Assembly: GCA_951406725.2 (NCBI GenBank)
Contig: OX597815.1
Span: 209,498,001 to 209,562,000 of the forward strand
Origin: Octopus vulgaris
Lineage: Eukaryota
Length of the DNA: 64,000 nucleotides
Direction: 5' to 3'
The stretch's first letter is position 1. Each line of letters opens with the position of its first letter. Made by a program: the position numbers and the translations under genes. Shown here piece by piece: positions 1 through 64,000 of the stretch. Under the pieces are notes generated by a model that worked only from the letters and a program-made list of their open reading frames with translations, did no database searches and was not told where the DNA came from.

Positions 1-97
1 GAATAGGGCCCAGTGGGTTGATAATTTAGTACGGGCAGGAAAGGGAACTAAAGCTTTACAAACTCTACCAATCAATTGATTTTCGTTAAAACATCTA

Positions 98-1366
98 TCA
101 GGTTGAGTAAAAAATAAACAACGTTTTGAACCAAGAAGAACTTGTATCGGATTTTTGCAGAATTTTGAATTTTTTAAACACTTTTTTTGCAATTGTCTGA
201 TAATACAGACATAGACTTGTCCAAATGCATCAATAAATTAACATTGATATTATTTCATCTGAAATGAAACTGTCAAAGTGCAATATTCGAACAATTTTGC
301 TATTCAACTTCAAAAAAGGACTTAAAGCAGCTGGAACTGCTCACGGTATCAATGAAGCGTTTGGTGAGGAAATGACCATGACCAGTGAATGGTCAGCTCG
401 AAAATGGTTTAAACGTTTTCGCAGTGGAGACCTGAGCCTTGAAGATCGTGAGCGTAGTGGATGCCCAACTGTTGTCGGTGACAGTCAATTAAAGACTGTC
501 ATTGAGAAAGATCTACGTAAAACCATTCGAGAACTGGCAAAAGAACTTCAAGTTAGACAGAAAACTGTCTGCTACCATTTGCATGCGATCCGAAAATCAG
601 AAAAGCTTCACAAATGGGTACCACAAGATTTGAATGATAATCAGAAAGTGGGCAGATATAAAATTTGCCCATCGCTTCTTCTCCATAATCAGACCGATCA
701 ATTTCTCGATCGTGTTGTAACTTGTGATGAAAAGTGGATTCAATACAATAATAAAAACGTTTTTCGCAGTAGTTGGATCAAAATGAAGCACCGAAAACCT
801 TCCCAAAATCTGAGCTCTTCAAAAAGAAGCTATGGTGACTGTTAGGCAGTGTACTGCTGGAGTCATCCACTATAACTTCCTAGAACTCGGAAAAACTATT
901 ATTGCAGAAACAAATTGTCACGAAATTGCCAAAATGAACGAAAAACTGTTGCTCCTCCATCTCTGACTGGTCAACAGAAAAGGGCCAATCGTTCTTCATG
1001 ACAATTCTTGACCACACGTTTCACTAATGGCGCTCCAGAAGTCGAGGGAACTTGGCTACAAAGTTCTTCCCCACCAGCTTATTCCACAGAACTTTCTCCT
1101 ACCGACTACCACTTTTTCAAGCACCTTCATGATTTCCTGCGAGAGGAGTTCAAAAATCAAACTGAGGCTGAAAGTGCATTCCAAGAGTTCATCAGCTCCA
1201 GAACTCCAGATTTTTATATTACTGGAATAAACAAACTTGTAACTCGTTGGCAAAAATGTGTTGAGTGTAATGGTACTTACTTTGAGGAATAAAATTACCG
1301 CATTATTGAAATATATTGTGATGGATTTCATGTTTCAAAAATTTGCTTACTTTTTACTCAGCCTGA
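98..1366 (+). mobile_element. Full-length mariner (DD34D) transposon with frameshifted transposase
   Basis: Imperfect TIRs TCAGGTTGAGTAAAAA.. / ..TTTTTACTCAGCCTGA; TA TSD at 96-97 and 1367-1368; motifs WVPQDL, TCDEKW, HDNS, YSTELSPTDY, RWQKCVE split over several frames (264-1292). Confidence 0.93.
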
Positions 1367-2344
1367 TATTTTATACTATTGTTAATAAAAGTGACATCAA
1401 ATAACGTCTTTAGAGGTAATAAGGGTTCGCTTACCCCTAGTGACAATTAAAAGAATGTTGCTGTGAGAGGATGTTGGGTTAGGGATATTGAGAATCAGAT
1501 CGAACCAGCAGAAAAGGTCTGCTATGCAAGGAATGATTACCGAGATACCGACACTATCAGGCTACATGGGTGCTATTGTTTATACAGTTATGACACTAAT
1601 TTGTTTGCTACTATTGTTTAGCCACAGGTTAACCCTATTAAGCAATCTTATGTTATAAGGCGTTCCAACTGTGGCCATCTTTTCTTATATTTGTTACTAC
1701 ATTATCCAAAGTGACGTATCTTGCTGATGAGGACGGGATGAGATGTGAAGGAGAATGGTCAAACTGGAGAATAATTTCTATAGGATTTTCTATTCTGTGG
1801 TCTGGTTAGAAGAAATAAAAAGAAAACTGTGTGAATATAAATGTCTTGTGAGAACTGTTTCAGTCAAGTAAGTGTCTACTGTTAGCAAGATTACATTATC
1901 AGCGAGTTTAGCGAGGAATCAAATCATAAGCATATCAAATAAGGAATTATTGCTTAGCTAGATGTTCACAAGCATTATTCCTGCACTTCTCTCCTGTTAA
2001 TTGTAATTCTTGAGCCACTAATGCCAGAGTGCTGAAGTATTTGACATTAGAAACTTTTATATATATTTCACTGTATAATCTGCAGAATAATTGCAGCAAA
2101 AGTTCAAAGGCTAGTATAAGAGTCAAAAGTTAAGATGCCAAAATCTTTGTAGTGATTAGTTCATCTCCAGTAAATTCTCATAGTGTGGCAAAAATCCAAC
2201 AATCATACATAGTATGATATATATTAGAATAATAGACAGTGATAGAGAGTGTGTAATGTATGTGTAGTTTGAGAAGTAGCTTTGAGTGATATGTAGGAAG
2301 AGATGCATTTATCCCTTTATTTTATTATTTTCATCGTTTGGGCT

Positions 2345-2935
2345 GGGAGGACTGTGTAGCTTCCGTCCTGAACGAAGTACAACCGATCAGTTATTCACTT
2401 AACGGCTGGTCTTCGAAAACCCGTGGGGATATTTCCAAGAGGTGTACACTTACTTTGTAGACCTCGATAAGGCATATGACTGTGTTCCACGGGATATGTT
2501 TTGGAGGGCCTTGCAGGAGTCTGGGATTAATGAACAACATCTTGTTGCCGTGAAGTCCCTTTACGAACGCCCAGATGTCTATGCTGAGGTAAATGGTGCA
2601 AAGTCGGAACCTTTCAACGTGAGTGTTGGACTTTGGCAGGGTGAGTATTATCATTACTCTTTTTCATAATTTCCTTGAGCTGAATTGATATGCGCTGCTG
2701 TTGTAGAAGTAGGATAAGTCAGCTGATATTTGCAGACAACTTGACTCACCAGAAGGTGATCTCCAGCAAGCATCGAATGGGTTTGCTGTCAAGTGTTGCA
2801 AGGCAGGAACGAGAATTAGTTTTGTGAAGACTGAGATATTGGGCTTCTCAAGAAACTCGTCCCAGTACACGCTGCATGTTAGTGAAACCTCACAGAAGCA
2901 AGTGAAGAATTCAAGGGCCCGTATTCATGAAAGAT
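2345..2935 (+). mobile_element. Degenerate RTE-type LINE reverse transcriptase fragment
   Basis: FVDLDKAYDCVPRDMFWRAL...SEPFNVSVGLWQG RT motifs, then stops and frameshifts. Confidence 0.75.
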
Positions 2936-3423
2936 GGAATGCAGGAGGTCTACTTACATACCAAGAAGACTCCGAAGAACCAAAAATTACATGTGAAATG
3001 CTGCAGGATTTGGAAAGATAGTGTCGATGTTTGAATGTTTACACTATATACAACGTCGACTTGTTTGCTGGAAAATATGACATTCCATTCTAGAACACCC
3101 CTTCTTTTGTTCAGACAGTGTACCTTACCCTATATCATTCAATGTGTCCGTTTTAGAAAGACAACAGAGAGAATTATTTGAGCGAGATATGAGTGTTGTT
3201 TCTTGCAGTTTCAGCTATTATTTAGGTAGAGGCTCTCTTGTGAGATCGTTTTATGCATTGTCATCTTTGTTGGTAAAAAAGTAGACTGCAATAAGAAGAT
3301 GGCGGAATACGTGTGGTACAACATAGCAATGAAATATGAGTATCGAATATGGCGGGATCTATAGGCAATGGATGAGTTTTAGAACCTAATCGTTCAGGTA
3401 ATATTTACCAGCACTTAAAGACA

Positions 3424-3632
3424 GCGAGCTGGCAGAACCATTTCCACGCCATACAATATACTTAGTGGCATTTCGCCCGTCTGTTCTTCTGAGTTCAAGT
3501 TCTACCTAGGTCGAATTTGCCAGTCATCCTTTCGGGATCGATAAAATAAGTATCAATTGAGCACTGGGGTCGATACAATCAGCTTATCCCTCCTCCAAAT
3601 TTGCTAGTCTTGTGCCAAAATTTGAAACCAAT
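3424..3632 (+). mobile_element. tRNA-derived SINE family B (Nin-domain-like), diverged
   Basis: GCGAGCTGGCAGAA head, GAGTTCAA B box, CATCCTTTCGGG.TCGATAAAATAAGTA core shared with copies at 33251, 34359, 40595, 42080. Confidence 0.75.
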
Positions 3633-4537
3633 ATTTATCCCCCCTTAAACGTGGATGTTCTGTTAGAACAGACTATACTACAGTGAATACCATAAGAGAC
3701 ACTCACATATTGGTTTTAGTGCAAATGCACTCTTGTTTATATGGGTTGCAGGGCGATAAATATCTGCCATCTGCAGTACTGAGACTGGCAGATCTTGTGG
3801 TTTCGACCTTCCTTGTATGTGTGTGTGTGTGTGTGTGTATTAACAAGCTCACTGGCTAATCTCTTTGATATATAATATTAATTGATTTGAAAAGACAAAG
3901 CTTAAATCACTGACAGAACAACTGGGTATTTAAATCAATTGTTAGTGCATTCAAAAGAGTTGACAGTTCTGGAACGGACAATGTATTATGAATGGATACT
4001 GTATAGCGAGAACGAGGATGAAAATCTGTGATGTACTGACAGTGGAAGGTGTTAAAAATACAAGAGATATTACTGCTGACTCATTACCCCTTTTAACACA
4101 ACCACGACCTAGAGTGTTACAACTATATCCACCATTATTACTAAAGTCATGATTCTTTCCATGACAATTACTGCCTCCGTGAGCCTATCACGAACCAGTA
4201 CTTTCATCATCAATGTTATCATTATAGTTATTCTGACTGTTCCTGCCATCATAATTATTATGACCCTTACACTGTTTTTAATGTTATTATATTCATTATC
4301 ATCATCAACAACATCGTCATCATCATCAGCAGCAATTATTATGATCGGCGCTGCCACGAACTTTCTTCCTCGACACTATCGCATTTATCATCATGACTAT
4401 CAAATGAGAGGAAGACAATGTTTTGCTCTGTGCCAAACACTAGAGACATCACGAAGGCGAAGGCCACTCAGAATCTCTGTGTGTCAATGCACTTGCGTAG
4501 GTGTCAGCATGAATGTCATAGAAAAATGCATACATGT

Positions 4538-4855
4538 ATATTCAGGTGTGTATATACATACAAGTGGTATGAGTTCATATGTGTATATATGTCTGTGTGC
4601 ATGTGCATGCATGTGTCTGTATATGGTGGTGGTCGTACTTTTGTATATATGTTTATCTATATCTTTGTGAGCAGGGCTTACAATTCACAAACCCTCTAAT
4701 ATATTCGGGTGTGTATATGCATACAAGTGGTATGTGTTCATATGTGTATATATGTCTGTGTGCATGCGTCTGTGTATGTGGTGGTGGTCGTACTTTTGTA
4801 TATATGTTTATCTATATCTTTGTGAGCAGGGCTTGCAATTCACAGACCCTCTAAT
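4538..4855. repeat. Direct tandem duplication, ~160-bp unit x2
   Basis: 4538-4700 and 4701-4855 are near-identical. Confidence 0.85.
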
Positions 4856-5268
4856 TTTTTTCCTCAAAGTTTATGGGTTTCTTCTTTCCTTTTGACATTA
4901 ATGGTTTGGGCAGGATAGGGGTTTCTGTAATAAAAAAAATAAAATAAAAACTTATGTGATAACTCACTTAGCTTATCAGTTAACACAACTTTGGTTTCTA
5001 AACTCAACCAACCCATGTCAGAGAAAGAGAGAAAGAGCCAAACTTTTAATGATAAAATGCAGGTAATATCTCAAACGAGATAATCTTTCGTTTTAGTTTA
5101 TATCTTATTTTTAATTTTTATTTTCCTCCTGATTTTGTTTAGATTTTTTTTCTTTTATTGTTTATGATTTAACATATCTGAAAGATGGAATTAACAGAAC
5201 ATATTTGCATTGCATTCCTGAACATAAATTGATACACATCCTGCTTATGATTAATAATCCTTTCTACT

Positions 5269-5707
5269 ATACTCTTTTTACTCTTTTACTCTTTTACTCT
5301 TTTACTCGTTTCAGTCATTTGACTGCGGCCATGCTGGAGCACCGCTTTTAGTCGAGCAAATCGACCCCAGGACTTATTCTTTGTAAGCCCAGTACTTATT
5401 ATATCGGTCTCTTTTGACGAACCGATAAGTGACGGGGACGTAAATACACCACCATTGGCTGTCAAGCGATGTTGGGGGACAAACAGACACACAAATACAC
5501 ACACACACACACACACACATACACACACATATAAATATATACACATATATAAGACGGGATTCTTTCAGTTTCCGTCTACCAAATCCACTCACAAGGCTTT
5601 GGTCGGCCCGAGGCTATAGTAGAAGACACTTGCCCAAGGTGCCACGCAGTGGGACTGAACCCGGAACCAAGTAGTTGGCAAGCAAGCTACTTACCACACA
5701 GCCACTC
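5269..5707 (-). mobile_element. tRNA-derived SINE family A
   Basis: TGGCTGTGTGG A box, GGTTCAGTCCC B box, internal (TA)/(TG) tract, (AAAGAGTA)n tail; many copies in window. Confidence 0.88.
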
Positions 5708-6140
5708 AAGGCCTGAAATTTTGGGGGAGGGGGTTAGTCAATTATGTCGACCCCAGCACATAACAGTTACTTATTTCATCAACCTCGAAAAGATGAAAGG
5801 CAAAGTCGACCTCGGCGGAATTTGAACTCAGAACCTAAGGATAGATGAAATGCAGCTAAGTATCTTGCCTAGCATCCTTATAATTCTGCCAACTTGCCAC
5901 ATTGTTCTTACTACTAATAATCCTTTCTACTAAAAGCACAAGGTCCGAAATACTGGGGGAGGGGGGTGACTGGTCGATTGCATCAACCCCCAGTGTTTCA
6001 CTGGTAGTTAATTTATTGATCGGGAAAGGATGAAAGGCATAGTCAACCTCGGCAGCATTTGAACTCAGAACCCAAAGTCTGACAAAATGCCGTTAATCAT
6101 TTTGCCCAGCATGCTAACGATTCTGCCAGTTTGTCACCTT
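5708..6140 (-). mobile_element. Two diverged SINE family B copies
   Basis: Reverse complement of the GAGTTCAAATTCCGCCGAGG / GCCTTTCATC core occurs twice. Confidence 0.75.
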
Positions 6141-6182
6141 TTACTTACTACAAAAAATAATAAATAGAAAAAAAAACGCCAA

Positions 6183-6553
6183 GGCGCAGGAGTGGCTGTG
6201 TGGTAAGTAGCTTGTTTACCAACCACATGGTTCCGGGTTCAGTCCCACTGCGTGGCACCTTGGGCAAGTGTCTTCTACTATAGCCTCGGGCCGACCAAAG
6301 CCTTGGAAACTTCTACTATAGCCTCGGGCCGACCAAAGCCTTGGAAACTGAAAGAAGCCTGTCGTGTTTGTCCCCCTAGCATTGCTTGACAACCGATGCT
6401 GGTGCGTTACTTTGCGGTTCGGCAAAAGAGACCGATAGAATAAGTACTGGGCTTACAAAAGAATAAGTCCAGGGGTCGAGTTGCTCGATTAAAGGCGGTG
6501 CTCCAGCATGGCCGCAGTCAAATGACTGAAACAAGTAAAAGAGTAAAAGAGTA
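6183..6553 (+). mobile_element. SINE family A with internal duplication and deletion
   Basis: GGCGCAGGAGTGGCTGTGTGG head, family tail, ~39-bp duplication at 6271-6348. Confidence 0.88.
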
Positions 6554-7074
6554 TTATTTGATTACAAATGATCAAGCAATGAGAAATATATTCATGCAGG
6601 CGCAGGAGTGGCTGTGTGGTAAGTAACTTGCTTACCAACCACATGATTCTGGGTTCAGTCCCACTGCATGGCACCTTGGGCGAGTGTCCTCTACTATTAC
6701 GACCGTGAGGCTGTGAGTTGGAATCACGGAGCAAGACACTTTATTTCACGTTGCTCCAGTTCACTCAGCTGTAGAAATGAGTTGCGACGTCACAGGTGCC
6801 AAGCTGTATCAGCCTTTGCCTTTCCCTTGGATAACATCGGTGGCATGAACAGGGGAGGCTGGTATGCATGGGCGACTGCTGGTCTTCCATAAACAACCTT
6901 GCCCGGACTTGTGCCTGGGAGGGTAACTTTCTAGGTGCAATACCATGGTCATTCGTGACCGAAGGGGGTCTCCGATACATCCTTACGTATCTCACACCTG
7001 TTTTCATTCCTCCACTTAACTCCGTGTTTCATATTTTCTCTATAATAACTATTGCTTAACCTTTTTCTTACATC

Positions 7075-7123
7075 GTCTCTGATGAAGGGATATAAAAAAA
7101 TATCCCGGAAACAGCTGTAAGAC
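7075..7123 (+). ncRNA. Minimal type I hammerhead ribozyme motif (PLE-type)
   Basis: gtct-CTGATGA-a-gggata[loop]tatccc-g-GAAAC-agct-GTA-agac: stems I and II, palindromic stem III, GUA triplet. Confidence 0.85.
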
Positions 7124-7182
7124 CTTCTCTTTATAATATTCTGAAATCTTTCACAGCCTTGGATTTTTAAAATCTCATTCTG

Positions 7183-7219
<37 letters not shown>

Positions 7220-7221
<2 letters not shown>

Positions 7222-7589
7222 AGCAAAACGTTCCCCGTCCAATGGACGGTGCTGAGTTGTCAAACATTTGAACCAAATTTTCTCAAAACAACTTGTCCGA
7301 CATTTCCATAGGCCTCCCCTTTGAGAAACACTGATTTAACCTAAATTTGAGACACCAGCAAAAAAAAAGAAATAAAGATAGACTTTTTTCTATTCCAAAG
7401 AAAAATGATTTTATTCACTTTATCGATCGCATTTTCACCTGGAATCGATCTTTGTAATTTTTTCAAGACTTATACACGCCCTGATACCGTCGGTATCTAC
7501 ATATCAAATTTGAGCGTAATCGGATGGAGGATACCCGAGATCTTAGAAGACACACAGATGGACAGACAGAACGGGTTTTATATAATAGA
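7220..7589 (-). mobile_element. Non-autonomous Helitron-like element
   Basis: Minus strand starts A|TC and ends CTTG|T, with subterminal hairpin CCGTCC-att-GGACGG. Confidence 0.6.
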
Positions 7590-7892
7590 TATATATATGT
7601 GCAAGAAATATAGCATGAATTGTGACAATTAGCATAAGGACTGATAAATTACCTAGAAGTGTCAGCTACATGAAGTACAATGTATGAATAGATACTAATA
7701 TATGTTTAGGTAGTGAGGAAAGAAATTACGTTCAATTGACAATGCAATTAACTAAAATTATTTTGCTTGTGATGTTAATATGTTAGTACTTACTTTTACT
7801 ATTGTATTGTAAATAGAATAGCTAAGTAATTTGCCTCATTAATTATATTAATATTAACGCACTTAACATAAGAAAATAATTGGAATATGTAA

Positions 7893-7955
<63 letters not shown>

Positions 7956-7960
7956 TGATG

Positions 7961-8050
<90 letters not shown>

Positions 8051-8354
8051 GAGGAAGACCTGGAAATAGAGGTAACTAGAATGTGGAATCTGAAAACAGA
8101 AACAATTCCTATCATAATAGGTGCATTAGGCATGATAAAAAAATATTCAGACAAATACAGAACAAAAACACCAGGACTTACAAACACATATAACATACAG
8201 AAAATTGCACTACTAGGCACTGCACACATCCTACGCAGAACACTTTCCATACAATAACCATCAGAGCATCACAACAAATCACAGCACATACCCAAGGCAC
8301 ACAGAGCTGTGCTCGGTAGTGAAGTGAAAGCACGCTATAAAAATAAAACTACTG
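8051..8354 (+). mobile_element. 5'-truncated R4/Dong-clade non-LTR retrotransposon (restriction-like endonuclease C-terminus and 3' UTR)
   Basis: EDLEIEVTRMWNLKTETIPIIIGALG..IQKIALLGTAHILRRTL*; (AAT)n on both sides; Dong elements are known to target (TAA)n. Confidence 0.8.
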
Positions 8355-8383
8355 AATAATAATAATAATAATGATAATAATAA

Positions 8384-8522
8384 CTAGGCACTGCACACAT
8401 CCTACGCAGAACACTTTCCCTACAATAACCATCAGAGCATCACAACAAATCACAGCACATACCCAAGGCACACAGAGCTGCGCTCGGTAGTGAAGTGAAA
8501 GCACGCTATAAAAATAAAACTA

Positions 8523-8525
<3 letters not shown>
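8384..8525 (+). mobile_element. Second, shorter copy of the same R4/Dong 3' end
   Basis: Near-identical to 8213-8354, same 3' junction into (AAT)n. Confidence 0.8.
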
Positions 8526-8570
<45 letters not shown>

Positions 8571-8599
8571 AATAATAATGATAATAATAATAATAATTA

Positions 8600-10180
<1,581 letters not shown>

Positions 10181-10198
10181 GTAATAATAATAATAATA

Positions 10199-10282
<84 letters not shown>

Positions 10283-10284
10283 GA

Positions 10285-10665
10285 GCATCTGTCATTGTCG
10301 ACGATGACCAGGATATAACATGGGAGAAAAAGGTTCATGGTATATTTGTCAGTGTCTCATCAGGCCGATGCTTGCTCGGAAGGTTCTGTTGCAGGTTGAG
10401 CTCTGGTGGTGTGCTGGGAATGAACGCAAAGAGCTGGCTCTGGACATGTGTGCAGCTCACGTTTTCTCTCTGCTCCTGCGATCCTATTCTGTTTGTGGTA
10501 TCTCTGTTGCCGCTGCTGCTATGCCTGGCAGGGTAGTCCCCTGCTCGTATTTCCCAGGTGTCAGAGTTGATCCTTAAGTACTTCAGTGAAGCTTTGAGTA
10601 CGTCTTTGAAGCGCTTTATCTGCCCACCTTCAGCCAGTTTACTGCAAAAACAGTCGGTTGGGTAG
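10285..10665 (-). mobile_element. RTE (BovB-like) LINE 3' fragment
   Basis: Minus strand GGQIKRFKDVLKASLK and FRASIGLMRH C-terminal motifs. Confidence 0.7.
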
Positions 10666-10852
10666 TCATACTCTTTACTCTTTACACTTTTACTCTCTTT
10701 TACTTGTTTCAGTCATTTCACTGTGGCCATGCTGGAGCACCGCCTTTAGTTGAGCAATCGAATTTTAAAAAAAATTCACCATATCATCGATACGAAACCG
10801 TGCCGTAGATGTATTCATCTTGCAGGACCCTTCCTCAGGAAGTGCATTCGCT

Positions 10853-11259
10853 CTTTACTCTTTTACTTGTTTCAGTCATTTCACTGTGGCCATGCTGGAG
10901 CACCGCCTTTAGTCGAGCAAATCGACCCCAGGACTTATTCTTTGTAAGCCTAGTACTTATTCTGTTGGCCTCTTTTGCTGAACCGCTAAGTTACGGAGAC
11001 GTAAACGCACCGGCATCGGTTGTCAAGCGACGTTTGGGGGACAAACACAGATACCACACAAACACATACACACACACATATATATATACATATATAAGAC
11101 GGGCTTCTTTCAGTTTCCGTCTACCAAATCCACTCACAAGGCTTTGGTCGGCCCGAGGCTAAAGTAGAAAACACTTACCCAAGGTGCCACACAGTGGGAC
11201 TGAAACCAGAACCATGTGGTTTGTAAGCAAGCTACTTACCACACAGCCACTCCTACACC
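10853..11259 (-). mobile_element. SINE family A
   Basis: Full head, body and tail match to other copies. Confidence 0.88.
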
Positions 11260-11339
11260 TATGTCATGTGTCAGGCATTAAAAAAAAGTAGCATGCCCAC
11301 CTGACCTGCACTCTCCTCAGCAGTGTGTAAGCGCTTGGC

Positions 11340-11522
11340 AGAACAGCTCAAAAGAGGACCAGAAATATACAAAGCAGTGAGGAACCACTCTGGTACAAAA
11401 GCTCACCAAACTCTTTCAGACCATATTCCAAGAGGAAGATTGTTTCTCAGGAGTTCAGGGATGCTTCTATTGTCCATCTCTACAAGAGAAATGGAAAAAT
11501 GCAGTACTGTGACAACCATTTA
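11340..11522 (+). mobile_element. RTE LINE internal fragment
   Basis: QEFRDASIVHLYKRNG..CDNH motif typical of the RTE pre-RT region. Confidence 0.65.
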
Positions 11523-11861
11523 AAAATTGATACAACAATAATAGTAACATGAATTGTGGTATGGTAGATTAGAGGCCTGCTTAATCTAGATTAAATGTTT
11601 TGGATTGCAGCATTTATTTATGGAGCTTTGTGTTGCGAGTTCAAATCTCAATGTAGACAACTTTGCTTTTCATTATTTTGAAGTTGATAAAAATAAAGTC
11701 CCAGTCAAGTACAATGGCAAATTTGTATTTCTGTAATAAGTAGTTGATAGGAATGGAATTATTATGGAAGAAGAGAACAGTGTGGCATATTGTAAAATGA
11801 AATGTAAGAAATTTACATATTTAGATTTCCAAGATGACGTTTTTTTTGAAATTTGTTTCAG

Positions 11862-11920
11862 ATTTGACACAGAGGTCAGAGGAAGTCAAAACTGGGATTG
11901 GAAAAATAAAATGATTCGAG
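11862..11920 (+). CDS. Candidate penultimate exon of an unidentified gene ([19 protein letters not shown])
   Basis: ttgtttcag acceptor, non-repeat sequence, phase joins the exon at 14200; donor reads GA, not GT. Confidence 0.45.
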
Positions 11921-12284
11921 GAATATATGCGTGTGTGTATGTGTGTGTATGCATATGTGTGTGTACATGGGGTGTGTGTATGTAGGGTGTGTGTATGTGG
12001 GGTGTGTGTGTATGTGGGGTGTGTGTGTATGTGGGGTGTGTGTATGTGGGGTGTGTGTATGTGGGGTGTGTGTATGTGTGGGTGTGAATGAGTTTGAGCA
12101 TATTATATACATATGTCTGTATATATATATATATATGTATGTATATATATATATGTATATAAATATATACATATATGTATATATATATTTGCATATATAC
12201 ATATATGTGCATATATACATATATTAATATGTATATGTGTGTGCATATGTATTTACATATACATTTATACATACACACACACAT

Positions 12285-12316
<32 letters not shown>

Positions 12317-12495
12317 TTCTACACACTCATACACATATACATACATGCATATATACATATATGTATAAATATACATATATACATACATATACACACACAC
12401 ACACACACACATATATGTTTATATATGTATACAGACACTCATGCAAGCACACACACACGCACACATGCACACACCCCCACACACACATGCACACA

Positions 12496-12533
<38 letters not shown>

Positions 12534-12732
12534 CACCCCCCCACCACACACATAGGTATGTATTTGTATGAGAAGAAAGAATCAGAAATTGCCAGAAAAT
12601 TGCAGAGATCAAGACAGGGTAGTGTTGTAAATTCTTCAAGCTTAAAATTATGCACAAAATTAGTTTGAAACATTCTGAGATAAAGAATAAGTAGAAAAGG
12701 TCGTGAATTTACACTTCTTGTGTTACACATTA

Positions 12733-12733
<1 letters not shown>

Positions 12734-12765
<32 letters not shown>

Positions 12766-13640
12766 TATCATCGTCGTCGTCATCATCATCATCATCATCA
12801 TCACCACCACCATCATCATCATCATCATCATCATCTTCATCATCTTCAGCATCATCATCATCATCATCATCATCATCGTCGTCGTCGCTTAACGTCTGCT
12901 TTCCATGCTGGTATGGGTTGGACGGTTTGACTGTGGACTGGCAAGCCAGAAGGCTGCACCAGGCTCCAATTCGATCTGGCAAAGTTTCTACAGCTGGATG
13001 CCCGCCCTTTCTAATGCCAACCGCTCTGAGAGTGTAGTGGGTGCTTTTTATGTGCCACCGACACAAGGGCCAGTCAGGCAGCACTGGCAATAACCATGCT
13101 CAAATGGTACCTTTTTAGATGCCACTGGCATGGAACAAGTCAGGTAGCACTGGCATCAACCATGCTTGAATAGTGCTTTTTATGTTCCACAGATATGGGA
13201 CCCAGTCAGCTGGCACTGGCAACGGCGCTTAAGGTGGTTCGGTCATGCGGCCCGGCGTCCAGAGGGTGAGCTGATTCACGATTTCCTCCTCCGACCTCCA
13301 CTTCCCAGCTGGCGCAAACGCACAGGCGGGCAGCTGAAGACCTGGGCAACGATGATAACGGAGGACCTCTCCAAACTCTCAGGTCCATAGGTGGTCGGTC
13401 TGCGCAGATGAAACCGTGAATGGCTCACTATCTCCAGTGACCTCGCACAGGACTGTCAAGCGTGGGCCACCATGGTTCGTGATGCCGTTAGGACCAGAGA
13501 AGAAACCGGCTCAACCCGCCTTGAGTGAACGCCGTCACAAGTACAAGTAAGTACTGGCAACGATCACGCTCAGATGGTCCTTTTTACGTGCCACTGGCAT
13601 GGGTGCCAATCAGGCTGTACTGTCATCAGCCACGACAACA
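12734..13640 (-). mobile_element. SINE-like repeat with (GAT)n tail, carrying a nested RTE insertion
   Basis: (CAT)n at 12734-12886 abuts a repeat body that recurs in degenerate form at ~14900-15010. Confidence 0.6.
13225..13552 (+). mobile_element. 5'-truncated RTE LINE 3' end with TSD
   Basis: RRLRWFGHAARRPEGELI..GGQLKTW; CAAGTACAAGTAAGT tail; ACTGGCAACG repeated at 13215-13224 and 13553-13562. Confidence 0.85.
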
Positions 13641-13655
13641 ACTTATTCTATCATA

Positions 13656-14053
13656 TCTTTATATATAAAAGAGAAGTTGTGTGCTGTCTGTCTCCTAAGA
13701 TTTAGATTCCTAACTACTCCCACATTTTGCGGTGCAGTTTAACCAAAAGCGGGTATCTTATAGTCGTGATTCATATCGAGCCCTTCTGAGTATTAGCGCG
13801 CGTCTTTGATGAGTCTACGATTAAAAAAAAAATTATCATAATTGTTTCCCATTTTTAATGCATTTTTTTGCTATCATATAAGGGAAGTAACTCTCTAAAA
13901 ATGTATTATTAAATCTCAGAACGTAAAAAGCTACAGTAACACCCCTCCTTTGTGGTTAGCCATATTGAAATGGCTATTATACTTTACATCTCTAAAAATG
14001 CTTATATAGTTATTTCCCTTACAAACCCGAGCAACGCCGGGCGATACTGCTAG
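13656..14053 (+). mobile_element. Non-autonomous Helitron
   Basis: A|TC start, CTAG|T end, hairpin CCCG-agcaacgc-CGGG near the 3' end, no TSD; relatives at 49739, 52071, 54821, 57023. Confidence 0.85.
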
Positions 14054-14199
14054 TTCTACATAAAATTCATTTATAAATAGTTATTATCCTGCAATGACTG
14101 ATTATTTCTTTATTTTTCGATACTGAATTATCAGCTTTATGTTGACATTTTCAGTTTGTATTGAAATTTACATTTTCAATGTTTGTTCTGTCTGCTTAG

Positions 14200-14279
14200 G
14201 TAAAGAGCATGAACTCCAGAAAGGGAAATATGGTAGACACTTCGTCATAATTTATAACCAGCATAAAGAGGTGTTATGA
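14200..14279 (+). CDS. Candidate terminal exon (GKEHELQKGKYGRHFVIIYNQHKEVL*)
   Basis: Pyrimidine-rich acceptor ttctgtctgcttag, open frame, AATAAA at ~14340, AT-rich 3' UTR-like region follows. Confidence 0.5.
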
Positions 14280-14623
14280 TATAGACTGGGTCTTGAAATT
14301 TTACAAAGAGGAAGATTTACATTTAAATAGGAGGAAACAAATAAAAAAGTAAAAGAAAATACTAAAGATGATTTACTATTTAACCATCTTGAATATTTTT
14401 TCCATTTCTATATCTTTTGTATTCATTTTTTTTATATATACTTTTTGTATTATATTTTTTTGTTTTTGCATTTATCTTTTTTCTATATTTTTTTGTTCTT
14501 ATTTTTCTATATGTTTTTATTTGTATTTATTTTTTTCTATTTGGTTTTTGTATTTATTTTATTATTCATCTTTATGGAACCATTCGTTTCCTTTGCTAGA
14601 CAGCCCCAGTCTTTATAAGATAG

Positions 14624-14880
14624 CCATCACCATCATCATCATCATCATCATCATCATCACCAGCATCACCATCACCATCATCATCATCACCACCACCACA
14701 TCATCATCACCAGCATCACCACCAATACCACCACCACCATCACCACCACAACCACCATCACCATCATCATCATCATCATCATCACCACCAATACCACCAC
14801 CACCACCATTACCACCACCACCACCACCACCACCACCACCACCATCATCATCAACATTGCTGTCGTCCTCATCCTCCTAC
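14624..14880. repeat. (CAT)n/(CAC)n compound microsatellite
   Basis: Direct reading. Confidence 0.9.
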
Positions 14881-15204
14881 TTTCATATCCTCCTTTTCCT
14901 CTTCATCGTTTTAACGTCCATTTTTCCATGCCCGCATGGGTCAGACGGAAGTTTATTGGCAAAGACTTCTTTTCATGGCCTGATGCACTTACTTGTTTGA
15001 AAGCAAGATAATGTTTCCCCAATGGCCAAAAATGCTTTTTGCAGAATATTGACAACATATGGCATTCATTATTCGTTTACCAGAGTCATGTGACATCGAG
15101 AAAAGGGACACTTACACATTCACACATACATGCATACACACAGACACACGCATACACACACATGCACACACATGCATACACACATGCACACACATACTTT
15201 TACA

Positions 15205-15402
15205 TTTTTAACTCGTTTCAGTCATTTGACTGTGGCCATGCTGGAGCACCGCCTTTAGTCGAGCAAATCGACCCCAGGACTTATTCTTTGGAAGCCTAGT
15301 ACTTATTCTATCGGTCTCTTTTTGCCGAACCACTAAGTTACGGGGATGTAAACACACCACCATCGGTTGTCAAGCGATGTTGGGGGACAAATAGACACAC
15401 AA

Positions 15403-15439
<37 letters not shown>

Positions 15440-15613
15440 AATATATACACATACATACGATGGGCTTCTTTCAGTTTATGTCTACCAAATCCACTCACAA
15501 GGGTTTTGGTTGGCTCAAGTCTATAGTACAAGACACTTGCCCAAGGTGCCACACAGTGGGACTGAACCCGGAACCAAGTGTTTGGTAAGCAAGCTACTTA
15601 CCACACAGCCACT
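15205..15613 (-). mobile_element. SINE family A
   Basis: Matches family body and head. Confidence 0.85.
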
Positions 15614-16057
15614 CAAGGCCTGAAATTTTGGGGGAGGTTGTCAAGCAATGTTGGGGGGACAAACACAGACACACAAACGTATATACACACAAGCGTATAC
15701 ACACACACACACACAAATATATATACTGTTAGTAAATCCAAAATCCCAAAGAGAAGCACACTCATAGTTATAGAGCAGGAGAGTAATTAGACAAAGATAG
15801 TTATGGCCAGTCTATGGGGTTACCCTGGGTTTCATGTCCATAAACCGTTTAGCCTCTCTCTTTTTTCTCCCTCTCTCTCTCCTCTCTCTACCTCTCTCTC
15901 TCTTTTTCTCTTTTCCTCTTTCTCTCTCTTACTCTTTCTGTTCTATTCTATCTTATTATGTCATCAATGCTCTAGTGTCTGAACAGATCTGTAAAGCTAA
16001 GTGCTTTATGGATGTGAAACCTAATATATATATATATATATATTATTTATATAAATA

Positions 16058-17300
16058 TTGTGTCATCCCATAAATAATGCATTTTTCAATTGGATGAACC
16101 AAAAGTTGGAGGGGGCAGGATAAACTACTTGCATCGACTTGCTATAAAAACAGGTAGTAATTTTACTTTGCCCTTATTCTTAGTGCAAGTTTTGAAGAGT
16201 GCTGCTCAATTTTAACAGTCAGTTTTTCAAAGCTATAATAGAAGTGACAAAGGAACATATTTGGCATATTTTATTTTAAGAGTTCAAAGGCAACAATGTA
16301 ACAGAAAGTGTGAGGAATATTAATGCAGTATACGGGGATTAGACAATATATGAAAGCCAGTGTCAATGGTGGTTCAAGAAGTTCTGAGCTGGAAACTACA
16401 GCCTAGAAGATGAGCCTTGTCTTGGAAGATCTGTAGAGCTCAATAAGGATGTCCCATTGTAACTGTTGAGGAAGTAGTAGACAAGCTTGGATTTGATCCT
16501 TCAACCATTCATCGATACCTGTCTGCCATCAGAAAATTTAGCAAATTGAGTCAATGGGTTCCTCACAAATTTTCTGAGTCTAATCATACACAGAGAGTGA
16601 ATGTGTGCTCTTCTTTGCTGCTATGTTTCACAAATGAACCGTTTTTGGACCGAATAGTGACTGGTGATGAGAAATGGGATCTCTATAAAAATGTCAAGCA
16701 CCGAAGACAGTGGGTAGGGAAAAGAACCCCAGGCTAAAGAAGGTCTTCACCCATATAAGGAGTTGTTATCTGTTTGGTGAGATATGAAAGGTTTAGTACA
16801 CTGAACTTTTAAATCCAAGCCAAACAATAACAAAGGAGATCTACTGTGAGCAGCTTGAGCGGCTGAAGTCAGAGCAAGAGGAAAAGCCACAATCTTTGGT
16901 TTCAAGACGAAAGGCATTTTTCCATCAGGATAATGCTCGGCCATTTACAGTGAGGATGACATTCCAAAGGCTGGAGCAGTTTGAATGGGAAACGATGCCT
17001 CACCTACCATATTCGCCAGACACTGCCCCATCTGATTACAGTCTTTATTCTGCAGTCTTGAAAATCATTTGGACAGAACAGATATGAATTCTGTAGACGA
17101 GGTCAGAACAATAATAGAGGATTGTTTTTCATCACGGACAAGTGACTTTTGGAAGATGGGCCTTGCAAGTGTACCAAATAGATGGAAAAGCATTGTAGAA
17201 AATGAAGCAGAGTGTATTTTAGTTTAGGAAAGAACTTTGTTTATCTTAATTTTGAAAATAAAATAAGTATAAAAACCGCATTGTTTTTAGGATGACCCAA
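16058..17300 (+). mobile_element. Full-length degenerate mariner transposon (second family)
   Basis: TIRs TTGTGTCATCCCATAAATAATGC / GCATTGTTTTTAGGATGACCCAA, TA TSDs; WVPHKF, TGDEKW, HQDNA, YSPDTAPSDY with many stops. Confidence 0.92.
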
Positions 17301-17315
17301 TATATATGTGTGTAT

Positions 17316-17524
17316 GCCATGATAGACCGTTAGCTCCTACACTCATTTTTTTCTCTCTTTGTTTCTCTCCTTGTTTCTTTTCTGTATATCTTTCTGTCGA
17401 AGAGCATAGGCTCGAAACGTAAAAGACTTGTTCTATTTCTATTCCAGAGCGCCATACTAATACATTTGTTTGTTTGTACTCCACCTGCCTTCATCTTTTG
17501 TTTATTTTCGTAAACCTTCCCGTT
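17316..17524 (+). mobile_element. Short PLE-type terminal repeat between TA/TG tracts with variant hammerhead (17389-17426)
   Basis: Homologous to both arms of 53001-53407; tcttt-CTGTCGA-a-gagc-atag-gctc-GAAAC-GTA-aaaga. Confidence 0.7.
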
Positions 17525-17531
17525 ATATATT

Positions 17532-17641
<110 letters not shown>

Positions 17642-17648
17642 TATATAC

Positions 17649-17679
<31 letters not shown>

Positions 17680-17861
17680 CATATATACATATATATATAC
17701 ATATATATACATACATATATATATGTATATATATATGTATATATATATACACACATATATATATACATATATACATATATATATACATATATATACATAC
17801 ATATATATATGTATATATATATGTATATATATATACACACATATATATATACATATATATC

Positions 17862-17928
<67 letters not shown>

Positions 17929-18580
17929 TATGTATATATATATAATGATGCCCTTTTTTCAGTTACTATCTACCAAATCCACTCACAAAGCATTGGTCAG
18001 ACAAGACTAAGGGAGAAGACGCTTGCACAGTTGGACTGAAAGCAAAACAATACACCCGGGAAGCCAACTTCTTAACCACAAAGCCATGCCTCTACCTGTA
18101 CAGATAGAATGCGTGTCATTAAATAAATCAACGTTTATAATTAAAATAATGTAAATAAATTTTGTAAAAGAGCATTTTTAGCATATTGTGAAGTTATTGT
18201 AGTGAAGGAAGGAAATAACATGAGGCTGTACGGGTAGTTTGTTCCTTGGTAACAGGCCAATGGTAGCTACAACAGCAATAATGATGAGAAAACAACAAGA
18301 ACAACAACAACAACAATATGCTGTGACAAAAATAATTTTAGATTAATTTAAGGGTTTGCAGCTGAAATAAACTGGGAATATGAACCAATTTTATCCATGA
18401 AGGGACAGTTGCAGAATTAGATGGCACTAAGTGTGAAAGAATGAGAATAAAGGGATGTAGGGAACAGCAGGGATAATGGTAAACTGGGGGTGAGAAAGAA
18501 TGTGGTAAATAAGGAGAAAGAGCGTTGGTGATGTAATAAGATAGAACAGAATAGAATAGAAAGTGAAAGACAGAGGGAGA

Positions 18581-18663
<83 letters not shown>

Positions 18664-18838
18664 AGAGAGGGAAAGAAAGAGGTATAAAAATTGAAAGGAG
18701 TAAAATGGCAATGAAAACTTGCAGAACTACAAGAAGGAGCAGATGTAAAACGAGAGATAAAACAGAGATGAAATGGTGGAGTAGTGAGAAGAGCGGGGAA
18801 AGTGAGGAGAGGAAGAAGAGATAAAGAGAGTATTAGAG

Positions 18839-19147
18839 TCAGTTAGCAGATGATGAGCTAACATATAGCTGACATAATTTGATGATACTGCTTTGAGGCA
18901 ATGCCAAAAGCTTAGCAGCAATCAATTTAAGTTTGGTCAGGTCGATTTCTTTTATCAGTTCCTCAATGGATCTGTTTGAATAACACCAAATTAGTGTATT
19001 TTTAAATTTCTTCACAGCTTCAGCTGTTCTGCTTGAATTAATTCCCTGTCCGTCTTTTAAATAATTATAAGCTTGAGAAGTCCATAATATCTTAACAAGT
19101 ATCCATGAAAATTCATAGGATTCTCGCCCAAAGCCGACACAAGCATC
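18839..19147 (-). CDS. Candidate terminal exon, 102 aa helical domain resembling the SMYD4-type C-terminal TPR-like region
   Basis: attcatag acceptor then 103 codons DACVGFGRESYEFSWILVKIL...SSSSAN* in AT-rich DNA; possible 30-nt upstream exon 20501-20530; family call is by-eye similarity only. Confidence 0.6.
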   Translation of the reverse strand, partial: DACVGFGRESYEFSWILVKILWTSQAYNYLKDGQGINSSRTAEAVKKFKNTLIWCYSNRSIEELIKEIDLTKLKLIAAKLLALPQSSIIKLCQLYVSSSSAN

Positions 19148-19401
19148 CTATGAATATTTCAATGAAATTACATCATGATTAGGAAGCAATATCATATGAA
19201 ATTTTATATATTTAATATGATATCATATGGTTTTATATATATATATATACACATATATATGTATATGTATGCATGTATGTATGTATGTATGCATGTATAT
19301 ATATATATATGTATACATATGTGCACATATATGTGTGTATGTATATATATGTATAAATACATAAACATATATCTATATACATACATATATGTATATATGT
19401 A

Positions 19402-19509
<108 letters not shown>

Positions 19510-19768
19510 GTGGAGGCGCGTGGCTTAGTGGTTAGGGTGTCAGCATCGTGATCGTAAGATTGTGGTTTCGATTCCTGGACCAGGCGACGCATTCTGTTCT
19601 TGAGCAAAACACTTCATTTCACGTTGCTCCAGTCCACTCGGCTGGCAAAAATGAGTAACGCTGCGATGGACTGGCATACCATCCAGCTGGGGAACACATA
19701 CGTCACGGAAACTGGGAAACCGGGCCCATGAGCCTAGCTAGGCTTTAAAAAGGGCGCATTTATTTATT
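19510..19768 (+). mobile_element. tRNA-derived SINE family C
   Basis: GTGGCTTAGTGGTTAG A box, GGTTTCGATTCC B box; related sequence at 22941-23450, 42830, 61985. Confidence 0.8.
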
Positions 19769-19875
19769 TTTTCATATGTATGTATGTATATATGCATGTA
19801 TATATATATAGATGTATATATATGTATATATATGTATACATATATGTGTGTGTATATATAGGTATGTATATATGT

Positions 19876-19917
<42 letters not shown>

Positions 19918-20598
19918 ATATACATACATATATGTGTCTATATATATATAGATATATACATATATACATAAATACATACTGACAGACATACATACACATA
20001 CACACATGTACATTCATATGTATACAAATATGTATGTATACACACACACATTTATATATTTATACATAGATTTATTCATCCATATGTACATACATACATA
20101 CACACTTGAATATTCTTGAAAGAATTTCCATCAAGCGGATCAGCACCATGTATATATATTCAAACATATATCTGTTCACTAATTCTCTCTTTATTTTTTT
20201 GTATACACACACACACACATATAAATGTGTATATATGTATGTGTATATTTATATATACAGATACACATATACAAATTCACACATGCACACACTCATACTT
20301 AAACATGCATGTAATGCTAGCAATACATTAATGAATTCTACATATTGAATTCAAATGTAGTTTTTGAATTCGTATGAAAAGGACAAATTGTCATTTATAA
20401 CATTTTGTATATATCAGTAGCTACAAATGATGCCCACTGTTGGAAGATTAGTATTTTTAACACAGTACACCCATAAGACATATTATCTCCAGACAAATAC
20501 CATGGTTATTTTTGCCTTTTCATGATGTATCTGCATAAAGTATGATACACAGATGGCTATTTTAATCTAATACTGCTTCTGATGCACATATTCTGTTG

Positions 20599-20653
<55 letters not shown>

Positions 20654-20847
20654 AACTTTCATCATATCTTTTACATTAAATAATAGATATTTCTATTTCT
20701 AGAAAAAATTACATAAACTATTCTACCCGACAGTATGAAAAGGGAAAGATATGTCATGCAAATGATATAAAATGATATGTGTGTGTGTGTGTGTATGTGC
20801 CGGCGTGAGTGTGTAAGTATGCATGCATGTAAGTGTGTGTACATGTA

Positions 20848-20879
<32 letters not shown>

Positions 20880-20885
20880 GTAAAG

Positions 20886-20959
<74 letters not shown>

Positions 20960-21193
20960 TTATCTTCATCATTTAATGATAAATTTGTACATGTATGTGT
21001 GTGTGTGTTATGCACGCAAACACACACATATTTTGGTTGGTGTGCCTTTGTGAAAGAGGAATCAGCCTATAAATTAGAGAGTATATATATTAGCTTCAGT
21101 TTCTAACAATGTGCATGTGTGTATGTGTGTGTGTGTATGTGAGTGTGTATAACTTTCTCTCTGTAGAAACATATACACGCATGGGTGTGTACA

Positions 21194-21240
<47 letters not shown>

Positions 21241-21268
21241 TTATATAAATATATATATATGTATATAC

Positions 21269-21301
<33 letters not shown>

Positions 21302-21945
21302 CATAAACGTATGTATGTATATACATGCACATAAATATTCATACATATATTTATAAATTTTTGTATTTAGGTGCATATATAGTGCATGGTTTAGAACACA
21401 TCTGTCTGCACTATACACATGCATGTATATACATTTATGCATCTACATACCAAAGCCCATGTGCACATGCCAGTGGAGATAGGCATAACTACAGACAAAT
21501 AAAGAAATAGATATAGAGAGACACATAGGTAGATCGTTGTATATTATTTTATCAGATATGGCGAAATGTGATATTATTTTATAAACTAATGAATAATGTA
21601 TCTTCATGAAGTCATGTAGCTCCAGGGATGGGTTTGTTGTCATGAAATAATCTAGCGGGGAAATTGTAAGCAATATTATATTTTAGATAATTATTGGCCG
21701 CAGGATTTGGAATTCATATAAAGTCAGTAAAAACCTGAAGGTGAGCCAATGCAAATAAAAGAATATTAAATAAGCTTTAATACCATCATATGTTCAGCTG
21801 ATGAAAAAAATAAAGAGTTAGGAAAAATATAGGTTGTGTATATATATATATATATATATATAAAATAGAAATATTATTATTTCTATGTCTCTCAAAGAGA
21901 GATATACAAATAACAGCACCATAAAGTAATGACTTATACACATGT

Positions 21946-21991
<46 letters not shown>

Positions 21992-22070
21992 GTATACATA
22001 CATATGTACATATATTTATATTTATATATATATATACATATATATATGTATACATATATATATATACATA

Positions 22071-22113
<43 letters not shown>

Positions 22114-22445
22114 CCTTTGCATTTGATTTTTTGATGTCTTTACCCCCAAACTTTCGTGAGTTGAGTTGACCAAACACTATATGAGAGAGATTTTCTTTAA
22201 GTATTAGAAATGGTTTTTAAAAAAGTTTTTTAGCTGCTATTTCTAATGAGTTCAGTATGCGGCAAAGTAATTTATTTTACTAAGCCCTTTTATATATTGT
22301 AATAATTTGAATTCGCCTTAAATGGTCCCTTTGCATACTGAACACTTGGTGAAATTAATTAATAATTAATTAATTTTACCCTCAATTGTTGAAATTATAT
22401 ATATATATATATATATATGAACCAATAATACATATATATATGTAT

Positions 22446-22508
<63 letters not shown>

Positions 22509-22595
22509 TGTATATTAATATGAAATATATATAAATCTCAATAATATAAGATATAGACATTATCTTAACGTGTTTTAAATAATACAGATTATATA

Positions 22596-22941
22596 CAAGG
22601 TGCGATGGGTAAATTGTCACCATTTTATATTTTCAATTTCGTGCATGCGCATTGCTTGCTTTTAATTTTATCGACTTCACAGTATAGTAGGATCAGTTGG
22701 GCACCGTCTGTGAGAAAACTGCACTATGACGTAATTCACTCTGCAAGAAATTTGTAAACAACATGCTGTACTGCTTGGTATTCGCACCGGAAACATCAAT
22801 ACGAACATTTCAGAGTGTTTGGGTGTCATTCTGCGGACAGTGCAGAGGATTTGGAAAGAGTTGAATGAGTCCAATGGTGGTTACGAAGGTGCGGTAGCTC
22901 GGAAAACTCGCTCTGATCGTTCTGATAAGAAATGAATTCCT
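22596..22941 (+). mobile_element. 5' end of a Tc1/mariner-superfamily element (HTH region), truncated
   Basis: TA|CAAGGTGCG terminus; frame reads HAVLLGIRTG..NISECLGVILRTVQRIWKEL, a paired-like HTH. Confidence 0.6.
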
Positions 22942-23450
22942 AAGCGAAAACACCTAAAGCTCCACGAGGCTCCTTCGGGGGGCGGGGTGGCGACCCCTGT
23001 TGCACTCTTTCGCTCCAACTTTCTCTCACTCTTTCTTCCTGTTTCTTGAGTAACGCTGCAATGGACTGGCGTCCCGTCCAGCTGGGGTGAACACATACGC
23101 CACAAAAACCGGGAAACCGGGCCCATGATCCTGGCTAGGCTTGAAAAGGGCGCATAAAAATGATATGAAGGAAGTTTGAAGGCTGGTGGCTCAGTGGTTA
23201 GGGTATTCGGCTTATGATCATAAGGTCATGATTTCGTTTCCTGGCAGCGTGTTGTGCCCTTAAGCAAGACACTGTATTTCACGTTGTTCCACTATGCTCA
23301 GCTGACAAAATGTGATGTGCCTATAATTGAAAGGGTCAGCCTTGTCACATTCTGTGTCTCGCTGAACCCCACTCAGAACTACACTGAGTAGGCGTGTCTG
23401 TGGAGTGCTCAGTCACTCGCATGTTGTTTCACGAGCTGGTTGTTCTGTTA
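22942..23450 (+). mobile_element. SINE family C fragments (two)
   Basis: Tail matches 19660-19760; head GTGGCTCAGTGGTTAGG at ~23186. Confidence 0.7.
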
Positions 23451-23817
23451 CGTTCCTGGGAAGTTTGAAGCTGCAAGGTTTACCTCGACCGACACCATGA
23501 GATTCAATCTGTTTGGAAGTTATAACTATTCGTCTCAAGTGGATGCCGGATATGTCCCGTCATCCCTGGACTGATCCGTACTACTGATCCCTTACAAGAT
23601 TTTCCTTTTAACATAAATGACTGTCGGCTTAAAAAGGATTGCATAGATATTTTGTTATTACCACGGTCAGGTATCTTTAACGGCGCCTAATTATGCGAGC
23701 AAGTAGACTTGTTTTTAATGAACAAAATAGCGAGCTCTTTTATAAACATTTGGGTGGGTCAACACGGGACAAAGAGCTCATGGCTTCTAACAGCACAAAT
23801 GAGTGTACAGTGAACTA

Positions 23818-24091
23818 CATGGGCCCGGGAACAGGAGGTGCAGGTGATGAAAGTGCACCCTCTAGAATTTTCGTGGAGTTCAGAACCAAAATTTGCAGCC
23901 CTACTTATTTTCCTTGGGTTTAGAAAACGGTAAATAAAAAGAGATGTGTAAAAAGTAGCTTGAAGTTAGGTTCCTTCTCAAACAACAAAACACAAAAATA
24001 GCCAAAACAAAAAAAAAAAAAAGACCTTGCTTGTAAATATTTTTGGACCTGGGTTTGCAGCCCCTAAGCAAATTTCATTCCAGAGCCAGTG
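23818..24091. mobile_element. Possible hAT-like MITE, diverged
   Basis: CATGGGCCCGGGAA...TTCCAGAGCCAGTG termini with AGTGAAC repeated on both flanks. Confidence 0.35.
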
Positions 24092-24562
24092 AGTGAACAC
24101 CCCTCAACAGTTATAAAATTCGACAAACACATAAATAGACGTAGATATACAGAAAGTACATGAATGCGATTCCAGTAACAGATTTAAAGTAGTAATTTAT
24201 CTTAAGAAAAATCAAAATATTCTGACAGGTAAGTGTATGACAATTACTAGTTAAGGTTGTTTTACCGAAGTTATATTAAAAAATGAAATATTTCCGGAGT
24301 TGTATACTATACTTTTGAGGCAATGCGGCAACGCATTGATTGGCTTATATTCATGCTTTTAATTCTTTTCTTTGTATCACATGTCTCAGCACACTTATAC
24401 TTTTTACTGTTCTTAGCATTAGATCTGTTTTCACCCACTTAACTAGTAGTAAGCTTAGTTTCATCTCTATACACCCCTACCCCATACATATCATAAACAA
24501 CTCTAAGAACTGAATGTTAATACTACTAAGCAGACACATACATATATGCGTACATACATATA

Positions 24563-24626
<64 letters not shown>

Positions 24627-25557
24627 TTTTATTTCATAATTCTTCTACCATTTCCTCTTTTTTCTTTAAATTCCCGACGAATTTCTTTTGTCAAATTATG
24701 AACATACCGAATCCTTTATTATTTATATAATAAGTGTAATTTTTTTTGCGTACTGTACTAGCCTTGAGGTTAGACTGACATTCTTTAGAATTTTAGAAAT
24801 TCAGTCAATAACAACTTATTTTTCTCTGTGTACGGTATATGCTAAAAGTTACTGAATATTTTCTTTCACTTATAACTTTTCTCAATAAAATTAGTTATTT
24901 ATTCCTATAGTCATTCATGTTTCTTTAGTTTCTTCGTCTCTGACATGCATTACGAATAAACTTACTATTCAGTTGGTACGTGAAATGTATTGAATGTTAT
25001 TACCGATGTTGTTCAATCAATAATTGAAATTCTATAAGAATTTCAACGTCTTTATGATTTCCAAATTTATTGTTCTTTTTCAATTAGAAAGATCAGTTCG
25101 TGACATCGCCCACAAACGAAGACAGCAACCATGGTATATTCTAAAGAACAATAAACGCATTAAAAAGAGTGCTAATGAAAACTCAAGAACTTCAAACTAA
25201 AAACAGATCAGATTGGTGACATCCTCGTTTTGAAAGATTATCAAGAAAATCTTTTGTTGTTTTTTTAATATATGAATTTCAAGTTTAAAATACATCATAA
25301 CAATTAATAATTATATTAGTTATATTCAAGAAATCTTGGATGTTTACAAAAACAACCATTACTTGCAATCTGTTTGTTTTCTATTTCATTGAGTAGAAAA
25401 GTCACAAACCGGCTGACCAAATGTTGAGAACTGAAAATCTGGATCCCTTCATTAAAATCTCTTTTAAAATCAAGTAAGATGATTTTAGAAACATCTTTAA
25501 GTTGTTTGTATTTCAAAATGATAATATCTTACTTTCTCTGAAGGAAGAATATTATCA

Positions 25558-25722
25558 GGCGTAGGAGTGGCTGTGTGGTAAGTAGCTTGCTTACCAACCA
25601 TATGGTTCCGGGTTCAGTCCCACTACGTGGCACCTTCGGCAAGTATCTTCTACCATAGCCCCGGGCCGACCAAAGCCTTGTGAGTGGATTTGGTAGACGG
25701 AAACTGAAAGAACCCCTTCGCA

Positions 25723-25786
<64 letters not shown>

Positions 25787-25998
25787 ATTGTGTGTCTGTG
25801 TTTGTCCCCCCAACATCGCTTGATAAACGATGCTGGTGTGTTTACGTCCCCGTAACTTAGCGGCTCGGCAAAAGAGACCGATAGAATAAGTACTGGGCTT
25901 ACAAAGAATAAGTCCTGGGGTCGATTTGCTCGACTAAAGGTGGTGCGCTAGCATGGCCACAGTCAAATGACTGAAACAAGTAAAAGACTAAAAGAGAT
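25558..25998 (+). mobile_element. SINE family A
   Basis: Complete head, body and tail. Confidence 0.88.
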
Positions 25999-26109
25999 GA
26001 AACTGAGAATTTCGTAATTGATAGAAATATAAAAAATATATTACAAATGTAGATTCTTCCTGGAGATATTTTTATTTCTTTGTGGCACCCACTTGGCAGA
26101 TGGCTTTTT

Positions 26110-26558
26110 AACACCGAGTCTTTGTTTTTTTAGCACCGATTCAACAGTTGCAATGAACAGTGATATTATATTGCAGCGAAACATGGACTCTAACAAAGAA
26201 ATCATCAAACGGGCTAAATGAATGTTACACAAGGATGCCATGAATGGTCCTAATGTGAAATGGTAGCAACAGGACAAATGTGGAGAGCTGCTAGAGTTTA
26301 ACGAGAAGATGAAGCAAAGACGGCTGCGATTATCTGGTTATTACATGCTCCACCCTGAACTGGAAGCATCCAAATTAGTTTGGTGGAACCCAGTTCATGG
26401 TGATGTACGAAGAAGGAAACGTTGTTATACACTGACAGCTTGATTGTAGACACTGGCCTAGAATGTATCCAGGACCTAGAAGCAGTGATGATGGACCGAG
26501 AAGTGTGGCGGTGGACTTTGTTGCTGCGGCCCGGCTTGGAACCCGACCATAATAATAA
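26110..26558 (+). mobile_element. RTE-type LINE 3' fragment
   Basis: QRRLRLSG..HPELEASKLVWWNP..LEAVMMDREVWR, (TAA)n tail. Confidence 0.75.
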
Positions 26559-26611
26559 GATTTTTCGTTTTGGAAAAATAAGACAAGACAATTATGCAAT
26601 GGTTGAGACAT

Positions 26612-26987
26612 ATTTATTTCTTTATTGCCCACAAGGGGCTACACACAGAGGGGACAAACAAGGACAGACAAAAGGATTATGTCGATTACATCGAATCCAG
26701 TGCGTAACTGGTACTTATTTAATCGACCTCGAAAGGCATAGTCGATCTCGGCGGAATTTGAACTCGGAACGTAACGGTAGACGAAATACCTATTTCTTTA
26801 CTACCCACAAGGGGCTAAACACAGAGAGGACAAATAAGGACAGACAAACGGATTAAGTCGATTATATCGACTCCAGTGCGTAACTAGTACTTATTTAATC
26901 GGAATTTGAGTTCAGAACGTAACGGCAGACGAAATACCGCTAAGCATTTCGCCCGGAGTGCTAACGATTCTACCAGCTTGCCGCCCT
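26612..26987 (-). mobile_element. Tandem or nested SINE family B copies
   Basis: Two family tails and one head; inner junction AAAGAAATA|GGTATTTCG. Confidence 0.82.
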
Positions 26988-28181
26988 ATGATTCAGATAT
27001 ATTAGCTGATTAAAATGCGTATTATTTTCTCTTTTTCCTTCAATTTCTTCTTATTTTTTAAAACAAGAACAGTTTTACCAAGTTAACAACGAACTTACTA
27101 AAATCAGCTTTTTGCAATTGTGGCAGTTGTGCGAAATCACAATTTGGAAATATCAATTCATCTCTACATTTCTCTTGATTGAAATTCTTCGATATTTTCA
27201 GTCTATCTCATTTAAAGATTATACATATCTAAACAAATCTTACCAGTGTCGATCAACTGTATTTCCAAGAATTCAGACTTTTGGTAAGTTTAACTTTTCG
27301 TAAAATAATCAATGAACTACATTTCTTTAACATCATTCATTGCTATTCATATAAATTTCCTTGAACACCATTCATTGCTATTCATAAAAAATTTTTAAAT
27401 ATATATAACACTTTCCCCTGAAATCGTGCCACTCAAAATATACATATTGAGATGCATTACCTGAAGATATTTTCATTTCTTCGTGGTACTTGCTTGGCAG
27501 AAGGTGTAATCTGAACCTTTAGTTTCTTTGGGGAAAATAAGACAGGGAAATTGAATAATGGTTGAGATATATTAGTAATTTAAAATGCGGATTATTTTCT
27601 TTATTTTCTTCCGTTTCTTTTTTTCCTTTGTTAATTGTGGTGCAATAAAGAATGAGTAGAACGCTGGAGGAAATCCTTTAGAGTATTTACTATGTCGTAC
27701 AGAGTTCAAGTGCGGCTAATCTGGGTTTTACCATTCATGCTTTCAGTGTGGATAAATTACTACCACTCACGTACAAGGATCATATCATGTCGATTGTTTC
27801 ATCTCCTCTAAATGAATAGGTTTCTACCAATGGTGATAATTATTGTTTCTTTAAGTAATGTGTTGGCATTGCAAAAATAGTACTGTGCTAGACTAAATGC
27901 TTAATAGTATTTAATTTAACCCTCTTCAAAGCATTGAAGTTCCACATAAATTAGCATTGCCGTTCATCTACCAAAATAGGTAGCAAGAATGAGCTACCAT
28001 TTCCCTCAGCATCAAGGTCGTTCCGATCTCGGTGATTCACCTCAATGTCGTTTTGAGAATTTTGAAAACATGATAGCCACAAAGGACAATTTGCAAGCCA
28101 AGCCACATGAAGACCCTGTTGATCACTTCTATTCTTTTACTTAAGCAGCTCATAAGCACGGCAATTTTTGTAGCATAGATA

Positions 28182-28322
28182 TTAGGTTGTCCCAAAAGTT
28201 CGTAAACACTTGCGAAAATTGAATTTTTACTCGCCAAGTACAAACAAAAACAACAAAAATTATTCCTCAAAATAAAGACCATTATTTTCCAAGACTTTCT
28301 ACGAACTTTTGGGACAACCTTA
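28182..28322. mobile_element. 141-bp mariner-type MITE
   Basis: TIRs TTAGGTTGTCCCAAAAGTTCGTA / TACGAACTTTTGGGACAACCTTA, TA on both sides. Confidence 0.85.
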
Positions 28323-28718
28323 TAATTCATTTGTCAAGTTAAAATTAGTTTATGATAAAGATAACTGCCCTTTTCTAGGTCAAATGGAAATTATTCTCAG
28401 TTTACATTAGGTAAAAGGAAAATTGTTTTCGATGGCAAGAAGTGCAAAAGTTTCAGTTGATTGACTTGGCTCTATTACTCAGACATTTATGGTTTGCATA
28501 TCACAGACACAGGCGTAGCTGTGTGGTAAGGAGCTTGCCTCCCAACATTTTTTTCAAGTTCAGTCCCACCACGTAGCACTCTGGACAAGTGACGTCTACT
28601 ATAGCCTGGTTTGACCAAAGCCTTGTGAGTGGATTTGGTAAAAGGAAACTGAAAGAAGCCCAAGGTTTATAAATATATATGTGTGTGTATATATATATGT
28701 ATGTATATATATATACAC

Positions 28719-28786
<68 letters not shown>

Positions 28787-29091
28787 ATATATATATATAT
28801 GTATATATATATGATGTAAATTAGAGCTGCTACTGAAGTGTTTTGGGAGTAGATTACAGATAATGACTACACAATATAGTTGTTTTACATAAAAACGACA
28901 TTTCTTGTCAGAAACAGCCACATAAATGGTGTAAGGAAATTGAAGGAAGATGTTGAAACTTCCCCTCTGCGAGTTTATTTTACTCAACAGCAAAGGGACC
29001 TATTTTTCCTGAGTATGGTACGTTCTAACATGACAATATAATATCTACTTGAAAAAGTAGAGTTAAAGGAATGTATTTGCTACATGCTTAC

Positions 29092-29245
29092 AACGTACGA
29101 CCATTCTGAAATTGACTTCAGGTGACGAAAAATGAAGACATGAAGAATTTGATTTCAGTTCACGAACACTGCTTTGAATCTTTAGCAGTTCGCAGTGAAA
29201 AGAAGTCGCGTTCGAAATATCATAATGGATGAGTAAATAAGCATC
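29092..29245 (-). CDS. Candidate internal exon (DAYLLIHYDISNATSFHCELL...NFRMVVR)
   Basis: ttgtttccctttaag acceptor, gtaagc donor, open frame, phase-compatible with exon 31359-31483. Confidence 0.42.
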
Positions 29246-29787
29246 CTTAAAGGGAAACAATGCATTGGTAAGTAAATAAAGGTATCAATAAATAGAAGAG
29301 AGAGAAGTGAAAGCTTGCCATAGTTTAATGCAGTTTAAATATGGAGATTAAGATTGTTTGGTATTGGATATTCATCCCGTACAGTGTTCGCAGGTGGACA
29401 GTCGAAATAAATAGACAAAGTCCTTTCACTTTTATAATATTCTGTAACCAATTATACACAATTACAACATATAAATAATAAATAAAAAAATGTGAAAACC
29501 ACTAAAAAATATTCTCTAATACCAATATACGACCATATAGATGAAAAAAGTATAGAAGACCCTACATACAAAAAACCATGTACATAAAACGAATTAAAGA
29601 AAAACTCTTATAAGCCACCGTTTTTCCCGGTTTGTCCATTTACGCGGGAGCTCTGGACAAACTGCTATAGTGCATGACCATCCTTGGGACATAAGTAATG
29701 TGTGTGTAAAGTTTGGTGAAAATCGGTTGAGAATTGTGGAAATGTATGCGTTAGTCAATATAATACAAATATTGTGATTTATATATA

Positions 29788-30262
29788 CCGTAAATCCTCG
29801 GGTATAATCCGCATTTTCCCCTAAATTTAAAGGTCAAAATCCCTAGTGCGTATTTTACACGAGGTTAAAAAGGAAAATTATTTTCTAAGCAATGTTCAAG
29901 TCTCTATTTGCTGTTTGACAATGTTTATTCAGACGCATTTTGTGATGTCGGGCGCGAAAATACCTTAAGCTAAGCCTGAAAGCAATGAAGTCATAAAAGA
30001 ATCATCCATAACTTGCAGTAAGCAAAATTCATTAAACGTTATTACTGTTATTTCTTTATTTTCTGGAAACAAAATACACAAAAATGCTACACATTTGCAT
30101 TATCTTATATATACAATAATAATAAAGTACGTTACCGTATACATTTTTACAAACCAAGGACGTTATATAGACCTCCTTGGCTCAAGTTAGAGAAGGGGTG
30201 CGTATTATACACAAGGTTTAGGTTTTTCAGAAGTACAGCCCCCTATACTCAAGGATTTACGG
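29788..30262. mobile_element. pogo/Tigger-like MITE
   Basis: TIRs CCGTAAATCCTCGGGTATA / TATACTCAAGGATTTACGG, TA TSD. Confidence 0.82.
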
Positions 30263-31358
30263 TACTAGATATATGTCTGTGCGTCTTTGTGTCTGTGTTT
30301 GTCTCTCACCATCACTTGACAACGGATGTTGGTGTGATAGAATTAGCAAATTACGAAAATTAGTCAAAGGGCCGGTTTGTTCGACTAAAACTACTCTTCA
30401 AGGCTGTGCCCTAGCATGGCTGCAGTCAAATGACTGAAACAAGTAAAACATGAAAGATATCAATTTAAGGACTCTTCACTATTTACGTAACCTATGACAC
30501 GTATTAATGAAAGAAATCAATGAAATAAATAAAAATAAAGCGAATGTGAATGTTTTAAATGAGAAAAAATGTTTCAACTTCAACGCAACCTCTGGTAGCA
30601 TTTGGGCGTTCCTTTTCAACGTAGATTTAGCTGAGTTAAGCAACAAAGAGATAAATAAGTATCACATATATTGACAAATTTATAGATTCATTGCTACTGT
30701 GACGGGATAGATAGTTGATATTTAAGAATGAAATAAATGTATTTGAGTGGAGAAAGTGGCAAAGATGGCTGCAGAACTTAACACACAGTAAGAGAAGACT
30801 TAGATAAGTTAATTAAGTTACACCTTAGAAAGTTAGGATTCACTGATTAGGTGACGTAGAATAGAGAAATGTAGAATTATGCCGTAGTATCGAAATAAGC
30901 ATCTGGTGAAGATTCTAGACGGTCTCATTAAATAATTTCTTTGTCAATTTTGGCAGCTGAAATATGAGTTCGAAAATATCTTTAATTGCTCAGGGAGTTT
31001 ATAAAATAAGTATTAGTAATGTGTAGAGATTGAATTAATCAGTTATATTCTCCATCACTCATTAAGATTGCATTTCCTCATTACAAAGGAGTTATTATAC
31101 GGTCGTTCACAACTGTTGACCCCGAGGTCAGAATTCCTGGGATGTATGTCATGCTTCTGCTGCTGCTGATGATGATGATGAATAACTGATATCTTATAGT
31201 CCGTAAAATCTTCTAGTAAACGACTTGGGTGGGCCTAATTAAGAAGTGTGTGTTAGTTTATAATGAACAGATAAAATGTCATGAATGGCAATTAGATTAT
31301 CCTTATTCTTGTAACTCAGCACAGAATACAATATGCTATGAGTATATATGATACTTAC

Positions 31359-31483
31359 TGGTGAGGAATTATTAAAAAATATACTAAGGTCAGAGTAAGT
31401 GCATGACCCGGGCATCACTCCGTATTCCTTACTTAATGTTATATGATATTGCCCTCTCACATTTAACAATATATTCAGAGCAT
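31359..31483 (-). CDS. Candidate internal exon (ALNILLNVRGQYH...FFNNSSP)
   Basis: Consensus donor gtaagt, open frame of 41 codons; acceptor is weak. Confidence 0.4.
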
Positions 31484-31783
31484 CTATCTCATTATATTAT
31501 AAGATTATATGTGTGTGTGTGTATGTGTGCGTGTGTGTGCGTGTGTGTTAGAGTGGTAGATTGGTAAAACCGGTGGAACGTCTGACAAAACTTTGAAATG
31601 TGTTCCGGCTCTTTAAGTTCTTAGTTCAGGTCAACTTTGCGTTTCATCTTATCAAGTTCGATAAAATAAAGTTGGTGGGAGGAGGCGATATTATCGACAA
31701 GGTCTTTCTCTTTAGAACTTCTTTCATTGTGTTTGCGATAAAAATATTTTTATAATCCTGGTCACGGCACGTCACTTTTCATA

Positions 31784-31967
31784 GGCGCAGGAGTGGCTGT
31801 GTGGTAAGTAGCTTGTTTACCAACCACATGGTTCCGGGTTCAGTCCCACTGCGTGGCACCTTGGGCCGACCAAAGCCTTGTGAGTGGATTTGGTAGACGG
31901 AAACCTCGGGCCGACCAAAGCCTTGTGAGTGGATTTGGTAGACGGAAACTGAAAGAAGCCTGTCGTA

Positions 31968-32018
<51 letters not shown>

Positions 32019-32233
32019 TTGTGTGTCTGTGTTTGTCCCCCTAGCATTGCTTGACCACCGATGCTGGTGTGTTTACGTCCCTGTTACTTAGCGGTTCGGC
32101 AAAAGAGACCGATAGAATAAGTACTGGGCTTACAAAAGAATAAGTCCCGGGGTCGATTTGCTCGATTAAAGGCGGTGCTCCAGCATGGCCGCAGTCAAAT
32201 GACTGAAACAAATAAAAGAGTAAAGAGAGAGTA
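31784..32233 (+). mobile_element. SINE family A with internal duplication
   Basis: Complete; ~45-bp duplication at 31863-31949. Confidence 0.88.
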
Positions 32234-32459
32234 AGGCTATATGTAACTAATACAGCTAAAGGTGGGCGATAAGTTGAATACTTAGACTATCATACAAGTG
32301 GTCGAGACTTTTTAGTTAGGTATAGAAGTGACGTTTTTTTCCCTATGCCGGAAAAAAGTTTAGATGCTGGCAATACCGACTAGTTTTGAATGCATCAGTG
32401 GTGAGACACACACAATTCCTTTAAATGCAGTCGAAGCGTTTATTGATGTTGCATATATA

Positions 32460-32876
32460 GGTGCAGGAGTGGCTGTGTGGTAAGTAGCTTGCTAACCAAC
32501 CACATGGTTGTGGGTTCAGTCCCAGTGCGTGGCATCTTGGGCAAGTGTCTTCTGCTATAGGCCCGGGCCGACCAATGCCTTGTGAGTGGATTTGGTAGAC
32601 GGAAACTGAAAGAAGCCTGTCGTATATATGTACATATATATATATATGTGTGTGTGTGATTGTGTGTCTGTGTTTGTCCCCCTAGCATTGCTTGACAACC
32701 GATGCTGGTGTGTTAACGTTCCCGTCACTTAGCGGTTCGGCAAAAGAGACCGATAGAATAAGTACTGGGCTTACAAAGAATAAGTCCCGGGGTCGATTTG
32801 CTCGACTAAAGGTGGTGCTCCAGCATGGCCACAGTCAAATGACTGAAACAAGTAAAAGAGAGAAAGAGAGAGAAAG
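32460..32876 (+). mobile_element. SINE family A
   Basis: Complete head, body and tail. Confidence 0.88.
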
Positions 32877-33250
32877 ATATCACAGCTTTGGGGGAACACA
32901 AGATGCCCTTGGCTAGCAGTTTTGTGAGATTTCTACAGTTAAAAGTTTACTATCAAGGCTGGAACACCGAAATTTTTGCCAGTCGAGTGGACCGGAGCAA
33001 GGAGAAATAAAGCGTCTTGCTCAAGTACAAAGCGCGCCGCTAGGAATCGAACTCACGACCCTAAAATCGTGAGCTAAATACCTCTAAGCCACGCACCTTC
33101 AAATATATACACACACAAACACACATATATATCTACCAACCCACTACCACCACCATGGACAATAACCCCCCTCCCCCGAAGAAATTACCCCTGAGGTCAA
33201 CAAATGATGATTTAAAGCTTCTTAATATATTGGAGAGGGACTAATTAACC

Positions 33251-33477
33251 TATTTCTTTATTACCCACAAGGAGCTAAACACAGAGCGGACAAACAAGGA
33301 CAGACATAGGTATTAAGTCGATTACATCGACCCCAGTGCGTAACTGGTACTTAATTTATCGACCCCGAAAGGATGAAAGGCAAAGTCGACCTCGGCGGAA
33401 TTTGAACTCACAACGTAACGCAGACGAAATACCGCCAAGCATTTCGCCCGGCGTGCTAACGTTTCTGCCAGCTCGCC
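33251..33477 (-). mobile_element. SINE family B, young copy
   Basis: TSD TTAACC at 33245-33250 and 33478-33483. Confidence 0.9.
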
Positions 33478-33778
33478 TTAACCAAAGAAGTAATTGTCTT
33501 ACGGGGTAGTTGTCGTCGGTGGGAACTGTCCTACAGGGGCTAATTATCTTGGGTAATTATTCTGGTACTATATCTACAAGTATACAAGTATCAAGTCATG
33601 TAACTGTTAATTTAAAAGTTATTCAATGTCACTACTAACCACCTTTTGTGGCATTTTGCGACTTTCAAATTATCAATAGCAAAAACGGATCCTTCTCTAT
33701 TTGTAAAATACATAAATTAACAAATGAACTCCACAGTTTTATATTTAGCACATGTCTTTTGATCACTATATACATACA

Positions 33779-34225
33779 CTAGCAGTATAGCCCGGCGTTG
33801 CTCGGGTTTGCTTTTTTAGTTGCGCTTAAAACGGCAGACTTTGATGTTGCGTTAACAAAGTTTTGACATAGTCTCAATCTTTTTTGGAAAGTAAAAATTT
33901 TGCATTATGAAGCTTGTTATTCTCTTCAAGTGAACATTTTTCTGGTTGAAATACACCAAAAAATGGCGATACAGCAGTCAAAAAATCACAAAAAATTGGG
34001 ATTTTCATAGAAAAAAAAGCACCTGTTTGATGTAAATAGTTTTTGGTCTTAATATAGTTCGATTTGAATTTTTTCTTCTACAGAATGAAGAGCAAATCTT
34101 CTTCTATCCTACTCTCAATTTTGGTCAACTTGCGCCGCAGGGTCTCGGAGGAGATATTGTTAGTTGAAGGCTACCAAACCTGCCAATCTCACACACACAG
34201 ACAACTTCAGCTTTATATGTATAGA
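33779..34225 (-). mobile_element. Non-autonomous Helitron sharing the 3' hairpin with the 13656 family
   Basis: Minus strand A|TC...CTAG|T, CCCGAGCAACGCCGGG hairpin, different internal sequence. Confidence 0.78.
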
Positions 34226-34299
34226 TATATACATACACACATACACACATACACACATACACACACACACACATACACACACATGTATAAAGAGAGAGA

Positions 34300-34345
<46 letters not shown>

Positions 34346-34358
34346 CATGTTAAATACC

Positions 34359-34586
34359 TATTTCTTTATTACCCACAAGGGGCTAAACATAGAGGGGATA
34401 AATAAGGACAGACATAGGTATTAAGTCGATTACATCGACCCCAGTATGTAACTGGTACTTAATTTATCGACCCCGAAAGGATGAAAGGCAAAGTCGACTT
34501 CGGCGGAATTTGAACTCACAACGTAACGACAGACGAAATACGGCTACGCATTTCGCCCGGCGTGCTAACGTTTCTGCCAGCTCGCC
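34359..34586 (-). mobile_element. SINE family B, young copy
   Basis: TSD GTTAAATACC at 34349-34358 and 34587-34596. Confidence 0.9.
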
Positions 34587-35817
34587 GTTAAATACCGGTA
34601 CTCGCATATGTGTGTATGTGTGTGTGTGTATGTGTGTGTGTATGTGTGTGTGTGTGGCTTAGAAAAACTGAAGGACCACTGCAATATGTGTGTGAATCTG
34701 AGAGGAGAATATGTTCAATAAAATCATAATTAACTGATCCTCTTGTATTTCCTTTTACCTAAAGCCTGGAACTTTTCAACACTCGCTCGTACAAACAATC
34801 AAGGTGGCCATGGTTGGAATATCATTTATCATAGGCATAGGTGATTTGCATAATTATTGATAGATTTTGTGCTGGCACAACAGAATACCGGCACCTTAAA
34901 ATATCTGATCGAAACTGGTTAACGTCTAAGATATTCATTGAAACGACACGCACACTGGTTACATAATTACAGCATCACTGCTTCGTGGGTTCTTATCATG
35001 ATTTTAAATGTTTGCCAATAACATACATTTCGAATTTAACATGATTCTTTCTGCAAATAAAATTGCTTGGTTAAGAATAAGCTGGAGGGAAGAGTTTATG
35101 TAGCGTCGAGGAAGAGAGATGAAAATGAAATGCAAACATAAGCAACTTCTGATAAGTGTCACCAAAGACTCATCTAATTTTTCCTGAAGGCTTTTATTTA
35201 ATTTATCCGAAAGGGATATCTTAACTAAGGCTTAGCATCTCAGTTTTGTAATCTACTAAAATGCATGCGTACATGTTTGCAAGCACGCACGCATACGCAC
35301 ACAGATATATACATATGTATATATGCATGTGTATATATATATATATATATTTCATATACAAACATATATCATATATATATATGTATATATATATTTCATA
35401 TATAAACATATATCACATATATATTTATATATATTTCATATATAAACATATATCATATATATATATATATATATATATTACACGCACACACACACACATA
35501 TATATGTATATATGTATATAAATTTGTGAATGTATGTACGTATATATACATATCTATGTGTGTGTGTATATGTGTAAATATGTATGTATTTTTGTAACAT
35601 ATTTCTATCCTATGTATATATATATATTTCATGTATATATGTATATAAATGTGTGAATGTAAGTATGTACGTATGTATATATATGTATGCGTGTGTGTGT
35701 GTACATATATGTTGTATGTATGTATGTATGTATGTATGTATAAACACACATATATACAGACACGTGCACATGCACATACTCTGCAAACACTTACTTATAT
35801 GTATATGTATGTAATTG

Positions 35818-35903
<86 letters not shown>

Positions 35904-36519
35904 ATATATATGTACATTTATAAAATTGTATGTTTATTAAGAATAACTTCAAAATACTGAGATAAACTAAGATATCAATGCAAAGTGGATCGCTCCTACA
36001 AAACTCGGAACATTTTTGTCTATAGAGAATTCATCTGGTCGGAATTTTTTTTTGTTAAGAAGGGATCCTAGCTAACACCACTACTAATATCTGGGTTTTA
36101 CGCTTATATTTCGGCTTCCCAAATATTACCTTACATCCCGTAGGAAACTTTCAGGGGGTGCCAACTTTGTCTGCTCCGTCACATCACCCTCAGTTTTTAA
36201 AATCGGACACACGACCCTGCATTCCCTACCTTGTTTGATTGAAACGATATCATAGAGGACTTCCAGTAGTTTTTCTTTTGTGGGCATATGGAAATCCTCT
36301 CCTGGTTTAGCAAAACAGAAGTGTGTTGCTTGTCTCTTTACCCGTTCCATGATGCATTCTTCTCGCAAGAAGTCACTGACTCACGGAACATACTTGCCCC
36401 ACGTCATTTAGTTTTTTTTATTAGAATCGCTCTAAAAGCCATATCTAATAAGTGGCTCTTAGCAAGAAATAGCAGAGCTGAATGACGATCCATGACAGTT
36501 CACTCAAGGGTTTTTAGAC

Positions 36520-37430
36520 AAATCTAAAAGAAACAACTTTTTTCTCTTAAAGGTGTTGAGAAAATGAGTTTGAAAAACGGAGGATGGAAATGAGTCCCAG
36601 ATGGGAATAACTCTAACTGAAAAAAAGTGCTGGCGGATGTCTTTGTTACACTCTGTTAATAAGGGATAGAAGGGGCTGTCAATTCGCTGATTTCGACTAT
36701 TAGAGATAGAGAAAGAAAGTGCCATAACAATCTTCATAGTTTTATAGATAAACCTAAATATTTGATGATATGTCTCAGCTCAAGAGTCGTCAATTTGAAT
36801 GAAGTTAAATGTTCAGGATACGAGACGTGAGATATCTCGGGCATCAGCCATATAAATACTTATGAGACTGTTAAGTGTTGTCAATAATTTATGTATAAAA
36901 AGGGACCAAAATTCCATTAGTTTTCTAATTTAGAACTATCAAACTAGTTCTGAGTGTAGAACTGTTGTGCTACACATATAAAAACATATTTATCGTAACT
37001 TATAAATACTTAAATATCATTGCCAGCATAGAATTTACCTTATTAAAGACTTTCTGGCAGTAATAATATTTTTGATGCTAGAAACAGAAGAAATGAGAGT
37101 AGAATCTAGTTTTTAGTAATTTTAAAAAATCTTTAACTTAGCATTTTAGATCATCATTCATGATATTTCGAGAAGCTAGAAATCAGTAATTTGGTATGGT
37201 CAGCATGCAATTTGACTAAGGATGACTCGATAACGGAAGTCATATCATTGGTATAATTAAGAAATGGAAGTAGACTAAAAAGAGTTAAAACCTCCCAGTC
37301 GGGAGAAATATTTCTTGACTGGAAGGTTCCGACAATTATTTTCATTATGGTAAATTGAATCTTACATGATAAGCAGTTTTTAGAGAAATAGATTAAAAAT
37401 CATAAGATTGCTTTAGTTATAAAAGTTTTG
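36520..37430 (-). mobile_element. Highly degenerate CR1/L2 LINE fragment
   Basis: LLPFLNYTNDM..VKLHADHTKL (RT FADD-like) and FFSVRVIPIWDSFP C-terminal motif. Confidence 0.72.
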
Positions 37431-37454
37431 TGTGACTTAAAAATACCTGTGCAT

Positions 37455-37752
<298 letters not shown>

Positions 37753-38699
37753 TCGCTGTTTTGCGTCTCATCTTGTTGCTGATGCTGAAGTGCCATGCTG
37801 TTGCAGTTGTCACAGATACTTGTACTGTAGTTGCTGCTTTTATTGCTGTTAATATTATGGGTCATGGCATCAGTGGAGGCCTTCTTTCATCTGTCATTAT
37901 CTGTTGTTATTGGAGGCAGAAAGCCTTGGGAGGATTAATGTTTCCTTAGTTGTAGCACCGAGGTCTTCTACCTTCCACAACCACTTGTAGTTGCTACCTT
38001 TCTGGGATCTCTATTAGGTCGGGAATCTTTCCTTGTGTTTTATCTGATTCAGTTATTTGATTCAGTCTTAAATTTTATCTGATTCAGAATCTCCAGTCCC
38101 TTCACAACATAATTTTCCTTTGGAATTTATTTTAACCACTAGCAGTGCGCTAAAATCTACCAAAAGCACACATTTCATCAACCATTAACAGTTTAGTTCT
38201 GGTGATAGATTTGTAACTTTCCTCGGAAAGCTCTCCGTCCAAGATAGACATATGTAAGCCTAAACTCTGTTGTATTTTACGGAATTGTGGAGTGCTTTTG
38301 TATTAGGGTTTCCGAGCAGAAAATAACACGCATATATCCGTATTTATGGGTCTGACCAGCAAAAAATTAACAGTAACGGCCCAAAAGTTTCTAAAGCTTT
38401 AGCCTGGTCTGAAAGTATACGTTCTAATTTGTCATTTTGTCGATAAGCACCTATACAAAATTGTTTTCCTTCCTGTTTGATCTTGAAGGTGTTACAGTAT
38501 GTTGAACATAACTTTGCTCTGTTCTGCTCTATCGATGTGTTTCTTTGCCTCTTCTAAATGTTCATATTTTTTGTACAGTGAAACAAAGTCATAAACTTTG
38601 GCAATCTTCACGAAAAAGAAATATCTTTCGCTGAATATTTTCACTGCTGCTGTTTCCGTTACTTTTAATACCTTTGCCATTGCTGCTGCTTCAGTAATT

Positions 38700-38886
38700 T
38701 TTAAATATTTCTGGCCGTAGACGGTATTCTTTGAAAAACACTCCTTTTCCGATGAGCTAAGCAAGCTTGTGAACTGATGGGAGAAGTGCATCAACAATCA
38801 GAAAACGATGTAATTATTCAAACTCTGCCTTTGTTTTAATAAATTACAGAAACACGAGTGCATATAACTTTTGACTTACCCTTGCA
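38700..38886 (+). mobile_element. Mariner 3' remnant
   Basis: KLVN*WEKCIN and terminal AACTTTTGACTTACCCTTG TIR-like sequence. Confidence 0.6.
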
Positions 38887-38894
38887 TATATACA

Positions 38895-38959
<65 letters not shown>

Positions 38960-39101
38960 GTGTGTGTGTGTGTGTGTATGTGTGCGTGTGCAAACATCCT
39001 TATATACATATATGTATAATTATACATATACATATATACAAACGCACACATGTATATATACAGACACATATACATGTATGTTATGTATGTATGTATGTAT
39101 G

Positions 39102-39182
<81 letters not shown>

Positions 39183-40594
39183 TTGTTTACAATTCTATGA
39201 AAATTAAAGTGTAAATAAATTTTATTGGTAAAGTTAGTATCGAACTTTTACTGTTCTTTCTTTGAGCTGCTCCAGTTGACTGTGCAAAAATGTCGCAACA
39301 GACTGAAGAGCACTAAGGATTATAGGAATACATTCAGAACATATTATTAGGTTACAAAATCTAGTGTTAACTATTGATATTTTTTTTTTCGCTTCTCACT
39401 GACATTTACCTGACATTAACATCATATGGCCAACTGATCTATCGTCAGTTATCCAGCAGACCAGAGAAATATCTGGTCTGTTAAGTCCGCATTTGATGAA
39501 AATTTTAACTGGAATTCTTCATCATCATTCGTTGTTATTCTCAGTATGGAAGCGTTCAGCTTCATTGGATTTGTATACTGGCGACAAGACAATTTAATTT
39601 ATAGTTCTTGAAATGATATCACATCTCAAATAAATGTAATACTGTGCTAACTTCTGTTGTATTATCCATGAACATTTACCGTTTTCTTTTATCTCAATGT
39701 GTACGTAAAAAAAATAATAAAGGATTTATTATATATATATATTTTTTTTATCTCATAACTAATGGCTATCTGTTGTTCTGATATGAAAAATACGATGGTT
39801 CACTCAGAACAAGTTTGATACCTTTTTTTGTTTGTGTTAGTATCATTACTATATTTGAAGATTGTAGCATAACGTAGATTATTATCTTTATCTTTGAATA
39901 TGAAACAAAAGAAAAAAAAAAAAGAGAAGCAATAACCCAGTGAAATAGAGATGAAAGAAATGGGTGAAGCAGACGGACAGATAGACAGAAAATGTAAATC
40001 AAATGATAAACAGAAAACAAAAGCTAAAATGGTAAATGAATGAAGGATTATGCAAATAAAAAACAGGAAGGAAATATGTGGGATCCAGCCTTATATGAAA
40101 AACAAGGAGAAATATATATGTAAAAAAAGTAAATTGGAAAAGAGAATGAAAAGACGGTTGTGACAACATTTCATTAAAAAAATCTGAAGTAAAAAAAGAT
40201 CAGAAAAATATTGCTGAGCAGAATAAAGGGACAAATAATTGAAAATCAGAAATAGAAATTGATAAATCAGTATGTATTCACCAACCAGTACAAGGAACAC
40301 ACAAATTATCTTTATACATTGCTTGTATTTATCTTATTGTTTTAGTTTGGTCAAAGAAAGGAAGACAGTACCTGTAGCTTTTCTTTTTTTTGTAGGGAGC
40401 TACGTGGCGAAGATGGAGGAAGAAGTAAGAAGAAACCACAGAAACCACTTCATACAGAGATGCTGTGATAAAAACAAAAAAACAAAAACAAAACACACCT
40501 TACATCCAGATTTTTATTTGAATAAGGTTTCATGCTTGTCTTGTAGGATATAATTTCCTCATTAATAATTATATTTTAATAGTCATTTTAACTC

Positions 40595-41488
40595 AGGCGG
40601 TGAGCTGGCAGAAACCTTAGCGGTATTTTGAGTTCTAAAGCGGCGAGCTGGCAGAAACGTTAGCACGCCGGGCGAAATGCTTAGCGGTATTTCATCTGCG
40701 TTACGTTGTGAGTTCAAATTCCGCCGAGGTCGACTTTGCCTTTCATCCTTTCGGGGTCGATAAGTTAAGTACCATTTACGCATTGGGGTCAATGTAATCG
40801 ACTTAATACCTATGTCTGTCCTTGTTTGTCCCCTCTATGTTTAGCCCCTTGTGGGTAATAAAGAAATAGGTATTTCGTCTGCCGCTACGTTGTGAGTTCA
40901 AATTCCGGCCAGGTCGATTTGCCTTTCATCCTTCCGGGGTCGATAAATTAAGTACCATTTACGCACTGGGGTGGTCAACTTTGCCTTTCATCCTTTCGGG
41001 GTCGATAAATTAAGTACCATTTCCGCACTGGGGTCGATGTAATCGTCTTAATACCTATGTCTGTCCTTGTTTGTCCCCTCTATGTTTAGCCCCTTGTGGG
41101 TAATAAAGAAATAGGTATTTTGAGTTCTAAGTTCAAATTCCGCCGAGGTCGACTTTACCTTTCATCCTTCCGAGGTAGATAAATTAAGTTCCAGTTACGC
41201 ACTGGGGGTCGATGTAATCGACTTAATCCTTTTGTCTGTCCTTTTTCATCTCCTCTAGGTTTAGCCCCTTGTGTGCAATAAAGAAATAAGAATCATTAGT
41301 ATGCCGGACACAATGCTTAGCAGCGTTTCGCTCGTCTTTACGTTCTGTGTTCAATTCCAAAGACGACGACTTTGCCTTTCATCCTTTCTGGGTCTATAAA
41401 ATAAGTACTTGTTATACATTGGGTTCAATGTAATCGACTTCTTCCCTCACCCGAAATTGCTGGCTTTGTGCCAAAACTTGAAACCAAT
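40595..41488 (+). mobile_element. Cluster of nested and tandem SINE family B copies
   Basis: Block 40639-41113 flanked by a 17-bp repeat GGTATTTTGAGTTCTAA inside an older copy. Confidence 0.9.
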
Positions 41489-42079
41489 TCTCATCTTAAC
41501 TTTATTTCTATCAAATGATGTTGCTTTTCACATCTGGCAGTATTTAAAAAATTGTTTAGAATGTACTTAAACCTCTTACACTCTACCAAGTTTTATTATG
41601 ACACAGTGACGGACGATGTCACTGTTTATAAGAAAATTCCGATTGTGAGTATCTTGTAATCCTTCGGTTCCCAGAGTGGAATGAGAAATACATTGAAAGA
41701 TATTGATTTATTTCAAATTCCCATATCTCTGTAGCCAGTGAAATATTCTGCATTGATCACACACGCTTTGCTTCTGAATACTGTCACGTGACGTATGTTC
41801 GTATCGTTTAAAATAAATATTTTATCGAACTCGTAAATGATGACACGAAAGTTGATCTTTACACAAGGCACATAACTCTGATGGAACTAAATATCTCGAT
41901 CTGTATTTTCGAAGTAATGGTATTTATTCAATCTATGCAGGTATACAAGTACACATACGCACGTGCGCACGTGCGCACGCTCACAAATATATAGTAATTT
42001 ATTAAGAAGTGAGGAACATCAAATTACTCTACTTCGTGTTGAATATGACTTAATAGTTTAGTATAATATCTATCGATAA

Positions 42080-42311
42080 AGGTGGCGAGCCGGCAGAAAC
42101 GTTAGCGCGCCGGGCGAAATGCTTAGCGGTATTTCGTCTGTCGTTACGTTCTGAGTTCAAATTCCGCCGAGGTCGACTTTGCCTTTCATCCTTTCGGGGT
42201 CAATAAATAAAGTACCAGTTACGCACTGGGGTCGATGTAATCGACTTAATCCCTTTGTCTGTCTTTGTTTGTCCCCTCTATATTTAGCCCCTTGTGGGCA
42301 ATAAAGAAATA
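42080..42311 (+). mobile_element. SINE family B
   Basis: Complete; flanked by TATAATATCTAT repeats. Confidence 0.88.
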
Positions 42312-42439
42312 TATAATATCTATTTATCTATCTGTCTGCCTGTCGGTCTGTTTGTCTATCTTCTTTCCGTATAATAGCAATTTTCTGTCTCAACTCCTCC
42401 ACGTTATTTAAAGTCTCATGTGCGAGTAGGGGACGTACA

Positions 42440-42810
42440 TCTCATCAGATGTTGAAATCCACAGTGGAGACTTTGAAACAACTTCAAAATGGTTGCCGTT
42501 ACACGGTTGTAATACTATCAAAACGACATACTGATAATTCCCATTACGTAAAAAAAGACGGTGACTCACTGTTTGCGGCATCCATGGAGAGCGCCGACGA
42601 AACTGAGGTCGCTGTCCTCGTTGGCTTATTCATCCTGGAGACTGATGAGATGCGCACTCCACTCATGTTTCGACGGGGCATAGGTATGGTCACGAATCAT
42701 CACATCATGGATAAGTTTAGGAGGATTCTGATCAAAATCGTCTAAGAATTCGGCTTAACTATAACAATTACCACCAACTTGATAAAAGTTGACTTCCTGG
42801 ACGTGCAATT
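42440..42810 (+). mobile_element. Penelope-like element RT fragment
   Basis: LFAASMESADETEVAVLVGLFIL (cf. FDVTMGSYDGAEVCELVGL) and EFGLTITITTNLIKVDFLDV. Confidence 0.75.
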
Positions 42811-42829
42811 ACTACTACTACTACTACTA

Positions 42830-43219
42830 CTGGATGGAAGCACTCCGTCGGTTACGACGACGAGGGTTCCGGTTGATCCGAATCAACGGAACAGCCTGCT
42901 CGTGAAATTAACGTGTAAGTGGCTGAGCACTCCACAGACACGTGCACCCATAACGTAGTTCTCGGGGATATTCAGCGTGACACAGAGAGTGACAAGGCCG
43001 GCCCTTTGAAATACAGGTACAACAGAAACAGGAAGTAAGAGTGAGAGAAAGTTGTGGTGAAAGAGTACAGCAGGGATCACCACCATCCCCTGCCGGAGCC
43101 TCGTGGAGCTTTAGGTGTTTTCGCTCAATAAACACTCACAACGCCTGGTCTGGGAATCGAAACCGCGATCCTACGACCGCGAGTCCGCTGCCCTAACCAC
43201 TGGGCCATTGCGCCTCCAC
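42830..43219 (-). mobile_element. SINE family C-related copy within an (ACT)n tract
   Basis: Minus head TGGCCCAGTGGTTAGG / GGTTTCGATTCCC; (ACT)n on both sides. Confidence 0.8.
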
Positions 43220-43840
43220 ACTACTACTACTACTATTACTACTACTACTGCTACTGCTGCTGCTGCTGCTGCTGCTGCGGCGGCTGCTGAGATCCCAATA
43301 TGAAGACTTTTTATATTCATTGACATTCTAGCTATTTCCACCTGTAATTAGAAATCTAGTCACAGGCACCAGTAGATCAAGATATGAATTTCCAACTTCA
43401 AAAGGAGTACCTTTGGCAGCGCCCCTCCTTACTCATCTGGAAGTCGTAATTACTAATTCTGCCTCCATGAGGAACTGCATGTACTCCATCAACTCGCAGT
43501 ATACAGCACTAGGAATAATGAACAAAATATTTTGTTGTTGCCTCTGAACTCTGATAACTCAATTTTAGCTGCATTATCCTTGATGTCCCTTTCACACAAA
43601 TGATTGGTATATAATCATTGGTATTCGTATATACTACAGCCTACTCGCATTGGTCACGTGCCCTCAATTGTTCAGGGAAAGAGGTAAATCGATTACGTGA
43701 CCACAGTGCTCAACGTACATACGTACGTACGTATGTGCACGCGCGCATGTGTGTGTGTGTGTGTGTCCGTGTGTATGTGTAGACAACTTCAGTTTAATAT
43801 TTTTTCAACTCATCTTTATTTTTCAGAAAAAGAAATTTAA

Positions 43841-44256
43841 GGGAGTGGCTGTGTGGTAAGTAGCTTGCTAACCAACCACATGGTTCCGGGTTCAGTCCCA
43901 CTGTGTGGCACCTTGGGCAAGTATCTTCTGCTATAACCTCAGGCAAAACCAAAGCCTTGTGAGTAGATTTGGTAGACCGAAACTGAAAGAAGCCCGTCAT
44001 ATATATGTATATGTGTATATATATGTATGTGTGTGTGTGTATATGTTTGTGTGTCTGTGTTTGTCCTCCCAATATCGCTTAACAACCGATGCTGGTGTGT
44101 TTACGTCCACGTAACTTAGCGGTTCTGCAAAATAGACCGATAGAATAAGTACTAGGCTTACAAAGAATAAGTCCTTGGGTCGATTTGCTCGACTAAAGGC
44201 GGTACTCCAGCATGGCCGCAGTCAAATGACCGAAACAAGTAAAAGAGTAAAAGAGA
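43841..44256 (+). mobile_element. SINE family A
   Basis: Matches family. Confidence 0.86.
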
Positions 44257-44599
44257 AGGAAACTTATACTTTCTTGATTTTACACAAACTTTTCTTTTCT
44301 TTATTAGCCTCAAGGGCCCAGAATAGAGGGGGACAAACAAGGACGGACAGGACTCCACAGAGGGGACAATACATAAAACGAATATGAATGAGATGATTAT
44401 ATAACAATGGCTGCATGCGCCCCTCATCACATGCAGAACCATTAATCCTTTTTTTCAGTCCATTTTTATAATGTATTTACATAACAATTAATTATCGTGT
44501 TACATACCATTGCAAGGATTTGAACCGTTATATATATCCTCTACAATTGTTCTTCTATTTTTCAATATTTAAAAAAAAAAACATAACATAAAACACCTG

Positions 44600-45260
44600 G
44601 CTCTTTCTTTTTTTCCTTTTTCTTTCTTTCCTTTTTCTTTTTTCTTTTCTTTTTTTTCCTGTCAATTTAACATAATTATTTTCTTTTTAGTAGTACTTCA
44701 TGAATGGTTCAATTTCTATTAAATCCACTTCTGGTGGCAATTCTTTGAATCCCACCCTTACTCCTGGTGGGTCAATACCATCTCCACACATTTCTTCCAG
44801 TTTCTTGTAGTTTTCCTTTTCGATCACTATCGCCTTCATATCCTCTGCATATATCTATGATGGTACTTTCACTCTTACTATTTGATTAAACTTGACTATC
44901 TTCTTCTCTATTTCTACATTCTTTGGGTAGGTCACGTAATACCATACTCCATCTCCTCCTTGTATTTTCTTTATTTTGAACTCTTTCTTCTCTCTTTTCC
45001 TCCTCCTCCACTCTAAACAGTCTCTCCATCTCCTCTTCGGCCAGTTGAATTTCCGAATCCTTTCCCACCGGAACAACTGGTATTTTTACCTGTAACTCAT
45101 TTTACACAAACCTTTGACAGCGTCCGTACGATCAAGAAGCTATCTTACTCAAGTAGGGTCCATTTCTCGGTTTGTCTTCGTTTGGTAAGGTCTTGTTCCC
45201 TAAAAACAGCCATGAATGCGTTAAACGTCAAGCTAACACGTGAGCCTCTGCATGACTGCG
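44600..45260 (-). mobile_element. Probable degenerate retroelement ORF1-like remnant
   Basis: Broken basic frame ..GVWYYVTYP..GVRVGFKELPPEVDL followed by A-rich tail on the minus strand. Confidence 0.35.
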
Positions 45261-45805
45261 TAAGCTATTAGATTTAGCAATCATCTTAAAAATGAAAAGG
45301 TACATTAACCAATGTTGCTCTTGATATATGAATGACCAATCGGTGAAAGCATTGCTCATAGGTCTGCTCTTTCAACAAAAGATTGGTTCACAAAAACAAC
45401 AACTTGGCTAATGTTATTAGTAAAAGAATAACTACATTGAATACATACATGCATAAACACACACAGACACACAGACACACACACACTAACATGCACACCT
45501 ACATACTTAACCTTCCCCAACTGTATCTCATGCCAATTATTTCTGAATGAAAAAACACCGAACGATATAATAATTATAATGAGCACAACACATAAACTTA
45601 TTGCGCAACCGGATGAAATATTCCTCCTGGCACTCATTAAAAATTATTTCATAGTCACAGCTGATAATACAAGACTAGATATCGATATATTTCATGCAGG
45701 AATGCACAGTGTCAGTAAACCGGTGATACTTCAATTCATACATATGCATGCATATATATATATATGTATATGTTTTCGATTGTGTGTGTGTGTATATGTA
45801 TTTAT

Positions 45806-45855
<50 letters not shown>

Positions 45856-45939
45856 GTATATATATATATATCAACAAGTACAGAAGTAGTTCCAATCTCA
45901 TAACTATACAGTTTTGTTGTTGGAGTATGTTATATATAT

Positions 45940-47151
45940 AACTTAGATAACTTAGATATGTTTCGACCAAAGATTGGTCCAGGCCATGTCTAACTTAATA
46001 GCACCACCTGATAGGATTGTTCGAATCCTGTTTAAGTCAAGTTTTGTTCAAGTAGTGAGTTCTTGTTGGGTGAGTTGTATCAAGTTTTGTTCAAGTAGTG
46101 AGTTCTTGTTGGGTGAGTTGTATCCAATTATGGGTGGTTTATCTGGTATTCTTTGAAGGAATCTATCCAGACTCCGTTTAAAGTTGATGGGATCCTTTTC
46201 CTCTTTGATCTCCCTCGGGACAATGTTAAATAGGGCAGGGCCTGTTGAGGAAAAGAAATTATGTTGCAGTGTTCATGTATGTTGTAGACTGGAGTTGAGT
46301 TCGGTCTGCTTCTTGATTGACGATTTGCTGGAGCTTAGTGTCATCAGCAAATATTTTCACTTTGCAGTAATGTACGACACTGGAAAGGTCGTTTATGTAA
46401 ATTATGAAGAGTAGCGGACCCAAAACAGACCCCTGGGGAACACCGCTGGTGACTTTTGCTGGGCTTGAGTGGACTTCATCAACTACAACATGTTGTGTTC
46501 TATTCGCCAGGAAATACTTAATCCAGTGTAGAACGTTTCCACGGATTCCAACATTTGCCAATTTTGAGAGTAGGATATTATGGTCTACCCTGTCAAACGC
46601 TTTACTGAAGTCAAGATATATGACGTCAGAGTTCGAACCTGTTCCCAAGGCTTTGAGTACATCTTCAATGTGGTGTAAGAGCTGTGTTAGACAGTCCCTG
46701 CCACAGCGAAAGCCATGCTGATTTGCATTTAGGAGTTTGTGGGTCTCCAGGAAGTCAGCTATCCTTGATCTTAACACTCTTTCAAACATTTTAATGATGT
46801 GGGAGGTGAGTGAGATTGGGCGATAGTTGACTGCGAGGGATCTGTTTCCCTGTTTGAAAACCGGGATGACCGACAGGGATAGAAGCTGTTTCGGTATATA
46901 ACCTGCGTCTAACGAATTTCTCCAGAGGTTGGTCAGAGGGACTGCAAGTTGGTGTCTACATTTCTTCAGGAGACTAGCGGGGAATCTATCAGGGCCTACA
47001 GCAGAGTAGTATTTGACCTCATTTATTGCTGCTACGATGTCAGTGGCAGTGAAGGTTATGTCTGAGATTTTATGTCAGCTTCGTTCGTTTCTCTTACGTC
47101 AATATCAGTGGGAACACTAAAGACAGAGCAGTATTGTTTCCGCAGTATTTC
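45940..47151 (-). mobile_element. CR1-type LINE fragment with internal deletion
   Basis: NQHGFR, YLDFSKAFDRVDH, SGVPQGSVLGPLLF, IFADDTK, joined directly to C-terminal GPALFNIVP..FKRSLDRFL and an (ATCTAAGTT) tail. Confidence 0.92.
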
Positions 47152-47921
47152 TAACATACTCCAACAACAAAACTGTATAGTTATGAGATTGGAGCTACTT
47201 CTGTACTTGTTATTCCAGCGCTTTATTTTATTGGTGTATTATAAAGTAACTAGGCCACCACAATAATGTTCAGAAAGTTTCAATTCAACGATATATCAAT
47301 ATCTATAAATCTAAAAATGCGAAAAGTTTGTTTGTCTGGTTTTGGCATTGGAACGGGTTAAAGGGCACTAGATGCCGTCGGATTGACTCCAAAATTTACA
47401 GGGACATGTAAAATGAGGCGAGGATGCGAGTGGGCTAGGGTAGAAATCCCTATCTTAAAAGGTGTGGTTACTAGGGCAAAAAACGCACACTTTGACACGT
47501 CTCCTCTCATTCTCTTATCTGCAGTCTTCCTCCGTCTCTCTCTCTGTTTCCTCCCTTCCCATCACTTTCTCTCTATAACAACGTTTGACAGATACTACTA
47601 TCTTTCCCCCGCTGCCTTCGCCAGTGCTGTCCCTCTTTCCCCCACCGCCTCCCCCTCTCTCTCTGTATGTCTGTCTGCATTCATAGAGTTTTATTATCGC
47701 CACCGCCACCACACAATCATGAGAACAAATATTATGAATCAGATATTTATTGGGTTAATTTATATGTGTGTGTGTGTGTGTTCTATATATAAATATGTAT
47801 ATATAATGTATATATACAAAGTGTATATATCTGTATTTATATATATATATATAAATATATATAATTTGCATACATTTGTATATATAATGCGTACACACAC
47901 ACACACACATATATATAATGC

Positions 47922-47956
<35 letters not shown>

Positions 47957-48271
47957 GTGTGCATTATGTGGTCGGTTGAGCTGAAAATATGCACACCTAT
48001 GTTAAAAGTGCTGGCGAGCTTGCATGGCAACTATTTTTTTCTTCAAATGAAAGGCGTGACCTCCAAGACAAAATTCCTCATCTTATAAAATGTGGACCGA
48101 GTAGACCTGAATGAAATTGGGTTATATTCACTAAGAGAAACTGGTAGCAATAATTTTTGATTATTTTGCTTCATTCTAGCTTTTGCACTTTTACAAGCAT
48201 AGCAATAACAGAAACATTTCGTCGTCATCTTTTTTTAACAGAAGAGATTCTTATATATAAAAAAATAATTA

Positions 48272-48693
48272 GGACCTTTTCGGTTTGAACGGTAGTTTCT
48301 TAAAATAATTTGCACGTAACTAAACACTTTTAAACTTCGTATACTGGTAGAATGTGTTTATAAAACATCTTTTTCTCTTGGCTTTATTGAGAAAATTCTA
48401 TAGGTTGTAAGATATTTTTCTTAAATTTCTGCAATTTCAACCAATCAGTGACGTCTATTGAGGTAAAAACATTCTGTACCGTATGAATATGTCCCTCGTT
48501 TAAGAAACTGATTGGGTCTATTTACATTTGTGAAGAAAAAAAGGTACCCTTCCCCCACCCCTAACCCTAACCGTAACTAACTCTGACCCTAAAACAGATT
48601 GAAATGCAATAGATCGATACTAGGGTCATAATTATGGGTGACAATTTCATATGACACCGCTAGAAAAAACTGCCGTTCAAACCGAAAAGATCC
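48272..48693. mobile_element. 422-bp Merlin-like MITE
   Basis: TIRs GGACCTTTTCGGTTTGAACGG / CCGTTCAAACCGAAAAGATCC, 8-bp TSD AATAATTA. Confidence 0.85.
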
Positions 48694-48779
48694 AATAATT
48701 ATTAGAGGCACCCATAGTAAATGATTCTCGTCTGCCAGCGATATAAATATGTTTGTTTTTAAACACCATGCGTCCATAT

Positions 48780-49730
48780 GAAACATCTTCTCAAAGTAAA
48801 TCATGCAGTATTCGACGCTCTTGTAATACATCCACGTAAAGTTGTTTATAAAGATGTTTATATTATTTCCTGATACAATCTGTTTCAATACAAAATCGGA
48901 TCTACTTTGTAACTGCTTCCATGAGGCAAAACTTTTATCCCGATATTGAGAATTAATTGAGCGTCGCAATAATTTAAGATAGTCAAAAAACTTACGATGA
49001 TAACTCCATTATTACTTTCCCAGTGAAGTATCCTCGCCGCAGTTGTTGAGGATAAAGATTAGTATTCCCAGCATGACCACGAGGGACAATCTCAAAGTGC
49101 AACACTCCCTCAAAATTCCATAAGACACAAAACATAACCTTGTGTTTAAAGCACCCTTGTTTGATAACAGTTTCTGAAACCTGGCAGGAACAGAGCTACT
49201 GATTCCTCTTATTAGAATGCGGAAATGGATTCATTTTTCATTCCCAATTGCAATTCGACGTCAAAAACGGGCATCTCGAAGATCTGTCAACAATTGTTTT
49301 TAAGTGCGCGCTCACATGTCGTTTGAGCTTGGTCATTGGTCAGCTCATGAAGAACTTCTCGACAGTGTCTCTTCACAAGGCTGACCTTACGGAGGTGTCA
49401 ATTTATGGTCCTTTGTCAAGGATCAAGTTCTGCCAACAACGTACGAGAGTTTGTGCTTGGCTGTTTAAGCGTTTCAAGCAAGGCCTCATCTCTCGCAAAA
49501 GAAGGTCTCCCTGACCTTGGTTTGCTTTTGAAGCTGGCTTCATCTTCCTTGAAACTTCTGAACCAGTTTGTACATCACGTTCATTGAAATTTTCTGAGTA
49601 TTCCATATTAATTACTTTTGACGCTAACCTTGTACCCGGTTCATTTTTTCACAGGTAGATTTAAGTGACTCCAATTGCAATATTTTCACCCTTCATTATC
49701 AAAGCTGTAAGATAAAAAATAAACAATTTT
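48780..49730 (-). mobile_element. Highly degenerate mariner transposase remnant
   Basis: WFRSFKE..KPRSGRPS, VLHELT, KVMFCVLWNFEGVLHFE, KSVEYCMIYFE. Confidence 0.8.
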
Positions 49731-49738
49731 AGTTTATA

Positions 49739-50113
49739 TCTTTATATACAAAAGTGAGGTTGTGTGCTGTTTGTCTCCTACGATTTAGATTCCTAACTAC
49801 TCCCACATTTTGCGGTGCAGTTTAACCAAAACCGGGTATCTTATAGTCGTGATTCATATCGAGCCCTTCTGGGTATTAGCGCGCGTCTACGATGAGTCTA
49901 CGATAAAAAAAAAATTACCATCAATTTTTCCCATTTTTAATGCATTTGTAACTCTCTAAAAATTTATTATTAAATCTCAGAACGTAAAAAGCTACAGTAA
50001 CACTCCACTTTGTGGTTAGCCATATTGAGATGGTTATTATACTTTACATCTCTAAAAATGCTTATATAGTTATTTCCCTTACAAACCCGAGCAACGCCGG
50101 GCGATACTGCTGG
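49739..50113 (+). mobile_element. Non-autonomous Helitron (13656 family)
   Basis: A|TC...CTGG|T, same hairpin and body. Confidence 0.85.
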
Positions 50114-50129
50114 TGTTATATACAGAAAT

Positions 50130-51335
50130 AAAGGATAAACAATTTAAGAACAATTCGACATCAAGTTGCATCAATTTAAAGATATAACATCGAGATACAA
50201 ATTGCCAAAAGTCATCAGTAAAATCCGAGAAAAACTTTTCACTCAACCTGATATATATATTATACCAACCAAGGAGATGCAAACCGCAATGATAAACACC
50301 AGTTACGACCAATTTGTAGTAGTAGAAATACTTATAATACAGGTAACACGGTAACAACGCCGGTAAATGGAGTCGGGACTGCCTTATATACTATTAAATA
50401 AATCATGCAGAGAAAAATCAAAATGTCCTTTGATGAATCTCTGTATGAGTACAAATTATGTATATAAATGTACCGTGCACACAAGGGGAGGGTCCTATGT
50501 TTAATTGGTCAGACGACTGATCTATTTAAGAATCGTAACCATGTTGCCAGTTTTAAGACAATCAATGAAAGATGCTCAACATCTTTGGTAGATTTTGTAT
50601 GGCAACTGAGGAAGGATAAAATGAAATACAGCATAACTTGGGTCCATAGTAAGGTATGCGAAGCCATACAATATAATTTCCAGGAGATGCCGCCTCTGCT
50701 CTGAGGAATCCCTGTCTATTCTATGGACTAACGAGTAAATCGTTAATAGAATTTCTGAATGTCTCTCGAGATGCCTACATGAATATAAATATACTTTCGC
50801 ACAATGCAGTGGGAATGGAGTTTGAATAACCGTTAACTTAATTTAATTTACTTTAAGGTATGGATGACTTAAGTTTACTTTTAACCTCCCCATTCTTATA
50901 AACACCAAGTAAATAGCAAACTCGCTTTGTGATCATGAGTGCACAAAACCTCAGGTGTGCGTATGCTCACATTTTTGCGAATGTTTGTATGAGCGAATGT
51001 ACTCGCGCGATGCAGCTTGTCCGAGGCCGTTTATACATCCATATTTGTAAACAGTTATTTTAATACTTTTCTCGCTGGATTGCGCGTTCGCTTATCTTTT
51101 TCTCATCTCTGATTTTATTTTTGATCTTCTCTATCAATCAAGATATTTCCACAGCCTGGCTGCTTTTCTCTCTACAAAACGGAAAGTTACATTGCAGAAC
51201 TGTTATTTTAACGAGTTGTATTTATTTATCACCTGACGAGATATATCTGCACCGCCGGATGTTCCTGAACCATTTGTTGAGTGTCCCGCCCTTGAAGAAT
51301 TGATGCAAGATGTGTCGAAACAATTGTCGTGATTA
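50130..51335 (+). mobile_element. Penelope-like element 3' remnant (GIY-YIG endonuclease and 3' region)
   Basis: LIGQTTDLFKNRNHVASFK..STSLVDFVWQL..YSITW, followed by a hammerhead motif. Confidence 0.78.
51228..51333 (+). ncRNA. Type I hammerhead ribozyme motif with extended stem II
   Basis: atcac-CTGACGA-gatatatct...agatgtgtc-GAAAC-aatt-GTC-gtgat. Confidence 0.82.
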
Positions 51336-51366
51336 ATAATGAATTCTCTTATAATAAATTCTCTTA

Positions 51367-51528
51367 GGCGCAGGAGTGGCTGTGTGGTAAGTAGCTTGCT
51401 TACCAACCACATAGTTCCGGGTTCAGTCCCACTGCGTGGCATCTTGGGCAAGTGTTTTCTGTTATAGCCTCGGGCCGATCAATGCCTTGTGAGTGGATTT
51501 GTTAGACAGAAACTGAAAGAAGCCTGTC

Positions 51529-51583
<55 letters not shown>

Positions 51584-51935
51584 TTGTCTCTAATTAATAT
51601 TATATAATATTTTACTATAAAATTGGATTCAATCCTAAATCTGATTTTCCCTGTAAATTTGGATTTATTCCCTAATATTTATTATATATATATATGTATA
51701 TATATGTATGTGTGTGTATATGTTTGTCTGTGTTTGTCCACCTAGCATTACTTGACAACCGATGCTGGTGTGTTTACTACGTCCCCGTAACTTAGCGGTT
51801 CGGCAAAAGAGACCGATATAATAAGTACTGGGCTTACAAAGAATAAGTCCCGGGGTCGATTTGCTCGACTAAAGGCGGTGCTCCAGCATGGCCGCAGTCA
51901 AATGACTGAAACAAGTAAGAGTAAAAGAGTAAGAG
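51367..51935 (+). mobile_element. SINE family A with ~100-bp insertion in its (TA)n tract
   Basis: Family head and tail; foreign segment at 51581-51683. Confidence 0.85.
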
Positions 51936-52070
51936 TTATATTCCATCTTCCGTCTTTCATTCGCCATATACATAACGATCACTGTGAAAGTGACCGTGCT
52001 TATAAGTAAGCGACCAGGGGTAAACCATTCGTTTTATTATCCGTTATATACATATATATATATATATATA

Positions 52071-52564
52071 CTAGCAGTATCGCCCGGCGTTGCTCGGATT
52101 TGTAAGGGAAATAACTATATAAGCATTCTTAGAGAGTTACTTCCCTTATAGATGCCAATTCGGGCTTTCTTAGCCATTTCTGTTTTGGCGACTTCAAGCC
52201 ATGATGTCGTTGTTCTAAAAGAACGCTGGTCTCCTTGACAACGCTTTACGACGTTGATTTCCTTACACTCCCTTCCCCACAGCTTCACGAGGGAGGGAAG
52301 AAGGGGGAGAAGCAAACAGGTGCAGGTGTGACCATGGACGCCAACTCCGCCGCCATCGACACACGAAAAATTATGCATTAAAATGGAATAAAAAATTATG
52401 TTAAATTATTTTTAAAATCGTAGACTCATCGTAGACGCGCGCTAATAGTCAGACGGGCCCGATATAAATCACGACTATAAGATACCCGAATTTGGTGAAA
52501 CTGCACCGCAAAATGTGGGAGTAGTTAGGAATCTAAATCGAAGGGGACAGACACAACTACTAGA

Positions 52565-52580
<16 letters not shown>
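52071..52580 (-). mobile_element. Non-autonomous Helitron (longer variant)
   Basis: CTAG end and hairpin; near-identical to 57023-57528. Confidence 0.82.
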
Positions 52581-52610
<30 letters not shown>

Positions 52611-52916
52611 CAGCGACGGAAAATTCAAAAGCTTTCCATTTTACAAATGTTCACGGGACGAGCTGCAATACCGAAATGCAATGGAGCCACACTTCATCAA
52701 AAAAGTCTCTCTAAAATTGAATGTTTAAAGGAAAAGTGGAGAATTTGCATTTTTGATTCTAAATATAGCTCCAATATTGGAAACATAATACTCATCTGCA
52801 TAAATATTCAGGTATGTATGTATGTATGTATGTATGTATGTATGTATGTATGTATGTATGTATGTATGTATGTATGTATGTATGTATGTATCTATCTATG
52901 TATGTATGTATGTATG

Positions 52917-52991
<75 letters not shown>

Positions 52992-53000
52992 ATATATATA

Positions 53001-53404
53001 ACGGGAAGCTTTATGAAAATAAACAAAAGACGAAGGCAGGAGGAGTACAAACAAATAATTGTATTAGTATGGCGCTCAGGAATATAAATAAAACAAGTCT
53101 TTTACGTTTCGAGCCTACGCTCTTCAACAGAAAGATACACAGAACAGAAACACGGAGAGAAACAAGGAGAGAAACAAGGATATATACATATATATATATA
53201 TATATACACGCCATGATAGATCGTTAGCCACTACACACATTTTTTCTCTCCTTTTTTCTCTCCTTGTTTTCTGTGTCCCTTTCTGTAGAAGAGCGTAGGC
53301 TCGAAACGTAAAAGACTTTTTCTATTCCTGAGCGTTATACTAATACATCTGTTTGTTTTGTACACCACCTGTCTTCGTCTTTTGTTTTTTTTTTCGTAAA
53401 CTCT

Positions 53405-53407
<3 letters not shown>
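53001..53407. mobile_element. Inverted pair of PLE-type repeats, each with a variant hammerhead (53098-53135 minus, 53278-53315 plus)
   Basis: Arms are reverse-complement homologues, embedded in (TA)n. Confidence 0.8.
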
Positions 53408-53451
<44 letters not shown>

Positions 53452-53849
53452 GCATTGGAATATTCTAGGTTTATGTAAATATTGTTTGTTCATGCAAAGC
53501 ATGAAATTGAAATAAACCTGGCTATATTCTTTCAATACAAAACACCGAAGCTACATAACGTGCAAAACGTATGGGAAAACACTTACAGAACTTCTTATCT
53601 TTTTTCTGACACCTTGAGGAAAGAAAAACAAATACATTATTACTCTTGTATCTGCTCCATATTTATAACATGGTGCTCATCTCTATAACATTGGATTTTA
53701 TTTTTCTAATTTGTAAATATTGTACTAATGTTTGTTTATGTAAAAAAACATGAAATTTAAAGGAACCTGACTTTATTTTTCAATGCAAAACATCAAATTT
53801 ACACAGTGTAAACATATACATATTTCCAAACATGACTTCATAGGCTCAC

Positions 53850-53861
53850 ACACACACACAA

Positions 53862-53899
<38 letters not shown>

Positions 53900-54099
53900 A
53901 CGCACGTACACAAAGACACACATATTTAATTTTTCATAGACCCTCTTATCTTCCTTCTGGCACTTTAAGAAAACAGAAAAAAAAATCACACACACACACT
54001 TTCAGTGATGACACACACATCATCACTTTTTCCTTATTTTCACACACATTCACACACATACACACACACAAAGGTCACAATCCTTGAAGATGTTGACCT

Positions 54100-54146
<47 letters not shown>

Positions 54147-54255
54147 ACGCACGTACACAAAGACACACATATTTAATTTTTCATAGACCCTCTTATCTTC
54201 CTTCTGGCACTTTAAGAAAACAGAAAAAAAAATCAAAAATGCTTTCAGTGATGAC
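53850..54255. repeat. Local direct duplication around (CA)n tracts
   Basis: CGCACGTACACAAAGAC...AAAATCA occurs at ~53900 and ~54148. Confidence 0.8.
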
Positions 54256-54415
54256 CTCACATCATCCTTTTTTCCTTATTTTCCCCATTCTCCCATTCTC
54301 AATCTTGGAGAGGTCACCATCCTTGAAGATGTTGACCTCTCCAAGCTATACAATGGTAAATAACTAACATAATAAATGGTAAATACATAGTAAATTCAAA
54401 AGAAATCCCTCCCTC

Positions 54416-54461
<46 letters not shown>

Positions 54462-54564
54462 CCATTGTCCTGGACACCACCCCCCAAAAAAACTCAATGG
54501 TCTCTTCTTCTAAACAAAACAAGAAAACACGTGATTTATACAACCTGTTTGCACATTCACAAAT

Positions 54565-54603
54565 TTATTTGACAAGTTCGAAAACGAACGAAAGCGACGA
54601 TAA
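54565..54603 (+). ncRNA. Degenerate hammerhead-like motif with U3-A8 core
   Basis: ttat-TTGACAA-gttcg-aaaa-cgaac-GAAA-gcgacg-ataa; cleavage triplet not intact. Confidence 0.4.
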
Positions 54604-54660
54604 TAATGAATAAATAAAAATATGCTTCCAAAACTCTGGCGACCTCCTTTTTCTCAATAT

Positions 54661-54779
<119 letters not shown>

Positions 54780-54820
54780 AGACCAGAGTGTACGTACGCC
54801 GCTACACACACACACACACA

Positions 54821-55119
54821 TCTTTATATATAAAAGTGAAGTTGTGTGTCTGTCTTCTACGATTTAGATTCCTAACTACTCCCACATTTTGCGGTGCAGT
54901 TTAACCAAAAGCGGGTATCTTATAGTCATGATTCATATCGAGCCCTTCTGGGTATTAGCGCGCGTCTACGATGAGTCTACAATTTAAAAAAAAATTTACC
55001 ATAATTTTTTCCCATTTTTAATGCATATTTTTGCTATTATATAAGGGAAGTAACTCTCTAAAAATGCTTATATAGTTATTTCCCTTACAAACCCGAGCAA
55101 CGCCGGGCGATACTGCTAG
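54821..55119 (+). mobile_element. Non-autonomous Helitron (short variant)
   Basis: A|TC...CTAG|T, same hairpin. Confidence 0.87.
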
Positions 55120-55797
55120 TATATGTATAAAATAGAAAATGGGACAAGAACGCAAAACATCCGGACAGCTAGGTGATACAAAAATGGGACATCAAAACAT
55201 CCAGATAGACGATACAAAGAAAACAAGGACAAGTTAATCGAAGTTTTCTTTCCTCAGTCAAGCCCCAGATAATCCTCGCAATTTCAGCTGATTATACTTG
55301 AGATTTCTCCAATCTAGCCAACCCCAAGAAAAAACTAAGCTAAGAGCATTAGATTCCTTGTATTGTATATATATATATATGTGTGTGTGTCTGTCTAACT
55401 ATATATATAAGAGCATTTCATGGTTTTGGCAAATTTCTGGTCTACCAGCTAGCACTTCGTCGATTACGACGAGAAGGGCTCCAGGTGATCCGATCAACAG
55501 AACAGTCTGCTTGTGAAATTACCGTTCAAGTGGCTGGACACTACATAGAAATGCGTAATCTTAACGTAGTTATCAGAAAGATACAGTATGACACAGAAAG
55601 TAAGAAGGATGGCCCTTTGAAATATAGGTGTTACTATTTTAACCACCTGCGTGGATTGGAACAATGCCGAGTAAAATATCTTGCTGAAGGACGCAACGCA
55701 CCGCTGGAAATCGAACTCAGGACCTTATGATCGTGAGCCCAATCCTCTATCCAGTAAACCACGCGACTTCACTCTGGCTTATAACAAGAAAATATAA

Positions 55798-55950
55798 CAT
55801 TATTTACATTTCACGGATATTTATCCTCATCTTGTTTGTTGTTAACACAACGTTTCGGCTGATATACCCTCCAGCCGTCTTCAGGAGTCTTGGGGAAATT
55901 TCGAACCTGGGTTCTCATTCCTAAGGTATTTTTCGGTGTTGTTGCTATTA

Positions 55951-56034
<84 letters not shown>

Positions 56035-56380
56035 TAACTACTTGGAATCGAACTCGGAATCTTGGGGTTATATGCCCGCGCTCTTAACCACTTCGTCATA
56101 TATCCACGAATTCGACTCCAAGCAGTGACCTGAACAACAACACCAACAACAATAATAATACAAACAACAACATCGAAAAATACCTTAGGAATGAGAATCC
56201 AGGTTCAAAATTTCCCCAAAACACCTGAAGAAGGCTGGAAGGTATATCAGCCGAAACGTTGTGTTAACAACAAACAAGATGAGAACAAATATCCGTCAAA
56301 TGTAAATAATGTAAATAATGTAAATAATGTGAATAATGTAAATAATGTACATAATTCCTCACCTCCTAAATATAGAACTG
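55798..56380. mobile_element. Inverted pair of tRNA-headed hammerhead-containing elements with 12-bp TSD
   Basis: AAGAAAATATAA at 55786-55797 and 56381-56392; HHRs at 55844-55889 (minus) and 56220-56265 (plus). Confidence 0.82.
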
Positions 56381-56539
56381 AAGAAAATATAAGTTGTATG
56401 TGAACATTAGTAAGGATGTAAAGTGTTCGGTGAGTTAATTTTAATTTTTAGTTTAGAACAAATTTTATGATTCCATCATGCAAATACCCTTTCTAAATAA
56501 AGACACAGACGGTCACAAACATATCTATATCTGAATGCT

Positions 56540-56607
<68 letters not shown>

Positions 56608-56639
56608 TATATACATACATATATGTACAGACTTACATA

Positions 56640-57015
56640 TATATATGTATATACATATGCACATGCGGGCACAGGACGTCACAGAATGTAAACAACATGA
56701 AATACGAAATACGAATACATGGAATATGAACTTTTCTTTCGAACTACGAAAGAAGCAAAAGGAAAACAAGACAGGCAACATAAAAAACGACACTTCATCA
56801 ATTGTCGGCAGCTTTTCTATTCCGTATTTCGAGCAAGACCACTGATGAAGGGTCGTTCTTTTTGTTGCTTGGCTTGTTTTCCACTTGTTTCTTTCGTTGT
56901 TCGAAAAGAAAAAATTCATATTCCAGGTATTCGTATTTCGTATTGTTTTCGTATTTCATGTTCTTTACGTTCTGTGACGTTCTGTGCCCACATATGCATA
57001 TGTATATACATTTAT
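56640..57015. repeat. Diverged inverted repeat pair (PLE-type termini)
   Basis: ~56640-56805 is the reverse complement of ~56840-57015. Confidence 0.7.
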
Positions 57016-57022
57016 ATGTAAA

Positions 57023-57528
57023 CTAGCAGTATCGCCCGGCGTTGCTCGGGTTTGTAAGGGAAATAACTATATAAGCATTTTTAGAGAGTTACTTCCCTTA
57101 TAAATTCGGGCTTTCTTAGCCATTTTTGTTTTGGTGTCTTCAAGCCATGAAGTCGTTGTTCTAAAAGAACGCTGGTTTCCTTCACAACGCATTACGACGT
57201 TGATTTCTTTACACTCCCTTCCCCACAGCTTCACGAGGGAGGGGAAGGGGAGAAGCAAACAGGTGCAGCTGTGAGCATGGACGCCAACTCCACCGCCATC
57301 GACACACGATGCATTTTATGCATTAAAATGGAATAAAAAATGATGTTAAATTATTTTTAAAATCGTAGACTCATCGTAGACGCGCGCTAATAGTCAGACG
57401 GGCTCGATATGAATCACGACTATAAGATACCCGAATTTGGTTAAACTGCGCCGCAAAATGTGGGAGGAGTTAGGAATCTAAATCGAAGGGGACAGACACT
57501 CACACAACTAGAGTTTTATATATATAGA
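57023..57528 (-). mobile_element. Non-autonomous Helitron (longer variant)
   Basis: Minus strand A|TC...CTAG|T, hairpin. Confidence 0.87.
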
Positions 57529-57615
57529 TATTACATTTATGTATGTATATATACATATATATATTATTTATATCATTATTTGATTGAACGCCACGCATCC
57601 ATTTCCAAGTAAGTT

Positions 57616-57709
<94 letters not shown>

Positions 57710-57728
57710 GTCTGTCTGCCTATCAGTT

Positions 57729-57821
<93 letters not shown>

Positions 57822-58541
57822 ATATATATATATTTCTACACATACACACACACATATAAATATATAATGCGCATGTTTATGTATGCTCGCACTTTTATCT
57901 ACACATATATACATACATATATGCATGTATATATATATATATATATATATGCGTGTTTCTGCGCGTGTGTGTGTATTTATGTATGTATATATGTACATAC
58001 ATTGTTGTCGTGTGTGAATTATTACATATCTATATTTGCGCATGTGTAAGTCATTAATGCTTGCACGTAGTCTGGATTTGTTTGAGAGAAAATCTATTGA
58101 GGGGGATCTAAATATTGAAAGAGATGCAAGAAATAGAGAGCGAAATGCAACCAAAAGCAGAGAGAAAGTATGAGGTAGCGTGAGGGGCGGAGGAATACAG
58201 GTTTCACCTAAGAAGATTATCCTAAAAGAAGCTTGGTTTAAGGTCACTACATGATTACTTTGTCTGTATAAATACGCCGTGCAACATGATGGGCTAACTA
58301 TAGTCAGGCTTTGAACCTAAAGTCAACACTATTATAATACATACTTACAAACACAGGCACACGAAGAGACGCATGCATACGCACACATGCGTATATACGT
58401 CTATAAACGTGCATTAATACCTTATCTATACACACGCACATATATATATACATATATACACAAATCTACTTAGGTATATATATATATATATATTCATATA
58501 CACACACACATATATATACACTTCTGTATATATTTGTTAAG

Positions 58542-58596
<55 letters not shown>

Positions 58597-58625
58597 CATA
58601 TATGCATATATGTATATATACACAC

Positions 58626-58661
<36 letters not shown>

Positions 58662-59366
58662 CATATATACATCTGTATGTGAGTATATGTCTATATATAT
58701 ATATATATAGACACACATACATACATATATACACACATATATATATACAAATACACACATTTGCATGCGCACACATATTAAGCACATAACTACATCCATA
58801 TAGATATTATGCACATATGGACATAATATATACACATATGTATAAATACGTGCCCGTACGGATGTAAGTATATGCATACCAGGTTTATGAAGAGTCACCG
58901 AAGAGCTTAAAGGCCAGTTAAGTTTACACATCATTAGAACTATTAATACTTTGAGTATAAAGATGAAAAGTCAGGGTGTTTTGACCTTTAAAACTCTCAT
59001 CACCTGAAAGCATAGATTACATTATATATTGGTAAATATGAAACCATTTCTGTAAACTTTGTTAATGCCTACACATCAATACTGGACAAACCTATATTCT
59101 GAACAGATCTAATGCAAAAAGCAAAAACGAACAGACACTCATTATATCGGCATTAAATTTTAAATAATTGAAACAGTAGAACAGTAGAAAACCCAAAACC
59201 GAAATGCTCTTTGTTGGCTGTGTGCACTGACATTCTCTTTCTTGAGACGAAACGAGTGAACAAATAGAGTATTGGGTGGCAAATTCTAAGGTCTTTGTTT
59301 CAAATCTGCTACCGGCGTGTTTTGATGTATATAAACCTCTTCACTCCTGTTCATCTCATTATTTTG

Positions 59367-59397
<31 letters not shown>

Positions 59398-59761
59398 GCG
59401 CACACACAGAGAGCAATGAGGTCAGTCGCTGTAATCATTCGACACAATGCAGCTAACCGATATCTTAGAACCGAATAAATCTTATTTAATGCTAGCCCTA
59501 CAGTCTCCATACAAGGAATGACGTCGAATAAAGTCCAGAGATAACATGGAGGGCGATTTACAGCTCTATAATGTACTCCATATTATCTCCAATTGAGGAA
59601 CGCTAAGAAGTTAGAAACACGTCAAAGGAGTACACTAGGAGGATACACTGAACAGAGTGGGTTTTAAAACCCTTTTACCATAAGCAAGAATTTCTTCTTC
59701 ACGGTAATTGCAGCGAATTTGCCTTTAGAAGTTAAAATATTCCATAAACATTTTAACTAAT

Positions 59762-59837
<76 letters not shown>

Positions 59838-59842
<5 letters not shown>

Positions 59843-60816
59843 TTATATATGAGGATAATATCGATATTTAAGTATCAATATTATCAAGTGGCCAGCATGG
59901 AAAAAATACCGTACAAAGGTAATAATTTTTAACAATTAAAAATGAGGGTGTCTAAGAGACACCAACATGCCGAAATAGCAGTCGAAATTCTGACTATAAA
60001 AACCACGTTAAGTGTTCATATCGTACCATGAGATAAGACAGAGGGACAAAATATTCATGCAAAAGTTATTGAATAATTCAAGATCCAGGATTTCTGGTTT
60101 TGCTTTAAATAAGCTTTACCGTCATCAATTGAATATATCAAGGGTACATAAATACAGATATATATATGCAGAACAAACGATATACTTACATATACGAACG
60201 TCCATACATACATACATATGTACGTATGCACACGGCCAGTTAAATTGCCCGCCAAAACACCCCATAAGCACGATATGGTTAAAATAAACACCGCAGTAAA
60301 TATAATAACGAATTATATAAATTTATATATGAGGATAACATTTTTGTTAAAAATTATTACCTTTGTACGGTATTTTTTCCATGCTGGCCACTTGATAATA
60401 TTGATACTTAAATATCGATATTATCCTCATATATAAATTTATATAATTCGTTATTATATTCACTGCGGTGTTTATTTTAACCATATCGTGCTTATGGGGT
60501 GTTTTGGCGGGCAATTTAACTGGCCGTGTGCATACGTACATATGTATGTATGTATGGACGTTCGTATATGTAAGTATATCGTTTGTTCTGCATATATATA
60601 TCTGTATTTATGTACCCTTGATATATTCAATTGATGACGGTAAAGCTTATTTAAAGCAAAACCAGAAATCCTGGATCTTGAATTATTCAATAACTTTTGC
60701 TTGAATATTTTGTCCCTCTGTCTTATCTCATGGTACGATGTGAACACTTAACGTGGTTTCATAGTCAGAATTTCGACTGCTATTTCGGCATGTTGGTGTC
60801 TCTTAGACACCCTCAT

Positions 60817-60824
<8 letters not shown>
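59838..60824. mobile_element. Inverted pair of a 480-bp hammerhead-containing monomer in (TA)n
   Basis: Near-identical arms in different circular permutations; HHR at 60076-60134 (minus) and 60625-60683 (plus). Confidence 0.85.
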
Positions 60825-60877
<53 letters not shown>

Positions 60878-61276
60878 TAAGTTAACAAGCAATTATATAA
60901 AAAAGATAATGCAAATGAAGCTAAAGTGATAGTTTTATAATTTGGGTTTTATTGAAGAACTCAAAAGAGTTGTCTCCCTTACTCACAACACAGGAACTGA
61001 AGAACCAGGACCACAATTACTACTACTTCCTGTCCTGCAACATGCTGAATTTAACAACACAACACATCACATGCTCTTAATCCCTTTGGATCTTAACACC
61101 TCAAGGTAATTTTTTAGTAAACAACCATAAAACTCAAGATACACAACGAACTCACAATGTATCGGAGAACTTATTTTTTAATTTTTGTACATTTTTATCA
61201 TTATTCTTTTACAAAAAACAATGCAATTTTCTTTTTTTCCCTTTCTAACTTTTAAAAAAACTTCTTAAAACATAAA

Positions 61277-61317
61277 TATTCTTGACAAGTCATACAATGA
61301 CGAAAACCGGTTGAATA
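61277..61317 (+). ncRNA. Hammerhead-like motif with U3-A8 core
   Basis: tattc-TTGACAA-gtcat-aca-atgac-GAAAAC-cg-GTT-gaata; one extra A in the GAAA box. Confidence 0.55.
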
Positions 61318-61504
61318 AATATATATTTATATATTTTATCATTTTCTCATTTTATTAAAATTTTCTTTCATTTGAGCATTCTGCATTTTTAAAAACATTT
61401 TCCTTACTTATCATTTCTCCACGTGCGGTCAACACAACCCCACCATTTATTGATCTATACATACATATATACATATATTTATGTATGTATGTATGTATGT
61501 GTGT

Positions 61505-61696
61505 ATGTTTGTGTGTCAGTGTTTGTCACCCGGATGCTGGTTTGTTTGCGTCCTCGTAACATAGCGGTTCGCCAAAACGAGATCGATAGAATGAGTACTA
61601 GGCTTACAAGGAATAAGTCCTGGGGTTGATTTTTCTCGACTAAAGGTGGTGCTCGAGCATGGCCACACTCAAAATGACTGAAAGAAATAAAAGAAT

Positions 61697-61700
<4 letters not shown>
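61505..61700 (+). mobile_element. SINE family A 3' half
   Basis: Matches family body and tail. Confidence 0.75.
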
Positions 61701-61747
<47 letters not shown>

Positions 61748-61984
61748 CAAACACACACATATACACATACATAATACACACACAGACATTCACACATACA
61801 TATTGTTCAGATATAGTGATGTTTATGATTAATGTCTTACGTCTAGGACGTTTTTTCTTCCGTTTCGTACTTTACATACGATGATAATTGCCCGTATATT
61901 TCCGGTAATTTTGTATTGTTTGGTAAATAATTGCTGTGATATATAATTGAGATTTGACTAATGAAATTTTACTTTACCATATAA

Positions 61985-62292
61985 GCGCATGTGAATGGAA
62001 CATGGCCTCGTGGTTAGAGCAGCGGACTTGCAGTCGAAGGATTGCGGGTTCGAATCTCAGACCGGGTGATGTGTCTGTTTATGAGCGAAACACCGAGGCT
62101 CCGCGCGGCTTCGGCAGATGGTACTGGTGAACTTCTGCGGACTCTTTCGCCACTACTTTCTCTCACTCTTTCCTCTTGCATCTTGCAGCTCACCTGCGAC
62201 GGACCGGCGTCCCGTCCAGGTGGGGAACCTATTCGTCAAGGAAACCGGGAAACCGGCCCTTATGAGCCAGGGATGGCTCAGGAAGGAACAAT
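61985..62292 (+). mobile_element. SINE family C-related copy
   Basis: TGGCCTCGTGGTTAG A box, GGTTCGAATCTC B box, GAAACCGGGAAACCGG tail. Confidence 0.78.
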
Positions 62293-62746
62293 ATAAGCGC
62301 ACAGAATATGTTATAACGTCGCTATTTTTTGTTTAATGTATATTTTCTGCACACACGCTAAAAGTACCAGTCTTCCAGGAACGTTTGGGATAACCAAACA
62401 GTTCACAGACTACACTGAAAGCAAAACCCTGTGAATTATCTGCTTTGTTAATTATGCAAGTAATTGTAACTCTTACGCTAGAAAACCTTGTAGGGCGTTA
62501 AGACACTTGACATACTTTCAGATCACAAATTTTGTCTGTAGGTTAGTTTGCTTATGTCTGGAGATTAAGCATTTGGTTATAGCACCATTTTAAAATGCTT
62601 TACACACTCTCTATTATTTGATATATTGTTTTGAATATTATATTTTGAAAACAACCCGCTATTTGAGGGTTTGTATGTATATATGAACGGCAACGGGAAA
62701 CTCAGAGTAACAGGTTTTGTTGAATTTTCTGCTGCTTTAAATAAAG

Positions 62747-62849
<103 letters not shown>

Positions 62850-62920
62850 ATGTATACATATATGTATATATGCATATCTATATGTATGTATGTATATATG
62901 TATATATACATATGTATGTA

Positions 62921-62975
<55 letters not shown>

Positions 62976-63041
62976 GAGTGTTTGTGGGTACACACACATT
63001 ATTATACACATACATACACGTGTGTAAATAAATATGTGCAC

Positions 63042-63072
<31 letters not shown>

Positions 63073-64000
63073 GCGTGTGATCATTAATGGCTAATGATGT
63101 TTGCCAGCAGATAACTAATCAGTTGTTGAAACAGCTCGACTGTGTCACATGTTAATGAGATCAGGTGAAATGAAGTGTCTTATTTAATGAGTTAATCCTT
63201 TCAGAGAAAACAATATCAGGACCATAAATCATTGTTTTCATTGCACAGTTATATGCATAGTCAGTTCTCTGTCTGTTGGGGAGACAGTGTGTGTGTGTGT
63301 GTGAGAGAGCATGAGAGAGCGTGTGTAAATGTATGTGTGTATGCATGTTACTGAGATGGTATCTGTATATGTATATGTGCGTGAAAGCGTTTGTAACTAT
63401 ATGTATGTGTAATTAACCTCATATATTTGTTAATAAAGTATTTATTGATGACCAAGGAGGTGAATCGGTAGAATCGTTAATGTATCGAACATAATTTACT
63501 CCAAGCTGAGATCTGTCGAGGTGTTTAATCCAGATCTATACGTTCTAAATTCAAATACTTTTCTTGGTCCAGCTTTGTTCTTCATATTTCCTGTATCGTT
63601 CAAATAAATTACCAGCGAAACTGCAGAAGGACAAAATCCTTCTGAATCATTAGTTATTTCTTTTTTTTTGAAATTACTATTGGCCAAAAGATGAAAGGTC
63701 ATGTGTGCAGTAATGATGTTTGTACTATTCGTAAGTACATTGCTATGTATAACAGAACGAAGCCATAGTCTATGCTACTACTGGATCGCGTGGAACGGCT
63801 GAATTGATATTTGAATGTGTGTGTTAGTGTCCCTGCGTATATGCATGTGTATAATACAATGTTTATTGGGGGACGTTGTATATCTTGCGAGTATATTTGT
63901 TTGTGTGTGTGTGTTTGTGTATGTATGTGTGATGTGTATGTGCGTGTGTGTATGTATGCACGTCTATATGTGTTTTTCTAGTTTTTTATTTGTGACTGTC

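Follow-up and report, generated by a model that had tools for sequence, protein, structure and literature searches.

Positions 59841–60824 of a 64,000-nt stretch of the Octopus vulgaris genome (contig OX597815.1 of assembly GCA_951406725.2; hereafter, the window) raise the question of what kind of element inserts as two inverted copies of the same ribozyme-bearing unit, and of which machinery put it there. The initial annotation, made from the letters of the window, described a retrozyme-like monomer of 480 bp with one hammerhead ribozyme (HHR) in each arm, present in different circular permutations, and proposed that a circular ribozyme RNA had recently been integrated.

Layout of the insertion in the window

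The insertion consists of two head-to-head arms of one 480-nt unit inside a (TA)n tract (Table 1); the minus strand of 59841–60320, numbered 1–480, served as the reference unit. An 18-mer occurs at 59841 and again at 60321, which confirms the period of 480 given by the initial annotation, and the remainder of its description of the layout was recovered as well: both unit junctions, (TA)n on either flank, inverted arms (99% complementary) and, in both arms, the hammerhead motif with a U3·G8 core, with its AUC triplet ending at 60677. The arms differ at six places: four substitutions, one 1-nt deletion and, at site A, a loss of 4 nt. With arms that are 99% identical and a closest other locus at 98.5% identity, the claim of a recent insertion also holds.

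The 480-nt unit has a GC content of 32%, and no ORF of at least 120 aa overlaps the element. Its folding is far above that of shuffled sequences (z = −5.87), internal microsatellites accounting for part of this, and the hammerhead does not form in its minimum-energy fold. The broader reading of a noncoding tandem hammerhead unit, derived from a circular or tandem template, is supported.

Table 1 Features of the insertion, in positions of the window
Feature	Position	Strand	Remarks
Left (TA)n target tract	59768..59840	.	
Left arm (unit 463–480, then 1–480)	59841..60338	−	3′ end (site B) outward into (TA)n at 59841
One complete 480-nt unit	59841..60320	−	
93-nt 'tail' between end sites A (59934) and B (59841)	59841..59933	−	
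32-nt near-palindrome, left arm	59854..59885	−	13 nt upstream of site B
Type I hammerhead motif, left arm	60076..60134	−	core UUGAUGA; predicted cut between 60082 and 60081
Head-to-head arm junction	60338/60339		
Right arm (unit 377–480, then 1–387)	60339..60824	+	4-nt deletion at site A; 3′ end (site A) outward into (TA)n at 60824
32-nt near-palindrome, right arm	60394..60425	+	B/1 unit junction downstream at 60438/60439
Type I hammerhead motif, right arm	60625..60683	+	core UUGAUGA 60631–60637, GAAA 60665–60668; palindromic 3-bp stem III; AUC triplet ends at 60677
Right (TA)n target tract	60825..60873	.	

Copies, ends and templates of the family

A DNA search of the genome (2.8 Gb, 227 contigs) with the unit gave 114 matches from the best 40 of 2816 candidates. 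Exact motifs of 21–22 nt occurred at least 348 times (5′ half of the hammerhead), at least 484 times (end A) and at least 759 times (end B), each count being a lower bound for different sub-lineages. The reversed control of each of the three motifs had no genome match, so these occurrences are not due to chance. The window element is one of several hundred dispersed copies of a family whose relatives range down to ~76% identity. The copies mostly comprise 0.3–3.5 units and are often inverted. An older lineage is ~76% identical to the window unit and 81–91% identical to its own query copy, and its period and ends match those of the young lineage. Among 93 young units the median nearest-neighbour divergence was 0.8%, indicating that amplification was recent. 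The family was also present in contigs from four of four public sequencing runs, whose status as RNA is a guess.

The ends were mapped in all 62 insertions behind the first 100 listed matches of the hammerhead 5′-half motif. Copies end at two fixed sites, A (unit ~387) and B (~480), which are 89–93 nt apart and face outward into (TA)n, and they vary in their 5′ truncation point. Inverted insertions, with both 3′ ends outward, made up 37/62, and 34 of these 37 had one A and one B end (A = 383–392 and B = 477–480 in this tally); none was A/A or B/B, and three had one irregular end. If each end picked A or B independently at even odds, 34 mixed pairs out of 34 would have p = 2^-34. The other 25 of the 62 were uninverted, 5′-truncated copies that ended at A (n = 17), at B (n = 6) or elsewhere (n = 2). 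Of 40 further loci, chosen by the end-A motif, 28 were inverted, 23 of them A+B and five with an irregular end. One of these five (L253), the sole possible exception to the A+B rule that we saw, joins A with a near-A end (379) and does not adjoin (TA)n.

The window copy obeys the same rule, with B on the left and A on the right. Its arms are literally different circular permutations, as initially annotated, but their outer ends are family-wide fixed sites, so the permutations come down to two fixed start sites. Tandem units occurred in arms of up to 1674 nt. Freely varying permutation points find no support in these loci, whose ends are fixed and paired A+B as in insertions of Penelope-like elements (PLEs). 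Sites A and B both lie in loops of predicted A/U hairpins of only about −1 kcal/mol, to which we attach no evidential weight. A Helitron/Helentron origin, prompted by the palindrome near end B, seems improbable, given the lack of a CTRR end, the variable 5′ truncation and the inversions.

Arms run seamlessly across the unit junction and the hammerhead cut site, the latter being crossed by 15 of 42 arms chosen by their end motifs. A sub-lineage marker near position 317 was common to both arms in 33 of 34 inverted loci, the exception being the window, which has a private change. Core pairs per locus were TT/TT (n = 18), CC/CC (n = 9) or TC/TC (n = 1), and the two young cores were mixed at no locus; four loci flagged as mixed turned out to be three spurious pattern matches and one single-base change. 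Tandem units were concordant in 25/25 arms. Among 87 locus-private alleles (private relative to 85 sampled loci), 74 were confined to a single unit, while 13, from 11 loci that include one duplicated insertion, were common to all units covering the site. The shared markers, the concordant units and these 13 alleles point to one template per insertion, with multimers repeatedly regenerated from a monomer; the 74 single-unit alleles count against this. A circle would explain this regeneration simply, and template re-use or local DNA homogenisation may be alternative sources of unit homogeneity; on balance, and with some reserve, we favour as the template a monomer circle that is copied through more than one full turn. 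An apparent polarity of variants between tandem units, which would imply that the master array was linear and heterogeneous, proved to be an artefact of alignment gaps.

The hammerhead in old and young lineages

The canonical hammerhead core (C3 U4 G5 A6 N7 G8 A9) does not occur in the window, which has UUGAUGA, and stem II of the window hammerhead is closed by an unpaired C and an unpaired A. Rfam hammerhead models had no match in the window at gathering level or at E ≤ 10, the matches obtained being microsatellite-driven miRNA models. When 19 sequences, old and young, were aligned to the type I structure, 94% of cells were paired, a count that beat shuffles (0/500), with the stem III sequence fixed by the search pattern in 15 of the 19 rows. 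Changes on both sides were found at three pairs (one each in stem I, stem II and the stem II extension); this number was no gain over shuffles (423/500), and the covariation mirrors a single split between the old and young lineages.

The core was canonical in 19/32 old-lineage motifs and 10/14 mid-age motifs, whereas the young-lineage cores among the first 100 listed matches were UUGAUGA (n = 79) or CCGAUGA (n = 21). In 48 arms, the core started with CCG (n = 30), TTG (n = 15), TCG (n = 2) or CTG (n = 1). An uncompensated C3U change is expected to impair cleavage; our literature search found no paper on this or on a U3·G8 core. According to the available text of two studies, U4C has lower activity in vitro and is tolerated in a viroid in vivo (PMC3088659), and a mismatch at the base of helix II is known in an axolotl retrozyme (PMC7229834). 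Hammerhead-like motifs with a CCGANGA core and a well-paired stem I were also observed at L123, L299, L050 and L116, where they belong to a further PLE family or to unrelated repeats nearby, so U4C recurs in the genome.

Compared with the minimal hammerheads of PLEs, as far as these are described in the available part of PMC4209133, the motif shares an extra base between A9 and G10.1, the G10.1–C11.1 pair and a short palindromic stem III suited to dimers. Unlike them, it has an added A before G12 and a stem II extended by an internal loop, and U3 stands with G8 in the window lineage, whereas the variant described there is U3-A8.

We then considered where copies begin relative to the cleavage site. 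Ends at unit positions 230–250 were found at the 5′ side of 5/174 arms, against 7.6 expected; locus sets chosen by the hammerhead motif are biased against such ends. A hint of them in mid-age copies (4/42) did not recur in 40 new loci (1/61). The lack of enrichment means that cut linear monomers left no footprint, which fits either a ligated circle or an uncleaved RNA. With the U3·G8 core of the window lineage and 5′ ends that are not enriched at the cleavage site, the working ribozyme implied by the initial annotation was not borne out.

Li et al. (2026; 10.64898/2026.07.22.740005), in the part of the text available, define a retrozyme by two consecutive hammerhead units in direct orientation. 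The window has one hammerhead per inverted arm, and consecutive direct units occur at other loci (e.g., four at L096). We do not file the window lineage as a full retrozyme, because its core is not canonical and the circles are putative. It is likely that the hammerhead made monomers in the older lineage, and likely also that it is weak or dispensable in the young lineages; the contrast between old and young cores provides a natural control for cleavage. A further reading, offered tentatively, is that the ribozyme has been outgrown: the youngest amplifying sub-lineages, with two different single core changes, would still form homogeneous multimers from a monomer, a PLE would copy that one template with strict asymmetry, from A for one DNA strand and from B for the other, and the hammerhead would persist as a folding or dimerisation element. 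If this is true, the family would be a protein-free, countable readout of how a PLE coordinates integration on two strands.

Penelope-like elements and their probable role in mobilising the unit

A total of 6136 candidates for GIY-YIG-bearing elements were found in the genome, and a 781-aa open frame was present in 16 of 150 listed matches. It matches RVT_1 and GIY-YIG, and a cysteine-rich linker precedes the endonuclease; by this linker we read it as Neptune-type, following the available part of the description by Craig et al. (10.1101/2021.04.23.441226). This PLE family is young, with a 4.7-kb unit and an upstream coding-like stretch (L106–L122; e.g., L109 1741–6453), and its copies terminate in (TA)n at either of two sites separated by about 40 nt. 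Among 17 copies, two were inverted, both A+B, and the other 15 ended at A (n = 13) or B (n = 2). The family also has a hammerhead-like motif whose core is of the U3-A8 type known from PMC4209133. The likeness of this PLE's ends to those of the 480-nt unit was weak (B, p = 0.045; A, p = 0.25; 330-nt region, p = 0.41).

BLAST, tBLASTn and profile searches among the loci sampled from the 6136 candidates revealed no PLE whose terminal repeat is homologous to the unit, and a profile of 32 natural units, run over 74 GIY-YIG/PLE-bearing loci of several families, detected only neighbouring independent copies. In 174 + 69 locus records centred on the element, tBLASTn found PLE fragments in a few; between those inspected and the element lay (TA)n or hundreds of bases, except at L278. 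Apart from this ambiguous locus, no ORF for RT plus GIY-YIG lay in the unit or continued from it. The initial annotation had set its reading against copies always attached to a PLE ORF with fixed ends: the ends are indeed fixed, but the copies are unattached, L278 being ambiguous.

At L278 (1210–1850), an inverted PLE terminal repeat (L062 type) and 69 nt of endonuclease sequence directly abut a 5′-truncated old unit, a type of join seen in 1 of 244 records. A switch of template involving PLE RNA and element RNA would account for it, and so, equally, would a later deletion between neighbours with a common (TA)n tract. At L284 and L302, copies of the 480-nt family share a (TA)n tract, tail-to-tail, with other Neptune-type families, whose tails differ in length.

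Partial tandems, a head-to-head inverted 5′-truncated copy, a tail of 30–40 nt usually at one end, and microsatellite targets are features of PLEs according to the available text of Craig et al. (10.1101/2021.04.23.441226) and Arkhipova et al. (PMC3846280). The 480-nt family resembles Neptune-type PLEs in its two alternative 3′ ends that bound a tail, with the tail on one side only (34/37 and 23/28 A+B), in the head-to-head inverted 5′-truncated copy, the partial tandems and the (TA)n target, and in a hammerhead with a palindromic stem III upstream of the end. It differs from them in that it has no RT-EN ORF, its tail is 93 nt rather than 30–40 nt, and the whole unit is tandemised rather than the terminal repeat.

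As in metazoan non-LTR retrozymes, so far as these are covered by the available text of PMC7229834 and 10.64898/2026.07.22.740005, the unit is noncoding, low in GC, a few hundred bases long, tandem and strongly self-paired, with a type I hammerhead, and it coexists with PLEs. Unlike them, it mostly occurs not in long arrays but scattered as insertions that have two fixed ends and are often inverted, the core of the young lineages is non-canonical, and no matching PLE pseudo-LTR (pLTR) was found among the sampled loci. Cervera and de la Peña (2020; PMC7229834) proposed PLEs as the mobiliser of retrozymes, and neither inverted copies nor a microsatellite target is mentioned for retrozymes in the available part of that paper. 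The available text of Li et al. (2026; 10.64898/2026.07.22.740005) backs PLE mobilisation with pLTR homology in 31 vertebrates, three insects and one anthozoan, and reports cleavage in only 1/9 dimers.

Given these patterns, the 480-nt unit likely represents a retrozyme-like, non-autonomous family that is mobilised by PLEs. Probably, and here we have good confidence, a Neptune-type PLE RT-endonuclease acts in trans: both strands are nicked, cDNA synthesis is primed at A and at B of a single RNA, circular or multimeric, and the resulting cDNAs are joined head-to-head. In detail, the enzyme would nick both strands of the (TA)n tract, and reverse transcription would start internally on one circular or multimeric RNA, for one strand at A and for the other at B. 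The two cDNAs would stop at variable points before head-to-head joining, and failure of the second priming would yield an uninverted 5′-truncated copy. Frangieh et al. (PMC11167929), in the part available, report that purified PLE protein nicks and extends both strands, that it starts at two internal sites bounding the tail, and that hammerhead mutants insert normally. The start site showed no strand difference there, and so the A+B pairing is not explained by that part of the study.

That the two arms reflect a fold-back error of the assembly, or a DNA inversion that arose locally, is extremely improbable: no sequencing contig from the four public runs spans the whole stretch, but the arms differ at six places and are differently permuted, and 37/62 loci have the same architecture with a strict end rule, which disfavours the artefact named in the initial annotation. 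We also regard as very unlikely a SINE-like RNA mobilised by a LINE through twin-priming 5′ inversions, an origin that would accord with the 5′ truncation, the head-to-head inversions and the LINE fragments in the window. Twin priming leaves a single fixed 3′ end, an internal priming site that varies and arms with little overlap, whereas in this family each of the two ends is fixed, overlap between arms can reach a full unit, and the element has no poly(A) or simple-repeat tail of its own. It is unlikely, too, that the unit is a solo or tandem pseudo-LTR of an unsampled autonomous PLE and the copies 5′-truncated PLEs. The insertion anatomy is identical to that of PLEs, retrozymes match pLTRs in Xenopus (10.64898/2026.07.22.740005, available part), and the GIY-YIG candidates examined are a fraction of the 6136; however, what lies downstream of B and upstream of the hammerhead is another unit and not an ORF, in young and old lineages alike, and nearby PLE fragments lie beyond (TA)n where inspected, or hundreds of bases off, with L278 as the exception.

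A classic active non-LTR retrozyme, in which the hammerhead cuts tandem transcripts, ligation yields abundant 480-nt circles and reverse transcription starts at arbitrary points, seems doubtful to us. It would account for the tandem, low-GC hammerhead unit with its strong fold, for homogeneous units in arms of up to 1674 nt that cross junctions seamlessly, and for the canonical core in 19/32 old-lineage motifs, and the U4C tolerated in a viroid (PMC3088659) and the mismatch at the base of helix II in the axolotl retrozyme (PMC7229834) would ease its demands on the core. Yet the ends are fixed and not arbitrary, the young cores are UUGAUGA (79/100 listed) or CCGAUGA (21/100 listed), 5′ ends at 230–250 are no more frequent than expected (5/174 versus 7.6, and 1/61), and the hammerhead is absent from the minimum-energy fold.

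Mobilisation of animal retrozymes by PLEs has so far been argued from coexistence and from terminal-repeat homology. In the 480-nt family, for which no PLE homology was detected, the PLE signature lies in the insertion footprints themselves, and the A+B pairing, known qualitatively as a 'tail on one end', is here counted (34/37). A 480-nt template and an intact 781-aa enzyme in one genome make PLE second-strand priming and the hammerhead's role directly testable. Our literature search found no description of a cephalopod retrozyme; Repbase, Dfam, subscription journals and supplements may list the family. A 2026 octopus repeat annotation does not mention ribozymes in its available text and one supplement (PMC13282606).

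Other elements were observed in the window. Positions 7880–10281 hold a fragment of a LINE-like 3′ end, 171 bp of which are duplicated, and after it three copies of a ~340-bp unit that alternate with (AAT)n tracts at a period of about 482; we take it to resemble a Dong/R4-type element targeting (AAT)n. A fragment at 237–845 (+) is presumably of a mariner-like transposase and one at 46259–47074 (−) of a LINE-type reverse transcriptase, both named by likeness.
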